Part shown: piece after piece, positions 1 through 64,000 of the stretch
Layout of the letters: every line of letters begins with the position of its first letter
Numbering within the stretch: position 1 is the stretch's first letter
Program-made: the position numbers and the translations under genes
The notes under the pieces: model-generated
The model's database searches: none
What the model was told of the DNA's origin: nothing
The model's input: the letters and a program-made list of their open reading frames with translations, nothing else
Source of the DNA: Dehalococcoidia bacterium
Lineage (GTDB): Bacteria; Chloroflexota; Dehalococcoidia; SM23-28-2; HRBIN24
Length of the DNA stretch: 64,000 nucleotides
Direction: 5' to 3'
NCBI GenBank assembly: GCA_034435615.1
Contig: DAOTWZ010000042.1
Location: 1,936-65,935 of the forward strand

Positions 1-1
1 C

Positions 2-1180
2 GATGGTGTCCTGCCCATGGTGGCCCTGGCGCGGGAGCGGGGCCTGCGCACCGTCTACGTGCCCGAGGCCGACGCCGCCGAGGCCGCCCTGGTGGAAGGC
101 GTGCAGGTGCTGCCGGTGCCCAGCCTGTCCGCTCTGGCCGCTCACCTACAGGGCGAAGCTCCCCTCCCCCCCTATGTACGAGCGCGGGAGCCGGAGGCCC
201 TCCCCGGCGCCTGGGACGGGGTGGACTTCGCCCACATCCGGGGCCAGGAGCACGCCAAGCGGGCCCTGGAGGTGGCGGCCGCCGGCGGCCACAACGTGCT
301 CATGGTGGGGCCGCCGGGCGCCGGCAAGACGCTGCTGGCCCGCGCCCTGCCCGGCATCCTGCCCGGCATGACGCCCGCGGAGGCGCTGGAGGTGACGAAG
401 ATCTACTCGGTGGCCGGGCTCCTTCCCCCGGGCCAGCCCCTCCTGCAGCAGCGGCCCTTCCGCTCGCCCCATCACACCATCTCCCACGCCGGGCTGGTGG
501 GCGGCGGCCGCCTCCCCCGCCCCGGCGAGGTGACGCTGAGCCACCGCGGCGTCCTCTTCCTGGACGAGCTGCCGGAGTTCCCGCACTCCGTCCTGGAGGC
601 CATCCGCCAGCCCCTGGAAGACAGGAAGGTGACGGTGAGCCGCGCCCACGGCAACGTCACCTTCCCCGCCAGCTTCATGCTGGTGGCAGCCATGAACCCC
701 TGCCCCTGCGGCTTCTACGGCGACGGTCGTCGTCCCTGCACCTGCACCGAGGCCATGGTCAGCCGTTACCAGCGCCGCATCTCCGGGCCGCTACTGGACC
801 GCATAGACATCTTCCTGACGGTGCCGCGGGTGGAGCATGAGAAGCTGCTGACGGAGGAAGCGGTGGCCGAGCCCTCGGCGGCGGTCAGGGGGCGCGTAGA
901 GGCGGCCCGCCAGCGACAGCGGGAGCGCTTCGCCGGCAGCGCCATCTCCTGCAACGCCGAGATGGGGCCGGTGGAGGTGCGGGAGCACTGCCAGCGGCTG
1001 CTGGAAGAGGACGCTCGTTCCCTGCTCTCCCTGGCCCTGGGGCGCCTCTCCCTCTCCGCCCGCTCCTTTCACCGCGTTCTCAAGGTAGCCCGCACCATAG
1101 CCGACCTGGCCGGCTCCCCTACCATCTCCGCCTCTCATCTGGCGGAGGCGTTGCAGTACCGGCAGCGGGGCCAGGGCTAG
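2..1180 (+). CDS. comM: YifB/ComM family Mg-chelatase-like AAA+ ATPase, 5' end outside the window
   Basis: HNVLMVGPPGAGKT Walker A, RSPHHT, GEVTLSHRGVLFLDE, AMNPCPCG and SARSFHRVLKVARTIADL motifs; the frame is open back to the window edge. Confidence 0.9.
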   Translation, partial: DGVLPMVALARERGLRTVYVPEADAAEAALVEGVQVLPVPSLSALAAHLQGEAPLPPYVRAREPEALPGAWDGVDFAHIRGQEHAKRALEVAAAGGHNVLMVGPPGAGKTLLARALPGILPGMTPAEALEVTKIYSVAGLLPPGQPLLQQRPFRSPHHTISHAGLVGGGRLPRPGEVTLSHRGVLFLDELPEFPHSVLEAIRQPLEDRKVTVSRAHGNVTFPASFMLVAAMNPCPCGFYGDGRRPCTCTEAMVSRYQRRISGPLLDRIDIFLTVPRVEHEKLLTEEAVAEPSAAVRGRVEAARQRQRERFAGSAISCNAEMGPVEVREHCQRLLEEDARSLLSLALGRLSLSARSFHRVLKVARTIADLAGSPTISASHLAEALQYRQRGQG

Positions 1181-1189
1181 GCCCGCCCC

Positions 1190-1705
1190 CTAGCGAGCGT
1201 TGATCTGTCCCCGTATCTCTCCGCCGAGGTAGCTCTCCGTGTGGACGTTCACGTAGGTGGCGCCAGCCCGCATGGCCCGCACCATCTCGTCGAACTCTTC
1301 GGGGGCGATGCCCTGGCCCGCCGGCCCCACCACGTTACCGGCGGTAATGGTGCCGCTCACCGTCCCGGACGTGGGGCAGTCCGGCTTGCCGCCGCCCCCG
1401 CACAGGAAGGCGATGACGCCGCCGTTGACCCCTGGCTGCCCCAGGTGGATATGGGCGAAGCGCACCGTTCCTCCCTCCAGGCCGGAGTAGCTGAGCTCGT
1501 AGTGCAGGGTGTCGTCGTCCACCAGCTTGGCCCGGAAGGTGCCTGTGCCAGTGGTAGAGAGGCTGGGCACCTCCTGGAAGCTCTCCAGGTTGGCCCGGAA
1601 GTCCACTGTCTGGGGATGGGCTGAAGTCGGCCGGCCCAGGAGCGCCCAGAGGAGCGTCGCTGCGGCGGCCATGGCTGCTGCTGCGATGAGCGCTGACCTG
1701 CGCAT
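1190..1705 (-). CDS. Secreted CHRD-domain protein
   Basis: Hydrophobic signal peptide; FQEVP, AHIH-G-PG-NG, YVNVHT and GEIRGQI CHRD motifs. Confidence 0.85.
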   Translation of the reverse strand: MRRSALIAAAAMAAAATLLWALLGRPTSAHPQTVDFRANLESFQEVPSLSTTGTGTFRAKLVDDDTLHYELSYSGLEGGTVRFAHIHLGQPGVNGGVIAFLCGGGGKPDCPTSGTVSGTITAGNVVGPAGQGIAPEEFDEMVRAMRAGATYVNVHTESYLGGEIRGQINAR

Positions 1706-1792
1706 ATTCCTTCCCCCCTCGATGGCGAGCTTTTATCACCTTATACGCCTGCGGCTGCCGAAGGGTTCTCCCCCTTTGTTACACTGGGGACG

Positions 1793-2626
1793 ATGGCTGT
1801 CCCTCTCGACTCGGTGGAGACGCTGCAGCCCCTGCTCCTGAGCAGCCCCCTCGGCCTCCTCTCGGACATCGACGGGACGCTGAGCCCCATCGCCCCCCGT
1901 CCAGAGGAGGCCCGGGTGCCGGAGGGGGTGCGCCGCCACCTGCTGCAGCTCATAGAGGCCGGGGTGAGGGTCGCCTTCGTCACCGGTCGGCGGGCGGAGG
2001 TGGCCCGCCGCTGGCTGGACCTGCCGGGGGCGGTCTATGTGGGGAACCACGGGCTGGAGGCTTGGGACCGGGGACGCCTGCGGTTCGCCCCTGGCGTGAG
2101 GCCCTTCGTGGCCCGGGCACGGGCGGCCCTGGAGGAGCTGTCGCCCCTGGGGAGGCTGCCGGGCGTCCTCCTGGAGGAGAAGGGGCCGGTGCTGGCCATC
2201 CACTATCGCCTGGCGTCCGACCCCGAGCGGGCGCGGGAGCTCATCCTGGAGGCCGTCCGACTGTCCCCGGCGGCCCGCGCCTTCCAGGTGCACGAAGGGA
2301 AGATGGTAGTGGAGCTACGCCCCCCTCTGGGGATCGACAAGGGGCGGGCGGCCCGTCTCCTGGCCCGGCGCTGGCGGGGCGTCCTGGCCCTGGGAGATGA
2401 CACCACTGACGCCGATATGTTCCGCGCCCTGCGGGGCCTGCGGGGGAAGCGGGTGGCCTGTGTGGCCGTCCTGGGCGAGGGAACGCCAACGGCACTGCTG
2501 GAGCTGGCGGACTACACGGTGCCTGGAGTGAGCGGGGTGGAGTGGCTCCTGGGGGAGATGGTCAGAGCCCTTCGCCTTTGGAGACGGCCCGCAGGTCCCG
2601 CAACTGACGCTCCAGCCAGGACATGA
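1793..2626 (+). CDS. otsB: Trehalose-6-phosphate phosphatase (HAD IIB)
   Basis: SDIDGTLSPI HAD motif, VTGR, GNHGLE, GKMVVELRP, LGDDTTDADMF; adjacent to otsA. Confidence 0.9.
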   Translation: MAVPLDSVETLQPLLLSSPLGLLSDIDGTLSPIAPRPEEARVPEGVRRHLLQLIEAGVRVAFVTGRRAEVARRWLDLPGAVYVGNHGLEAWDRGRLRFAPGVRPFVARARAALEELSPLGRLPGVLLEEKGPVLAIHYRLASDPERARELILEAVRLSPAARAFQVHEGKMVVELRPPLGIDKGRAARLLARRWRGVLALGDDTTDADMFRALRGLRGKRVACVAVLGEGTPTALLELADYTVPGVSGVEWLLGEMVRALRLWRRPAGPATDAPART

Positions 2627-4091
2627 GGTCTTCCTCCTGGATGAGCCGCTTGAGGGCGGCGGCCCGGCGCTGACGCTCCTCCAGCGGCATGGTGAGGGCC
2701 TGGTAGAGGGCCTGCACCGTGCCTTCCAGGTCGGTGGGGCAGATGGAGAGGGCATACTCGCCGAGCTGCTCGTGGGCGCCGGCCATCTCGGAGAGGATGA
2801 GGACGCCATCCCCCTTGTTGACCAGCGGCCCCTCCTTGGCCACCAGGTTCATGCCGTCGATGATGGGGTTGACGAAGAGGACGTCGTAGAGGCGCATGGC
2901 GGCCACCGCCTGGGCGTAGTTGTGCTCGTAGAAGGCGTGGACGGGCTGCCAGTCCTCCTCGCCGTAGCGGTCATTGATAGCGTCGATGAGCTGGAAGACC
3001 TCGTCGGTATAGGTCCGGTAGACGCCCAGCTCGCTGCGGGATGGCACCAGGAACTGGAGGAGGGTGACGCGGCGGCGGAACTGGGGATAGCGCTCCAGGA
3101 GCTCCTCCCAGGCCCGCAGGCCGCGCAGGATGTTCTTGCTGGGCTCCGCCCGGTCCACCCGCACCACCGTCTGCTCCCCCAGGTAGCGGCGCAGGCGGGC
3201 CTGGTAGCGCTTAACCTCGTCGCTCTGGGCGTATTCCAGGAGCCCCTCGGCGTCCACGGAGATGGGGTAGCTGGCCACGTAGACGGTGTGGCCACGATAG
3301 GTGATGACGCTGTGGGAGTAGTCTATGGTGACGCCCCGCAGCATGGACTCGCAGCAGTAGAGGAAGTTGCGGGCGTCGCTGTCCGTCTGCAGGCCGACGA
3401 TATCGGCGGCGCAGAGGCTCTCGTGTATGGCCTCTCGCATGGGTCGGGGGAGGATGCCCCAGTAGCGGGGCGCCGGCCACGGGATATGGGTGAAGTGAAG
3501 TATCGTAGCCTGGGGCAGGAGGCGCCGCACCTCGGCGGTGGCCAGGTAGAGGTGGTAATCGTGGAGCATGACGTAGGGGGGCTCGGGGCTGGAGGCGGCC
3601 TCCGCCGCCACCGCCTGGGCGAAGGCGCGGTTGACGGGGATGTAGCCGCCCTCCCAGGCCTCGTGGGCGGCTCGGCCCAGGTTGGGGCTGCGAGGGGTGT
3701 TCCACATGTAGTGCTGGAGGAACCAGAGGAGTGGGTTGGCGAAGACGTAGTAGAAACGCTGGTAGACGCTGCGGGGGACGCTGACGAAGCGGATGCGCAT
3801 GTCCTGGTCCGGAAGGTCGATGGCGCCGCCCGCTTCCTCGGTGGCGCGGCGGTCTCCCTCCGTCATGGCTGAGGCGACCCAGATGGGCGAGACGAAGCGG
3901 CTGACGGCGGAGAGAGCGGTCACCAAGCCGCCGCTGCCCCGCTGGGGCCGCAGGCTGCCGTCGGCCTCCACGTGGAACTCCACGGGGCCGCGGTTGCTGG
4001 CGATGATGAGTCGTCGGGAGGCCAGCATCTCGCGGCAGAGGGCCTCCAGGCGCTCCAGCTTGCGGGCGCGGTCCAGACTGCTCGTCTGCAT
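2562..4091 (-). CDS. otsA: Trehalose-6-phosphate synthase (GT20)
   Basis: SNRGP, GGLVTAL, HDYHLYL, HFTHIPWP, VDRAEPSK, DGMNLVAKE and LSEMAGA motifs; start taken at ATG 4091. Confidence 0.92.
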   Translation of the reverse strand: MQTSSLDRARKLERLEALCREMLASRRLIIASNRGPVEFHVEADGSLRPQRGSGGLVTALSAVSRFVSPIWVASAMTEGDRRATEEAGGAIDLPDQDMRIRFVSVPRSVYQRFYYVFANPLLWFLQHYMWNTPRSPNLGRAAHEAWEGGYIPVNRAFAQAVAAEAASSPEPPYVMLHDYHLYLATAEVRRLLPQATILHFTHIPWPAPRYWGILPRPMREAIHESLCAADIVGLQTDSDARNFLYCCESMLRGVTIDYSHSVITYRGHTVYVASYPISVDAEGLLEYAQSDEVKRYQARLRRYLGEQTVVRVDRAEPSKNILRGLRAWEELLERYPQFRRRVTLLQFLVPSRSELGVYRTYTDEVFQLIDAINDRYGEEDWQPVHAFYEHNYAQAVAAMRLYDVLFVNPIIDGMNLVAKEGPLVNKGDGVLILSEMAGAHEQLGEYALSICPTDLEGTVQALYQALTMPLEERQRRAAALKRLIQEEDLMSWLERQLRDLRAVSKGEGL

Positions 4092-4179
4092 CTTCTCTCC
4101 GGCAAGGATTGCCCAAGCCGCCATAGCCTGTCAACCGCGAGGGCCGGGAGGGCCCGGCAGAGGTCATCATCGCCTGGGC

Positions 4180-4208
4180 TTGAAGGGGGGAGGCGAGGTG
4201 GTTAAGAT
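4180..4208 (+). promoter_or_regulatory. Sigma70-type promoter for tRNA-Arg
   Basis: TTGAAG (4180-85), 17 bp spacer, TAAGAT (4203-08), 22 bp upstream of the tRNA. Confidence 0.6.
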
Positions 4209-4230
4209 TAGGCTTGGGAATGCATCCCGC

Positions 4231-4307
4231 GCCCCCGTAGCTCAGTCGGATAGAGCGCCGGCCTCCGGAGCCGGAGACCGTGGGTTCGAGTCCCACCGGG
4301 GGTACCA
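4231..4307 (+). tRNA. tRNA-Arg(CCG)
   Basis: GCCCCCG/CGGGGGT acceptor stem, D arm TAGCTCAGTCGGATAGAGC, anticodon loop CTCCGGA, GGTTCGAGTCC T arm, encoded CCA. Confidence 0.95.
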
Positions 4308-4514
4308 GCGAGGCGAGCTCCTCCAGCGACCCCCGAGGCCAGGGCTGCCTCGTCCCGACCACCGCTGCAGGGAGCGCCCCCACCACCTAGCCCATACCCT
4401 GGCGGCAAAGGGCATACGGACTACCCCCGGCATCGCCCGCGCGCCCGCCTGGGCAGCGTGTCCCCTCCGGACGGCCCGCCGCTACAGGGGGAAGACGGGT
4501 CAGGCGCCAGGACG

Positions 4515-4745
4515 CTAGACGCCCCGCAACTCCTCCTCTGTCATCACCCTGAAGCCCACCTTCATCTGCACCTGGAACTGCGTCACCCGGCCGTTCTGAA
4601 TGACGCCCCGGATCTGCGTCACCTCGATCCAGTCCAGCCCCTTCAGGGTCTGGGAGGCGCGCGCCACCGCGTTCTGGATGGCCTCCGATACGCTGTTCTC
4701 CGAGACCCCCACCAGCTCGATGAGCTTGTATGTCCTCTCGGGCAT
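4515..4745 (-). CDS. Dodecin (flavin-binding)
   Basis: YKLIELVGVSENSVSEAIQNAV...LDWIEV...FQVQMKVGF; 76 aa from ATG 4745. Confidence 0.92.
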   Translation of the reverse strand: MPERTYKLIELVGVSENSVSEAIQNAVARASQTLKGLDWIEVTQIRGVIQNGRVTQFQVQMKVGFRVMTEEELRGV

Positions 4746-4901
4746 AGCCACCGCCCCCTTCCGTCTGGAGAGTGGCCGCAGCATAGCAGGAGCCCTGTAC
4801 CCTGTCAACGGCACTTTCCACAGCGGAGGGCCCGGACAGAGACCATCACGAGGGGAGGCCTTATACTAGTGTTGGCCGTAGCCAGGCCAGGAGGTATCGT
4901 C

Positions 4902-5699
4902 CTGAGCAGACGCGAGCAGCGCCGACGCCCTCTGCCCCGCCGGAGGCGGGCGGGCCCTCCCTTCCCCCTCAACATCATCTTCAGCAGCAAGACCGTCTAT
5001 GTCATCTTCATCGTGGTCATCATCGCCAGCATGGCAGCGGTGGGGCTGGGCGGCATCACCGGGGGGCAGCAGACCACCGCCCGCCAGGAGCCAAGTCCCG
5101 TCCCCTCCCCCACCCCCGGGCAGACGCCCACCAACATCCCGCAGTTCAGCAACCCGGAGCAGGTCATCGAGCCGGGCAGGAGTTATGAGGCAGTGCTGGA
5201 GACGGAGAAGGGAAGGATACGCATTCAGCTATTCGCTGACCGGGCGCCCCAGGCGGTGAACAGCTTCGTCTTTCTGGCCCAGCGAGGCTTCTACAACGGC
5301 CTCGTCTTCCACATCGTGCGGCGGGACGCCGGCTTCGCCCAGGCCGGCGACCCTACCTGCCGGGCGGATGGCTCCCTGCCCTGCACCGGGGCGGCCGGCC
5401 CGGGCTATACGCTGCCGTTCGAGGACAGCGGCGTGGGGCACGTGCGGGGAGCGGTGGCTATGGCACCCATCGCCGGCGGGGGAGACATCAGCGGCAGCCA
5501 GTTCTACATAGTCCTGCGCGACCATCCCCTGTGGGACGGCCGGGACACCGTCTTCGGCCAGGTGGTGGAGGGGATGGAGGTGGTGGAGTCCCTGACGGAG
5601 CGCAACCCCTGTTTCGAGGAGCCCAGCCCCCAGAACCCCTGCCAGGAGGCCCCACCGAGGGGGGACGCCATCCTCAGCGTCCAGGTCCGGTCCAGCTAG
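4902..5699 (+). CDS. Membrane-anchored cyclophilin-type peptidyl-prolyl isomerase
   Basis: TEKGRIRIQLFADRAPQAVNSF, GFYNGLVFH, QAGDP, GAVAMA, SGSQFYI, TVFGQVVEGMEVV; N-terminal TM helix; start uncertain (CTG 4902 follows a GGAGGT SD). Confidence 0.85.
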   Translation: MSRREQRRRPLPRRRRAGPPFPLNIIFSSKTVYVIFIVVIIASMAAVGLGGITGGQQTTARQEPSPVPSPTPGQTPTNIPQFSNPEQVIEPGRSYEAVLETEKGRIRIQLFADRAPQAVNSFVFLAQRGFYNGLVFHIVRRDAGFAQAGDPTCRADGSLPCTGAAGPGYTLPFEDSGVGHVRGAVAMAPIAGGGDISGSQFYIVLRDHPLWDGRDTVFGQVVEGMEVVESLTERNPCFEEPSPQNPCQEAPPRGDAILSVQVRSS

Positions 5700-5705
5700 T
5701 CAAGG

Positions 5706-5942
5706 TCAGTGACGGAACTCCGGCCTGTCCCGGCCGGGCCCCTGTGCTGGCGGCTGGGGAGGCTGGCCCTGGCCCCTGCCCTCCCCCTCTGCGGGCTCGT
5801 TGGGCTCCCGCAGCTCGCGGCGGAACTCCCGGATAGCCCGTCCCAGGGCGCCGCCCACACCGGCCAGCCGCGTCGCTCCGAAGAGGAGGACGACGATGGC
5901 CAAAATTATCAGGAGTTCGGGGACGCCCAGGTTGAAAGGCAT
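5706..5942 (-). CDS. tatA: Twin-arginine translocase TatA/TatE
   Basis: LGVPELLIILAIVVLLFGATRL...GRAIREFR. Confidence 0.93.
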   Translation of the reverse strand: MPFNLGVPELLIILAIVVLLFGATRLAGVGGALGRAIREFRRELREPNEPAEGEGRGQGQPPQPPAQGPGRDRPEFRH

Positions 5943-6010
5943 ACTTCCGACGCCTCCTTACTGTCCCCGGCCAGCATAGCACCCCGGCCCTGGGGTGGCA
6001 AGGCGATGGC

Positions 6011-6202
6011 CTAGCGCTCGGCCAGGCGTTCTATGAAGAACATCAGGAAGATGAACAGCAGGGTGGCCGCCAGGAAGCCCAGCCCCAGGTGCCAGATGCC
6101 ACCGATGAGCAGGAAGACGCCGAGGGCGGCGCAGAAGCCCACGCCGGAGACGATGACGATGCGGGCGATGACCAGGGAGAGGGGCGGCGGTGGCTGCTGC
6201 AT
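6011..6202 (-). CDS. Small two-TM membrane protein of unknown function
   Basis: 63 aa with two hydrophobic helices, co-oriented upstream of tatA. Confidence 0.6.
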   Translation of the reverse strand: MQQPPPPLSLVIARIVIVSGVGFCAALGVFLLIGGIWHLGLGFLAATLLFIFLMFFIERLAER

Positions 6203-6302
6203 ACCCTTTGGATTATGGGCCGCCAGCGACGTTTAGCTCAAGGTGCCTTGCCCAAGCTGCCCTCTCTGGGAATAATGAAGGCGACATCGGACGGGGGGCG
6301 GC

Positions 6303-7766
6303 ATGGACTGGCGAGAGGAGTACAGGCGCAGGCTCGCCTCGGCCGACGAGGCGATGCGGCTGGTTCAGCCTGGCCAGCGGGTGGTCATGGCCATGGCCGG
6401 GCCTCGCGTCCTGCCGGAGGCCCTCTTTCGCCGCGGTCAGGAGCTGGGCGGCATCGACCTCCGGCTGTCCAACCCCATCAGGGACCCCGGCTGGTACCAG
6501 GTGGGGATGGAGCAGCTCTTTCGCATCGAGTTCGAGCTCTTCATCGGCGACTTCTCCCGTCCTGTCCACGACGAGCACCGGGCCACTTACCTTCCCAACC
6601 TCTTCAGCACCAACTTCAAGACGCTGGACGAGGGCCGGCCGGAGCGCAAGGAGATAGACGTCTACCTGGTGAACGTCACTCCTCCCGACGAGCAGGGGCG
6701 CGTCTACTTCGGCATCCACAACTGGAACAAGCGGGGCTACGTCCGCCGCGCTCGCACCGTCATCGCCGAGGTGGACCCCAGCCTGGTCCCCGTCTGCGGG
6801 GACAACTGGGTGCACGTATCGGAGATAGACGCTTTCGTGGAGGTGCCGCCCATCACCATCAACGAGGCCGTGGTCCAGGCCTGGCTGCGCCGTGTGCCGG
6901 ACGAGGGGCTGCGGGCCCAGTACCAGGCCATAGTGGACGAGCTGCCGGACCTGGAGCGGCTGCTCCTCCTGGGGCCCGCCTTCGTGCGGGTGCCGCCGGA
7001 GGCGGCCCGTCTGGTGCTGGGACTGGCGGAGCTGCCGCCGGCCTACAGGGCCATCGCCGGCTATCTCTCTGAGCTGGTGCCCAACGGCGCCACCATCCAG
7101 ATAGGCATCGGCGAGCCCAGCATGTACATGGTGCGGGCGGGCGCCTTCGACGGTAAAGAAGACCTGGGGATCCACACGGAGATGGCCTGCCCGGGGATGG
7201 CCAGCCTGGTGGCGCGGGGCATCGTCACTGGCCGCCGCAAGACCCTCCACTGGGGTAAGGCGGTGGCCGCCGCCTGGAGTGGCTCCGACGAGCAGGACAT
7301 ACGGCTGGTGGCCGGCAACCCCACCTTCCAGGTGTATGACCCCGAATATGTCTTGGACCTGCGCACCCTGGGCCAGATCGATAATTTCTACGCCATCAAC
7401 AACGCCATCTCCGTGGACCTCTTCGGGCAGATCAACTCGGAGAGCGTGTTCGGGCCGCGCATGGTGAACGGCACCGGGGGCCAGCCGGAGCTGCACCTGG
7501 GCGCCTTCATCTCGCGGGGCGGGCGGGCCATAACCCTCCTCCCCTCCACCGCCCTGGGGGGCGCCGTCTCCCGTATCGTCGGCACGCACGAGGCCGGCTC
7601 CCTGGTTACCATCCCCCGCTTCTTCGCCGATACGGTCATCACGGAGTACGGAGTGGCCCGCCTGGCGGGGAAGAACCACCGGGAGCGGGCGGAGGAGCTC
7701 ATAGCGGTGGCCCACCCCGACTTCCGGGCGGAGCTGCGACGGGAGGCCCAGCGCCTCTTCTGGTGA
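6303..7766 (+). CDS. Acetyl-CoA hydrolase / 4-hydroxybutyrate CoA-transferase family protein
   Basis: ATIQIGIG, LGIHTEM (catalytic Glu), INNAISVDLFGQ, GTGGQ, DTVITEYGVARL, LIAVAHPDFR. Confidence 0.88.
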   Translation: MDWREEYRRRLASADEAMRLVQPGQRVVMAMAGPRVLPEALFRRGQELGGIDLRLSNPIRDPGWYQVGMEQLFRIEFELFIGDFSRPVHDEHRATYLPNLFSTNFKTLDEGRPERKEIDVYLVNVTPPDEQGRVYFGIHNWNKRGYVRRARTVIAEVDPSLVPVCGDNWVHVSEIDAFVEVPPITINEAVVQAWLRRVPDEGLRAQYQAIVDELPDLERLLLLGPAFVRVPPEAARLVLGLAELPPAYRAIAGYLSELVPNGATIQIGIGEPSMYMVRAGAFDGKEDLGIHTEMACPGMASLVARGIVTGRRKTLHWGKAVAAAWSGSDEQDIRLVAGNPTFQVYDPEYVLDLRTLGQIDNFYAINNAISVDLFGQINSESVFGPRMVNGTGGQPELHLGAFISRGGRAITLLPSTALGGAVSRIVGTHEAGSLVTIPRFFADTVITEYGVARLAGKNHRERAEELIAVAHPDFRAELRREAQRLFW

Positions 7767-7837
7767 GGCTGGCCTGGCCAGGGCGGGGCGTAGACCGCTG
7801 CGCCCCTATAATGGAGACGGAGGCTATCAAGGCCACC

Positions 7838-8164
7838 ATGAAGACGATGCGCATCAAGTGGCGCAGAGTGCTCGTTTTGCCCCGCGCCCGCCTCCTCCGC
7901 GCCGAGCGAGGGGCGGAGGGGCAGACGGCGGAGCTGGCCATAGAGGGGCTGGTGTGCGACCTCTGCGCCGCCCGCGTGCAGCGGGCCCTGCTGGCCCTGC
8001 CGGGGGTGGAGGAGGCCCGGGTGGACCTGGAGTCCGGGCGGGCCATCGTGCGGGGGCGGGGCGCCCTGGAGGCGGAGCGCCTGAGAGAGGCCGTGCGCCT
8101 GCAGGTGCTGCTGTGGCCCCTCCGCCGGCTCCTGTCCCTGCTCTCCAGACCGCGCAGGAGGTAG
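7838..8164 (+). CDS. Heavy-metal-associated (HMA) domain protein
   Basis: IEGLVCDLCAARVQRALLALPGVEEARVDL; start uncertain, TATAAT at 7807-12. Confidence 0.8.
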   Translation: MKTMRIKWRRVLVLPRARLLRAERGAEGQTAELAIEGLVCDLCAARVQRALLALPGVEEARVDLESGRAIVRGRGALEAERLREAVRLQVLLWPLRRLLSLLSRPRRR

Positions 8165-8167
8165 GAA

Positions 8168-9022
8168 ATGAAGGTCGGTGCCCACGTATCGGCGGCTGGC
8201 GGCGTGGACAGGGCCATAGACCGCGCCCTGGAGATGGGCGCCGAGGCGGTGCAGATATTCGTGGCGGCGCCCCAGAGCTGGCGCCGTCGCACCCTCACCC
8301 CTGAGGAGATAGAGGCCTTCCGCGCCAAGGTGGCGGAGAGCGGCGTGGGGCCCAACTTCGCCCACGGCCCCTACCTGATCAACCTGGCCGCCGCCGATCC
8401 GGACCATCTTGCCAAGTCCGTGGACGCCCTGGTCAAGGACATGGAGGCCTGCCACGCCCTGGGCCTCAAGGGGGTCATCTTCCACCTGGGGAGCCATCGC
8501 GGGGCGGGGCTGGAGGCGGTGGAGCGGCAGATCGTGCAGGCGCTGGTGAAGGTGCTGGAGGCGACGCCGGAGGACACCTGGCTGGTGCTGGAGAACTCGG
8601 CCGGCATGGGCGGCTCCGTGGGCTCCCGCTTCCGGGAGCTGGGCCAGCTCCTGAAGGCGGCGGCCAGCCCCCGCCTCCGGGTCTGCCTGGACACGCAGCA
8701 CATGTTCGCTGCCGGCTACGACGTGACGACGCGCCAGGGACTGGAGGCCGCCATGGAAGAGTTCGACCGCGAGGTGGGGCTGGAGTGCCTGGTGGCCGTC
8801 CACGCCAACGATTCCAAGTGCCCCCTGGGCGGCGGCAAGGACCGCCACGAGAATATCGGCCAGGGGCACATAGGGCGCGAGGGCTTTCTGAACATCATCT
8901 CCCACCCTGCCTTCCGGGAGCTGGCCTTCTTCCTGGAGGTGCCGGGCTACGATGGCGAGGGCCCTGACAAGCCCAATGTGGACGCTCTGAAGGAGCTGCG
9001 GACCCTGGCCCTGGGTGGATGA
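8168..9022 (+). CDS. nfo: Endonuclease IV
   Basis: KVGAHVSAAGG, HGPYLINLA, FHLGS, LENSAG, CLDTQHMFAAG, HANDSK, DRHENIG. Confidence 0.95.
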   Translation: MKVGAHVSAAGGVDRAIDRALEMGAEAVQIFVAAPQSWRRRTLTPEEIEAFRAKVAESGVGPNFAHGPYLINLAAADPDHLAKSVDALVKDMEACHALGLKGVIFHLGSHRGAGLEAVERQIVQALVKVLEATPEDTWLVLENSAGMGGSVGSRFRELGQLLKAAASPRLRVCLDTQHMFAAGYDVTTRQGLEAAMEEFDREVGLECLVAVHANDSKCPLGGGKDRHENIGQGHIGREGFLNIISHPAFRELAFFLEVPGYDGEGPDKPNVDALKELRTLALGG

Positions 9023-9189
9023 CGGCGCTGCCCCTCTCCGGGATACGGTCCCGCTTTGACTGACGAGTCCGAGGGAAGATTCACGCTTCTTTTACGTCTT
9101 TGACGTCTTCTGATCTGTAATGATCGCTTTTATCGACTTAGAATGCCACAGAGAGGACGAAAGGCGCCCGGAAGGGGCGCCCGCCATCC
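9017..9189. ncRNA. Candidate rod-like structured RNA containing a hammerhead-like core
   Basis: Six nested helices found by eye; CTGACGA-GTCC...GGAC-GAAA; see findings. Confidence 0.3.
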
Positions 9190-9195
9190 GTACCT

Positions 9196-9696
9196 GTGGC
9201 TTCTCCCGAGCGCACCGCGGCCGCCTTCGCCAGGCTCTACGAGGAGTGCTACGGCCGGGTCTTCCACTACATCTACTCTCAGGTGCGGGACTTCGAGCTA
9301 GCCCGCGACCTGACGGCTGACGTCTTCGTCCGGGCCTTCGCCCGTTTCCACACGCTGCGCCAGTGGGACTCCCGCCTCCCCTGGCTGCTGGTAATCGCCC
9401 ATAACCTGCTGGCGGCCCACTACCGCCGCCGTCAGCGGGAGCAGGCCTTCGCTCGCTCTCTGCAGGGGTATGGAGAGGCCGAGGTCCAGGAGACGCCGGT
9501 GGCGGAAGACCTCGTCCTGCTGGAGAGCGAGATGGGGCTCCTGAGCCGCCGGGAGCGACAGGCCCTCTCCCTCCGCTTCGACGGCGGACTGACGACGGCC
9601 GAGATCGCCCGCCTCCTGGGAGTGCGAGAGGTAACGGTGCGGGTGCTCCTCTACCGCGCTCTGAAGAAGCTCCGCCGCGCCCTGGAGGGGAGCTAG
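9196..9696 (+). CDS. ECF sigma-70 factor
   Basis: FARLYEECYGRVFHY, DLTADVFVRAF, WLLVIAHN (region 2); RQALSLRF...TAEIARLLG...TVRVLLYRALKKL (region 4). Confidence 0.85.
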   Translation: MASPERTAAAFARLYEECYGRVFHYIYSQVRDFELARDLTADVFVRAFARFHTLRQWDSRLPWLLVIAHNLLAAHYRRRQREQAFARSLQGYGEAEVQETPVAEDLVLLESEMGLLSRRERQALSLRFDGGLTTAEIARLLGVREVTVRVLLYRALKKLRRALEGS

Positions 9697-10595
9697 GCGG
9701 AGGCGGGCTGGAAGCGGTAGATCTCGCCCAGCACCTCCAGGAAGGCGAGGACGGGCCGCGGCCGGCGCCGGTTGCGCCGGTATATGAGGGCGATGGTGCG
9801 GCTGAGGGGGGCGGCGTCCACTATGGGCACCTCCACCAGCACCCCCAGCTCCAGCTCCCGCTCGATGGTGACGCGGGGCACCATGGCGATGCCCAGCCCC
9901 TCCTCCACCATGCGCTTGGTGGCCTCCAGGGAGTCCAGCTCCATGGCCACGTGGGGGACCAACCCCGCCTGGCGGAAGTAGGAGTGAATGAGGCCGAAGT
10001 AGCTGGAGCCGCGGTCGAACAGGATGAGGGGCTGGGTAGCCACCTCCTCCAGACGGGCCTCCCCTCTCTGGGCGAAGGAGTGGTCACGGGGCACCGCCAA
10101 GACTATCTCGTCCTCGTAGAGGGGGACTGTCTCCACCTCCGGGTGCTGGAGGGAGCGCACCAGGCCGGCCTGGACCTCGTCGCTCAGGACCATGCCCAGG
10201 ACCTGCTCAGAGCGGCCGGTGCGCACGGAGACGTTGATCCCGGGGAAGCGGCGGCGGAAGGCGTGCAGGATCTTGGGGAGGACGTAGGTGCTTATGGTGA
10301 GGGCAGAGCCCAGCCGCAGATGGCCCAGCCCCAGGCTGCGCACCTCCTCCACGGCGTCCCGCCCTTCCTTCACCACCTGAAGGATCTTCAGGGCGTGAGG
10401 CAGGAAGGCCTCGCCGGCGTCCGTCAAGCGAACGCCGCGGCCGCCCCGCTCGAAGAGCTCCTCGCCCAGCTCCCGCTCCAGGGACTGGATGCGGGCCGTC
10501 ACGGAGGGCTGGGTGAGCTGCAGGGCCTGGGCGGCACGGCTGAAGCTGAGCTGCTGGGCTACCTGCACGAAGGCCTCGATCTGACTCAGGTCCAT
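9693..10595 (-). CDS. LysR family transcriptional regulator
   Basis: MDLSQIEAFVQVAQQLSFSRAAQALQLTQPSVTARIQSLERELG HTH plus substrate-binding domain. Confidence 0.95.
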   Translation of the reverse strand: MDLSQIEAFVQVAQQLSFSRAAQALQLTQPSVTARIQSLERELGEELFERGGRGVRLTDAGEAFLPHALKILQVVKEGRDAVEEVRSLGLGHLRLGSALTISTYVLPKILHAFRRRFPGINVSVRTGRSEQVLGMVLSDEVQAGLVRSLQHPEVETVPLYEDEIVLAVPRDHSFAQRGEARLEEVATQPLILFDRGSSYFGLIHSYFRQAGLVPHVAMELDSLEATKRMVEEGLGIAMVPRVTIERELELGVLVEVPIVDAAPLSRTIALIYRRNRRRPRPVLAFLEVLGEIYRFQPASA

Positions 10596-10661
10596 CTCCT
10601 GTCCCTCCACACCAGCCTCATGGCATCAGGACTAGTTATACCAGTGTGGGATATCCTGTGG

Positions 10662-10682
10662 CCGATTATATTCTTCTATCGG
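10662..10682. promoter_or_regulatory. LysR-type T-N11-A dyad operator
   Basis: CCGAT-tatattcttct-ATCGG in an AT-rich tract upstream of the LysR gene; minus-strand TATAAC -10 at 10635-40. Confidence 0.65.
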
Positions 10683-10739
10683 GGAAACCGACAACTTTTG
10701 GACGTCGTCCGGCGGCGCTGGCCGGCCCGCCGGGGCGGG

Positions 10740-11051
10740 CTAGGCGGGGCGCACGCCCCGCTTGCGCACGGTCACCTCTCCCCGTACCCGGGCCTGACAG
10801 GCCAGGCGGAGGCGCCCCGTCCGCACCTGCGCCTCGCCGAACTCGGCCGCCAGGGTGCGGCGTTCGCTCCGGCCCAGCGGGTCCAGATTGGCCTCTCCCT
10901 CCTCCACCAGACAGGCGCAACTGGTGCACAGCCCCTGCCCGCCGCAGGTGGTGGGCCAGTAGAGGCCGTGCGCCCAGGCCGCCTCCATGATGGTCTGCCC
11001 CTCCTGGGCCTCCAGGACGAGGCCGGCCGGCAGAACGATGACTCTGGGCAT
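10740..11051 (-). CDS. 2Fe-2S ferredoxin
   Basis: CGGQGLCTSC...RLACQ; ATG 11051 follows GGAGAGGG (alternative start 11069). Confidence 0.88.
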   Translation of the reverse strand: MPRVIVLPAGLVLEAQEGQTIMEAAWAHGLYWPTTCGGQGLCTSCACLVEEGEANLDPLGRSERRTLAAEFGEAQVRTGRLRLACQARVRGEVTVRKRGVRPA

Positions 11052-11137
11052 GACCCTCTCCGCCACCATACTACCACCGCTTGCCCGTGAGCGTTGACGT
11101 CCCCTTATACTGGGGAAAAGAAGCCAGGAAGGCCACC

Positions 11138-11530
11138 ATGAGGGAGCTACCAGCGGAGCTGGCGGGCGAGAGGAGCTTCGTCACCACGCCGGAGATGGGG
11201 ACGAGGCACCTGGGCGATATATCGGTCTACAGCAGCCCGGCCATGGTAGCCCAGTTCGAGGACCTGTGCACCGGCATGCTGGCCCCCTACCTGGACCCCG
11301 GCGAGGGCTCCGTGGGCTACCGGTTGGAGCTGCGCCACCTGGCGCCCACTCTCATCGGTCAGCGGGTGACGCTGCGGGCCCGCGTGCGGGAGGCAGAGGG
11401 CCGGCGCTTTCTCTTCGAGCTGGAGGCCTATAACGATAGCGGCACCAAGATAGGCGAGGGGCTGCACGAGCGACGGGTGGTGGACCTGGGCCGCTTCGCC
11501 GGCCGGCTCGCCCGGGGCGAGGGGAGCTAG
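11138..11530 (+). CDS. FlK-like hotdog thioesterase
   Basis: VYSSPAMVAQFEDLC, SVGYRLELRHLAPT, GEGLHERRVV. Confidence 0.8.
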   Translation: MRELPAELAGERSFVTTPEMGTRHLGDISVYSSPAMVAQFEDLCTGMLAPYLDPGEGSVGYRLELRHLAPTLIGQRVTLRARVREAEGRRFLFELEAYNDSGTKIGEGLHERRVVDLGRFAGRLARGEGS

Positions 11531-11533
11531 GAC

Positions 11534-11956
11534 GTGGACGAGGCGGGCCGCCCCTCCCTGGACGAGCTTCCCCGGGGCTACCGCTTCCCGCCCGTCACCT
11601 ACACCCTGGACCCTGACTGGGTGGCGGAATACCTGTCGGCGGTGGAGGACGCAGCCACCCCGGCCCTGGGGGCAGGGCTGGTGCCGGGGATGGCCCTGGC
11701 CACCCTGGCGGTGCGTGCCCTCCTGGAGCAGGTGCGGCTGCCGCCGGGCGCTGTCCACCTCTCCCAGGAGGTGCAGCTCCAGCGGGCCGTTCAGGCGGGG
11801 GAGAGGGTCACCGCCGAGGCCAGCATCGTCAGCCGGGGGGAGCGGCAGGGCTGGCTCCTCCTCACCATCGAGATGGCGGCCCGCGACGCCCGAGGAGAGC
11901 CCGTGATGACCGGCCGTGCCACCCTGGGGATGCCGGTGGAGGGCGCCACCCCATGA
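11534..11956 (+). CDS. MaoC/HadA-like hotdog protein without a catalytic motif
   Basis: Single hotdog fold (VHLSQEVQLQRAVQAGE); no D-x-N-P-x-H motif; overlaps the next gene by ATGA. Confidence 0.7.
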   Translation: MDEAGRPSLDELPRGYRFPPVTYTLDPDWVAEYLSAVEDAATPALGAGLVPGMALATLAVRALLEQVRLPPGAVHLSQEVQLQRAVQAGERVTAEASIVSRGERQGWLLLTIEMAARDARGEPVMTGRATLGMPVEGATP

Positions 11957-12375
11957 GGGAGAGGGACGCGCCGGCCCTGCGGACGGGAGCGGAGCTGCCC
12001 CGTCTGGAGAGGCGACTGGACCAGGCGAAGATAGACCGCTACGCCCGTGTGAGCGGCGACCATAACCCCCTGCACACGGACCCTGCCTTCGCCGCGGGCA
12101 CCCCCTTCGGGGGGACAGTGGCCCACGGGATGCTGCTGCTGGCCTATCTGTCGGAGCTGATGACCCTGGCCTTCGGGCGGCGCTGGCTGGAGGCGGGCCG
12201 GCTGCGGGCCCGCTTCCGGGCGCCCGCCCGCCCTGGCGATACCGTAGCCGTCGGTGGCCGGGTGACAGGGGCGCAGGGAGGACAGGTCACCTGCACCCTG
12301 GAGTGCCGCAACCAGCGGGGGGAGCTGCTGGTGAGCGCGGAGGCGCAGCTACCGGCCCCCGCCGAGGCGAGTTAG
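11953..12375 (+). CDS. MaoC/HadB-like (R)-hydroxyacyl dehydratase
   Basis: YARVSGDHNPLHTD hydratase-2 motif, AHGML. Confidence 0.88.
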   Translation: MRERDAPALRTGAELPRLERRLDQAKIDRYARVSGDHNPLHTDPAFAAGTPFGGTVAHGMLLLAYLSELMTLAFGRRWLEAGRLRARFRAPARPGDTVAVGGRVTGAQGGQVTCTLECRNQRGELLVSAEAQLPAPAEAS

Positions 12376-12381
12376 GAGGTG

Positions 12382-13644
12382 ATGGTCCTGACGAGAGCGG
12401 TGATTACCGGCCTGGGCTGTATAACGCCCATCGGCCTCAGCGTGGAGGAGTTCTGGAGCAACCTGGTGGCGGGGGTGTCCGGGGTGGGGCCCATAACCGC
12501 CTTTGATGCCAGCGGTCTGGGCTGCCGCATCGCCGCCGAGGTGAAGGGGTTCGACCCCACAGACTACATGGACGCCAAGACGGCCAGGCGCTGCGGCCGC
12601 TTCAGCCAGTTCGCCCTGGCGGCCGCCGCCCAGGCGGTGGAGGACGCCGCCCTGCCCCTGGAGCGGCTCGACCCCTGGTCGGTGGGGGTGGTGATGAACA
12701 CCGGGGGCGGCGACGTGCCGGACATCGCCGAAGGGGAGCGGACCTTCCTGGAGAAGGGGCCGGGGCGACTGAGCGCCTTCCTGGTGCCCCAGCTAGCCCC
12801 CAACATGCCGTCCTGTCAGATAGCCATGCGCTACGGCATACGGGGGCCGGTCATCACCTCGGTGGCGGCCTGCGCCGCCGGCGCCTACGCCTTCGTGGAG
12901 GCCAAGTGGCTGCTGGACCGGGGCGAGGCGGACGTGGTCATCGTGGGGGGAACGGAGGCGAGCCTCCATCCCCTGACCATCGCTGCCTTCGACAACATGC
13001 GCGCTCTCTCCCGCCGCAACGACGACCCGCCAGCGGCCTGCCGCCCCTTCGACAAGGACCGCGATGGCTTCGTCTTCGGCGAGGGGGCGGTGGCCATGGT
13101 GATGGAGCGGCTGGAGACGGCGCTGGCCCGCGGCGCCCGCATCTACGCCGAGGTGGCGGGGGGCGCTCTCACCAGCGACGCTTACCACATCACGGCGCCG
13201 GAGCCCTCGGGGGAGGCGGCCGCCGAGGCGATGCGCCGGGCGGTGCGGTCGGCTGGCCTCTCCCCGGATGAGGTGGACTACGTGGTGGCCCATGGCACCG
13301 GCACCCCCCTGAACGATGTGACGGAGACGCTGGCCATCAAGCGGGTCTTCGGCGAGCACGCCTACCGGCTGGCCATCAGCTCCCCCAAGTCCATGGTGGG
13401 ACACCTGCTGGGGGCGGCGGGCGCCCTCTCGGCCCTGGCCGGGGTGCTGGCCATCCGGGACGGCGTCATCCCTCCTACCATCAACCTGGACGAGCCGGAC
13501 CCCGAATGCGACCTGGACTACGTGCCCAAGACGGCCCGCCAGGCCCCGGTGCGGACCGTGCTGGTCAACGCCTTCGGGTTCGGGGGACAGAACGCCGCCG
13601 TCCTCCTCCGCCGCTATGAGGGAGATCAGGGAGCTCACCGATAG
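12382..13644 (+). CDS. fabF: Beta-ketoacyl-ACP synthase II
   Basis: TSVAACAAG (Cys), HGTGTPLND, KSMVGHLLGAAG, NAFGFGGQN. Confidence 0.93.
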   Translation: MVLTRAVITGLGCITPIGLSVEEFWSNLVAGVSGVGPITAFDASGLGCRIAAEVKGFDPTDYMDAKTARRCGRFSQFALAAAAQAVEDAALPLERLDPWSVGVVMNTGGGDVPDIAEGERTFLEKGPGRLSAFLVPQLAPNMPSCQIAMRYGIRGPVITSVAACAAGAYAFVEAKWLLDRGEADVVIVGGTEASLHPLTIAAFDNMRALSRRNDDPPAACRPFDKDRDGFVFGEGAVAMVMERLETALARGARIYAEVAGGALTSDAYHITAPEPSGEAAAEAMRRAVRSAGLSPDEVDYVVAHGTGTPLNDVTETLAIKRVFGEHAYRLAISSPKSMVGHLLGAAGALSALAGVLAIRDGVIPPTINLDEPDPECDLDYVPKTARQAPVRTVLVNAFGFGGQNAAVLLRRYEGDQGAHR

Positions 13645-14077
13645 CCCCCGCAACCTCTGCTTCGGCTGCGGACGCTCCAACCCGGAGGGGCTGCGCATCG
13701 CCCTGCGGCTGGAGGGGGAGGAGGTGGTGGGGGAGCTGGCCTTCCGGCGGGAGCACCAGGGCTTCCCGGGGCGGGCCCACGGCGGCCTGGCGGCGGCCGC
13801 CCTGGACGAGGCGATGGGCTGGGCCGTCTACGCCCGGGATGGCTGGGCCGTCACCCTGCGCATGGTGGTCCGCTTCCGCCGGCCCCTGCCGGTGGGAGAG
13901 ACGCTGACGGTGCGGGGGCGGGTAGTGGAGGGCCGGGGGCGGCGGCGCCTGGCCCGCGCCTGGCTGACCGACGCCGAGGGCCAGGTGCTGGCGGAGGCGG
14001 AGGGGCTCTTTCTCCTCCTCTCGGCCGAGGAGACGGAACGGCTGCGAGAGGCCTTCCTAACCCCGCCCGGGGCCTGA
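13616..14077 (+). CDS. PaaI family thioesterase
   Basis: CFGCGRSNPEGL, HQGFPGRAHGGLAAAALDEAMG. Confidence 0.85.
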   Translation: MREIRELTDSPRNLCFGCGRSNPEGLRIALRLEGEEVVGELAFRREHQGFPGRAHGGLAAAALDEAMGWAVYARDGWAVTLRMVVRFRRPLPVGETLTVRGRVVEGRGRRRLARAWLTDAEGQVLAEAEGLFLLLSAEETERLREAFLTPPGA

Positions 14078-14116
14078 GCCCGCGCCCCCTGGAGCATAAG
14101 GGGCCGCTGTCCTAGC

Positions 14117-15046
14117 ATGGGCACGATGGCCCTTTCCCAGACGTTGCGGCAGCCCGGGCCGGAGGAGCGGTTGGTCCCCGGCCTGCGCTGGCTCTTCCAG
14201 GCGGAACGGGCCCTGGCTGGCCTCGTCCCCCTGGAGCTGGGCTACCTGGTGGCCCGCCCGGTGGCCGATGCTGTCCACGCCCTCTGGCGGAGCAAGCGGG
14301 AGGCAGCCCGCCGCAACTACGCTCGCCTCCTCCATCGCCGCCCGGACGACCCGCAGGTGCGGCGGCTGGCCCGGGCGAGCTTCCGCCACTTCGCCATGTC
14401 CATAGCCGAGCTCCTGCTGGTGCACGGCTGGACGCCAGAGGACCTGCGGGACCGCGTCACCGTCCACGGGGAGGAGCACCTGTGGGAGGCGCAGGCCCAC
14501 GGCCGCGGGACCATCTTCGTCAGCGCCCACATGGGGAGCACGGAGGTGGCCAGCGCCCTCCTGCTCATCTACGGCCACCGAGTCACTTCCGTGATGAACT
14601 CCCTGCGCCCGTTATGGCTCCATCAGTGGGTCGTCCTCTCGCGGGCGCAGATGGGGGTGACCCTGCTGCCCCCGGAGGGGACGGGGCTGCGGCTGCTGCG
14701 GGAGCTGCGCCGCAACGGGCTGGTGGCCCTGGTACTGGACCTGGGGGTGCAGAACGGGGACGGCCGGCCGGTGAGCTTCTTCGGCCATCGAACCTTCTTC
14801 CCCACGGCGCCGGCGCGGCTGGCCCGCCTCAGCGGGGCGCCCATCGTCCTGGGGCTGGCGGTGCGCCAGCGGGGAGGGCGCTTCACCGCCTACATCTGCC
14901 CGCCCGTCCTGCCCGAGCGGGGCGGCGATCCGGAGGAGGACGCCTACCTCACCACCCAGCGGGTGGTGCAGGAGCTGGAGCGGTTCGTGGCCCGCTACCC
15001 GGCCCAGTGGTATCCCTTCCGGGACATGTTCCCGGCCGAGGACTAG
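14117..15046 (+). CDS. LpxL/PatA-like lipid acyltransferase
   Basis: SAHMGSTE (H-x4-E), LVLD, VSFFG, PARLARLSGAPI, YPAQWY. Confidence 0.82.
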   Translation: MGTMALSQTLRQPGPEERLVPGLRWLFQAERALAGLVPLELGYLVARPVADAVHALWRSKREAARRNYARLLHRRPDDPQVRRLARASFRHFAMSIAELLLVHGWTPEDLRDRVTVHGEEHLWEAQAHGRGTIFVSAHMGSTEVASALLLIYGHRVTSVMNSLRPLWLHQWVVLSRAQMGVTLLPPEGTGLRLLRELRRNGLVALVLDLGVQNGDGRPVSFFGHRTFFPTAPARLARLSGAPIVLGLAVRQRGGRFTAYICPPVLPERGGDPEEDAYLTTQRVVQELERFVARYPAQWYPFRDMFPAED

Positions 15047-15061
15047 CGAGGGCGACCGCGA

Positions 15062-15832
15062 CTACTCCCTGGGGACGACGCCCAGGGCCTGGAGCTCCCG
15101 TATCATCACCACCTGGCCGGTATACTGGGGCGGCTGGCCCAGCAGCCAGAGAATGCACCTGGCCGCCAGCTCCGGCTTCTCCCAGGTGGAGACGTCCACG
15201 TCCGGGTTGAGGAAGGTCCAGCCCTCGGACGCCAGGTCCATCTCGATGCGCAGGCAGTTGACGGCCACGCCGGTGCCCGCCAGCTCCCAGCCCAGCCCCT
15301 CCGTGAACTTCTCCACCGCCATCTTGGAGACGCTGTAGGCCAGCGCCCCCTTCACGCGGCCGATGGCCATGTAGGAGGAAAGGTTGATGATGTGGCCGTT
15401 GCCCTGACGCAGCATGTGGGGGAGGACCAGGTGGGTGCAGAGGACGGTGCCCCGAAGGTTCACGTTCATCACCAGGTCCCAGCGGCGCAGGGGCAGCTCG
15501 GCGAAGACGGAGGGGGAGTTGACGGCAGCGTTATTGACCAGGATGTCGATGCGGCCGAACTCCTGCAGGGTGCGCTCCACCAGGGACTGCACCTGCTCGT
15601 CCTTGGTGATGTCGGTGGGGATGGCCAGGGCTCGCCGGCCCAGCGCCTCCACCTGCCGGGCCGTGTCCTCGATGGTGCCGGGGAGACGGGACGGGCTCTC
15701 GCTGGTGCTGCGGGCAGCCACCACCACGTGAGCGCCCGCCCGCGCCAGGGCCAGGGCGGTGTCCCGCCCGATGCCCCTGGAGGCCCCGGTGACGATGGCG
15801 ACTTTACCGGTGAGGTCTATTTGCCGCTCCAT
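15062..15832 (-). CDS. SDR family oxidoreductase
   Basis: TGASRGIG, NNA, YSVSK. Confidence 0.92.
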   Translation of the reverse strand: MERQIDLTGKVAIVTGASRGIGRDTALALARAGAHVVVAARSTSESPSRLPGTIEDTARQVEALGRRALAIPTDITKDEQVQSLVERTLQEFGRIDILVNNAAVNSPSVFAELPLRRWDLVMNVNLRGTVLCTHLVLPHMLRQGNGHIINLSSYMAIGRVKGALAYSVSKMAVEKFTEGLGWELAGTGVAVNCLRIEMDLASEGWTFLNPDVDVSTWEKPELAARCILWLLGQPPQYTGQVVMIRELQALGVVPRE

Positions 15833-15944
15833 AGCAGCCCTATAATAGCAGCCTCTCGGCGCTAGGGCGAGAAGGCAGGTGTCCAGAAGGGCCAGCTATG
15901 CTATTATCCTGAACTGGAAGGGCAGGCTTCCTGAGGGAGCTGAT

Positions 15945-16163
15945 ATGGCCAAACGGGAATTCCGCTTCGCTGCCGATGAGAGAGGGCTCAGGGTGATAGC
16001 CCAGAAGCTCGTCGGTCAGGTCATCAAGTACTGGGAGGAGGACGGCGTCCTGCGGGAGGGGCGCGTGACCGCCGCCGAGATCAAGCGGGACCGTTACGGC
16101 AATCCCTTCATCGAGGTGGACGTGGAGGAGGTCCCCACGGACGGCAGCGGAGCTACCGCCTGA
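15945..16163 (+). CDS. Small beta-rich hypothetical protein
   Basis: 72 aa with SD GAGGGAG; normal codon usage. Confidence 0.6.
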   Translation: MAKREFRFAADERGLRVIAQKLVGQVIKYWEEDGVLREGRVTAAEIKRDRYGNPFIEVDVEEVPTDGSGATA

Positions 16164-16201
16164 GATGTTCGATCCGCCACATCCCTCCCGAGCGATGTTC
16201 G

Positions 16202-17485
16202 ATGGCTGAGGTACGCCCCTTTCGCGCTCTCCGATTCTCCGCCGGCATCGGCCTAGGCAGCGTCATCTGCCCCCCCTTCGATGTCATATCGACCGAGGAG
16301 CAGGACGCCCTGTACGAGCGCAGCCCCTACAACGCCGTCCGCCTGGAGCTGCCCCGCGGCAACGGCGACCGCTATCAGCGGGCGGCCACCACCCTGCGGA
16401 GCTGGGTAGCCCAGGGGGTGCTGAAGCAGGAGCCCTCGCCGGCCTTCTATCTGCTGGAGCAGGGGTTCACGCACCGGGGCCGGCAGTACCGCCGGCGGGC
16501 CCTCTTCGGGCGGGTGGGCCTGGAGCCCTGGGAGACCGGCGTCGTCCGCCCCCACGAGCGGACGCTGGGCCCCCCCAAGGAGGACCGGCTCAATCTGCTG
16601 CGGGCGGTGCGGGCCAACATCAGCCCCATCTTCGGCCTCTACGATGACCCGGATGGGGAGATAGATGCCATCCTGCAACGGACGACGGAGCGCATCCCTC
16701 CTCTGGCCCGCTTCCAGGACCCGGAGGGCCAGGAGTACGTCCTGTGGCGGCTGGACGAGCTGGGGTTCATCAGGGTGATTCAGGAGAAGCTGGCGGGACG
16801 CACCATATACATCGCCGATGGCCATCACCGCTACGAGACGGCGCTGCTGTACCGCGACGAGCGCCACCGGCAGGCCAAGGAGTGGACAGGCGAGGAGCCG
16901 GAGAACTTCGTCCTGATGGGGCTGGTGGCGGCCACCGACCCCGGCCTGGTCCTGTTGCCCCTCCACCGCCTGGTGCGGTCGTCGGTGCCCCTGGACCGGG
17001 CCCTAGAGGCCCTGATGCCCGTCTTCGACATCGAGCTGGTCAGCTCCCTGCCCCGCCTGCTGGAACTGCTGGAGGAGCGGGGGAAGGCCATCACCACCTT
17101 GGGGATGGCGGCCGCCAGCTCACCGGACCTCTATCTGCTATCGGCGCTGGACGTGGAGGCCATCGCCCGCCTGCTGCCGCCCGATGCCCCCCGCCAGTGG
17201 GCCCACATAGACACGGCGGTGCTCCAGGTGGCCGTCCTCTCGCCGGCCCTGGGGATCGACGAGGCGCAGGTGCAGAGGGGCGAGGCCGTCCAGTACACGG
17301 AGGACGCGGAGGAGGCGCTGGCGCTGGTGCGGCAGGGCCACTTCGATTACGCCTTCTTCGTGAACCCGGCCCGGCCCCGCCAGATCATGAAGGTGGCCGA
17401 TGCCGGACAGCGCATGCCTCCCAAGTCCACTTACTTCTACCCCAAGCTGCCGGCGGGGCTCCTAATCAACCCCCTGGACGCCTGA
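16202..17485 (+). CDS. DUF1015 family protein (ParB/Srx-like fold)
   Basis: PPFDVI, PHERT, YIADGHHRYETA, MPPKSTYFYPKL. Confidence 0.92.
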   Translation: MAEVRPFRALRFSAGIGLGSVICPPFDVISTEEQDALYERSPYNAVRLELPRGNGDRYQRAATTLRSWVAQGVLKQEPSPAFYLLEQGFTHRGRQYRRRALFGRVGLEPWETGVVRPHERTLGPPKEDRLNLLRAVRANISPIFGLYDDPDGEIDAILQRTTERIPPLARFQDPEGQEYVLWRLDELGFIRVIQEKLAGRTIYIADGHHRYETALLYRDERHRQAKEWTGEEPENFVLMGLVAATDPGLVLLPLHRLVRSSVPLDRALEALMPVFDIELVSSLPRLLELLEERGKAITTLGMAAASSPDLYLLSALDVEAIARLLPPDAPRQWAHIDTAVLQVAVLSPALGIDEAQVQRGEAVQYTEDAEEALALVRQGHFDYAFFVNPARPRQIMKVADAGQRMPPKSTYFYPKLPAGLLINPLDA

Positions 17486-17495
17486 GGCGGCGGCC

Positions 17496-19091
17496 CTACA
17501 GCCTGGCCTGGCGGGCGGAGTAGATGTTCGGTATCTGGCGGACGGCGTTGAGCTGCTCCGGGGTGAGGGGCTCGTCCAGGGTGAGGACCATGAGGGCGCG
17601 GCCTCTCTTCTCGTGGCGCCCCACATTCATGAAGCTGATGTTGACGTCGAAGCTGCCCAGGAGGGTGCCCACGGCGCCGATCATGCCCGGCCGGTCCTGG
17701 TTCTCGCAGACCAGGAGGTAGCCCTCCGCCGGCGGTATGTCCACCGGGAACTCGTTGATGGCGACGATGTGGGGGCCATCGTGGGCCAGGGTGCCGGAGA
17801 CGGTGGTGCGCTGGCCGTCCGGCCCGCGGATGGTGACGCTGATGAGGTTGGCGTAGGTCTCGTGGGAGGGGCCGCGCCGCTCGGTGACCCGCAGCCCCCG
17901 CCGCTGGACGACGATGTCCACGTTGACGATGTTGACGTGCTCCTCGCTGATGGGGGCCAGGAGCCCCCGCACGGCCGCCGCCCGCAAGGGCGTGGTATCG
18001 TGGGCGGCTACCTCGCCGGCGTAGTCTATCTCCACCTCGCCCAGGTGGCACTCGCATAGCTGGACGGCCAGTGAGGCGGTGCGCATGGCCACGGGCAGGT
18101 AGGGGGCCAGGAAGGAGTAGGTCTCGGGCGGTATGAGGGGAGCATTGACGGCGTAGCGGGCGGGCTCTCCCCGCAGGACAGCCAGCACCTGCTCCACCAC
18201 GTCCAGGGCCACCCGCTCCTGGGCCTCGGCGGTGGAGGCGCCCAGGTGGGGCGTCACCACGGTATTGTCGAGCTGGAAGAGGGGATGCCGGGTGAGGGGC
18301 TCCTGGGCGAAGACGTCTACGGCAGCGCCGGCGATCCAGCCCTCCGTCAGGGCGCGGCAGAGGGCCTCTTCGTCGACGATGCCGCCGCGGGCGGTGTTGA
18401 TGAGGCGGGCGGACGGCTTCATCAGGCGCAGCTCGTCCTCGCCGATGAGGCCGCGCGTCGCCTCGGTGAGGGGGGTGTGGATGGAGATGAAGTCGGACTG
18501 GCGGAGGAGGGCCTCCAGACCCACCAGCTCCACGCCGATGACGCGGGCCCGCTCCGGGGGGACGTAGGGGTCGTAGGCGAGGACGCGCATCTCCAGGCCG
18601 CGGGCCCGCCGGGCCACCTCCGAGCCCACCTGTCCCAGGCCGACGAGGCCCAGGGTCTTGCCTCGCACCTCCACGCCCAGGAAGCGCTCCCGCTCCCACT
18701 GGCCGCGGCGCAGGCTGGCATCGGCCTGGGGGATGTTGCGAGCCAGCGCCAGCATGAGGGCGATGGTGTGCTCGGCGGCGGAGATGGTGTTGCCGGTGGG
18801 GGCGTTGACCACCAGGACGCCACGCTCCGTGGCCCGCCCCAGATCCACGTTGTCCACTCCCGTCCCCGCCCGGCCGATGACCTGGAGGTTGGCGGCAGCG
18901 TCTATGACCTCGGCCGTCACCTTGGTCTGGCTGCGGACGATGAGGGCGTGGTAGGGGGGCACCACCCGGGCCAGCTCCTGGGGGGAGAGGCCGGTCTTGA
19001 CCTCCACCTCCACGCCCGACTGGCGGAGGAGCTCGATGCCGTCCTGGGCGATGGGGTCGCAGACGAGGACGCGGGCGTTGAGGTCAGGCAT
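17496..19091 (-). CDS. serA: D-3-phosphoglycerate dehydrogenase with ASB and ACT domains
   Basis: [33 protein letters not shown]-terminal [11 protein letters not shown] domain. Confidence 0.95.
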
Positions 19092-20184
19092 GGGTGGGAA
19101 GGTCATAGCCCACGCGGGGCAGGGCCTGGGCGAGGGCGTCCAGGACGCCCTGGATGTCCTCCTCCCGGGCATAGCCCATGTGGCCGATGCGAAAGATCTT
19201 GCCGGAGAGCTTCCCCTGACCGCCCGCCACCACCACGCCGTACTCGTCCTCCAGGAGGCGGCGCAGCGCCCGCACCTCTACCCCTTCCGGCACCTTGACG
19301 GCGGTGACGGTGTTGGAGGCGTAGCGCTCGTCGGCCGCCAGAAGCTCCAGCCCCAGCGCTTTCACCCCCTGGCGGGCCATCTCTCCCAGGCGGGCATGGC
19401 GGGCGTATATGGCCTCCAGCCCCTCTTCCCGCAGGAGACGCAGGGCCTCCCGCAGGGCGAACAGGACGGAGACGGCCGGCGTCCAGGGGGTCTGGCCCTT
19501 CTCCAGCATCTCCTTATGGCGCCCCAGGTCGAAGTAGAAGCGGGGCATGCGGGCCTCCCGGTAGGCCTGCCAGGCGCGCTCGCTCACGGCCAGGAAGGCG
19601 AGGCCCGGGGGCGTCATCCAGCCCTTCTGGGAGCCGCTCACCACCACGTCCAGGCCCCAGTCGTCGGTGCGGATGGGGAGGGAGCTGACGCTGCTGACGC
19701 CGTCCACCAGGAGGAGGCGCTCCTGCTCCCGCACCACGCGGGCCAGCTCCTCCAACGGATTGGTGACGCCGGTGGAGGTCTCGTTATGGGTGAGGAGGAC
19801 GGCCTTGATGGAGGGATCAGCGGCCAGGGCACGGCGGAGGTCGTCCGGGTCAGCAGCCTGGCCCCACTCGTACTCTAGGCGGACCACGTCGGCCCCGTAG
19901 GTGCGGGCTATGCTGGCGAAGCGGTCGCCGAAGGCGCCGATGCTTACGGCCAGCACCCTGTCGCCGGGCGAGAGGGTGTTGACGATGGCAGCCTCCATCC
20001 CTCCGGTGCCGGAGCAGGTGAGGACGAGGACATCGCCCCTGGTCTGGAAGAAAGGCTTGAGCCCCTCCACCACCTCCTGGGCCAGCTCGGCGAACTGACG
20101 GCCGCGGTGGTCGATCATGGGCTGGGCGGAGGCCGCCAGCACCTGCGGGGGGCAGGGGGTAGGGCCGGGGATACGAAGGTTCAC
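19084..20184 (-). CDS. Class V PLP aminotransferase (SerC-like / alanine-glyoxylate type)
   Basis: IPGPT, SGTGGMEAA, THNETSTG, SGSQKGWMTPPG, FRIGHMG; overlaps serA. Confidence 0.9.
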   Translation of the reverse strand: MNLRIPGPTPCPPQVLAASAQPMIDHRGRQFAELAQEVVEGLKPFFQTRGDVLVLTCSGTGGMEAAIVNTLSPGDRVLAVSIGAFGDRFASIARTYGADVVRLEYEWGQAADPDDLRRALAADPSIKAVLLTHNETSTGVTNPLEELARVVREQERLLLVDGVSSVSSLPIRTDDWGLDVVVSGSQKGWMTPPGLAFLAVSERAWQAYREARMPRFYFDLGRHKEMLEKGQTPWTPAVSVLFALREALRLLREEGLEAIYARHARLGEMARQGVKALGLELLAADERYASNTVTAVKVPEGVEVRALRRLLEDEYGVVVAGGQGKLSGKIFRIGHMGYAREEDIQGVLDALAQALPRVGYDLPTHA

Positions 20185-20217
20185 CGGACGTCCTCCTAGT
20201 GATGGGGCTCACATGCT

Positions 20218-20270
20218 ATGGTAGGGCGTCGTCCTCGGGGGGTCAAGGCAGGGGGCGGCGGTGCTACAAT
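20218..20270. promoter_or_regulatory. Back-to-back promoters for the serC-serA and selA operons
   Basis: Minus strand: TTGACC (20246-41), 17 bp, TACCAT (20223-18). Plus strand: extended -10 TGCTACAAT (20262-70). Confidence 0.6.
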
Positions 20271-20286
20271 ACCTTCGGCCCTGGCT

Positions 20287-21669
20287 ATGACCGCGGACAG
20301 GCCCTTCCGCAGCTTGCCCTCGGTGGACCGGCTCCTGGGGGACCAGCGCCTCCGCCCGCTGGCCGATGGCGCCTCCCTCCTGCGGGAGCTGGTCCGGGAA
20401 GTGCTGGCCGAGGCGCGGGCGGCCATAGCTCGCGGTGGGGCGCCCCCCAGCTACGAGCAACTGGTGGAGGCGGTGCTCCACCGCGCCGGAGCGCTGCTGC
20501 GGCCCTCCCTGCGGCCCGTCATCAACGCCGCCGGCGTCATCGTTCACACCAATCTGGGCCGGGCACCCCTCTCGCAGGAGGCCATCGCCGCCATGGAAAC
20601 GGTCTGCCGCGGCTACTCCAACCTGGAGTTCGAGCTGGAGGCGGGGGAGAGGGGCTCCCGCCATGTCCATCTGGAGGGGCTCCTCTGCCGCCTGACAGGG
20701 GCGGAGGCGGCCCTGGCCGTCAACAACAACGCCTCGGCGGTGCTGCTGACGCTGACAGCCCTGGCCCAGGGGCGGGAGGTGGTGGTATCACGAGGGCAGG
20801 CAGTGGAGATCGGCGGCGGCTTCCGCATACCCGACATCCTGCGCCAGTCCGGGGCGCGCCTGGTGGAGGTGGGCACCACCAACCGCACCTACCGTGAGGA
20901 CTACGAGGCTGCCATCGGGCCCGATACGGCGGCCATCCTGCGGGTGCATACCAGCAACTTCCGCATCGTCGGCTTCACATACTCGCCCTCCCTGGCGGAG
21001 CTGGCCGGGCTGGCCCACGAGCGGGGTCTTCTGCTCATCGACGACCTGGGCTCGGGCTGTCTGCTGGACACCACTCGCTTCGGTCTGGCCTACGAGCCGC
21101 GGCCCCAGGACTCGCTGCGGGACGGGGCCGACATCGTCTGCTTCTCGGGCGACAAGCTTCTGGGGGGGCCGCAGGCGGGGATCGTTCTGGGGCGGCGCCA
21201 CCTGATCGAGCGGCTGCGGCGTCATCCTCTGGCCAGGGCGGTCAGGCTGGACAAGGCCAGCATCGCCGGGCTGCAGGCCACCCTCCTGCACTATCTGCGG
21301 GGCGAGGCGCTGGAGAAGGTGCCCGTCTGGCGCATGATAGCCGCGCCCCTCCAGGAGGTGGAGCGACGGGCGCGGCGGTGGGCCCGGGCCATCGGCCCGC
21401 CGGCGCGGGTGGTGGCCGGACGCTCCATGGTGGGCGGTGGGAGCCTACCCGAGGAGGGACTGCCGACGCGCCTCCTGGCCCTCCCCGGGCCGGGGGCGTG
21501 GGTCACGGAGCTGGCCCGGCGGCTGCGGCTGGGCCAGCCGGCGGTGGTGGGACGCATCGAGGCCGACGCCCTGCTCCTGGACCCGCGCACCGTCCTGCCT
21601 GAGGAAGAGCGGGAGCTTCTGCGGGCGTTGCGGGCGGCCCTGCAGGGGCTGGGGCAGCCCCCCTACTGA
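20287..21669 (+). CDS. selA: L-seryl-tRNA(Sec) selenium transferase
   Basis: VINAAGVIVHTNLGRAPL, VNNNASAVLL, SRGQAVEIGGGFRIPDI, EVGTTNRT, FSGDKLLGGPQAG. Confidence 0.95.
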   Translation: MTADRPFRSLPSVDRLLGDQRLRPLADGASLLRELVREVLAEARAAIARGGAPPSYEQLVEAVLHRAGALLRPSLRPVINAAGVIVHTNLGRAPLSQEAIAAMETVCRGYSNLEFELEAGERGSRHVHLEGLLCRLTGAEAALAVNNNASAVLLTLTALAQGREVVVSRGQAVEIGGGFRIPDILRQSGARLVEVGTTNRTYREDYEAAIGPDTAAILRVHTSNFRIVGFTYSPSLAELAGLAHERGLLLIDDLGSGCLLDTTRFGLAYEPRPQDSLRDGADIVCFSGDKLLGGPQAGIVLGRRHLIERLRRHPLARAVRLDKASIAGLQATLLHYLRGEALEKVPVWRMIAAPLQEVERRARRWARAIGPPARVVAGRSMVGGGSLPEEGLPTRLLALPGPGAWVTELARRLRLGQPAVVGRIEADALLLDPRTVLPEEERELLRALRAALQGLGQPPY

Positions 21670-21755
21670 CGGGCCGGGCGTCCGGCGAGAGGGGCGGGAT
21701 GGAGCGCTTTATAGAACTGGACAGCGCCCGACTATAATATTGCTCAGAGCTGGGC

Positions 21756-23126
21756 ATGACTGTCATCCGCTACGGCTGTGTATCGCCGCATCCGCCCATC
21801 ATCGTGCCGGAGGTAGGCCGCGGCCGGGAGCGGGAGGTCCAGCGAACGCTGGACGCTCTCGCCCAGGTGGCACGAGAGATGGCCGGGCACCGGCCGCAGG
21901 TGGCGGCGCTGGTGGCCTGTCACGGGCCCCTCCAGTACGATAGCTTCGTCCTGCTGGAGGCGGCCTGGGCGGAGGGCGACTTCGCCCAGTGGGGGGCACC
22001 CCAGGTGCAGCTCCGCTTCCCGGTGGACGAGGAGGCGGTGGCCGCCGTCCGGGAGGAGGCGGGGCGAGCGGGGCTGCCCGTGCGACCGGTCAGGCGCTGG
22101 GACCTGGACTGGTCCTGCACGGTGCCCCTCTACTACCTGCGTCCCGGCCTGGAAGGGGCGCGGCTGGTGGTGCTGAACGTCTCCTTCCTCCCGCCACGGG
22201 AGCATTTCGCTCTGGGGCAGGCGGTGCGGCGGGCACTGGAGAGGCTGGGACGACCGGCCGTCATCATCGCCAGCGCCGACCTCTCCCACCGGCTGTCCCC
22301 CGAGGGTCCCTACGGATTCGATCCCGCCGGGCCGGAGCTGGACCAGCGGCTGGAGGAGGCGGTCTCCCGCTGGGACGTGGAGGCGGTGCTCTCCATGCCC
22401 CTGGAGTTCCGCGAGCGAGCGGGAGACGATGCCGTCCCCTCCCTGAGCTTCCTGATGGGAGCGCTGGACGGCCTGCGGGTGCGGCCCCGCGTCCTCTCCC
22501 ACGAGGGCCCCTGGGGGGTGGGCTACATGGTGGTGGCTGTGGACGTCCTGGGCGAGGCGGAGGCGCCGGAGGCGCAGGCCGCCACGGCCAGAGCGAAGGG
22601 AGAGGAGACGCCCCATCCCCTGGTCAAGCTCGCCCGCCAGGCGGTGGAAGGCTGGGTGCTCCGGGGCGAGGTGGTCCGGCCGGAGCTGCCGCCGGGGGCG
22701 CTGGAGGGGCTGCCTCAGCGAGCAGGGGTCTTCGTCTGCATCAAGACGCGGGACGGCCTGCTGCGGGGCTGCATCGGCTCCATCCAGCCGACACAGCCCA
22801 CCCTGGCGGAGGAGGTGGTCTTCTACGCCATCCAGAGCGCCAGCCGGGACCCCCGCTTCCCGCCCGTCTCGGCCGAGGAGCTGCCTGACCTGGTCTACTC
22901 GGTGGACGTGCTCTCGCCTCCGGAGCGGGTGAGGGGGCTGGAGGAGCTGGACCCCAGGCGCTACGGAGTGATAGTGGCCAACGGGTACCGCCGGGGCGTC
23001 CTGCTACCGGACCTGGAGGGCGTGGACACGGTGGAGCTGCAACTGGCCATCGCCAAGGCCAAGGCCGGCATCCCCCTGGAGGAGCCGGTGGAGATACAGC
23101 GCTTCCAAGTGATAAGGTTGACCTAG
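21756..23126 (+). CDS. AmmeMemoRadiSam protein: LigB/Memo-like N-domain fused to an AMMECR1 domain
   Basis: SPHPPII, ASADLSHRL, GVGY; GVFVCIK, LRGCIG, DPRFPPV, GVLLPDL. Confidence 0.88.
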   Translation: MTVIRYGCVSPHPPIIVPEVGRGREREVQRTLDALAQVAREMAGHRPQVAALVACHGPLQYDSFVLLEAAWAEGDFAQWGAPQVQLRFPVDEEAVAAVREEAGRAGLPVRPVRRWDLDWSCTVPLYYLRPGLEGARLVVLNVSFLPPREHFALGQAVRRALERLGRPAVIIASADLSHRLSPEGPYGFDPAGPELDQRLEEAVSRWDVEAVLSMPLEFRERAGDDAVPSLSFLMGALDGLRVRPRVLSHEGPWGVGYMVVAVDVLGEAEAPEAQAATARAKGEETPHPLVKLARQAVEGWVLRGEVVRPELPPGALEGLPQRAGVFVCIKTRDGLLRGCIGSIQPTQPTLAEEVVFYAIQSASRDPRFPPVSAEELPDLVYSVDVLSPPERVRGLEELDPRRYGVIVANGYRRGVLLPDLEGVDTVELQLAIAKAKAGIPLEEPVEIQRFQVIRLT

Positions 23127-23127
23127 C

Positions 23128-25499
<2,372 letters not shown>

Positions 25500-25503
<4 letters not shown>

Positions 25504-26432
25504 TCACCGTTCTGGCCGGTGGCACCGGCGCCGCCCGCTTCCTCCAGGGGCTGGTGCAGGTAGTCCCCCCGCGGGAGGTGACCATCGTCTCCAACGTGGG
25601 GGACGACGCCGAGATGTACGGCCTCCACGTCTCGCCGGACATCGACAACGTCGTCTACCACCTGGCGGGAATAGCCGACGAGCCCCAGGGCTGGGGTATC
25701 CGGGGCGACACCTTCCAGGTGGTAGACTCGCTGGCCCGCTTCGGCTACGAGACCTGGTTCCGCCTGGGCGACCGTGACCTGGCCACCTGCCTGCATCGCA
25801 CCCGACTGCTGCGGGAGGGACTGCCCCTGAGCCGCATCACCGCCCAGATAGCGGCGGCCTTCGGGCTGGAGTGCCAGATAATCCCCGTCACCGATGACCC
25901 GGTGCGCACCAAGCTCCAGACATCGGAGGGGCTGCTGGACTTCCAGGAGTACTTCGCCCGCTACCGGGCGGAGGTGCCACTGCAGGGTGTCCTCTACCAG
26001 GGAGCGGAGGCCTCCCGTCCGGCGCCCCGCGTGCTGGAGGCCATCGCCCGGGCGCGGGCCATCATCGTCGCCCCCTCCAACCCGGTGCTGAGCATCGGCC
26101 CCATTCTGGCGGTGCGGGGCATACGGCAGGCGCTACGGGACACGCCGGCGAAGGTGGCGGCAGTGAGTCCCATCGTGGGCGGCGGCACTCTCAAGGGCCC
26201 GGCCGACCGCGTCCTGCGGGAGCTGGGGCACGAGGTGAGCCCGGTGGGAGTGGCCCGCCTCTACGCCGACTTCCTGGACGTCATGGTGCTGGACGAGCGG
26301 GACGCCGGGCTGCGTCCCCAGGTGGAGGCCCTGGGGCTGGAAGCGGTGGTGACGGACACCATTATGTCCAGCCCGGAGCGAAAGGCAGCCCTGGCCCGCC
26401 GCGTCCTAGAGGCGCTGGGGGTGAGCTCGTGA
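25500..26432 (+). CDS. cofD: 2-phospho-L-lactate/PEP transferase (F420 biosynthesis)
   Basis: LAGGTGAARF, NVGDD, SPDID, LGDRD, FQEYF, PSNPVLSI. Confidence 0.93.
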
Positions 26433-27094
26433 TCGCCGCCCTCGTCCCCGTGAAGGGGCTGGCCGAGGCGAAGGGTCGGCTGGCGGCTGTCCTCTCGGCG
26501 GAGGAGCGACGGCGCCTCACCCTGGCCATGCTGGCCGATGTCCTGACGGCGCTCCTGGGGGCGGCCTCCATTGCCTGTGTGGCGGTGGTCAGCCCAGACC
26601 CGGCCGTGCTGGCAGAGGCGGCCCGCCTGGGGGCCCTGGGCGTCCAGGAGCCGCCGGGGACGCGAGGGATGAATGCCGCCCTGGCCCACGGCTCGTCCTT
26701 GCTGGTCAGGGAGGGGGCGGAGGCGCTGCTGGTGGTGCCGGCCGACCTGCCCGCCCTCACGGTGGCCGCGGTGGAGGAGGCAGTGCGGGCCCTGCCCTCG
26801 CCTCGGGGGGTGGTCATCGTCCCCTCGCTGGCCGGGGGCACCAGCCTGCTGGCCATGCGGCCGCCCGGGGCGATACCCTTCCGCTTCGGCCCCCGTAGCT
26901 TCACCGCCCACAAACGGGAGGCGGCGGCCCGCGGCCTGCCCCTGAGGGTGCTGCGCCTGGAGCCCCTGGCCATGGACATCGATGGCCCGGGGGAGTTGCT
27001 CCGCCTGGCCCATCACGAGGGAGCGGAGCGGACGCGTGGCCTCCTGCGAGAGCTGGACCTGGTGGGCCGCCTGGGCCAGAGGGAGGAGACATGA
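26429..27094 (+). CDS. cofC: 2-phospho-L-lactate/PEP guanylyltransferase (F420 biosynthesis)
   Basis: VPVKGLAEAKGRL, MLADVL, PADLP, GGT, FRFGPRSF, DIDGP. Confidence 0.92.
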   Translation: MIAALVPVKGLAEAKGRLAAVLSAEERRRLTLAMLADVLTALLGAASIACVAVVSPDPAVLAEAARLGALGVQEPPGTRGMNAALAHGSSLLVREGAEALLVVPADLPALTVAAVEEAVRALPSPRGVVIVPSLAGGTSLLAMRPPGAIPFRFGPRSFTAHKREAAARGLPLRVLRLEPLAMDIDGPGELLRLAHHEGAERTRGLLRELDLVGRLGQREET

Positions 27095-27705
27095 TGCCGG
27101 AGGCGGGCCTCCTGGAGACGCTGCGGGGCCGCCGCTCCGTGCGGCGCTTCGACGGGCGTCCCGTCCCGCGGGAGGCCATTGAAGAGCTGGTGGCGGTAGC
27201 CTGCCTCGCCCCGGCGCCCCATCACAGCCGGCCCTGGCGCTTCCTCCTGGTCTCGCCTCCGACGCGGGCCCGCCTGGCGGAGGCGATGACGACGGCCTGG
27301 CGCCGCGACCTGGAGGCCGATGGAGCGCCGCCGGAGGAACGGGAGCGCCTCCTGACGGAGGCCCGCCGGCGCCTGGCGTCCGCTCCTGCCCTCCTGCTGG
27401 CCTGCCTCGATCTCTCGGCCGCCCGCCCCTGGCCGGACGAGCGCCGGCGGCGGGCGGAGCGGGACATGTTCGTCCAGAGCCTGGGGGCAGCCCTCCAGAA
27501 CCTGATGCTGCTGGCCCACGCCCGAGGGCTGGCCTCCTGCCTGATGGGGGCGCCCCTCTTCTGCCAGGAGGCGATACGCCAGGCCCTCACCCTACCCGGG
27601 GACTGGGAGCCCCTCTTCCTGGTGGAGCTGGGCTACCCGGACCCCTCCTACCGGCCCCGCCCGCGGCCGGAGCCCCGGCCGGGCGAGTTCCTCCAGGAGG
27701 CCTGA
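27091..27705 (+). CDS. Stand-alone nitroreductase resembling the FbiB C-terminal domain (candidate dehydro-F420-0 reductase)
   Basis: RRSVRRF, APAPHHSRPWRF, LASAP, GAALQNLML, LFCQE; coupled to cofC. Confidence 0.8.
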   Translation: MMPEAGLLETLRGRRSVRRFDGRPVPREAIEELVAVACLAPAPHHSRPWRFLLVSPPTRARLAEAMTTAWRRDLEADGAPPEERERLLTEARRRLASAPALLLACLDLSAARPWPDERRRRAERDMFVQSLGAALQNLMLLAHARGLASCLMGAPLFCQEAIRQALTLPGDWEPLFLVELGYPDPSYRPRPRPEPRPGEFLQEA

Positions 27706-27754
27706 CGAGCTAGAGGAACGTCTCTCTCCCGGGAACCCCAAGAGGAGGTGAAGG

Positions 27755-28384
27755 ATGGACGTCTTCGAGGCCATGAGCACCATGCGGGCCATACGGCGCT
27801 TCAAGCCGGACCCGGTGCCGGAGGAGCTGCTGTGGCGCGTCCTGGAGGCGGCCACCAAGGCCCCCAGCGGCGGTAACCGCCAGCCCTGGCGCTTCCTCGT
27901 CGTCCGGGACGCCGAGACGAAGCGACGCCTGGCCGAGATCTACCGGGACGGCTGGCAGCGGGTCTACGGCGGCCTGCGGGAGCAGGTGATGGCCAACCCG
28001 GACTCGGCCCGCATCTACCGGGCAGCCGATTACCTGGCCAATCACCTGGAGGAGGTGCCGGTGCTCATCCTGGCCGTCCTCCGCACCGCCGACTGGCCGG
28101 CCCCGGCCTCGCCCTACGGCTCCTACATCTACCCGGCGGTCCAGAACCTGATGCTAGCCGCCCGCGCCCTGGGCCTGGGCACCGTCCTCACCACCGTCTA
28201 CCGCATGCGGGAGCCAGAGGTGCGGGAGCTGCTGGGCATCCCCGATGGCTGGGAGACCATGGGGCTCATCCCCCTGGGCTGGCCGGACGAGCGCTACGCG
28301 GCGGGGCGCTTCGGCCCGCTACGGCGGCAGCCGGTGGAGGAGGTGACCTACTGGGAGCGGTGGGGGGAGACCCGCTCCCGATAG
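27755..28384 (+). CDS. Nitroreductase family protein
   Basis: RAIRRFKPDPVP, APSGGNRQPWRF, PAVQNLMLAARALGLG. Confidence 0.9.
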   Translation: MDVFEAMSTMRAIRRFKPDPVPEELLWRVLEAATKAPSGGNRQPWRFLVVRDAETKRRLAEIYRDGWQRVYGGLREQVMANPDSARIYRAADYLANHLEEVPVLILAVLRTADWPAPASPYGSYIYPAVQNLMLAARALGLGTVLTTVYRMREPEVRELLGIPDGWETMGLIPLGWPDERYAAGRFGPLRRQPVEEVTYWERWGETRSR

Positions 28385-28397
28385 GCCAGGAGCGGCC

Positions 28398-29258
28398 GTG
28401 CCCTACGTCTACACCAACGATATCGTCACCTTCTACGAGGACGCCCGCCCCCGGGGGCGGGTGGATGTCCCCACGGTGGTGCTGGTCCACGGCGCCAGCG
28501 TGGACCTGCGCCTCTGGGACCTGCAACTGCCCGCCCTCTTGGAGGCCGGATTCCGCGTCGTCCGTTACGATGTGCGGGGCCACGGTCGCTCTCTGGTGCC
28601 GCCCGGGGGCTACGACTGGCCCACCTACGCCGCCGACCTGGCCGACCTGCTGGACCGCCTCAATGTGGACCGTCCCATCACCGAGAGCCTGGCCGTGGAG
28701 GCCGTCCACCTGGTGGGGCTCTCCATGGGGGGCGGCATCGCCCTGCAGTATGCCCTGACGCACCCGGAGCGGGTGCGCTCCCTGGTGTTGGTGGACTCGG
28801 CCCTGCCGGGCTTCGGCTACTCGGAGGAGTTCAGCCAACAGGTGCAGGAGCTGGTGGCGGTGGCCCGCCGGGAGGGGCCGCGGGCGGCCCTGGAGCGGGT
28901 GTGGCTCTCGCACCCCATCTTCGACGGCATCCGCCGCTTCCCGGAGCGCTTCGCCAGGCTGCGAGAGATGGTGCTGGCCCACGCCGGGGCGGACCTGCTG
29001 GTGGAGCCAGCCGCCCCGGAGGGGCCGCAGGTGGTGGACCGTCTGGGGGAGATAGGGGCCCCCGCCCTGGTGGTGGTGGGAGAGCTGGATCTGCCGGACT
29101 TTCAGCTCATCGCCCAGGTGCTGGCAGCCAACCTGCCCCGTGCCCGCCTCCTGGTGATGACGGACTGCGGCCACGTGCCGCCCCTGGAACGGCCGGAGGA
29201 GTTCAACCGCGCCCTGGTGGAGTTCCTGCAGGAGGTGGAGACGGCCGCCCCTGGCTAA
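28398..29258 (+). CDS. Alpha/beta hydrolase
   Basis: VLVHG, YDVRGHG, GLSMGG nucleophile elbow, GELD, CGH. Confidence 0.9.
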   Translation: MPYVYTNDIVTFYEDARPRGRVDVPTVVLVHGASVDLRLWDLQLPALLEAGFRVVRYDVRGHGRSLVPPGGYDWPTYAADLADLLDRLNVDRPITESLAVEAVHLVGLSMGGGIALQYALTHPERVRSLVLVDSALPGFGYSEEFSQQVQELVAVARREGPRAALERVWLSHPIFDGIRRFPERFARLREMVLAHAGADLLVEPAAPEGPQVVDRLGEIGAPALVVVGELDLPDFQLIAQVLAANLPRARLLVMTDCGHVPPLERPEEFNRALVEFLQEVETAAPG

Positions 29259-29326
29259 GCCCCGCTTTTCTGGGCGATAATGACGGCGCGATGCCGGGAC
29301 GGGGGGCACGACGCCGCGATGAGGAC

Positions 29327-30670
29327 ATGTTCCGTCGGGCGGGGGCGGAGCGAGCGGCCCGCGAGGCGCCCCTGGCCGCCCGTATGCGTCCCCGCACCCT
29401 GGACGAGTTCGTGGGGCAGGAGCACCTGCTGGGGCCGGGCCGGGCGCTGCGGCGGGCCATCGAGGCGGACCAGGTGCCGTCCATGGTGCTGTGGGGGCCG
29501 CCAGGCTGCGGCAAGACCACCCTGGCCAGGCTCATCGCCGGGCTGACCCGCTCCCACTTCGAGCCCATCTCCGCCGTGGCCGCCGGCGTGGCCGACCTGC
29601 GCCGCATCGTGGAGGAGGCGCAGGAGCGACGCGCCCTCTACGGCCAGCGCACCATCCTCTTCATCGACGAGATCCACCGCTTCAACAAGGCGCAGCAGGA
29701 CGTCGTCCTGCCTTATGTCGAGGAAGGGATCGTGACCCTCATCGGCGCCACCACCGAGAACCCCTCTTTCGAGGTGGTGGCGCCGCTCCTCTCCCGCTGC
29801 CGCGTCTATGTGCTGGAGCCGCTGACGCCCGAGCAGGTGGAGGTCATCGTCCGGCGGGCCCTGCAGGACGAGGAACGAGGCCTGGGGGCGCTTAAGGTGG
29901 AGCTGACAGAGGAGGCGCTGTCCTTCCTCTGCCGGGCAGCGGCGGGGGACGCTCGAGTGGCCCTGAACGCCCTAGAGCTGGCGGCCGCTACCGTCCCGCC
30001 GGACGCCCAGGGGCGGCGCCTCCTCACCCGGGAGGCCATCGCCGAGGCGCTGCAACGGCCCGCCCCCCGCTACGACAAGGCGGGCGACCTCCACTACGAC
30101 ACCATCTCCGCCTTCATCAAGTCCGTCCGCGGCTCCGACCCGGACGCCGCCCTCTACTGGCTGGCCCGCATGCTGGAGGCGGGTGAAGACCCCCTCTTCA
30201 TCTGCCGCCGTCTGGTGATCCTGGCGGCGGAGGACATCGGTCTGGCCGACCCCCAGGCCCTGGTGCTGGCGGTGGCCTGCCAGCAGGCCGTCCACTTCAT
30301 CGGCATGCCGGAGGGGTACCTGCCCCTGGCGGAGACGACCATCTACCTGGCGACCGCCCCCAAGAGCAACTCCGCCCTGGAGGCCTACGGCCGGGCGGCC
30401 GCCGACGCCCGCGCCACCCAGGGGGAGCCGGTGCCCCTCTTCCTGCGCAACCCGGAGACGCGGCTCATGGAGTCGCTGGGCTACGGCAAGGGCTACAGGT
30501 ACGACCACGCCTACCCCGACCACTACGCCGGTCAGGAGCACCTGCCGGAGCGGCTGCGGGGGCGCCGCTACTATCAGCCCGGCTCCCTGGGTTACGAGTC
30601 CAGGATCAGGGAGTGGCTGGAGCACCTGCATCGCCGCCCGCGGCCAGAGGGCGAAGGCCCGGCCGGGTAG
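29327..30670 (+). CDS. rarA: Replication-associated recombination protein A (MgsA)
   Basis: PLAARMRP, GPPGCGKTT, IDEIHRFNKAQQD, ATTENP, SAFIKSVRGSD, YAGQEHLP. Confidence 0.95.
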   Translation: MFRRAGAERAAREAPLAARMRPRTLDEFVGQEHLLGPGRALRRAIEADQVPSMVLWGPPGCGKTTLARLIAGLTRSHFEPISAVAAGVADLRRIVEEAQERRALYGQRTILFIDEIHRFNKAQQDVVLPYVEEGIVTLIGATTENPSFEVVAPLLSRCRVYVLEPLTPEQVEVIVRRALQDEERGLGALKVELTEEALSFLCRAAAGDARVALNALELAAATVPPDAQGRRLLTREAIAEALQRPAPRYDKAGDLHYDTISAFIKSVRGSDPDAALYWLARMLEAGEDPLFICRRLVILAAEDIGLADPQALVLAVACQQAVHFIGMPEGYLPLAETTIYLATAPKSNSALEAYGRAAADARATQGEPVPLFLRNPETRLMESLGYGKGYRYDHAYPDHYAGQEHLPERLRGRRYYQPGSLGYESRIREWLEHLHRRPRPEGEGPAG

Positions 30671-30723
30671 GGCGCTTCCCGTAGCGGCGGGCGACGTCTA
30701 TCCTCTCTAGCGGAGGGCTAAAG

Positions 30724-31041
30724 ATGGCGGCGATGCCCACGCTGGTGCCCTGGCAGGGAGCGGACGCCCCCAGCGAGGCGGCGGTGGAGGAGGCCTTCCG
30801 CCGGGAGGGGCTGGCCCCCCGCTGGTGGGGCAACGCTCCCGGCTACGTCTACGGCGTCCACAGCCATCCCTATCACAAGGTCCTCTACTGTGTGCGGGGC
30901 TCCATCCGCTTCACGGTAGAGCCCGCCGGCCCCAGCTTCCACCTGCGCCCGGGCGACCGCCTGGAGCTGCCGGCGGGCACTCCCCATTCGGCCGTGGTGG
31001 GACCGGAGGGGGTGACCTGCGCGGAGGCGGCCAGAGGCTAG
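30724..31041 (+). CDS. Cupin-domain protein
   Basis: HSHPYHKVLYCVRGSIRF, LRPGDRLELPAGTPHSA. Confidence 0.85.
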   Translation: MAAMPTLVPWQGADAPSEAAVEEAFRREGLAPRWWGNAPGYVYGVHSHPYHKVLYCVRGSIRFTVEPAGPSFHLRPGDRLELPAGTPHSAVVGPEGVTCAEAARG

Positions 31042-31044
31042 GGG

Positions 31045-31404
31045 ATGCGCCTGTCCGATCCCGGAGCGGTGGAGGCCATAGGGGAACTGCTGGGGGCCAC
31101 CGTGCGGCAGGCCCCCTTCGGCGTGCCGCGGCCCACCCCGGGCCGGCCTCCACGCTCGGAGGAGGGGCCGCGGGAGCCCGTCTACCAGCTGACCATGCCC
31201 AGCGAGGGAGGCGAGGGCACCCTCCTCATTACCCTCTGGCCCACCCTGGCGAGGGTGGACGTCCGCCTGGGCAACCACTACTGGGTCCTGCGAGACGTGG
31301 ACGTGGTGGACCTCTATCCGGGGGTGGAGGTGCTGTTCCGCCGCAACCAGCCGCCGGCCTATCTCTTCGTCTCGGTGAAGGGGCGGGTAGCCCTGGTGGC
31401 CTAG
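31045..31404 (+). CDS. Hypothetical protein
   Basis: 119 aa, packed 3 bp after the cupin gene. Confidence 0.6.
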   Translation: MRLSDPGAVEAIGELLGATVRQAPFGVPRPTPGRPPRSEEGPREPVYQLTMPSEGGEGTLLITLWPTLARVDVRLGNHYWVLRDVDVVDLYPGVEVLFRRNQPPAYLFVSVKGRVALVA

Positions 31405-31640
31405 AGGCGGACGCGGCGGCCGCAGGAGAGGCAGGTCCAGAGCTCGGCCTCTCGAGACGGCCAGCCCGGGGACTCGTCGCCGAAGAGGAGGACCTCCGGG
31501 GTGGCGATGGCCATCTCCAGCAGCCAGCGGAGCCGCCCCTTGGGCCGTCGCTCCACCTGCCAGCGCCGGCCACCACAGCGACGGCAGGTGGGGCCGCCCT
31601 CCCCCTCTACGAGCCGCTCCGGTGCCGCCCCCGTGGTCAT
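31401..31640 (-). CDS. Small zinc-ribbon-like protein
   Basis: CRRC...CLSC; ATGA overlap with the Nudix gene. Confidence 0.6.
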   Translation of the reverse strand: MTTGAAPERLVEGEGGPTCRRCGGRRWQVERRPKGRLRWLLEMAIATPEVLLFGDESPGWPSREAELWTCLSCGRRVRL

Positions 31641-32215
31641 CCCCTCACCAGGTCCAGGAACTGCTTTAGGATGCGGGCCGTGGCCCCCCAGATGCGGTAG
31701 CCGTTCCAGTTGAAGGCGGGCACCAGCACCACCTCGCCCCGCCGCTGCCTCAGCTCCAGCTCCATGTTACGGTCGTCCAGGAGATGGGAGAGGGGGACCT
31801 CCAGGATAGTGGCCACCTCGTGCGGATGGGGGGCGAAGGGGTAGTCCTCATCGGTGGTCACCAGCCCCACAAAGGGCGTCACCTTGAAATTGGTGATGGT
31901 GATTATCTCGTCGAGCTGGCCCAGCACCTGGACGTCCTGAGGCCGGATACCTATCTCCTCCTGGGCCTCTCGCAGAGCGGTGGTCATGAGGTCCGGATCC
32001 TGGGGCTCGTAGGCGCCGCCGGGGAAGGAGATCTGCCCCTTGTGGTGCTCCACATACTGAGTGCGCTCGGTGAAGAGGACGTAGGTGGCGCCCCGCTTCA
32101 GGTAGAGGGGTACCAGCACCGCCGCGGGTATGGCCCCGGGCTCCTCCAGAAGCCTGGGGGTGTAGGTGGCCAGCACCTGGCGGATGTGCTGGACGAGCTC
32201 CTGCTCCATAGGCAT
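31637..32215 (-). CDS. Nudix CoA pyrophosphatase
   Basis: AAVLVP, HKGQISFPGG, TALREAQEEIG, IWGATARIL; the ORF-track start at 32386 lies inside the att repeat. Confidence 0.9.
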   Translation of the reverse strand: MPMEQELVQHIRQVLATYTPRLLEEPGAIPAAVLVPLYLKRGATYVLFTERTQYVEHHKGQISFPGGAYEPQDPDLMTTALREAQEEIGIRPQDVQVLGQLDEIITITNFKVTPFVGLVTTDEDYPFAPHPHEVATILEVPLSHLLDDRNMELELRQRRGEVVLVPAFNWNGYRIWGATARILKQFLDLVRG

Positions 32216-32355
32216 CCGAGGACCGGTCAGGCGACCAGCCCCATCGACAGTATAAGTCACCGCTGGCCCTGGATGGACGGGCCGTTGGGCACCTGCGCTC
32301 CGGGAAAGGCCCGGGAGCCGCGGCCTTCCTCGAGAGAGAGCGAGTAGGGGTTGGG

Positions 32356-32428
32356 CTGGTGGGCCCGGGAGGATTCGAACCTCCAACCAACCGGTTATGA
32401 GCCGGCCGCTCTGCCGTTGAGCTACGGG
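32356..32428 (-). repeat. att copy: duplicated tRNA-Ile2 lacking its first 3 nt
   Basis: Identical to 39810-39882; the 5' end reads TCC instead of GGG, breaking the acceptor stem. Confidence 0.93.
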
Positions 32429-32499
32429 GGAACCCTGTCCACCTTGCCCTTCCCAATCCGGAACTCGCCCCTTCCCACCCCATAACGGGAGGTGTCAAG

Positions 32500-33390
32500 T
32501 TGGCCAGGGATGCCAACCGAGCGTCCGGTTGCCCGGCCCTCCTCAGGGGCTTCGCCCTCCACCTGGAGGCCCAGCGCCTCAGCCCCCGAACCCGCCAGCA
32601 CTACCTCCAGAGCGCCCGCCGCCTGCTGGCCTGGCTGGGGGAGGACCGTCACCCTGGGCGGCTCCGGCCAGGGGAGATGGCCGCCTTCCTCCAGGAAGCC
32701 TACCCCCAGAGGAGCGCCAAGACCCTCAGGGAGCACCTGCTGGCCCTCCGCCGCTTCTACCGCTGGCTCCAGGCCGAGGGCGAGGCCAGGAGCGACCCCA
32801 CCAGCTCCCTGAAGCTGCCCACCTTCCGGACGCCCCCCATGCCCGCCTACACCCCCGCCGAGGTGAAGCGCCTGCTGCTGGCCTGTGACCGTAGGAGCCG
32901 CCAGGGCCTCAGGGACTACGCCGCCCTCCTGGTCCTCTACGACACCGGCCTCCGGGCGGGCGAGCTGGTCTCCATGACCTGTGAGGGGCTGGACTGGGAG
33001 CGGGGAGCGGCCCAGGTGAGGGGGAAGACGGGAGCCAGAGAGGTGCCCCTGGGGGCGGTTGCCCTCCAGGCCCTGGAGCGCTACCTGAGGCGCTGGGGCA
33101 TCGAGTCTGGCCCCGTCTGGCGGGGGGAGCGAGGCCCCCTCAGCGAGAGCGGCCTCCTGCAAATGGTGAGGCGGCTCTCGGCGAGGGCGGGCGTCCCCCA
33201 CAAGGGGGTCCATGCCTTCCGTAGGGCGGCGGCCATCGAGATGAAGCGGGCGGGGATGAACGACTCCGACATCCTCCAGGTGCTGGGCTGGAAGTCCATC
33301 GCCATGCTCCGACGCTACACCCAGCAGGAGGCCCAGGCGCTGGCCTTCCAGGCCCACCGCCGCTTCTCCCCCGCCGACCGCCTGGGCTAG
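32500..33390 (+). CDS. Tyrosine recombinase/integrase
   Basis: LYDTGLRAGEL (R), GKTG (K), HAFRR (HxxR), VLGW, MLRRY (Y); SD GGGAGGTG, TTG start. Confidence 0.93.
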   Translation: MARDANRASGCPALLRGFALHLEAQRLSPRTRQHYLQSARRLLAWLGEDRHPGRLRPGEMAAFLQEAYPQRSAKTLREHLLALRRFYRWLQAEGEARSDPTSSLKLPTFRTPPMPAYTPAEVKRLLLACDRRSRQGLRDYAALLVLYDTGLRAGELVSMTCEGLDWERGAAQVRGKTGAREVPLGAVALQALERYLRRWGIESGPVWRGERGPLSESGLLQMVRRLSARAGVPHKGVHAFRRAAAIEMKRAGMNDSDILQVLGWKSIAMLRRYTQQEAQALAFQAHRRFSPADRLG

Positions 33391-33418
33391 AGGCCCCGTC
33401 CTGGCCAGCCCCCTGCTG

Positions 33419-33547
33419 GGAGACCGATGGGGACTCCGGAGACCGATGGGCCGTTCTTTCGGCCAATTCCCCCTGGACCTGGTGGGTCGCCGGGCAATTC
33501 CCCCTACAGTTCGGTCCATCGGTCTCCAGGGCTCCGAACGGTCTCCC
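33419..33547. repeat. Cluster of short direct and inverted repeats
   Basis: GGAGACCGATGGG at 33419 and 33438, inverted CCATCGGTCTCC at 33516, CAATTCCCCCT at 33464 and 33495. Confidence 0.75.
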
Positions 33548-33661
33548 TGGGGCAGGGTCTGGGGGCAAAGAATGTGATTCTCTGCCCTGGTCTCCCGAAG
33601 GATGAGGCTTCCCCCTGAGGGCTGGAGTGGGCTACCATCGGGGCCGTAGGGGGTAAGGGAG

Positions 33662-33760
33662 ATGCCCATCGCCTTCCTCGCCCTCGTCTCCCTCGTCGGC
33701 CTGGCCTTCCTGGGCCTGGTCCTCCTGGCCTGGGACAGTTGGAGGCGCTGGCTGAAGTGA
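33662..33760 (+). CDS. 32-aa single-TM peptide MPIAFLALVSLVGLAFLGLVLLAWDSWRRWLK
   Basis: Translated by hand, below the ORF-track cutoff; purine-rich SD (GGTAAGGGAG) directly upstream. Confidence 0.6.
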   Translation: MPIAFLALVSLVGLAFLGLVLLAWDSWRRWLK

Positions 33761-33830
33761 GGGGGACAGCCCAGAGGGAAGCCCTCTCCCCTTCGGGCTG
33801 CCCCCCAGCGCCTAGGCCCACTGCCGGCCC

Positions 33831-34001
33831 TCACCTCCCCAACACCCGCCGGGCCAAGGCCGTCGTCCGGAAGTCCAGCTCCTCCCTCAGCTCCTCGACC
33901 TCCTTCTGGAGCCGCTCCACCTCCTCCTCCAGGGAGGCGACCCGCTCTTGCAGCTCGGTCACCATGTCGGCAAGCTCTCGAAGGCCCCGCTCGATGCTCA
34001 T
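33831..34001 (-). CDS. 56-aa coiled-coil protein MSIERGLRELADMVTELQERVASLEEEVERLQKEVEELREELDFRTTALARRVLGR
   Basis: Translated by hand; AAGGAGG SD; clear heptad pattern. Confidence 0.7.
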   Translation of the reverse strand: MSIERGLRELADMVTELQERVASLEEEVERLQKEVEELREELDFRTTALARRVLGR

Positions 34002-34130
34002 CTCCTTCGCCTCCTTCCCTGGCTCGATGGTCTGGCCCGATGGTCTGGGCTGAGAGAGGGGAGCGAGGGCCAGAGGGTCAGAGGGTGCCCCACCTGGCTC
34101 CTGCCCCCCTCTCAGCCTCGTGGGCTCGGC

Positions 34131-34406
34131 CTAGGTGGCCGAGGCGGGCTCGCCCCGTAGGACCTCGTCGAAGAGGCTCCTGGCCCGCTGCCGCTCCTTC
34201 TCGGAGAGCAGGGGCCAGAAGGCGGCCACTAAGTGCCACGCCTGGATGGGGGTGGGCACTTCCGCCCTGTGGAAGCACTCGCTGGCGTAGCGGTAGCAGT
34301 GGCCACACTCCAGGGTGCAGCCCGCCTCGATGGCTGCCTCACCGCTCTCCAGGACGACGACCTCGAACCCGCCGGGTAGCGAGACCCGTAGCGCTACGTG
34401 GCTCAT
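34131..34406 (-). CDS. Element hypothetical protein with Cys/His cluster
   Basis: SD AAGGAGG; C-x3-CGHC...C-x-H. Confidence 0.7.
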   Translation of the reverse strand: MSHVALRVSLPGGFEVVVLESGEAAIEAGCTLECGHCYRYASECFHRAEVPTPIQAWHLVAAFWPLLSEKERQRARSLFDEVLRGEPASAT

Positions 34407-34547
34407 GGCTCGACCTCCTTTCGCTGTTGGGCTTCACCGGTCCAGGGGCGACGGCAGAGCCGTCGCCCGTCTGGCCTTCTCGGCAGGCAGGTGGGGGCAG
34501 AGGCGGCGGTGGGGCCTGGCCGCCGCCCCGCCCCCGTAGGGCATTGG

Positions 34548-34886
34548 CTAGGACCTGGTCTTGAGGACCTCGGCCAGAAGGCCGATGAACTCCGCCAGGG
34601 CCTGAGGGTCGAAGCTGACCACCAGGTGGACGGTGACGGCCCGCTCGCCCTCGCCCTCGGCCTGGGCGGGCTCGCTCCCGTTCACGCTGGCCACGGGGCG
34701 GGCTGCCTTCACCTTGGGGAACCTGCCCGACGTGTCGATGTCCAGCTCCCACAGGCCAGGCACGAGGGCCCGCCCCACCTTCGGGTCGAAGGCGTAGATG
34801 GGCTTCTCCTCGCCCTCGACGTGGACGACCCAGAAGGGGGCCTTCTGACCCGCCTTCTCCTCGACCTTGACAACCGTCGCCAGCAT
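34548..34886 (-). CDS. Element protein, putative OB-fold ssDNA-binding protein
   Basis: SD AAGGAGGT; alternating beta strands with exposed aromatics, then an acidic linker; fold assignment is inference. Confidence 0.55.
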   Translation of the reverse strand: MLATVVKVEEKAGQKAPFWVVHVEGEEKPIYAFDPKVGRALVPGLWELDIDTSGRFPKVKAARPVASVNGSEPAQAEGEGERAVTVHLVVSFDPQALAEFIGLLAEVLKTRS

Positions 34887-34959
34887 GCTCTAACCTCCTT
34901 CTCGCTCCTGGACTTCTGCCCTGGCCGATGGCCCCATACCCGGCCAGGGCCAATGAGAT

Positions 34960-34986
34960 GGGGGGTGCTCCCTGGGAGCACCCCCC
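34960..34986. repeat. Perfect 12-bp hairpin
   Basis: GGGGGGTGCTCC-CTG-GGAGCACCCCCC, no U-tract. Confidence 0.85.
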
Positions 34987-35005
34987 AAAGCCTTGAGATA
35001 AGACC

Positions 35006-35344
35006 CTAGCCTAGCTGGGTGATGCCCTTGCACCGCCGACACAGCCAGCCGTGCCGCCCGTCGGGGTAGGCCCAGTAGGCCACCTCAGTGGGCGCCTGGC
35101 ACAGGCACCACCGCCCCGTCAGGAAGATGCTGTTGGCGAACCCCAAGGCCAGGGTGAAGGCGTCGGTGTCGCCCGCCAGGGGTGTCGGCTCTCCGTGACG
35201 GGCCACCACCGCCAGGGCCAGCGGCAGTAGCTCCCTCGCCCGCCTCACCACCTGCTCCCGCTCGGCCAGGTGCTGCATCAGCCAGCACCGCTGCCCACAG
35301 GCCGAGAGGTCGGGGCACCACTCACATCCCGGGCCGTCGCCCAT
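35006..35344 (-). CDS. Element Cys-rich protein
   Basis: ATG 35344 after GGGAGG; CEWC-x5-C-x3-C and CLC...CRRC. Confidence 0.65.
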   Translation of the reverse strand: MGDGPGCEWCPDLSACGQRCWLMQHLAEREQVVRRARELLPLALAVVARHGEPTPLAGDTDAFTLALGFANSIFLTGRWCLCQAPTEVAYWAYPDGRHGWLCRRCKGITQLG

Positions 35345-35587
35345 GCTGCATCGCCTCCCTTCAGCTAGACTTCGAGAACCAGAGGGCGAGCGCCCGGGCG
35401 CTCGCCCTGATGCCGATGGAGACCTCTCAAGCCTTGGGGACGATGAGGGTAAGGGCGTGGCCAGGAGGGGTGAACCACGACGGGGGCCTGGAGGGCACAT
35501 TTGGGAACTCTCGACACCCTGAACTGGGAAATGTGACTCCTGCTCCTAAAAGACCTCCTATCCTCGTTCGCCGTCCCGTCATGGGCT

Positions 35588-35857
35588 ATGCTGAAGACGA
35601 TGATGCAATGGCGAAGGGCCGAGAGGCCCCGCCCTGCCGCCTTGTGGCAGACGGAAGCCCTCCGTCGTCTGGCCAGGCGATGGGAGCGAGAGCGGCCCTG
35701 GAGACCCTGCCCCTGCCCCCTTTGCTCGCCTCCGCCACCGCCCCCGCCGCCGTCCAGGTGCCCTCGCTGTGGCGGCGGCATCTACCAGGAGCGAATAGAC
35801 GGCGGCGTGGACCTCTACTGCATCGCCTGTGGCTGGCGACTGGCCCTATGGAGCTAG
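35588..35857 (+). CDS. Element zinc-ribbon protein with a polyproline tract
   Basis: CPCPLC-S-P8-RCPRCGG...CIACG; possible leaderless start at ATG 35600 after TATGCT. Confidence 0.6.
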   Translation: MLKTMMQWRRAERPRPAALWQTEALRRLARRWERERPWRPCPCPLCSPPPPPPPPSRCPRCGGGIYQERIDGGVDLYCIACGWRLALWS

Positions 35858-35931
35858 GCCACAGCCATGATGTAGTCCTGCTCCCCCAGACCCCAGTAAC
35901 CAGGTGGGCAAAGAATCACGAATCCGTATTT

Positions 35932-36417
35932 TCAAGAATTATGGACTGGTATTCTTTGGATGGCCTCGGCTAGAGTCGTCGCCCTGGTCCGGCACGCCCA
36001 CCTGACATCGGAGCCTTTGACGCCTCCGCCCCCTGTCCTCTGGACCAGCCTCTCCCGCTCAAGCCTCTGGAGGGCAGCTCGTAGCTGGTGGGCAGGGACA
36101 TCTATGCCCGCCAGTCGCTTCAGCCACTGGCGTAGGCCCCGGATGGTGGTGGGCTTGCCCCCCAGTCGCCTCAGCCCCGCCAGCAGCAGCAAGTCCAAGG
36201 CTGGCAAGGCGAGGATGGAGGGTCCCCTGGCCAGCACTTCGGCGATGCTCTCGGCTATGAAGCTGCCCCTGGACGAGCGGCGGAGGTGGAGCAGCCTTCG
36301 GCACTCAGAGCAGGCGGTGACGACTACCGCCTCGATGCCGACGCCAGGGAGCCCACAGCACGGGCAGAGGGCGGGCAGGACCTCCTCGTGGTCGTCACTC
36401 CTCTGGCAGTCCATCAT
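35932..36417 (-). CDS. Element zinc-ribbon plus winged-HTH protein
   Basis: CPCC...CSEC then PTTIRGLRQWL...LRAALQRLERERLVQR...RW; ATGA overlap with the upstream gene. Confidence 0.65.
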   Translation of the reverse strand: MMDCQRSDDHEEVLPALCPCCGLPGVGIEAVVVTACSECRRLLHLRRSSRGSFIAESIAEVLARGPSILALPALDLLLLAGLRRLGGKPTTIRGLRQWLKRLAGIDVPAHQLRAALQRLERERLVQRTGGGGVKGSDVRWACRTRATTLAEAIQRIPVHNS

Positions 36418-36914
36418 GGCTTCTCCTCCTGGGGCAGGAAGGGCTTCAGCTCAGGCAGCCGGTGGACCAGCTCCTCCTTCGGCACCCGTAGCGTGAGGGC
36501 ACCGTCCCGCTCCTCGGCCAGCAAGTAGACGAGGGCCTCGCCCATGTCCAGGAGGCTGCCCGTCACGGGGACGCCCCATCTCTCCGCCGCCTCCTGGCAG
36601 AGTTCTCGGGCCAGCCCCTGGACCGCTCGCCAGGTCCATCGCCTGCCATCCCACCCGACCAGCACAGCCAGGACCATGCAGGCGTGGCGGGTCGCCTCGG
36701 CGAGGTGGCGTAGCTCCAGGAGGAAGCTCTCGAACTCGCCCTTGGAGCGCCTGGCCTGGGCAGCCAGAGTCCGAAGCCTCGCCTCTACCCAGCGGGCGGG
36801 AGACTCCTCGGCCTCCTCCTCCTCGCCATAGAGACCGGGACAGCCCTCGGCTACGGCGGTCAGGAGCCCCCGCCCTGCCGCCTCTAGGCTACGGACCAGG
36901 GCGAGGGCAGCCAC
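36414..36914 (-). CDS. Element helical protein, possibly the C-terminal part of Rep
   Basis: GTG start without SD; the frame is open a further 108 codons upstream, to 37238. Confidence 0.6.
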   Translation of the reverse strand: MAALALVRSLEAAGRGLLTAVAEGCPGLYGEEEEAEESPARWVEARLRTLAAQARRSKGEFESFLLELRHLAEATRHACMVLAVLVGWDGRRWTWRAVQGLARELCQEAAERWGVPVTGSLLDMGEALVYLLAEERDGALTLRVPKEELVHRLPELKPFLPQEEKP

Positions 36915-37099
36915 CAGCAGGCGAGAGGAGAGGTCACACCGGGCGGGATAGGACTCGGGCGCCCCATCCCCTACCTCCCCCAGCGCCGCCTCCAGTCGCC
37001 CCAGGGGTCCAGCCAGGGCGGGGCGGGTATATCCTCTCTCCGTAGTCCTCGACTCTCCGCCCAGAGGGGCAGAGGACGGTGCTCCCCCTTGGTCGGGGT

Positions 37100-37155
37100 G
37101 CAGGGGCTCCGCCCCTGCAGTCGTCGGGGGGTCAGAGGGGGGCAGAGCCCCCCTC
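37100..37155. repeat. Tandem GC-rich triloop hairpins
   Basis: GCAGGGGC-TCC-GCCCCTGC (37100-18) and GAGGGGGGC-AGA-GCCCCCCTC (37135-55). Confidence 0.8.
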
Positions 37156-37197
37156 GGCTCAGGATGAGATGTCGGTGCTGCCGGGTGCTCTGGAACA

Positions 37198-37719
37198 TCA
37201 TCTCTGGATAGGACATCTGGATATGGGTGAACTCTGCTTCACCGGGGTGGTGAACTCTGCTTCACCGGGGTGGTGAACTGGAGTGCACCGGGGTGGTGAA
37301 GTGTGCTTCACCGGTGAACTCTGCTTCACCCCCTGGTAGACCTCGGTCCTGATGCCTCGCTGGGGCGTCTGGCGGTCGGGGCTCCGGTAGGTGGCGAGGT
37401 AGCCCAGCTCGGCGAGCCGTCGGAGGCTGTCCTTGGCCTGGCGGGGGGAGATGCCTGCCGCCCGGGCGAGGGTGGTGCTGGAGGCGAAGGTGGTCCTGGA
37501 GCGGCGGTCGGAGTAGGCGAGGATGAGGCCCAAGAGGCGGAGGTCCGAGAGGCGAAGCCGTCCGTCCAGGAGGGCGGCCACAGGGAAGCGGACCCACTTC
37601 CGTCCCGGTGCCCTGGGCTGCCTCCTGCCGCCCTTCTCTTGGCTCCCGGCCTCGGCGATGGGCCGGGTCTGGGCCAGCTCCTCTTTCGGTCGGCTTCCGT
37701 TTGTGTTAACCTTCTGCAT
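37198..37719 (-). CDS. Putative replication initiator (N-terminal winged HTH) with internal iterons
   Basis: LRLSDLRLLGLILAY...TFASSTTLARAAGISPRQAKDSLRRLAELGYL; SD AAAGGAGG; repeats in the 3' part of the gene. Confidence 0.8.
   Translation of the reverse strand: MQKVNTNGSRPKEELAQTRPIAEAGSQEKGGRRQPRAPGRKWVRFPVAALLDGRLRLSDLRLLGLILAYSDRRSRTTFASSTTLARAAGISPRQAKDSLRRLAELGYLATYRSPDRQTPQRGIRTEVYQGVKQSSPVKHTSPPRCTPVHHPGEAEFTTPVKQSSPISRCPIQR
37226..37330. repeat. Five palindromic 18-bp iterons GGTGAA-N6-TTCACC (putative origin)
   Basis: Units at 37226, 37249, 37272, 37295 (23-bp period) and 37313. Confidence 0.88.
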
Positions 37720-37795
37720 AGGGCAATCGCCTCCTTTCCGTGTGGTGTGGTGCCGTCCAGGGGAGGGCTAGAGCCAGCCCTCCCCTGGGGCTTCC

Positions 37796-38221
37796 TCAGC
37801 CAATCCGGACCACTCGCTCGGGCGGCACCCATGCCCACGGCCAGCCTGGGGCATCGGGCTGCCTGTCGAAGTCCCGGAGCCTGAACCACGCCTCAGGCTG
37901 CCCGTCGAAGGTGCCTGGGACGCCCACCTCTCGGGCCCTGGAAAGGGCCAGGCTGTAGTGCTCGACGAGGCCAGGCACCACCTGGACGCCCACCTCCAGC
38001 CGGCGGGCACCAGCCCGCTGGGCTATGTCGAGGGCCTCGGCCGGGATGCTGAAGGCGTCGCCCTTGAGCCTCGGTCTGCCGCCAAGGGCGTAGGCCAGCA
38101 CAACGGCTTCGTCCTCCAGGGAGAAGGTCACCTTGGCCACGACCACCTCCCTGCCTCCCAGGAAGGAGCGGCGGACAGTGATGACGAAGGGCGGCTTGGG
38201 GATGGACCTGGCGGTGGTCAT
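37796..38221 (-). CDS. Element hypothetical protein
   Basis: 141 aa; ATGA overlap with the upstream ORF. Confidence 0.7.
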   Translation of the reverse strand: MTTARSIPKPPFVITVRRSFLGGREVVVAKVTFSLEDEAVVLAYALGGRPRLKGDAFSIPAEALDIAQRAGARRLEVGVQVVPGLVEHYSLALSRAREVGVPGTFDGQPEAWFRLRDFDRQPDAPGWPWAWVPPERVVRIG

Positions 38222-38430
38222 GCCCTGGTCACCCCCTCATCGGCGTCGGCCTGGGCCTGGCGGCGGGACATCATCCGCCAGGTCCTTAGGGAGGTCTCCA
38301 GGGCGGCCAAGCTGGGGGCTATGAAGGCCTGGAAGGCCAGAAGCTCCTGGAGGTCGGCGGCACCCCTGAACCTCTCCCTCTGGCTGTAGGTGCCCCGGGC
38401 GGTATCGAGCTTGATGGTGATGGTCGCCAT
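38218..38430 (-). CDS. Element hypothetical protein
   Basis: 70 aa from ATG 38430 after GAGGAGGTG. Confidence 0.65.
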   Translation of the reverse strand: MATITIKLDTARGTYSQRERFRGAADLQELLAFQAFIAPSLAALETSLRTWRMMSRRQAQADADEGVTRA

Positions 38431-38543
38431 TGGCTGCTGCACCTCCTCGATGGGTCTCCATCAGGAGAAGGGGTAGCAGCGAGGCGATTCTATTCAGCCT
38501 GGCAGCCAGGGGTTAGGGGGCAGGGGGGCGAGCCTCGCTCTAC

Positions 38544-39533
38544 CTAGCGGCTTAGACGCTGCCGTAGGAGCCTCAAGGCTTCCTGGAGGCGGCGGGAGAC
38601 GGTGGGCTGGGAGAGTCGGAGGCGGCGGGCGACCTCCTGCTGGGAGAGCCCCTCCACGAGCGCCAGCCTGACGATGGCCCTCATCTCTTCGCTCAGAGTG
38701 GCCAGGGCCTCCTGAAGGTCCACCTTCAGCAGCACGACGTCCTCCTCCTGGACCGCCAGGGCGGGGGCCGAGGGCTGGGGATGCCCTTCTTCCTGGCCCT
38801 CCTCATGCAGGGGGGCTATCTGCCTCTTGGAGCGGGCGCTGTGGATGCCCCTGCCTAGCTCTTGTCTGAGCAGGCCCCTCACTCGCTCCAGGACGTGGGC
38901 TTCCGGCCCCAGGGCGGGCAGGGGCTGCCCCTCGACGACCAGGAAGCGGCGGGGGATGCCGGACCGGTCACGTCTAGCCTCAAGCTGGCTCAGGCCCCAG
39001 GCAGACTGGACGAGGGCGGTGGCGTCTTCGCCTCGCCTGACCAGTTGCTCCAGGAGAGGCCCAGTCCGGGGATGGCGATGGATGGCCTGCCGTAGGTCCT
39101 GGCCGGCGATGTGGTCCCAGCCTGCTTCGGCGGCCAGGGCTCGCTCCATCGTCCAGAAGATGAGGGCAGGCAGTCGAAGGGCCAGGGCGGTGCCGTTGCC
39201 CAGGGGGGCTATCGCCAGCCGCTCGGCCAGGTCCACATAGCAGGCGATGAAGGGAGGCGGGGCCTCGATGTCCCCAGCCTGCACCTGGCCCAGGGCTACT
39301 TGCCGTTGCAGCCCCAGGGCGTCCACCTCGCCTTCGCCCTTCAGCAGGACCCTCACCTGGTCATCGAACCTTGGCTCCAGGTCGCCCTCCTGGTGGACCA
39401 GAAGGGCGTAGGCCCAGCACCCCATCACCTGGCGGTGGAGGGCTTCCGCCTCGGCCCGTAGGGCAGGGGGGTAGTAGGCGGGGTTGCCCCGGCTCTCCTC
39501 GACGAAGGCGACGATGTTCTGCCACACGTCCAC
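38544..39533 (-). CDS. Element protein with a C-terminal sigma-70 region-4 HTH
   Basis: LQEALATLSEEMRAIVRLALVEGLSQQEVARRLRLSQPTVSRRLQEALRLLR; GTG 39533 after GGAGGG. Confidence 0.75.
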   Translation of the reverse strand: MDVWQNIVAFVEESRGNPAYYPPALRAEAEALHRQVMGCWAYALLVHQEGDLEPRFDDQVRVLLKGEGEVDALGLQRQVALGQVQAGDIEAPPPFIACYVDLAERLAIAPLGNGTALALRLPALIFWTMERALAAEAGWDHIAGQDLRQAIHRHPRTGPLLEQLVRRGEDATALVQSAWGLSQLEARRDRSGIPRRFLVVEGQPLPALGPEAHVLERVRGLLRQELGRGIHSARSKRQIAPLHEEGQEEGHPQPSAPALAVQEEDVVLLKVDLQEALATLSEEMRAIVRLALVEGLSQQEVARRLRLSQPTVSRRLQEALRLLRQRLSR

Positions 39534-39810
39534 GCTGGCCCCTCCGTGGGCGGGAGGGCTGGGGCTGCCACACCGGGAGGCCAGAGATGCCGGCGGGGCG
39601 CCCCGGTCCCTCTCGCCCACCAGGGTAGCCCATCCCCTGGGCCTGGAGCAAGTGGCGGCTTCGAACGTATGTTGCCTGGACGGGGGCACGAGGGGCCTGG
39701 CATCATGGGGGCTGTCCTGGGGCGAGGGACTGAGCGGCATTGTGGGCAGGGGGCCTGACTGAGCGCCCGGCTTGCCGGTGCTGGGGCAGGAAGCCGCTCT
39801 CGGTCTGCTC

Positions 39811-39885
39811 TGGTGGGCCCGGGAGGATTCGAACCTCCAACCAACCGGTTATGAGCCGGCCGCTCTGCCGTTGAGCTACGGGCCC
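39811..39885 (-). tRNA. tRNA-Ile2 (CAT anticodon, lysidine type), intact copy
   Basis: GGGCCCG/CGGGCCC acceptor stem with C4 and C5, loop CTCATAA, A73, CCA; paired G1-C72 excludes initiator tRNA; elongator Met is not formally excluded. Confidence 0.85.
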
Positions 39886-39939
39886 GCAGGCCCAAGACGA
39901 TTGTATAACTCCGCCGGGCGGGGGCACAAGGTCGCCCCC

Positions 39940-40472
39940 TCACAGGAGGGCAGGGTAGAGGACGCCCGCCTCCGTGACGCGGGCAGAGGGGCTGAGGGTG
40001 TGGGGCTCCCAGCGCCCCCTGTCCAGGATATGGCGCACCCCCACGCCCCGGGAGGTCAGGTAGTCGGCCAGGAGGAGGCGGTGGCAGCGAGCGTAGTGGG
40101 CCTCAGCGCACATGACAGCTGTGGTCCTGGCACCGGCCAGGACCAGGAGACGGTCCACCGCCTCCCGGAATTCGGGGGTGAGCATGTGGTCGGCGTAGGC
40201 GCGAAGGCCGGGGCTGCGCAGGCCGCCGTTGGGGGAGTGGGGCCCCAGGCCGCGGCGGCGTCCTCCCAGGGCCTCCAGGTGAAGGTAGTCCAGGCCCCGC
40301 CGGGCCAGCGCCGCGGCCAGGGCCTCCCCCCGGAAGTGGGGATGCCGCCGCGAGCTCGGGAAGCGCCTTATGTCCACCAGAAGGGCGATACTGTGGCCCT
40401 CCAGGAGCTCCAGGAACTCCTCCAGCCGACGGTTGGAGTGGCCGACGGTGTAGAGGACTACGCCCTCCCCAT
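39940..40472 (-). CDS. DUF488 family protein with an apparent 1-nt frameshift just after the ATG
   Basis: VVLYTVGHSNRRLEEF, VDIRRFPSSRR, ALGGRR, MCAE...CHR; ATG 40472 is out of frame. Confidence 0.75.
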
Positions 40473-40503
40473 GGGGCCCTCACCCCTTCCCGTGGAGCGG
40501 CGT

Positions 40504-41313
40504 CTAGCTGCCCTGGGCCGAGGGGTAGCGGGGCTGACGCTTCTCCTGGAGGGCGCGCAGCCCCTCTCGCACGTCCACATCGAAGAAGCCCAGCATCTCC
40601 AGGGCCAGCGACAGGTCGAAGGAGACGAGGCCGCCCAGACGCAGCCACTGGTTGAGGGCCCGCTTCGTCCAGCGGATGGCCCGCTGGGGCCCGTTGGCCA
40701 GCCGCCGCGCCACCTCCATGGCCCGGTCCATCAGCTCCTCATGGGGCACCACCATGCTCACCAGCCCTATCCGCTCCGCCTCCCGGGCGTCCAGCATCTC
40801 CCCTGTGAGCAGGTAGTACTTGGCCTTGGCCATGCCACAGAGGAGGGGCCAGATCATGCAGGCGTGGTCGCCAGCGGCTACGCCCAGGCGCACATGACCG
40901 TCGCCGAAGCGGGCCCGCTCCGAGGCGATGGTGATGTCGGCCACCAGGGCGGCCGCCAGCCCCGCCCCCACGGCCACCCCGTTGATGGCGGAGACGATGG
41001 GCTTGCTGCAGTTCACCATGTTGTAGACCAGGTCGTGGGCCTCCTTCATGACGGTGCGGAGGATCAGCTCCGGGTCCTGCAACTGGGACTCGATGAGGGT
41101 GAAGTCGCCGCCAGCGGAGAAGGCCTGCCCGGCGCCCGTTATCAGGGCCACTCGCACCTCGTCGTCCTGGTCGATGTCCAGCCAGATGCGGGTCAGCTCG
41201 TTGTGGAGGCGGGCGTCGGTGGCGTTGAACTTCTCGGGCCGGTTCAGGGTGATGAGGGCGATGCCGTCCCTCTTCTCGATGATCATGTCGTGGTAAGAGC
41301 TGTAGTCTACCAT
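40504..41313 (-). CDS. Crotonase-family protein, paralog 1
   Basis: [42 protein letters not shown]. Confidence 0.9.
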
Positions 41314-41441
41314 CTCTTGCCCCCTTCGGACGTGAATTGCGGGTCTGGACTTCTCAGGCAACACCGAGTGCGGGCCAGGGCGGGTGGCCCCACGGGCGGG
41401 GCGGTCAGGGGCTCTCTGGCTGGCGGGCCCTCGGTCAACTC

Positions 41442-42272
41442 TCACCCTTTGCGCTCTGGCCCGCTGCCGCCCAGGGAGGGCCACCGTGGCTCCCGGCGCT
41501 CGCGTATGGCGCGGTAGCCCTCCTGGGCATCGGCGTCCAGGAAGCCCAGCATCTCCAGGGCCACGGAAAGGTCGAAGGAGACGAGGCCGCCCAGGCGCAG
41601 CCACTGGTTGAGGGCCCGCTTCGTCCAGCGGATGGCCCGCTGGGGCCCGCTGGCCAGCCGCCGCGCCACCTCCATGGCCCGGTCCATCAGCTCCTCATGG
41701 GGCACCACCATGGTGATGAGGCCAATGCGCTCCGCCTCCCGGGCGTCGATCCAGTCGGCGGTGAGAAGGTAGTATTTGGCCTTGGCCATGCCGCAGAGGA
41801 GGGGCCAGATCATGCAGGCGTGGTCGCCGGCGGCCACTCCCAGACGCATGTGTCCGTCGCTCAGGCGGGCCCGCTCCGAGGCGATGCTGATGTCGGAGAC
41901 CAGGGCGGCGGCGAGGCCGGCACCCATGGCCAGACCGTTGATGGCGGAGATGACGGGCTTGTCGCAGTTGACGATGTTGTAGACCAGGTCGCGGGCCTCT
42001 GGCAGGAGGAAGCTGCAGACGGCCTCCGGGTTGCCCAGGCTCTCCTCCAGGAGGCTGTAATCACCGCCGATGGAGAAGGAGTCGCCGGCGCCGGTGAGGA
42101 CGGCCACCCGCACCTCGTCGTCTCGGGCGATGTCCAGCCAGACGCGGCTCAGCTCGTTGTGCATGCGGCTGGTGGTGGCGTTGAAGCGGTCGGGGCGGTT
42201 CATGGTGATGAGGGCGATGCCCTCTCGCTTCTCGATGACCAAGTCCTGGTAGGAGCCGTAGTCCACAGCCAC
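41442..42272 (-). CDS. Crotonase-family protein, paralog 2
   Basis: [41 protein letters not shown]. Confidence 0.9.
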
Positions 42273-42397
42273 GTCGCTCCCTCCTCTCGTCTAGCCCGCC
42301 CCGGAGCGGGGCGGGCCAGCGGCGCGCCGTCCTGCGGGCCCGGCGTCGTAGCCGGCCGGGCGGGAGTCGGGGCCAGTGTAGCACGGGCGAGGGGGGC

Positions 42398-42886
42398 TTA
42401 CAAGCCAGGGGGCTCCAGGGAGCGGAGGCGGCGGAGGAGGCTGCCCATCTCTATGGCGTTGACGGCCACCTCGTAGCCCTTGTTGCCACGGGGGCCGCCC
42501 GCCCGGTCGCGGGCCTGCTCCAGGGTGTAGCAAGCGAGGACGCCATGGAGGACGGGGACGCCGGTGTCCAGGGCCGCCTGCACCAGCCCTTGGGTGGCGC
42601 CCTGACAGACCAGGTCAAAGTGGCGGGTCTCGTGGCGTATGACGCAGCCCAGGGCGACGATGGCGTCGTAGCGGCCGGTCTGGGCGAGCCGCTTGGCCAC
42701 CACCGGCAGCTCCAGAGAGCCGGGGACCCAGACGACGTCCAGTCGTTCCCGGTCGACGCCGTGCTGGGCGAAGGCCTCCAGGGCGCCGCTCAGGAGGCAC
42801 TCCGTGACCTCACGGTTGAAGCGGGCAACGACGATGGCGAAGGTGAGGCCATCGCCCTGGACATCGCCCTGGAAGAAGGCGCCCAC
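42398..42886 (-). CDS. ribH: 6,7-dimethyl-8-ribityllumazine synthase
   Basis: VARFN, VPGSLELP, LGCVIRHETRHFD, NKGYEVA. Confidence 0.93.
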   Translation of the reverse strand: MGAFFQGDVQGDGLTFAIVVARFNREVTECLLSGALEAFAQHGVDRERLDVVWVPGSLELPVVAKRLAQTGRYDAIVALGCVIRHETRHFDLVCQGATQGLVQAALDTGVPVLHGVLACYTLEQARDRAGGPRGNKGYEVAVNAIEMGSLLRRLRSLEPPGL

Positions 42887-42899
42887 GCCCGCCGCCCCC

Positions 42900-44108
42900 T
42901 CAGTAGGGCATTTCGATGAGGTGACCCAGCTTGTCCCGCTTGGTCTCCAGGTAGCGCCAGTTGTAGGGGTTGGGGGTGGCCATGATGGGCACCCGCTCCA
43001 CGATCTCCAGGCCGTAGCCCTCCAGCCCGGCCCGCTTGGCGGGGTTGTTGGTGAGGAGGCGCATTTTGCGCACGCCCAAGTCAAGGAGGATCTGCATGCC
43101 GATGCCATAGTCGCGACGGTCGGCGGGGAAACCGAGGGCCTCGTTGGCCTCCACGGTGTCCAGGCCGTGGGCGTCCTGCAGGGAGTAGGCGCGTATCTTG
43201 TTGTGGAGGCCGATGCCCCGCCCCTCCTGCCGCATGTAGAGGAGGACGCCCCTTCCCTCTTCAGCGATGCGCTGGAGGGCCAACTGGATCTGGTCGCCGC
43301 AGTCGCAGCGGAGGCTGCCGAAGACGTCGCCGGTGACACACTGGCTGTGGACGCGCACCAGCACCGGCTCCTCGGGAACGATCTCGCCCATGACCAGGGC
43401 CAGGTGCTCGTTGGGGTCGACGGCGCTGCGGTAGGCGATGGCCCGGAAGTCGCCGTAGCGGGTAGGCAGCCGAGCCTCTGCCACCCGCTCCACCAGTCGT
43501 TCCCGCTGGATGCGGTAGCGTATGAGCTGGTTGACGGTGATGACCTTGATGCCGTGGCGCTGGGCGAAGCGGCGGATCTTGGGCCAGCGCATCATGGTGC
43601 CGTCCTGGTTCATGAGCTCACACAGGACGCCGGCGGGGTAGAGGCCGGCCAGGCGGCAGAGGTCCACCACCGCCTCGGTGTGGCCGGCCCGCACCAGGAC
43701 GCCGCCCTCCCGGGCCCGCAGGGGGTAGACGTGGCCGGGCATGACGAGATCCGCCGGTTTGGTGGCGGGGTCTATGAGGACGCGTATGGTCTGGGCACGG
43801 TCGTGGGCGGAGACGCCGGTGGTGGTGTTGTAGCGGGCGTCCACGGAGACGGTGAAGGCGGTGCCGTGCCGGGAGGTGTTGTGTCCGGTCATCATGGGTA
43901 TGCCCAGGTAGTCAAGCCGTTCCCCCGTCATGGGGACGCAGATGATGCCGCTGGTGTAGCGGAGCATGAAGGCGATGTGCTCCGGGGTAACGAACTCGGC
44001 CGGGATGGTCAGGTCACCCTCGTTCTCGCGGGTCTCGTCGTCCAGGATGATGACGAAGCGTCCCTGGCGGTACTCCTCGATGGCCTCTTCGATGGTTGCC
44101 AGGGCCAC
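42900..44108 (-). CDS. ribBA: Bifunctional DHBP synthase / GTP cyclohydrolase II
   Basis: [45 protein letters not shown]. Confidence 0.96.
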
Positions 44109-44241
44109 GGACAGCTCACCTCCGCGCCAGGGGAGGGACGGGGCTGGTGTGTCGTCCTGGTTCGTCAGGGCTCACGCTCCCGCAGCAAGCTCTGGCTATA
44201 GTATACCGCACGCGTGAGAGTAGGGGATGCCAGGGGCGGCC

Positions 44242-44847
44242 TCATCGCCGCCTCTCCAGATAGGGCCCCTCGGCCAGTAGTTGCTCTATGTAACGGGCGA
44301 AGATGTCGGTCTCCAGGTTGACCCGCTCGCCGGGGCGCCGCCGCACCAGGTTGGTGTGCTCCTGGGTGTAGAGGACCAGGGAGACGGCGAAGCTGGTAGC
44401 GTCCCGGTCTATGACGGTGAGGCTGACGCCGTCCACGGCTACGGGCCCCTTGACGACGATGTAACGCAGGAGATGGGAGGGCGCCTGGTAGCGGGCGATG
44501 ACGGCGTCCTCCTCCGGTTTGAGGGAGAGGAGGACGCCCGTCCCCTCCACCACCCCCCGCACCAGGTGGCCGGAGAAGCGCGAGGAGGGAGTCATGGCCC
44601 GCTCCAGGTTGACGGGGTCGCCCGGGCGGAGGTCCTCCAGGTTGGAGCGACGGTAGGTCTCCGGCATCAGATGGAAATGGAGGGACCGGTCGTCCAGGTG
44701 GGAGACGGTGAGGTCGACGCCGTTGACGGCCACGGAGTCTCCCAGGCGGGTGCCCTCCAGGCAGAGGCGACAGCCTATGCGCAGACGCCCCCGTTCCACC
44801 TCCAGGACGGTGCCCACCTCTTCGATGATGCCGGTGAAGATGCCCAT
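44242..44847 (-). CDS. ribE: Riboflavin synthase alpha chain
   Basis: (MGI)FTGIIEEVG, GDSVAVNGVDLTV, VNLERA, VDGVSLT, VNLETD. Confidence 0.93.
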   Translation of the reverse strand: MGIFTGIIEEVGTVLEVERGRLRIGCRLCLEGTRLGDSVAVNGVDLTVSHLDDRSLHFHLMPETYRRSNLEDLRPGDPVNLERAMTPSSRFSGHLVRGVVEGTGVLLSLKPEEDAVIARYQAPSHLLRYIVVKGPVAVDGVSLTVIDRDATSFAVSLVLYTQEHTNLVRRRPGERVNLETDIFARYIEQLLAEGPYLERRR

Positions 44848-45488
44848 CAGGACTGCTCCCAGAGGACGTCGCCGCAGAGGTCGGGAGGGTGGGGGCGGGA
44901 GGCGAAGACGGCGTACTCCCGCTTGGACTGGCCGATGGTCGTCCCCTCGCCGTGGCCGGGGAGGACGATGGTCTCGTCCGGCAGGAGGTAGAGCTTCCCG
45001 GTAATGGAGGCTATCTCCTGCTGCAGGTCGGCCGGGGTGCGGGAGTGACCGGGGCCGCCAGGGAAGAGGGTGTCCCCGGACATCAGGTAGCGGCCGATGT
45101 AGAAGCAGCAGCTACCGGGCGTGTGGCCGGGCGTGTGGAGGACGCGCAGCCTGAGGCGGCCCACCGCTATCTCCTGGCCGTCCGCCAGGGGGACATCTAT
45201 CTGGCTGCGGGGCATCCCCTCCTCCGCCGGGTGGCAGTATACGGGAGCGCCGGTGGCCGCTTTCACCTGCCGGTAGCTGGCCCAGTGGTCCGGATGGGTG
45301 TGGGTCAGGAGGATGGCCACCACCCGCAACCCCTCGACGGCGGCCAGGAGCTTCTCTCCCTCCGCCGGCATGTCCACGATGGCCGCCTCGCCGCTGGCCT
45401 CGTCCGCCACTACGTAGGCGTTGTTGGCGAAGGCGCCCAGGGGGCCGACCCGCACCAGCCGCAAGGTGCCGTCCCGGTAGACCTGCAT
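44847..45488 (-). CDS. MBL-fold metallo-hydrolase (glyoxalase II-like)
   Basis: THTHPDH, HTPGH, SGDTLF, PGHG; TGATG overlap with ribE. Confidence 0.9.
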   Translation of the reverse strand: MQVYRDGTLRLVRVGPLGAFANNAYVVADEASGEAAIVDMPAEGEKLLAAVEGLRVVAILLTHTHPDHWASYRQVKAATGAPVYCHPAEEGMPRSQIDVPLADGQEIAVGRLRLRVLHTPGHTPGSCCFYIGRYLMSGDTLFPGGPGHSRTPADLQQEIASITGKLYLLPDETIVLPGHGEGTTIGQSKREYAVFASRPHPPDLCGDVLWEQS

Positions 45489-45558
45489 AGCCGTTCCTCC
45501 CCAACGAGGAGCCTACTATGATAACATTTGCCCTGATGCCAGGGCGAGGAGGGCCAGG

Positions 45559-46485
45559 TTGGAGGTAAGAGAGGTCACCCCCCGCATCCGCGCGCTCGTT
45601 ACCCGGCCCCCTTTCTATATAGGGCCGCTGCCGCCCAACGTCTACCTGGTGGCCGACGGCGACGAGGGCGCCCTCATCGACAGTGGCTTCAGCGACGATG
45701 ACTCGGTGCAGAGCCGGCTGGAGTACCTGAAGGGCCTCCCTGGCCTCCGCATCCGCTACATCGTCCTCACCCACCACCACTTCGACCACTCCAGCGGCGC
45801 CTACCGCCTCCAGGAGGCGACGGGTGCCGAGGTGGTGCTGCACCCCCAGGAGGAGCAGTTCCTGCGGGACTGGCGCTCCGAGGCCCCCCAGGACGTGGAC
45901 GTGCCCGAGGGACAGGAGGAGTGGGCCCGCCGGGTGGAACAGTTCCGTCGGGACGCCGCCCGGATCAGCGCCGCCCGCTACCTGTCCGACGGCGAGACGC
46001 TGCAGGTGGGCGGCCTCACCATCCAGGCGGTGCACACGCCGGGGCACACCATGGGCTCCCTCTGTCTCTACCTGCGAGAGGAGGGAGCCCTCTTCACCGG
46101 GGATACGGTGCTGGGGCTGGGGACGGTGGCGGTCTCGCCCCCGCCCTACGGCGACATGGCCCTCTACCTGGCCTCTCTGGAGCGGCTGAAGGGGCTGGAG
46201 GCGGCGGTGATGCTGCCCGGCCACGGGCCGCCCGTCCAGGACGTGAACCGCAAGCTGCAGGAGCTGATAGACCACCGCCATGAGCGCGAGACCCAGGTGC
46301 TGCAGCTCCTGGGCCAGGGACGCAACACGGTGCGCCAGCTGCTCGGCTACATCTATCCCGAGCTCGACCGGCGTATCGTCCCCATGGCGCGGCGCCAGAT
46401 ACTGGCCCACCTGCACAAGCTGCAGGCGGAGGGGCGGGTGCGACGCAGCCAGGAGGGGGACGAAGAGCGCTGGACGCTGGTCTAG
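45559..46485 (+). CDS. MBL-fold hydrolase with C-terminal winged helix (LACTB2-like)
   Basis: THHHFDH, HTPGHT, TGDTVLG, PGHGP. Confidence 0.88.
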   Translation: MEVREVTPRIRALVTRPPFYIGPLPPNVYLVADGDEGALIDSGFSDDDSVQSRLEYLKGLPGLRIRYIVLTHHHFDHSSGAYRLQEATGAEVVLHPQEEQFLRDWRSEAPQDVDVPEGQEEWARRVEQFRRDAARISAARYLSDGETLQVGGLTIQAVHTPGHTMGSLCLYLREEGALFTGDTVLGLGTVAVSPPPYGDMALYLASLERLKGLEAAVMLPGHGPPVQDVNRKLQELIDHRHERETQVLQLLGQGRNTVRQLLGYIYPELDRRIVPMARRQILAHLHKLQAEGRVRRSQEGDEERWTLV

Positions 46486-46517
46486 CCGTCCCCGATTCCA
46501 CGAAAGGGTGGAAGGAA

Positions 46518-47849
46518 TTGGACGCTGTGCAGCGACTGTCCGGCATACTGCCCGTCACAGCCGGGGTCAACGAGGCGGGACACCTGACCCTGGGCGGTTG
46601 CGATGCTGTCGAGCTGGCCCGCACCTTCGGCACCCCCCTGTACGTCTTCGACGAGGAGACGCTGCGCCTCATGTGCCGCTCCTTCCGGGAGGAGTTCGCC
46701 GCCCGCCACCCCGATAGCCTGGTGATCTACGCCTGCAAGGCCTACATAGGGCGAGCGCTGGCCGCCCTGCTGATGGAGGAGGAGCTGGGAGCGGACGTGG
46801 TGAGCGGGGGAGAGCTGGCCTTCCTGCGCTCCGTGGGCTTCCCGCCGGAGGGCATCTATTTCCACGGCAACAACAAGTCGCCCCAGGAGTTGCGGGAGGC
46901 GCTGGCCTACGGCGTGGGGCGCATCGTAGTGGACAATTTCTATGAGCTGGAGACCCTCTCGGCGCTGGCGGCGGAGGCGGGCCGGAGGCAGGCCGTCCTC
47001 CTGCGCGTCTCCCCCGGCGTCGACCCCCACACTCACGCCAAGACCACCACCGGGGTCCTGGACAGCAAGTTCGGCTTCCCGCTGGCCACCGGGCAGGCGG
47101 AGGAGGCGGTGCGACGAGCGCTGGCCTCGCCCTCGCTGGAGCTGGTGGGGCTTCACTTTCACCTGGGCTCGCCCATCTTCGAGCTGGCGCCCTTCCAGGA
47201 GGCGCTGGGGCTGGTGCTGGCCTTCGCGGCGGAGATGGGGGAGCACCACGGCCTGGAGCTGCGGGAGCTGAGCCCGGGGGGCGGCTTCGCTGTCCAGTAT
47301 GTGCCGGAGGAGCCGCCCCCCGCGGTGGCGGCCTACGCCGAGGCCATCGTCGCCTCGCTGCGAGAGGGATGCCAGCGTCACGGCCTGCCGCTGCCGCGGC
47401 TGGTGGTGGAGCCGGGCCGGGCCATCGTGGCCCGGGCCGGGGTGGCCCTCTATACGGTGGGAGCCAGCAAGGAGGTACCGGGGGTGCGGCGCTACGTGGC
47501 CGTGGACGGCGGCATGGCCGACAATATCCGCCCTGCCCTCTACGGCTCCCGCTACTCAGCCCTGGTGGCCAACAAGGCCCGGGACGAGCGCCGGGAGCGG
47601 GTGACGGTGGCCGGGAAGTACTGCGAGTCCGGGGACGTCCTGCTGTGGGACGTGGAGCTGCCGCCCTTGGAGCCGGGCGACGTCCTGGCCATGCCGGCGG
47701 CCGGCGCCTACGCCCCCGCTATGGCCAGCAACTACAACGCCTCTCTGCGACCGGCGATAGTGATGGTGCGGGACGGGCAGGCGCGTCCCGTGCGCCGCCG
47801 CGAGAGCTACGAAGACCTGATGCGCTGCGAGCTGTGGCCGGAGGGCTGA
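46518..47849 (+). CDS. lysA: Diaminopimelate decarboxylase
   Basis: YACKA, HGNNK, SKFG, HLGSPI, EPGRAIV, GKYCESGD. Confidence 0.95.
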   Translation: MDAVQRLSGILPVTAGVNEAGHLTLGGCDAVELARTFGTPLYVFDEETLRLMCRSFREEFAARHPDSLVIYACKAYIGRALAALLMEEELGADVVSGGELAFLRSVGFPPEGIYFHGNNKSPQELREALAYGVGRIVVDNFYELETLSALAAEAGRRQAVLLRVSPGVDPHTHAKTTTGVLDSKFGFPLATGQAEEAVRRALASPSLELVGLHFHLGSPIFELAPFQEALGLVLAFAAEMGEHHGLELRELSPGGGFAVQYVPEEPPPAVAAYAEAIVASLREGCQRHGLPLPRLVVEPGRAIVARAGVALYTVGASKEVPGVRRYVAVDGGMADNIRPALYGSRYSALVANKARDERRERVTVAGKYCESGDVLLWDVELPPLEPGDVLAMPAAGAYAPAMASNYNASLRPAIVMVRDGQARPVRRRESYEDLMRCELWPEG

Positions 47850-47875
47850 CAGCGCTCGGGCCCCTGGCGGGAGCT

Positions 47876-48916
47876 ATGTGGGGCATCATCGGGCAGGAGC
47901 GGGCGGTGATGGCCCTGGCCGCGGCGGTCAGGCTGGGGCAGACCTCCCACGCCTATCTCTTCGTCGGCCCCAGAGGAGTGGGGAAGCACACCCTGGCCAA
48001 GCGGCTGGCCCAGGCGCTGAACTGCCTGGCTCCGCCGGAGGGCCGGCCCTGCCGGGAGTGTCGCCAGTGCCGACGCATCGAGGAGGGCATCCACGCCGAC
48101 GTCCAGGAGGTGACCGTAGAGGCGGGGCGGCGGGAGGTGCGCATCGGCCAGGTCAGGGAGCTGGAGCGGGCCCTCGCCCTGAAGCCCTACGAGAGCCGCG
48201 TGCGGGTGGCCATCATCGACCCGGCCGATGCCATGAATCAGGAGGCGCAGAACGCCTTCCTGAAGACGCTGGAGGAGCCGCCGCCGGACGTGGTGCTGGC
48301 CCTGGTGACGGCCCGGGAGGAGGCGCTCCTCCCCACCATCCGCTCCCGCTGTCAGCGGCTGGCCCTGGGCCGCGTCCCCCTCTCCGCCCTGGTCGAGGCG
48401 CTGACGGAGCTAGGAGTCCCCCCGGAGACGGCCCGCTACCTGGCCCGCCTCGCCCAGGGGCGTCCGGGCGTCGCCATCGCCCTGGCCCGGGACGAGGCCC
48501 TGCGGGAGCGCTGGGAGCGGGAGCTGGAGCGGGCGGCCAGCCTGCCGGGCCTGGACTTGCGGGAGCGGCTGGCGCTGGCGGAGGAGCTGGCCCAGTCCTA
48601 CTCCCTGCGCCAGGGGCCGGCCGGGGAGGAGAACGGCCAGGGGAGTAGCCCGGGAGCGGACGAGGTCTCGCTGGCCCTGGAGATGTGGCAGGCCTGGTGG
48701 CGGGACGTGCTGCTGGTCCAGCAGGGGGCGCCGGAGGCTGTCCTCCACAGCCACCGCCGCCAGGAGCTGGAGAGGCTGGCGCGGTCGGTGCCGCCGGAGG
48801 AGGTGGTGCGCTTCCTCTCCGCCCTGGGGACGACCCGTCGCTACCTGGAGGAGAACGTCAACGCCCGGCTGGCCCTGGAGGTGCTCCTCCTGGAGGCGCC
48901 GGGAGAGCCCCGCTGA
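47876..48916 (+). CDS. holB: DNA polymerase III delta-prime subunit
   Basis: HAYLFVGPRGVGK, PCRECRQC, AQNAFLKTLEEPP, LPTIRSRC. Confidence 0.92.
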   Translation: MWGIIGQERAVMALAAAVRLGQTSHAYLFVGPRGVGKHTLAKRLAQALNCLAPPEGRPCRECRQCRRIEEGIHADVQEVTVEAGRREVRIGQVRELERALALKPYESRVRVAIIDPADAMNQEAQNAFLKTLEEPPPDVVLALVTAREEALLPTIRSRCQRLALGRVPLSALVEALTELGVPPETARYLARLAQGRPGVAIALARDEALRERWERELERAASLPGLDLRERLALAEELAQSYSLRQGPAGEENGQGSSPGADEVSLALEMWQAWWRDVLLVQQGAPEAVLHSHRRQELERLARSVPPEEVVRFLSALGTTRRYLEENVNARLALEVLLLEAPGEPR

Positions 48917-48982
48917 GACCGGCCCGCGCCCCCGGCCAGGCCGGCGCCAGGCCCAGACGGAGGCAGGGGGCCAGTGAGCCCA

Positions 48983-49086
48983 TTGTCAATAGCCCCCCTG
49001 CATGCTAACCTGAGGGGGTCAGACGAATACGAGACCGAGATGGCCACCGTCAGCCGCGTCGGGACGCGGGGGGCGGGGGCCATCGG
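48983..49086 (+). promoter_or_regulatory. speD promoter and structured 5' leader
   Basis: TTGTCA, 17 bp, TG-n-TAACCT; leader helices GATGGCC/GGCCATC and CCGCGT/ACGCGG. Confidence 0.6.
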
Positions 49087-49103
49087 AGTGTAAGGGGGGG
49101 CAG

Positions 49104-49502
49104 ATGCACCTGGTGGTGGACGGCTACGGGGGCGACCCTCAGGCCCTGGCGGACCAGAGCCTGGTGCGGGAGCTGCTGGACGAGTACCCAGAGCGGCTGG
49201 GCATGACCAAGATCAGCCAGCCGGTGGTCGTTCGCTATGTGGGGCCCAAGCCCCAGGACTGGGGCATCTCCGGCTTCGTCATGATCGCCGAAAGCCACAT
49301 CGCCGTCCACACCTTCCCGGAGCGGGGCATGGTGTGGATGGACATCTTCTCCTGCCGCGGCTTCGACGAGGCGCCCATTCTGGAAGACCTGAGGGAGCGC
49401 TTCGGCCTGACGGAGCTGCGCCTGCAGCGGCTGGAGCGGGGCCTGGAGTACCTGGAGACGGCGGAGGCCGGCCCCCCTCAGCGGCAGACGATGTCCGGAT
49501 AG
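49104..49502 (+). CDS. speD: S-adenosylmethionine decarboxylase proenzyme
   Basis: GISGFVMIAESHIAVHTFPE (E/SH self-cleavage site), DIFSC. Confidence 0.9.
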   Translation: MHLVVDGYGGDPQALADQSLVRELLDEYPERLGMTKISQPVVVRYVGPKPQDWGISGFVMIAESHIAVHTFPERGMVWMDIFSCRGFDEAPILEDLRERFGLTELRLQRLERGLEYLETAEAGPPQRQTMSG

Positions 49503-50326
49503 GCCCGCAGCCGCTCCTCCACCTGGGAGCGAGAGGGGGCGCCGTCCACCCCCTCTTTTTCTATGACCAGGGAGGCGGCGGCAGCGGCGAAGCGGGCCGC
49601 CGCCCAGGCGTCGGCGCTCTCGTAGAAGCGCACCAGGAAGGCGACGGCGAAGACGTCCCCCGCCCCCGTGGGGTCCACCACCCGGGCAGGGAAGGCGTCT
49701 ATGTGACGCCACTCCCCGCGGTGGCAGACCTCAGCTCCCCTCTCCCCCCGCGTGAAGGCGACGATGGGGACGCGCTCTGCCCACCGCTCCAGGACGGATG
49801 GGGCCTGGGCCGGGTCCAGGTCTTCGTCCGAGAGGAAGAGGGCATCGGCGCGGTCCAGGACGGCGTCGGCCCCCCAGCGGTCGGGGGGGAGAGGGCGCAC
49901 CAGCCCCCTCTCGTCCACCTGACGGAGCCACCCCTGGAGGCAGGCGCCCAGGAGGGAGCGGGGGAAGAGGGTGGCCAGGGCAGGATCCACGTCCCCGGCC
50001 ACGGGCCCCAGGAGCACCATCTCCGCCTCCCGCAGGTGGTCGGGCACGTCCGGGGGGCCGATGGCGGGCGCCCGGGCCAGCACCTGCTGGCGACGATGGC
50101 CGCTGGCGTCGTACTCGTTGCGGAACCGGGTGGTGACGGGGCTGGGGACGCGGTGGAGGGTCAGGCCGGGCAGGGTGGGCATCTCTATGGCCGCCGCCGT
50201 CAGGACGATGGTCTCCACTCCGAGACGGGCGGCGGTGAGGCCAGCGTAGGCGGCAGTGCCCCCCAGTCGCCAGCCACCGGGCACCAGGTCCTGGGCCAGA
50301 TGGCCCACTACCAGGAGGCGGGGCAT
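49478..50326 (-). CDS. PfkB family carbohydrate kinase
   Basis: GGTAAYA, TRGERGA, DPTGAGDVF. Confidence 0.88.
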   Translation of the reverse strand: MPRLLVVGHLAQDLVPGGWRLGGTAAYAGLTAARLGVETIVLTAAAIEMPTLPGLTLHRVPSPVTTRFRNEYDASGHRRQQVLARAPAIGPPDVPDHLREAEMVLLGPVAGDVDPALATLFPRSLLGACLQGWLRQVDERGLVRPLPPDRWGADAVLDRADALFLSDEDLDPAQAPSVLERWAERVPIVAFTRGERGAEVCHRGEWRHIDAFPARVVDPTGAGDVFAVAFLVRFYESADAWAAARFAAAAASLVIEKEGVDGAPSRSQVEERLRAYPDIVCR

Positions 50327-50331
50327 CCCCC

Positions 50332-51075
50332 TCAGATACGACGGCCCTGGTTGCGGTTGCGCCGCCGGGGCGAGATCATCACCTTGCGGGCCTCGCCGTT
50401 GCCGATGCTGGAGGTGACGACGTCGGGGTCGTTCACCAGGGCCAGGTGGACGATGCGGCGCTCGGCGGCCGGCATCGGCTCCAGGGTGACGGGGCGACCG
50501 GTCTGCTTGACTCGCTGGGCCATGCGCTGGGCCAGCCCCCGCAGGGCCTCCTCCCGCCGCCGCTTGTAGCCCTCCACGTCCACGGAGACGACGACCTTGC
50601 TCTGGAACTGGCGGTTGATCATGACGTTCACCAGATACTGGAGGGCGGCGAGGGTGGCCCCCCGGCGGCCGATGAGGATGCCCAGGTCTTCCCCCGTGAC
50701 GTCCAAGACGGCGCTGGCGCGGCCGGCGCCGTCGCCCGGGGTCTGGGGGGCGCGCACGGAGACCTGGACGCTGAGGCCCATGAGGCGCAGCATCTCCTTC
50801 AGGTACTCGGCGGCACGGGCCACCTCCGGGGCGTCCGTCCCCTTGACGATGACGGTCCCCTCTTCCTCCTCTTCCACCTCCACGTCCATGACGGGCGAGG
50901 GCTCCAGGGGGACGACCCGCACCCGCGCCTCCTCGCCGCCCAGGCCGAACAGGCCGGGCCGACCGGCGCTGAGTATCTCTACGCTCACCTGCTCTCGGGT
51001 AAGGCCCAGACTGCGCAGGGCCTTTTCGATGGCCTCTTCGACGGTCCTACCGCTTGCCTCGACGCCTTCGCGCAT
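50332..51075 (-). CDS. jag: Jag/EloR/KhpB RNA-binding protein
   Basis: GRTVEEAIEKAL Jag domain, LIGRRGATLAALQ KH domain, ERRIVH R3H domain. Confidence 0.93.
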   Translation of the reverse strand: MREGVEASGRTVEEAIEKALRSLGLTREQVSVEILSAGRPGLFGLGGEEARVRVVPLEPSPVMDVEVEEEEEGTVIVKGTDAPEVARAAEYLKEMLRLMGLSVQVSVRAPQTPGDGAGRASAVLDVTGEDLGILIGRRGATLAALQYLVNVMINRQFQSKVVVSVDVEGYKRRREEALRGLAQRMAQRVKQTGRPVTLEPMPAAERRIVHLALVNDPDVVTSSIGNGEARKVMISPRRRNRNQGRRI

Positions 51076-52021
51076 GGCTCTCCCTCTTGCGTGGCGGTGA
51101 TGTCCTGACGTCCTCCTGAGGCGCCTCTCTGGACGCCGTCGGCTTGGGCGGCGTCGCTGCCGGGGTAGGCATCGGCAGCAACACCTGACGCCAGTTTATA
51201 CCACGAGCGCCGTAAACGAAGTAGCTTATGAATACTGAGATGACATTGCTCACCAACCAGTAGAGGCCAAGGCCGCTGGGCACCAACAGGGTGAACCAGA
51301 CGAACATCAGGGGCATCATCCAGGTGAGCATCTGGTTCATCTGCTGCTGTTCGCGGCTGGTGACCGTGGTGGGGGCGGTGCTCACCCGCTGCTGCAGGTA
51401 GGTGGTGACGCCCACCAATATGGGCAGAATGAAGGTGGCGTCCGGCTGGCCCAGGTGCAGCCACAGAAACCGCTGCTCCAGGGGCAGGGAATCGTAGAGG
51501 TACCGCCAGGGATAGAGCCGCTGGGAGAGGCCGACGATGGCCTCCGGCACGTCCCGCACCATGAGGTTGAGAGCGTGGTAGAGGGCGATCCATACCGGAA
51601 ACTGTACCAACATGGGGAGCAGGCAGCCCAGAGGGTTAACCCCAGCCTCGCGGTAGAGCTTGAGGGTCTCTTCCTGCCGCCGTTTGGGGTCTTTGTATTT
51701 CCTCTGGATCTCCTGCAGGCGAGGCTGCAGGGCGGTCATGGCCCGGGTGGACTGGAACTGGCGTATGGTGAGGGGGAGGGTGACCAGCCTCATGAAGACG
51801 GTGAAGACGATGATGGCCACCCCGAAGGCCCCCAGGAAGGCGTTGTTGAAGAGGATGAGCAGGTTTATCAGGGGGTTGACGAAGAAGGCGTCCCAGGGGT
51901 TGTAGCCCAGGGAGCCGGCGATGAATATCGCCCCGGTGATGAGGGCCATGAGGATGACGGGCAGGCGCTGGCCCAGGGTGGGACGCAGGCCCCCGGCGGA
52001 AGGCTCTCTCTGAGCGCTCAT
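51047..52021 (-). CDS. yidC: Short YidC/Oxa1 membrane insertase
   Basis: IIVFTVFMRLVTLPL, LQPRLQEIQRKYK, NPLGCLLPMLVQFP, PSGLGLYW. Confidence 0.93.
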   Translation of the reverse strand: MSAQREPSAGGLRPTLGQRLPVILMALITGAIFIAGSLGYNPWDAFFVNPLINLLILFNNAFLGAFGVAIIVFTVFMRLVTLPLTIRQFQSTRAMTALQPRLQEIQRKYKDPKRRQEETLKLYREAGVNPLGCLLPMLVQFPVWIALYHALNLMVRDVPEAIVGLSQRLYPWRYLYDSLPLEQRFLWLHLGQPDATFILPILVGVTTYLQQRVSTAPTTVTSREQQQMNQMLTWMMPLMFVWFTLLVPSGLGLYWLVSNVISVFISYFVYGARGINWRQVLLPMPTPAATPPKPTASREAPQEDVRTSPPRKRESHARRRRGKR

Positions 52022-53187
52022 GATGGCTGCACCACGCGGCTGAGAGCGCCGCTGGCCGGGTCCAGCCGGTAGAGGCCGCCGGGCTGGGTGTTGACGAGGG
52101 CCGCGCCATCGATAGGGGCGGGGGAGGCGAGGACGGTGGCCCCTATCTCCACCGGCCCCCATCTGGGAGAGCCAGAGGCGGGGTCCAGGCCGTAGGCCTG
52201 GCCGTCCCGGTTGATGGCGATCAGGACGCCCGGGCCGCTGGCCAGGAGCGGTCGGGCGCGCACTGGCTGCTGGACGTCCTGGGTCCAGAGGAGCTGTCCA
52301 TCCGTCAGCCGCAGGGCATAGAGGCGGCCGTCCAGGTTGGCGGCGTAGACGGTGCCCCCGGCCACCACGGGGGCGGCCCAGAACCAGTTGTCGGCGCGGA
52401 AGGGCTCGGCCCAGGCGGGAGCGCGCGTCCTCACATCAATAGCGTAAAGCCTGCGGTCGAATCCGCCAACCAAGAGGAGGCCATCGGCCAGGACGGGGTC
52501 GGAGATGAGGCCCCCTCTGGCCTCGTAACGCCAGAGCTCCCGCCCCGTGGCCAGGTCCACGGCGTAGAGGTGGCGGTCCAGGGAGACGATGTAGGCCACG
52601 CCCTGGTCGATGAGGGGCCGTGCCCAGACGCCCTTGCCGGTCTGGAAGGGCCAGCCCGGCCTGGGGCGACCGGTGGCCGGGTCCAGGCCGTAGACGCGGC
52701 CATCGTCCGAGGGGACGAGGAGGATGCCGGCCGTCTCGTCCAGGGCCAGGCCGCCGATGATGGGGCCGCCGGTATCGAAGGTCCAGAGGCAATCGCCTGT
52801 CTGGCGGTCCAGGGCGTAGACGCGGCTGTCATAGGCGCCCAGGTAGACGGTGCTGGCGGTGACCACGGGGGCGCCGTATATGGCCTGGAGGCGCAGGTCG
52901 CCCACCTCCTCGCCCGTCTCGGCGTCCGGGCAGCGGCTGTCGGACTCGGGGAAGCGCCAGAGCTGTCGCCAGCTTCCGGCCTCCAGAGCACTGAGGCGTC
53001 CCGCCTCCAGGCTGACGATGACCTGCTGCTGGGCGGGCACCGGGGGCGCCCAGCCCACGGGGCTGGCCACCTGGGCGCAGCCGCTGGCTACTGCCCCCAG
53101 GGCGATGGCAGCCAGGGCCGCCAGGACGCCCGTGCGGCGGCCGGCGCGCGGTCCTCTTCGGTGGCTAGGGGACAGGGTCGTATCCAC
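52018..53187 (-). CDS. PQQ-like beta-propeller lipoprotein (BamB-like)
   Basis: Lipobox VASGC; repeated YA(L/V/I)D...W blades; start uncertain (GTG 53187). Confidence 0.85.
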
Positions 53188-53374
53188 CGGGGTGCCAGGG
53201 ATGACAGCGGAGGAGCCGCCAGAGCGTGAGAAGCCCTCCCTTAAGGACACCGTGCCGCTCCACCGCCTCCCGGCCGTACTGGGAGCAGGTGGGCAAGAAG
53301 CGGCAGGAGGGGGGCCTCAGGGGGGAGACCCACCGCTGGTAGAAGGTGATACCCGTCAGGACTATCCGTTTCAT
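53165..53374 (-). CDS. yidD: Membrane protein insertion efficiency factor
   Basis: [34 protein letters not shown]. Confidence 0.95.
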
Positions 53375-53715
53375 CGTTCGCTGCCCGCCTCACCCGGAGG
53401 CGGGGCTACCCCCGCCCTCGAGAGGAGGCGCAGGGCCGAGCGCTTCAGGGTGTGGTAATCGGCAGCGGCGGCGGCCGGGCGGGCGATGACGACTATGTCC
53501 CAGCCGGGGCGCAACTCCAGAAGGCGTATCCCCTCCCGCAGACGACGCTTCACCTTGTTGCGCACCACAGCCTTGCCGACCCGCTTGCCAGCGACGAAGC
53601 CGAACCGGTTGTAGGGCAGGCCGTTGGGCAGGACTCGTACCACCAGAAGGTCATCGCTGTAGGCGCGGCCCCGTCGGAAGACCTCATCGAAGGCGCGGCG
53701 TCCGCGGAGCCGCAT
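53371..53715 (-). CDS. rnpA: Ribonuclease P protein component
   Basis: [25 protein letters not shown]. Confidence 0.93.
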
Positions 53716-53734
53716 CAGCCCGGCCACGGCCCCC

Positions 53735-53872
53735 TCAGACGGCGAGCCGCCACCTCCCCTTGAGGCGTCGCCGCTTGAGGACGGCCCGTCCGCCCCTGGT
53801 CCGGTTGCGGGCCAGGAAGCCATGCCGCCGCTGGCGACGCCGGTTCTTGGGCTGATAGGTACGCTTGGGCAA
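53735..53872 (-). CDS. rpmH: 50S ribosomal protein L34 (absent from the ORF track)
   Basis: Hand translation from TTG: [45 protein letters not shown]; SD AAGGAGG. Confidence 0.95.
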
Positions 53873-53922
53873 GAGTGCCTCCTTACGCCACCAGGAACGT
53901 CCCTACAGGCGAGGCATGGCCC

Positions 53923-53991
53923 ATTATAAGTCCCGCTGTCGGGAGGGTCAAACCGGCCCTCGTTGACAGCCCCCGTAGCCAGTGTTACCCT
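53923..53991. promoter_or_regulatory. Divergent sigma70 promoters
   Basis: Minus strand TTGACC, 17 bp, TATAAT (53951-53923); plus strand TTGACA, 17 bp, TG-n-TACCCT (53963-91). Confidence 0.8.
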
Positions 53992-54027
53992 GTAGCCGGA
54001 CCGCCCGGCCCCCGGGGTGAGCCTCCC

Positions 54028-54510
54028 ATGGACGTCATCCGCTGCACCGTAATAGACGAGAAGGGGGCCGTCAGCTTCATCGCCCACGCCGATGTCCTGC
54101 CAGCCCTGGTGGCCGCCTGCGCCAACAACCCCTCCTCTGTGGAGGAGCTCCTGGACGGGGCGGAGAACTACTACCGCAACCTCAAGGACTACGTTCTCTC
54201 CGGCCTGGCCGTCTTCGACGAGCAGAACACGCCGGAGAGCCGCGAGGCCATCCGGGCCGCCCTGCGCAGCCTGCCCCCCCACCAGCAGCCCGTCTTCCGG
54301 GTAGTGGACGAGGACACGCAGGAGGCTAGCCTGCGGCCGGTGAAGGCGGGCGCGGTGGTTTTCAACCTGCGGGCCAAGCGCATCATCCAGATCGTCAACA
54401 CCTACCGGGAGATAAAGCGCTCCGGCTACGCACGGGTCTTCGACGGCGAGGGCTTCACGCGGCGGGTCTTCCGCTACCGCCTCCCCGAGGAATGGGCGCT
54501 GGTGCCCTAG
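54028..54510 (+). CDS. Hypothetical globular protein
   Basis: 160 aa, host-like codons, own promoter. Confidence 0.75.
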   Translation: MDVIRCTVIDEKGAVSFIAHADVLPALVAACANNPSSVEELLDGAENYYRNLKDYVLSGLAVFDEQNTPESREAIRAALRSLPPHQQPVFRVVDEDTQEASLRPVKAGAVVFNLRAKRIIQIVNTYREIKRSGYARVFDGEGFTRRVFRYRLPEEWALVP

Positions 54511-54632
54511 GGGAGGCCGCCCGACGGCTGTCGGGCAGGAAGCGCCGCGAGGGCGAAGGGCCTCTCTCCTCACGGCCACGAAAGGAACCTCGCGCCTACC
54601 GGAGGCGTTAACTCTAGGGTAGAGGTGAGTCA

Positions 54633-55850
54633 GTGGCTTACGAGTCGGAAGCCCTTCCCTGGCCGGGACGTCCCCTGTGGGCGGAGATAGACCTGGACGC
54701 TCTCGCCAGCAACGTCCAGGCCCTGAAGCGACGGGTGCAGGGGGCCCAGCTCCTGGCGGTGGTGAAGGCCAACGCCTACGGCCACGGCGCCGTTGGGGTG
54801 GCCCGGGCCGCTCTGCAGGCGGGGGCCGATGGCCTGGCCGTCATCTGCCTGGAGGAGGCGGAGGAGCTGCGCCGGGCTGGTGTGGAGGCCCCCATCCTGG
54901 TGATGGGAGCCAGTCACCCCGGGCAGGCGCGCCGGCTGGTGGAGCTGAGGGTGACCCCCACCGTGGCCGACCGTGAGATGGCGCTGGCCCTGGCCCGGGC
55001 CGCCCACGAGGTGGGAACGGTGCAGCCCGTCCACATCAAGGTGGACACGGGGCTGAACCGCTACGGCCTGCGACCGCAGGAGGCCATCGCCCTGGCGGAG
55101 TCCCTGCGGGAGGTGGGCGCTCTGAAGGTGGAGGGGCTCTTCACCCACTTCGCCAGCGCTGAGGAGGGGGACAAGACCTTCACCCTAGCACAGTACCGCG
55201 CCTTCCTGACGGTGGCCCGGCGGCTGGACTGGGTGCCGGTGCGCCACGTCTCCAACACGGCCACCATTCTGGACATGCCCGAGATGAGCCTGGAGATGGT
55301 GCGGCCGGGCATCGGCCTCTACGGGTATTCGCCGCGAGGCATCGGCGACAGCGCCGGGCTGCGGCCGGTGCTGAGCCTCAAGAGCCGCCTCCTCCGCCTG
55401 ACCCGTCTCAAGCCCGGCGAATCGGTGAGCTACGGTCGCACCTGGCGGGCGCAACGGCCCAGCACCATCGGCCTGGTGGCCTGTGGCTACGCCGACGGCC
55501 TGCCGCGTCTCCTGTCCAATCGGGGCTGGGTGCTGGTGCGAGGGCGACGGGTGCCCATCGTCGGACGTATCTGCATGGACATGTGCATGGTGGACGTCAC
55601 CGAGGTCCCTGGTGTACAGATAGGAGATGAAGTAGTGATCATTGGGAAACAGGGGATGGAGCAGATAACAGCAGACGAGATCGCCGAGGCGTGCGGCACC
55701 ATCAGCTATGAGATCCTGTGCGGCATCGGCCTGCGCGTCCCCCGCATCTTCCTTCGTCAGGGCCAGGTGGTAGAGGTGGAGGCGCGGCTGGGAGCGTCCC
55801 CAGCGGGGACGCCCGTACCGGGCGGCGTGGGGAGCCTCTCCCAGACATGA
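54633..55850 (+). CDS. alr: Alanine racemase
   Basis: AVVKANAYGHG, VDTGLNRYG, CGYADGL, VGRICMD. Confidence 0.96.
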   Translation: MAYESEALPWPGRPLWAEIDLDALASNVQALKRRVQGAQLLAVVKANAYGHGAVGVARAALQAGADGLAVICLEEAEELRRAGVEAPILVMGASHPGQARRLVELRVTPTVADREMALALARAAHEVGTVQPVHIKVDTGLNRYGLRPQEAIALAESLREVGALKVEGLFTHFASAEEGDKTFTLAQYRAFLTVARRLDWVPVRHVSNTATILDMPEMSLEMVRPGIGLYGYSPRGIGDSAGLRPVLSLKSRLLRLTRLKPGESVSYGRTWRAQRPSTIGLVACGYADGLPRLLSNRGWVLVRGRRVPIVGRICMDMCMVDVTEVPGVQIGDEVVIIGKQGMEQITADEIAEACGTISYEILCGIGLRVPRIFLRQGQVVEVEARLGASPAGTPVPGGVGSLSQT

Positions 55851-57235
55851 GCACGTCAGCGCCGCGCCGACCAGCCAGCAGGAACAGCGCCGGGGAGGGC
55901 AGCCGTTACAGCCCTCTGGTGGTCTTCGGCATCGCCCTCTTCGCCATGCTGACCTTCTACGGGGTGCTGGCCGTGGCCTCCCGCCTGGACGACTACTTCC
56001 TCCCCGGCAATCAGCTCAAGCTGGGGCCGCTGGGCATGCTGCCGGGGGTGGACGCCGGCGACGAGCCGGAGGCGGCCACCATCGAACAGCGCATCAACGT
56101 CCTCCTGCTGGGGCTGGACCGCCGGCCCGATGACCCGCCCAACGCTGCCACCCGCACCGACACGGTGGCCATAGTCTCCATCGACCCCTACAGCAACACG
56201 GCGGGGGTGCTGAGCATACCCCGCGACCTCTGGGTGGAGATACCGGACGGACGCGGCGGCTTCTTCCCTCAGCGCATCAACGTGGCCTACGAGTTCGGCG
56301 AGGCCGGGGTGGTGAACTACCCGGGCGGGGGCATCGCCCTCATCAAGGACACCATCAAACACAACTTCGGCATCAACATAGACCACTATGTGATTCTGGA
56401 CTTTCAGAACTTCGTGGAGATCGTGGACACCCTGGGCGGCATAGAGGTGGATGTGCCGGAGTACGTGTACGACCCGGCCTACAACGATTGCAACCGCTGT
56501 CCCTATCAGTTCGTGGAGTTCGAGCCGGGCCCCCAGCAAATGGACGGCTGGCACGCCCTGGCCTACGCCCGCATCCGTTACGGCTCCGACGACCTGCGCC
56601 GCATCGAGCGGCAGCAACAGGTGATGCTGGCCATCTTCCAGAAGGCGACGAGCCTGGGCATCCTCACCAACCCCAGCCGCGTCAAGTCCCTGTACGACCA
56701 GTTCAACAACTCGGTGAAGACGGACGTGAGCGCCGCCCGGGCGCTGGGGCTGGCCCTGAAGGCGAGGGAGATCCCTCTGGAGCGGGTGCGCATGCTCTCT
56801 CTGAGGGACGCCGTCTACAGCTTCGTCACCGACGACGGCGCCTCGGTGTTGGGCTGGGACGAGGAGAAGGTGCAGCAGATAGTGGCTCGCCTCTTCCTGG
56901 ACGGCCAGGTGGAGGCGGAGGCGGCCCGCATCGAGGTGCAGAACGGGGCGGGCATACCGGGTCTGGCCACCCAGGTGTCAGGGCTGCTGATGGGGAAGGG
57001 GCTGCCCGAGGACTGGGTCTCCACGGCCCTCAGCCCCAACAGCGGCGTGGCGCGGACGGTCATCTACAACCTGGGAGGCAAGCAGTATACGGCCCGCAAG
57101 CTGGCGGAATGGCTCGGCCTCCCCGGCGACCGTGTGGTGAGCGACCCCGCGCAGGCGCCAGCGCCGGTGAACGGTCCGGCCGACATCATCGTCCTGCTGG
57201 GGACGGACGCCCGCACCCTGGCCAGCGGCGGCTAG
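55847..57235 (+). CDS. LCP family protein with C-terminal LytR domain
   Basis: TM helix, NVLLLGLD, RTDT, SIPRDL, LAYARIR, RIERQQ, IEVQNG. Confidence 0.92.
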   Translation: MSTSAPRRPASRNSAGEGSRYSPLVVFGIALFAMLTFYGVLAVASRLDDYFLPGNQLKLGPLGMLPGVDAGDEPEAATIEQRINVLLLGLDRRPDDPPNAATRTDTVAIVSIDPYSNTAGVLSIPRDLWVEIPDGRGGFFPQRINVAYEFGEAGVVNYPGGGIALIKDTIKHNFGINIDHYVILDFQNFVEIVDTLGGIEVDVPEYVYDPAYNDCNRCPYQFVEFEPGPQQMDGWHALAYARIRYGSDDLRRIERQQQVMLAIFQKATSLGILTNPSRVKSLYDQFNNSVKTDVSAARALGLALKAREIPLERVRMLSLRDAVYSFVTDDGASVLGWDEEKVQQIVARLFLDGQVEAEAARIEVQNGAGIPGLATQVSGLLMGKGLPEDWVSTALSPNSGVARTVIYNLGGKQYTARKLAEWLGLPGDRVVSDPAQAPAPVNGPADIIVLLGTDARTLASGG

Positions 57236-57245
57236 ACGGAACCCC

Positions 57246-57584
57246 CTAGCCGAACCAGTCCTGCAGCCGCATCAGGACGTTCAGGTCGCCGCTGAAGGTG
57301 AGCTGGCCGCTCATGAAGGCCGAGGCGCCGTCCATCTCTCGCCGCACGATCTTCAGCCAGACCTCGGAAGGGGTATAGATGGTGACCTGGGGATTGTCCG
57401 CCGTCCCTTCCTGGACACGGCACTGGCCCTGGTCTATGGTGACAGTCCAGTTGCCGGGCTCGGCCCCCGTGAAGTTGAACTGGATGACGGCGGTCACCCC
57501 CTGCGCACGCTCGGCATGGAAGGCCTCCGGCATACGCTCCATAGCCTCACGGACGGAGGTGGGAAGAGGCCGTTCCTGGGCCAT
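57246..57584 (-). CDS. SCP2 sterol/lipid-binding domain protein
   Basis: AVIQFNFTG, AFMSGQLTFSGD. Confidence 0.88.
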   Translation of the reverse strand: MAQERPLPTSVREAMERMPEAFHAERAQGVTAVIQFNFTGAEPGNWTVTIDQGQCRVQEGTADNPQVTIYTPSEVWLKIVRREMDGASAFMSGQLTFSGDLNVLMRLQDWFG

Positions 57585-57664
57585 GACGTCCCTCCGTAGC
57601 TTAGCGGTTGCTCGTCTAGGATGCGCTTAGAATAGCACCCGGCGGGCGCCCCCGTCCATATGCC

Positions 57665-58894
57665 CTAGAGCTCGGACATCGCCTCCCGCTCCGGGGAGGA
57701 GGCCGATGAGGGGAGGCCAGTGTGGACCAGCTCCTCCACCAGGACGGCCGCCCTCTCCACCTCCTCCTCCGTGTTGAAGGCGTGGAGGGAGAGTCGGACG
57801 CCGTCCACCACGGGGAGGGTGCGGGCCACCACCCGCCCCCTCTCCCACAGGGCGGCCGTGAGGCCCCAGGCGTCCATCCCGTCCACGCGGAAGGAGACGA
57901 GGCCGGACTGCACCGCTCCCGGGGCCGGGCTCAGGAGCTGGAGACGGGGTATCCCCGCCAGCAGCCGGGAGGCCAGGTCGGCCAGACGGCGGCAGCGCTC
58001 CGCCACCGCCTCTGGCCCCAGACCCAGGTAAAGCTCAATGGCCTTCACCAGCCCCGCCAGGAGGGGGACGCTGCGGGTGGTGAGCTCGAACTTGGCGACG
58101 TCGTCCCGGCAGGGGTCGAGGCGGCCAGCGACGACGTCGTAGTCCTGGGCGGCGCGGTGGGAGACCAGGGGCGGCTCCAGCGAGGGGACGAGGTCCCGCC
58201 GTATGTAGAGGGCGCCGGTGCCGGCGGGGCCCAGCAACCACTTGTGGCCGGGGAAGGAGAAGAAGTCACAGTCCAGAGAGCGGACGTCCACCGGCATCTG
58301 CCCTACCGACTGGGCGGCATCCACCAGGATGAGGGCGCCGGCGGCGTGGGCCATCCGGGCCAGCTCGGCGATGGGCAGGAGCTGGCCGGTGCGGTAGCTG
58401 ACGTGGCTGAGGGCCAGAAGACGGGTGCGGGGACCCATCTGGGCGGCGAAACGCTCCAGCACCTCCTGCGGCGAGAGGGAGGCGTCCAGGACGACCGTCC
58501 TGACGACGATGCCGCGGCGTCGCTGGGCGTAGAGGACGGGGACGGCCACGGAGGGGTGCTCCACCGAGGTGGTGACCACCTCGTCCCCGGGGCGCAGGTC
58601 TAGCCCCCAGAGGACCAGGTTGATGCCGGCGGTGGTGTTCTCCTGGAGGGAGACCTCCTCCGGGGCGGCGCCTATGAGGGCGGCCACCGCCTCCCGCGCC
58701 CGGGCGACGAGGGCGAGGCGACTCTCCATGACGGGGGGCGCCGTGGGGGCCGCTGCCTCTTCCGCCAGGGCCTCCGCCACCGCCTGGAGGACGGGCTGCG
58801 GGGTGGGGCCCTGCCAGCCGGTGTTCATATAGACCAGCCCCTCCAGGCCGGGGAGCTGGGCCCGCAGGGCTGTCACGTCCAGGGGCTGGGCCAC
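57665..58894 (-). CDS. Class V PLP enzyme (lyase/epimerase-like)
   Basis: YMNTG, DAAQSVG, FPGHKWLLGP, RLSLHAFN; no desulfurase Cys loop seen. Confidence 0.85.
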   Translation of the reverse strand: MAQPLDVTALRAQLPGLEGLVYMNTGWQGPTPQPVLQAVAEALAEEAAAPTAPPVMESRLALVARAREAVAALIGAAPEEVSLQENTTAGINLVLWGLDLRPGDEVVTTSVEHPSVAVPVLYAQRRRGIVVRTVVLDASLSPQEVLERFAAQMGPRTRLLALSHVSYRTGQLLPIAELARMAHAAGALILVDAAQSVGQMPVDVRSLDCDFFSFPGHKWLLGPAGTGALYIRRDLVPSLEPPLVSHRAAQDYDVVAGRLDPCRDDVAKFELTTRSVPLLAGLVKAIELYLGLGPEAVAERCRRLADLASRLLAGIPRLQLLSPAPGAVQSGLVSFRVDGMDAWGLTAALWERGRVVARTLPVVDGVRLSLHAFNTEEEVERAAVLVEELVHTGLPSSASSPEREAMSEL

Positions 58895-58925
58895 GGACAG
58901 CCTCGACAGGCTGGCATCCGCAGGG

Positions 58926-59207
58926 CTAGGCGCCGCCGGCGCGGGCCCCCGTCAGGGCATTGAGGCGGGAGGCCAGCCGGGACTTGTGGCGGGCGACGTT
59001 GTTGGGGTGGAGGACGCCTTTCTTGGCGGCCCTGTCCAGGGCGCTGATGGCCGCCCGGACCGCCTCCTGGGCGGCCTGGGCATCGCCAGAGGCGAGCGCC
59101 TCCTCCGCCTTCTTGAGCATCGTCTTGGTGAAGCTCTTGACGGCGCGGTTGCGCTGGCGCCGTTTTATGGACTGACGGTGCGCCTTGGCTGCGGAGTCGA
59201 CGGCCAA
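58926..59207 (-). CDS. rpsT: 30S ribosomal protein S20
   Basis: SAAKAHRQSIKRRQRN, DRAAKKGVLHPNNVARHKSRL. Confidence 0.95.
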   Translation of the reverse strand: MAVDSAAKAHRQSIKRRQRNRAVKSFTKTMLKKAEEALASGDAQAAQEAVRAAISALDRAAKKGVLHPNNVARHKSRLASRLNALTGARAGGA

Positions 59208-59267
59208 GTGTATCCCCCTCTCTTTCCTAAGAGGCTATCATACGGTCTGGGACCCTGAGTGTCTACC

Positions 59268-59579
59268 ATGGCGATGCAGGAAGAGGCGATGGCCCAGCTG
59301 GCGCGGCTCCTGGGACGGTGGGAGCTGGCGGAGGAGCTGGCAGGCCCTGACCAGGGCGAGGCAGCCAGAGAGCGGCTGCGCCGCCTCGTCCGGGGAGAGC
59401 TGTCCCGCCTGGCGGAGGGCCTGCTGCGGGAGGCGGCCGCCTGCGACGATGTGACGGACCGGGCCTCCGCCCTGGCCTACCTGGAGGAGCGGCTCGCCTT
59501 CTTCGGCGATCTGCTGGACGAGGAACAGAGAGCGGAGCTACGGGCCCGCTTCCGCGAGGCGATCCACCGATGGCGCTGA
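59268..59579 (+). CDS. Helical hypothetical protein
   Basis: About 103 aa, divergent from rpsT. Confidence 0.6.
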   Translation: MAMQEEAMAQLARLLGRWELAEELAGPDQGEAARERLRRLVRGELSRLAEGLLREAAACDDVTDRASALAYLEERLAFFGDLLDEEQRAELRARFREAIHRWR

Positions 59580-59586
59580 CGGCCGT

Positions 59587-59714
59587 TTGACGCTTCGGAC
59601 GGGTGATGGCTACACTGGGGAGTGACGGTCTCGTTCTTCCCTGCCGGACAGGAGGCCCGTCCTCTACCGGGACGGGCCTTACGGCGTAAGAGGCGGGGAT
59701 GCTCCACTTGGAGG
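59587..59714 (+). promoter_or_regulatory. ileS promoter and hairpin-rich leader
   Basis: TTGACG, 18 bp, TACACT; 10-bp stem AGGCCCGTCC/GGACGGGCCT (59653-79). Confidence 0.55.
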
Positions 59715-59715
59715 G

Positions 59716-62700
59716 TTGAGGGCCGTGTTCCAGCCAGTCTCCAGCCGGATCCGTTTCCCTGAGCTAGAGCAGGAAATCCTTCGCTTCTGGCGGGAGCGGG
59801 ACATCTTCCGCAAGAGCATAGAGCAGCGGCCGGAAGAGCGCCAGTTCACCTTCTACGAGGGGCCGCCCTATGCCAATGCCAGCCCCGGCATCCATCACGT
59901 TCTGGCCCGCGTCTTCAAGGACGTCATCGTCCGCTACAAGACGATGCAGGGCTACCGCGTGCCCAGGCGCGCCGGCTGGGACACCCACGGCCTGCCGGCG
60001 GAGCTGGAGGTGGAGAAGCAGCTCGGCATCACCAGCAAGGCAGAGATCGAGAGGATCGGCATCGCCGAGTTCAACCGACGTTGCCGGGAGAACGTGATGC
60101 GCTACCTGCGGGAGTGGGAGGCACTGACGGAGCGCATCGCCTTCTGGCTGGACATGGAGAACGCCTACGTCACCTACCGCAACGAGTATATCGAGAGCTG
60201 CTGGTGGATAGTGAAGACGCTGTGGGAACGGGGACTGGTCTACCAGGACTACCGCTCCGTGCCTCACTGCCCTCGCTGCGGCACCGCCCTCTCGGACCAT
60301 GAGGTGGCCCAGGGCTACCGGGAGGACACGCCCGACCCCTCCATCTGGGTGAAGTTCCGGCTGCGGGAGGAGTCTCGCCGGCGGTTGGGACATCTGGCCG
60401 GGGAGCGGCCGGTCTTCCTGCTGGCCTGGACCACCACACCCTGGACACTGCCCGGGAACACGGCCCTGGCCGTCCATCCGGAGGCAGAGTACGCCGTGGT
60501 GGAGCACCAGGGGGAGGCGCTGGTCCTGGCCAGCGCCCTGCTGGGGGCCGTCCTGGACGACTACCGGCTACTGGGCACGCTGAGCGGCCGGGATCTGGTG
60601 GGCCTCCGCTACGAGCCGCTGTACGATGCCCCCTCCTGGGGGACGCTACCCCTGTGGTTCGACCAGGGGCAGGAGGGGAGGCTGGCCCCGGCGCCCTCGG
60701 TGGAGGGAGTGGCGAAGGCCTTCACGGTGGTGGCGGCGGACTTCGTCTCCCTTACGGACGGGACGGGGATCGTCCACATCGCCCCCGCCTTCGGTGGGGA
60801 GGACTTCCAGTTGGGGAAGGAGGAGGGGCTCCTCTTCCTGCAGCCGGTGGACACGCGGGGCGAGTTCACGGGCGGGCCCTTCGCCGGCCTCTTCGTGAAG
60901 GAGGCCGACGAGCGCATCATGGAGGAACTGGCCCAGCGAGGCCTCCTGCTGAGGCGGGAGGTGCTGCGCCACACCTACCCCTTCTGCTGGCGTTGCGGCA
61001 CCCCGCTCCTCTACTACGCCAAGCCCACCTGGTACATCAAGACGACGGCCCGCAAGGAGCGACTGGTGGCCCTGAACGCCGAGATCCAGTGGTATCCAGA
61101 GCACATCAAGTGGGGACGCTTCGGCAACTGGCTCCAAAACAACGTGGACTGGGCTGTCTCCCGCGAGCGCTACTGGGGCATCCCTCTGCCCATCTGGGAG
61201 TGCCAGGGCTGCGGCGAGCGGCGGTGCATAGGCTCGGTGGCGGAGCTGCGGGAGGAGGCCATCGACCGGGAGGCGGTGGAGCGCCTCGATGACCTGCACC
61301 GCCCCTACGTGGACGAGGTGCTACTGCGCTGCCGCCGCTGCCAGGGGACGATGCGCCGGGTTCCCGAGGTGATGGACGTCTGGTTCGACTCCGGCGCCAT
61401 GCCCTACGGCCAGTGGCACTATCCCTTCGAGAACCAGGAGCAGTTCCAGCGCTCCTTCCCCGCCGACTACATCTGCGAGGCGGTGGACCAGACGCGGGGC
61501 TGGTTCTACACCCTGCACGCCCTCTCCACCCTGCTCTTCGATTCCATCAGCTACCGCAATTGCCTCTGCCTGGAGCTGATCCTGGACGAGAAGGGCGAGA
61601 AGATGAGCAAGTCGCGGGGCAACGTAGTGGAGCCCTGGCCGGTCATCGAGGCGCACGGTGCGGATGCCGTGCGCTGGTACATGTTCACCGCCTCGCCACC
61701 CTGGGTGCCCCGCCGCTTCTCGGCCAACCTGGTGGGGGAATCGCTGCGGCGCTTCCTGCTGACCCTCTGGAACACCTACGCCTTCTTCGTCACCTACGCC
61801 AACCTGGACGGGTTCGACCCCACCACGGCCGGGCCCGGCGAGCCCAGCCTCCTGGACCGATGGGTGCTCTCGGAGCTGCAGCGGCTGGTAGACAAGGTGA
61901 CGCGCGACCTGGAGCGCTACAACCCCACCGACGCCGGCCGCGCCATTCAGGACTTCGTGGACGACCTCTCCAACTGGTATGTGCGGCGGAGCCGTCGCCG
62001 CTTCTGGAAGTCGGAGAGCGACGCTGACAAGGTGGCCGCCCACCGCACCCTCTACACATGCCTGGTCACGCTGGCCAAGCTGCTGGCCCCCTTCACGCCC
62101 TTCGTGGCGGAGGCGATATACCGCAACCTGGTCTGCTCTGTGGACGCGGCAGCGCCGGAGAGCGTCCACCTGGCGGACTGGCCGCAGCCTGACCCTGCCC
62201 TGCTGGACGAGGGCCTCATGGCCGATATGCGCCTGGCCATGCGGGTGACCAGCCTGGGGCGGGCGGCCCGCAGCCAGGCCGGCATCAAGGTGCGGCAGCC
62301 CCTCTCCCGCATCGTCGTCAAGACGCGCTACCCGGTGGAGGGGCCAGCCCTGGAGCGGCTGGCCGGCCTGGTGCTGGACGAGCTGAACGTGCGGGAGCTG
62401 CGGGTGGCCGCCACGGAGGAGGAGCTGGCGGGGCTGGCGGTGGCCCGGGACGATGCCGGCTACGCGGTGGGGCTGGACACCACCATCACGCCGGAGCTGG
62501 CGGAGGAGGGACTGGCCCGGGAGCTGGTGCACCGCATCCAGAACCTGCGCAAGGCGGCGGGATTCGATATCTCAGACCGTATCGTCCTCTACTACAGCGG
62601 CTGGGAAGGGCTGCGGCAGGTGCTGGCCCGCCACGGGGACTACGTCCGCCAGGAGACGCTCTCCCTGGAGGTCCGAGAGGACGAGCCGCCGCCGGACGCC

Positions 62701-62763
62701 TACGTTGAGGAGCAGCGGCTGGACGGTCACCCGGTGCGGCTGGCGGTGCGGCGCAGCGGCTGA
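59716..62763 (+). CDS. ileS: Isoleucyl-tRNA synthetase, type 2
   Basis: GPPYANASPGIHH, GWDTHGLP, SRERYWG, KMSKS; C-terminal EGLARELVHRIQNLRK and no C-terminal zinc finger. Confidence 0.96.
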   Translation: MRAVFQPVSSRIRFPELEQEILRFWRERDIFRKSIEQRPEERQFTFYEGPPYANASPGIHHVLARVFKDVIVRYKTMQGYRVPRRAGWDTHGLPAELEVEKQLGITSKAEIERIGIAEFNRRCRENVMRYLREWEALTERIAFWLDMENAYVTYRNEYIESCWWIVKTLWERGLVYQDYRSVPHCPRCGTALSDHEVAQGYREDTPDPSIWVKFRLREESRRRLGHLAGERPVFLLAWTTTPWTLPGNTALAVHPEAEYAVVEHQGEALVLASALLGAVLDDYRLLGTLSGRDLVGLRYEPLYDAPSWGTLPLWFDQGQEGRLAPAPSVEGVAKAFTVVAADFVSLTDGTGIVHIAPAFGGEDFQLGKEEGLLFLQPVDTRGEFTGGPFAGLFVKEADERIMEELAQRGLLLRREVLRHTYPFCWRCGTPLLYYAKPTWYIKTTARKERLVALNAEIQWYPEHIKWGRFGNWLQNNVDWAVSRERYWGIPLPIWECQGCGERRCIGSVAELREEAIDREAVERLDDLHRPYVDEVLLRCRRCQGTMRRVPEVMDVWFDSGAMPYGQWHYPFENQEQFQRSFPADYICEAVDQTRGWFYTLHALSTLLFDSISYRNCLCLELILDEKGEKMSKSRGNVVEPWPVIEAHGADAVRWYMFTASPPWVPRRFSANLVGESLRRFLLTLWNTYAFFVTYANLDGFDPTTAGPGEPSLLDRWVLSELQRLVDKVTRDLERYNPTDAGRAIQDFVDDLSNWYVRRSRRRFWKSESDADKVAAHRTLYTCLVTLAKLLAPFTPFVAEAIYRNLVCSVDAAAPESVHLADWPQPDPALLDEGLMADMRLAMRVTSLGRAARSQAGIKVRQPLSRIVVKTRYPVEGPALERLAGLVLDELNVRELRVAATEEELAGLAVARDDAGYAVGLDTTITPELAEEGLARELVHRIQNLRKAAGFDISDRIVLYYSGWEGLRQVLARHGDYVRQETLSLEVREDEPPPDAYVEEQRLDGHPVRLAVRRSG

Positions 62764-62772
62764 GAGGGCGCT

Positions 62773-63750
62773 TCAGGCGTCGCCGGCCGAGGCGGCCGCG
62801 GGCTGTCTGCCCCGGAGGCGGATGTAGGTGGACGCCACCTCCGCCCCGAAGAGGAAGAGGAGAGCGCTGACGTAGAGCCAGAAGAGGAAGGCGACCACGG
62901 CACCGATGGGGCCGAAGACGGCGCCGAAGTTGGCGAAGTTGCGCAGATAGAAGGCGAAGCCGTGGTCCACCGCCACCAGCAGTAGCGAGCCCACCAGCGC
63001 CCCCGGCCAGACATCGGCAGGGCGCAGCCTGGCCGCCGGCACCACCGAGTAGGCGAAGAGGAAGGCGGCGAAGGTCACCAGGGCGGAGACCAGGACGCTC
63101 ACCGCCACCCAGGCGGGGCCCAGGGACTCGGCCAGGGGGCCGATGACCGGGAGCCGCTCGCTGAACTGCCTGGCCAGGGCCATCAGGAGGGTCACGGCGT
63201 AGGAGCCGCCCAGGAGGAGGGTCAGGACCGTCATGCTGGCCAGGTCCACCAGCTTGCCCAGGAGGAGCGACCTTCCCTTCTCCACGCCGAAGACGATGTT
63301 CAGGGAGCGGCGGAGGGCGCCGAAGACGTTGCTGGCAGACCAGGCGAAGGAGAGCAGGCCGAAGATGCCCAGCCCGGCCGCCGCTCCCTCCAGGTGCCGG
63401 AGGACATCCCTGACACTGCTCTGGCCCTCGGTCTCGCTGAGGGGCACGGCTTCCAGGGCCGCTTCCACCAGCCGCTCCCGGACGCCGGCGTCCTGGACGA
63501 AGAAGCCCAGGAGGGCCAGGGCCAGGATGGCCAGAGGGAAGAGGGAGAAGAGACCGTAGTAGGCGAGGGCGGCCGCCATCATGGAGGCGTTATCGTCCAG
63601 GAAGCGTCGCACCGCCTGAACGATGAGGGCGGGGACGGCCAGGGGAAGGCGCAGGGGCGGTTCGGCGGCCCGCTCCAGGCGCTCCCGGGCGTAGGCCGGC
63701 CAGCGGGCCAGAAAGCCGAGTCCTGGCATGAATTTCGCCTCGTGTTCCAT
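62773..63750 (-). CDS. YihY/BrkB family membrane protein
   Basis: AAALAYYGLFSLFP, FGPIGAVVAFLFWLY, FGAEV. Confidence 0.9.
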   Translation of the reverse strand: MEHEAKFMPGLGFLARWPAYARERLERAAEPPLRLPLAVPALIVQAVRRFLDDNASMMAAALAYYGLFSLFPLAILALALLGFFVQDAGVRERLVEAALEAVPLSETEGQSSVRDVLRHLEGAAAGLGIFGLLSFAWSASNVFGALRRSLNIVFGVEKGRSLLLGKLVDLASMTVLTLLLGGSYAVTLLMALARQFSERLPVIGPLAESLGPAWVAVSVLVSALVTFAAFLFAYSVVPAARLRPADVWPGALVGSLLLVAVDHGFAFYLRNFANFGAVFGPIGAVVAFLFWLYVSALLFLFGAEVASTYIRLRGRQPAAASAGDA

Positions 63751-63781
63751 GATACCGCGTCGGCGCCGGGGGCGTTCCAGC

Positions 63782-63811
63782 TTGACGGAAGGTTTACCAG
63801 GTGGCCATACT
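63782..63811 (+). promoter_or_regulatory. Sigma70-type promoter
   Basis: TTGACG, 18 bp, CATACT. Confidence 0.55.
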
Positions 63812-63834
63812 CGAGAAGTCGGAGGGGCCCGGCG

Positions 63835-64000
63835 ATGACCCGCCTCGGCGAGACGCTACGGGAGGCCCGGCGCCAGCGAGGGCTCAGCCTCGAGGAGGCG
63901 GAGCGGGCCACCCGTATACCCCGCCAGTACCTCCTGGCCCTGGAGGACGAGCGGTTCTCGCAGTTGCCGCCCCCGGTCTACGCGCGGGGCTTCCTGCGCT
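63835..64000 (+). CDS. RodZ-like HTH protein, truncated by the window end
   Basis: LGETLREARRQRGLSLEEAERATRIPRQYLLALED...YARGFLR. Confidence 0.85.
   Translation, partial: MTRLGETLREARRQRGLSLEEAERATRIPRQYLLALEDERFSQLPPPVYARGFLR

Follow-up and report, generated by a model that had tools for sequence, protein, structure and literature searches.

The window, by which we mean the whole stretch of 64,000 nucleotides analysed, carries on its minus strand the gene order rpmH-rnpA-yidD-propeller-yidC-jag, as read from the open reading frames and their matches to Pfam and NCBIfam models. The features of this locus are the following.

53923 to 53951, minus strand: sigma-70-like promoter upstream of rpmH, TTGACC-17-TATAAT, 11/12 positions matching
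53735 to 53872, minus strand: rpmH, with which the cluster opens, encoding ribosomal protein L34; PF00468, E = 4.4e-21
53371 to 53715, minus strand: rnpA (RNase P protein), start approximate; PF00825, E = 6e-27
53165 to 53374, minus strand: yidD, membrane protein insertion efficiency factor, 69 residues; PF01809 and TIGR00278
52018 to 53187, minus strand: gene of the predicted propeller lipoprotein, 389 residues, 8-bladed PQQ-like (BamB-like); PF13360, E = 5.9e-39
53077 to 53187, minus strand: predicted lipoprotein signal peptide of the propeller, with n-region, h-region and A-S-G-C, Cys37 being encoded at 53077-53079
52018 to 52021, minus strand: ATGA junction between the propeller stop (TGA, 52018-52020) and the yidC start (ATG, 52019-52021)
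51047 to 52021, minus strand: yidC, 324 residues; PF02096 and TIGR03592
50332 to 51075, minus strand: jag/khpB, with Jag_N, KH and R3H domains; NF041568 Jag_EloR, 205.7 bits (cut-off 145)

The promoter-like site upstream of rpmH is the only one between positions 49900 and 54700, where shuffled sequences lead one to expect 0.1, and no terminator-like site was found in the same interval. These two observations together are consistent with a single transcription unit. The TGA stop of rnpA overlaps the ATG of yidD within an ATGA, and the last 29 nucleotides of yidC are shared with jag. YidD matches its family over its full length, with 112.8 bits for PF01809 (cut-off 27) and 93.6 bits for TIGR00278 (cut-off 40).

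An earlier note on this DNA had claimed that the propeller gene overlaps yidD and shares an ATGA with yidC, and both statements are borne out. No in-frame ATG, GTG or TTG occurs from the yidD stop (53165) to the hydrophobic core of the propeller signal peptide, so that the start must lie inside yidD and the overlap is obligatory. It amounts to 23 nucleotides if translation begins at the GTG at 53187, or to 86 nucleotides if it begins at the GTG at 53250. We prefer the former, since the gene calls of homologs begin at the equivalent position, one of them with an ATG; a start candidate with the identical 23-nucleotide overlap is present in loci L001-L004 of our survey. As for the ATGA at the other end of the gene, it is by its sequence a predicted translational coupling of the propeller to yidC.

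The predicted signal peptide of the propeller consists of an n-region with five arginines and a hydrophobic h-region, followed by S-G-C and then by a conserved P-x-G-W. Position -3 of the lipobox is Ala in the window protein instead of the canonical Leu, Val or Ile ([LVI][ASTVI][GAS]C), whereas most orthologs display canonical lipoboxes such as LAGC, LVGC, LSGC and LATAC. A cysteine follows the hydrophobic stretch in 74 of the 75 propeller loci with a complete N-terminus, 70 of them recognized by the strict lipobox pattern and four by eye; the exception, L060, is non-orthologous. The propeller is thus a predicted lipoprotein, presumably exported and lipidated. A Tat signal was considered as a family trait and rejected: the window protein does contain GRRTGVL, but the twin arginines are not conserved.

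The AlphaFold2 model of the propeller (pLDDT 93.4, pTM 0.88) confidently predicts an 8-bladed PQQ-like fold. Its PF13360 (PQQ_2) score of 134.5 bits, for a cut-off of 27.6, places it in the PQQ-like superfamily. Foldseek searches with this model returned a list headed by 8-bladed designed and natural propellers, the best natural match being E. coli BamB (E ~1e-21, TM ~0.7, 20% identity); tetrathionate hydrolase also appears among the fold matches. The mature protein, of about 350 residues, is a bare propeller without extra catalytic elements. Two motifs characterize the family, C-x(4-7)-P-x-G-W right after the lipobox and N-W-[FY]-W, and Cys37, G45 and W46 are nearly invariant among homologs. 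The conserved residues are mostly Trp, Gly, Tyr and Pro, which we read as probable structural positions of the repeats. Relatives of the propeller are named 'BamB' by the JGI automatic annotation, and PQQ-like paralogs fused to Ser/Thr kinases occur among the more distant ones.

The YidC of the window scores above the cut-offs of its family models (179.9 bits for PF02096, cut-off 35; 186.4 bits for TIGR03592, cut-off 84.3). Its closest solved structure is that of B. halodurans YidC2 (E = 7.8e-34), whose crystal construct aligns from residue 12 with residue 42 onward of the window protein. In the AlphaFold2 model (pLDDT 81.6), an N-terminal transmembrane helix (residues 16-37) is directly followed by the conserved core, with helices at 66-80, 82-108, 112-126, 130-155, 198-214, 223-246 and 249-270. 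The model displays a helical membrane core whose first transmembrane helix is followed by a cytoplasmic coiled-coil hairpin. Between the N-terminal helix and the next one lie residues 38-65 only, about 28 in number, and neither the alignment nor the model contains a P1-like domain of about 300 residues between TM1 and TM2. The protein is therefore short and devoid of a large extracytoplasmic domain, as the earlier note had stated; its only outer segments are a short helix (42-61) and a short loop (156-197).

We then turn to the conservation of the locus. The survey yielded 80 loci, one per species, and extended over 79 species-level genomes of Dehalococcoidia/Chloroflexota; the loci were found with an alignment of 10 close propeller sequences as query; it was begun from the propeller side, and its counts cover propeller-bearing loci. 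They include SAR202 and Dehalococcoidales, with propeller identities from 53% down to about 30%. Where enough downstream DNA was available, yidC directly follows the propeller in 73 of 76 loci, and where enough upstream DNA was available, yidD and rnpA precede it in 69 of 70. The earlier note had named synteny across the Chloroflexota as a check on its reading, and this check is clearly passed: the order yidD-propeller-yidC is kept in about 96-99% of the informative loci. The propeller and yidC overlap by four nucleotides (-4) in 16 related loci and are separated mostly by gaps of 4-30 nucleotides in the others. Loci L041 and L052 retain the propeller next to yidD but have yidC-jag at another place, and a pair of HEPN genes lies between the propeller and yidC in L064 and L074. 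From the YidC side, two further lineages were reached that also have the propeller, and all the YidC relatives of at least about 50% identity that were looked up have it.

The evolutionary distances of the two proteins are strongly correlated (r = 0.865). When controlled for concatenated RnpA, YidD and Jag, the partial correlation between propeller and YidC is still 0.64, a value that none of 500 permutations reaches, to be compared with 0.27 for propeller and Jag and 0.16 for YidC and Jag. When one protein is split in two, its halves give 0.28-0.60, and the distances of propeller and YidC thus co-vary as tightly as those of such halves. Such co-variation of rates could nevertheless result from a selection specific to the envelope and shared by both proteins instead of from contact.

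Some indications also come from Dehalococcoides mccartyi, in which DET1040 is presumably yidC. The neighbouring DET1041, annotated as a PQQ repeat protein, is co-expressed with DET1039 (Jag), with r = 0.93 (PMC5102406). The published annotation and this co-expression are what link D. mccartyi to the propeller; in a homolog search with the Dehalococcoidales propeller L022, no named Dehalococcoides protein was found among the best 120 matches. A look for complexome or pull-down data on the two proteins found none; the available complexome supplements for D. mccartyi CBDB1 list no PQQ, YidC or Jag entries (PMC6005880). The apparent retention of the propeller in this reduced genome, as DET1041, suggests an important function.

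Altogether, these data point to a real, class-wide and apparently undescribed lipoprotein linked to YidC, for which a role as a subunit is plausible on the sequence evidence. As a partner of the YidC insertase on the outer face, we consider it a strong candidate, though an unproven one. Several other explanations have nonetheless to be weighed, and the two that take the fold matches at their word are the least convincing. That the propeller would be a true BamB, i.e. the outer-membrane lipoprotein subunit of the BAM complex, is in agreement with its fold, its predicted lipoprotein nature and the automatic names of its relatives; but its scores are far under the equivalog cut-offs (133.3 bits for TIGR03300, cut-off 285.2; 95.7 bits for NF008351, cut-off 423), it is identical to E. 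coli BamB at about 20% of positions, and no BamA-like gene was found among the gene products scanned in the 64-kb window and the loci. Moreover, Dehalococcoidia are reported to be monoderm and devoid of outer-membrane genes (PMC10284905). On the basis of the scores, this identity was rejected, and we give it next to no credit. A PQQ-dependent dehydrogenase or another propeller enzyme, as could be imagined from the Pfam PQQ repeat matches and from the presence of tetrathionate hydrolase among the fold matches, is hardly more probable. The scores for the dehydrogenase models are far under their cut-offs (68.3 bits for the PQQ alcohol-dehydrogenase subfamily model TIGR03075, cut-off 480; 22.8 bits for TIGR03074, cut-off 832), which led us to reject a quinoprotein enzyme, the mature protein is a bare propeller of about 350 residues when such enzymes have about 550-800, and its conserved residues are of the probably structural kind described above. 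A third possibility is an extracytoplasmic sensor or ligand-binding module for the state of the envelope, comparable to the ectodomains of AfsK-type Ser/Thr kinases, which would regulate YidC or be co-regulated with it and not assist it. The kinase-propeller fusions of the more distant relatives and a partial NCBIfam match to the AfsK propeller speak in its favor; however, this match, of 86 bits, is far under the cut-off of 1300 bits, and in none of the 79 operon loci does the propeller have a signalling domain, of a kinase or of another kind, fused to it or next to it. We therefore find this explanation improbable.

More serious is the possibility of a housekeeping role outside the cytoplasm, as a scaffold or chaperone without any binding to YidC. 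The propeller would then act, for instance, in the anchoring or assembly of the S-layer or in the folding of secreted proteins, and would reside in the operon only for the sake of a constitutive, growth-linked expression. Membership of the cluster is indeed weak evidence for a shared function, since rpmH-jag gathers unrelated genes (L34, the RNase P protein, an insertase). Furthermore, L041 and L052 have lost the link to yidC and L064 and L074 have it interrupted, all with the link to yidD retained, and PQQ-like propellers are general protein-binding modules, with paralogs fused to Ser/Thr kinases. Dehalococcoidia also possess S-layers (PMC10284905). On the other hand, this explanation does not fit well with the exact position between yidD and yidC, with overlapping codons, that is kept throughout the class, nor with a rate co-variation with YidC far above that with the equally linked Jag. 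We hold it to be possible but doubtful. As to the envelope itself, some lineages of the class are reported to have peptidoglycan and others to have lost it (PMC10284905), and the propeller-yidC linkage is kept in both. Since the class is in addition reported without outer-membrane genes, the function would depend neither on peptidoglycan nor on an outer membrane, which we count in favor of the reading that follows.

The reading that we tentatively favor, with slightly less than even confidence, is that the propeller works on the outer face of the cytoplasmic membrane with YidC, and possibly with YidD, in the biogenesis of membrane proteins. The promoter upstream of rpmH would give one transcript from rpmH to jag, on which the overlapping codons, i.e. 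the GTG in the 3' end of yidD and the ATGA at yidC, would couple translation and lead to a joint synthesis of YidD, propeller and YidC. After export of its precursor and lipid modification at Cys37, the propeller would be held a few residues from the membrane surface, beside helix 42-61 and loop 156-197 of YidC. There, it could serve as a protein-binding platform, either for retaining or folding those loops and tails of YidC clients that have been exported or for linking YidC with further machinery of the envelope. Elsewhere, functions of this kind are attributed to P1 in Gram-negative YidC and to the EMC1 propellers of the ER lumen. A physical contact between propeller and YidC, as well as a chaperone or scaffold activity, is presumed here.

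A comparison with known systems helps to delineate this proposal. BamB (YfgL) is, like the propeller, an 8-bladed PQQ-like protein of equal size with a lipid anchor on an N-terminal cysteine, and this protein-binding scaffold belongs, as an accessory subunit without catalytic activity, to a machine that assembles membrane proteins, namely the BAM complex of diderm bacteria. In contrast with BamB, the propeller has the inner-membrane insertase YidC as its genomic partner and displays its own family motifs, and its host lineage, being reported as monoderm, would have neither an outer membrane nor a BamA for it to act upon (PMC10284905).

A parallel can also be drawn, as the earlier note had done, with EMC1 and EMC3 of the eukaryotic ER membrane complex (EMC), of which EMC1 bears two propellers on the lumenal side and EMC3, of the Oxa1 superfamily, is YidC-like (PMC7785296). 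The models of EMC1 (PF25293 Beta-prop_EMC1_N and PF07774 EMC1_C) do not match the window propeller at E <= 0.1. PF25293 is matched by 9 of 37 relatives, with a best E of 5.6e-8, but several other beta-propeller models are matched as well, and we thus read these matches as a generic propeller similarity. A specific homology to EMC1 was for these reasons rejected, and the bacterial analogue of EMC1-EMC3 put forward in the earlier note stands as an analogy only: an Oxa1/YidC-type core associated, in the present case by gene order, with a large non-cytoplasmic propeller. Besides, EMC1 differs from the propeller in being a transmembrane protein with two propellers, within a multi-subunit complex. 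EMC3 derives from the archaeal Ylp1/DUF106 branch and not from bacterial YidC. Whatever likeness there is would be due to convergence.

The P1 domain of Gram-negative YidC, an extracytoplasmic and non-catalytic module on a YidC core, could have in the propeller a counterpart serving comparably in trans. In its fold, P1 is a beta-supersandwich, and it forms part of the YidC chain, between TM1 and TM2, whereas the module of Dehalococcoidia is a propeller, encoded as a predicted lipoprotein by a gene of its own. In the current view, YidC is an insertase that works alone or in association with Sec, and we know of no dedicated extracytoplasmic partner protein in bacteria; likewise, a literature search for a link of YidC to a propeller, a BamB-like protein or the Chloroflexota returned nothing relevant.

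The interpretation of the earlier note as a whole is thus partly supported, its dedicated insertase subunit being what we infer from the locus. In its most ambitious form, which we find rather unlikely, Dehalococcoidia would possess a two-piece insertase made of a minimal YidC core, lacking any N-terminal anchor in many lineages, and of an 8-bladed propeller that caps it on the outer face, lipid-anchored and in stoichiometric amount. Bacteria would in this way have invented independently the EMC3/EMC1-type design that combines an Oxa1-type core and a non-cytoplasmic propeller. If so, it would be the first dedicated extracytoplasmic subunit of YidC described in any bacterium. More generally, if the propeller is a subunit, a minimal YidC core is able to enlist in trans a module of the outer face, in parallel with the fused P1 of Gram-negative YidC and with the propellers of eukaryotic EMC1. 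It would also give a role to the 'BamB-like' proteins of bacteria without an outer membrane, which routine annotation now mistakes for factors of outer-membrane assembly. The organisms concerned matter for bioremediation, in the case of Dehalococcoides, and for ocean carbon cycling, in that of SAR202.

Finally, the window YidC resembles SpoIIIJ/YidC1 and YqjG/YidC2 of Gram-positive bacteria, which are short, devoid of P1 and found in an rpmH-rnpA-yidC-jag neighbourhood. Firmicute YidCs are themselves lipoproteins, whereas that of the window has a plain N-terminal transmembrane helix and the predicted lipoprotein is encoded by the separate propeller gene. In many of the surveyed lineages, YidC is without any N-terminal anchor.

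The propeller, a PQQ-repeat protein and putative lipoprotein resembling BamB, is encoded in a compact minus-strand cluster that spans 50332-53951 and runs from a promoter through rpmH, rnpA, yidD, the propeller gene and yidC to jag. No terminator-like site was found within 49900-54700. The features are as follows.

53951-53923, minus strand: sigma-70-like promoter TTGACC-17-TATAAT, the sole promoter-like site within 49900-54700
53735-53872, minus strand: rpmH
about 53371-53715, minus strand: rnpA
53165-53374, minus strand: yidD
52018-53187, minus strand: PQQ-repeat propeller gene
51047-52021, minus strand: yidC
50332-51075, minus strand: jag
54633-55850 and 55718-57235, plus strand: alanine racemase and LytR-CpsA-Psr (LCP) family gene, adjoining the operon

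Genes overlap at all junctions from rnpA through jag. An ATGA is common to rnpA and yidD, another (52018-52021) holds both the stop codon of the propeller gene and the start codon of yidC, and jag begins 29 nt ahead of the yidC stop. Because the propeller frame contains no ATG, GTG or TTG from the yidD stop as far as the hydrophobic signal-peptide core, the propeller must start at GTG 53187 or GTG 53250, with an overlap of 23 or 86 nt, respectively; the overlap with yidD is thus independent of the choice of start codon. Homologous gene calls start at the position equivalent to 53187, one of them with ATG, and a start candidate yielding the same 23-nt overlap is present in the four loci L001-L004. 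The obligatory overlap and these start positions therefore confirm what an earlier note had read from the sequence, namely that the propeller gene overlaps yidD and shares an ATGA with yidC. This arrangement is real and far beyond chance.

A linkage that is not conserved was among the outcomes that the note named as refuting its proposal; the linkage is conserved across the Dehalococcoidia sampled. Using an alignment of close propeller homologs as query, we searched GTDB r232 with one genome per species and located the six operon proteins by tblastn in the 80 loci returned (designated by L numbers). Of these, 79 bear the label Dehalococcoidia, Dehalococcoidales, SAR202, Chloroflexota or unclassified MAG, and every one of the 79 contains operon genes; the exception, L060 from a Streptosporangiaceae, holds a paralog that lies in no such operon. 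Relative to the window protein, propeller identity ranges from 53% down to about 30%. Where flanking DNA suffices, yidC directly follows the propeller in 73 of the 76 loci, and yidD and rnpA directly precede it in 69 of the 70. The propeller stop and yidC start are spaced by -4 nt (ATGA or GTGA) in 16 loci, by -1 nt in one and by 4-30 nt in most others. In L064 (7082-7899) and the same region of L074, two HEPN/PaREP1 genes separate propeller and yidC (gap of about 0.9 kb). L041 (7142-8470) and L052 (7182-8513) keep the order rpmH-rnpA-yidD-propeller, followed by a class-III aminotransferase gene, with neither yidC nor jag within 5.8 kb; the propeller thus remains with yidD where the cluster breaks. 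Approached from the YidC side, the propeller was also found in two further lineages (P0171 and P0213), whose records carry no Pfam hit for it.

The 389-aa propeller matches PF13360 (PQQ_2; E = 5.9e-39), and its AlphaFold2 model, built with an alignment of 36 relatives, is very confident (pLDDT 93.4, pTM 0.88). Designed 8-bladed propellers head the Foldseek list; among natural structures, E. coli BamB matches best (E about 1e-21, TM about 0.7, about 20% identity). The N-terminus consists of an Arg-rich n-region, a 14-residue h-region and S-G-C37. A Cys follows the hydrophobic stretch in 74/75 related loci with a complete propeller N-terminus, P-x-G-W usually comes next, and 66/80 loci carry a motif of the N-W-[FY]-W type ([NRG]W[FY]W). 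The first blade accommodates insertions that differ widely in kind from lineage to lineage, with the other parts of the fold and the lipobox-PxGW start preserved: the insertions are Cys/Asp-rich in L005, L007 and L008, Pro/Ser/Thr/Ala-rich in L006 and L012, about 100 aa long with many charged residues in L037, L055, L066 and L076, and 13 aa long with one Cys in the window (52900-52940). The window n-region (53100-53150) contains a ten-residue twin-arginine stretch, and good Tat-like motifs occur in a few orthologs (e.g. PRRSFLLAL in L011). Since most orthologs have none, Tat export was rejected as a family trait.

The YidC encoded downstream has 324 aa, scores far above the cut-offs of PF02096 and TIGR03592, and has B. 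halodurans YidC2 as its nearest solved relative. In its model (pLDDT 81.6), an N-terminal TM helix (16-37) leads at once into the conserved core, the only outer segments are about residues 38-65 and 156-197, and no P1-like domain (the periplasmic domain of Gram-negative YidC) is present, which bears out the description of a short YidC without a large extracytoplasmic domain. The N-terminal helix is found in the window clade (L001-L009). In many other Dehalococcoidia, including SAR202, yidC starts a few nt past the propeller stop at the core itself ('..IWN..II.PMIN..'; L011, L014-L016, L018, L019, L021, L025-L028, L059 and others), and an in-frame stop just upstream means that these proteins have neither the helix nor a lipobox. 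For a bacterial YidC, such a 5-TM form with no N-terminal anchor is unusual.

Pairwise distances of propeller and YidC correlate best among all gene pairs (r = 0.865, 67 taxa), the taxa being related and the controls imperfect. With the concatenated RnpA+YidD+Jag distance regressed out, the partial r is 0.64, reached by 0/500 permutations; it is 0.27 for propeller-Jag, 0.16 for YidC-Jag and 0.28-0.60 for two random halves of one protein. Shared lineage-specific selection without contact may also link two envelope proteins. In Dehalococcoides mccartyi 195, DET1041, a 'PQQ enzyme repeat domain protein' two locus numbers from DET1039 (Jag), is co-expressed with the latter (r = 0.93; PMC5102406). 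From this numbering, the same arrangement seems to exist in this cultured, genome-reduced organism, with DET1040 as putative yidC. No PQQ, YidC or Jag entries were found in the supplements examined of the D. mccartyi complexome study.

The interpretation in the earlier note is partly supported: we consider the conserved, coupled and co-evolving propeller-yidC linkage established, and the propeller as a YidC 'subunit' a well-motivated hypothesis. We propose that the cluster would be transcribed as one unit with coupled translation of YidD, propeller and YidC, and that the propeller would be exported and lipid-anchored at Cys37. As no more than a few residues separate this anchor from the fold, the disc would sit on the membrane surface beside the short outer helix and loop of YidC. 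There it could act as a platform to which exported parts of YidC clients, or partner machinery, bind, a service in trans that elsewhere falls to the P1 domain or the EMC1 propellers. We hold this mechanism as a whole tentatively, as a quite possible one. The main rival makes the propeller a housekeeping scaffold of the envelope that works independently and merely shares the operon; the heterogeneity of the rpmH-jag cluster and the displacement of yidC in two genomes fit it, and we hold it somewhat less probable. A BamB-like lipoprotein dedicated to the YidC operon, or to the insertase, would be new; our literature search found no description of a propeller-YidC association.

A parallel can be drawn with the eukaryotic EMC, in which EMC1 places two lumenal propellers beside the YidC-like EMC3 (PMC7785296). 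The comparison made in the earlier note is structurally apt; specific homology is not supported, as the window protein matches no EMC1 model at E <= 0.1 and no more than 9/37 relatives hit the N-terminal propeller model of EMC1. A specific EMC1 relative is thus rejected, and the likeness can only be convergence.

Two further identities were rejected. Scores of 133 and 96 bits fall short of the cut-offs for a BAM-complex BamB (285 and 423), and the host reportedly lacks an outer membrane; for a quinoprotein dehydrogenase the score is 68 bits where 480 are required, and the protein is a bare 350-aa propeller. JGI annotations naming family members 'outer membrane protein assembly factor BamB' in organisms reported to be monoderm look like systematic mis-annotation.

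Dehalococcoidia are reported to be monoderm, without outer-membrane genes, and peptidoglycan to be ancestral and lost in Dehalococcoidales and the marine radiation including SAR202 (PMC10284905). The alanine racemase and LCP genes beside the operon suggest a peptidoglycan wall with attached polymers in the window organism, like that reported for Tepidiforma and other early-branching Dehalococcoidia. Because the propeller-yidC linkage occurs in both peptidoglycan-type and peptidoglycan-lost lineages, the propeller's role depends on neither outer membrane nor peptidoglycan.

Divergent from rpmH lies a 211-aa ORF (53875-54510, plus strand) with a coding-like GC3 of 0.86 and no Pfam match at E <= 1e-4. 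The neighbourhood 3' of jag is also conserved (window 49104-50326; L081 and L083, 6532-10302), with a PfkB-family kinase gene alongside polyamine genes, which encode AdoMet decarboxylase in the window and also deoxyhypusine synthase-like and arginase-family proteins in L081 and L083. Finally, the longest holB (DNA polymerase III delta') ORF (47369-48916, plus strand) carries about 170 aa of Gly/Arg-rich N-terminus outside the Pfam match, and the true start is probably internal.
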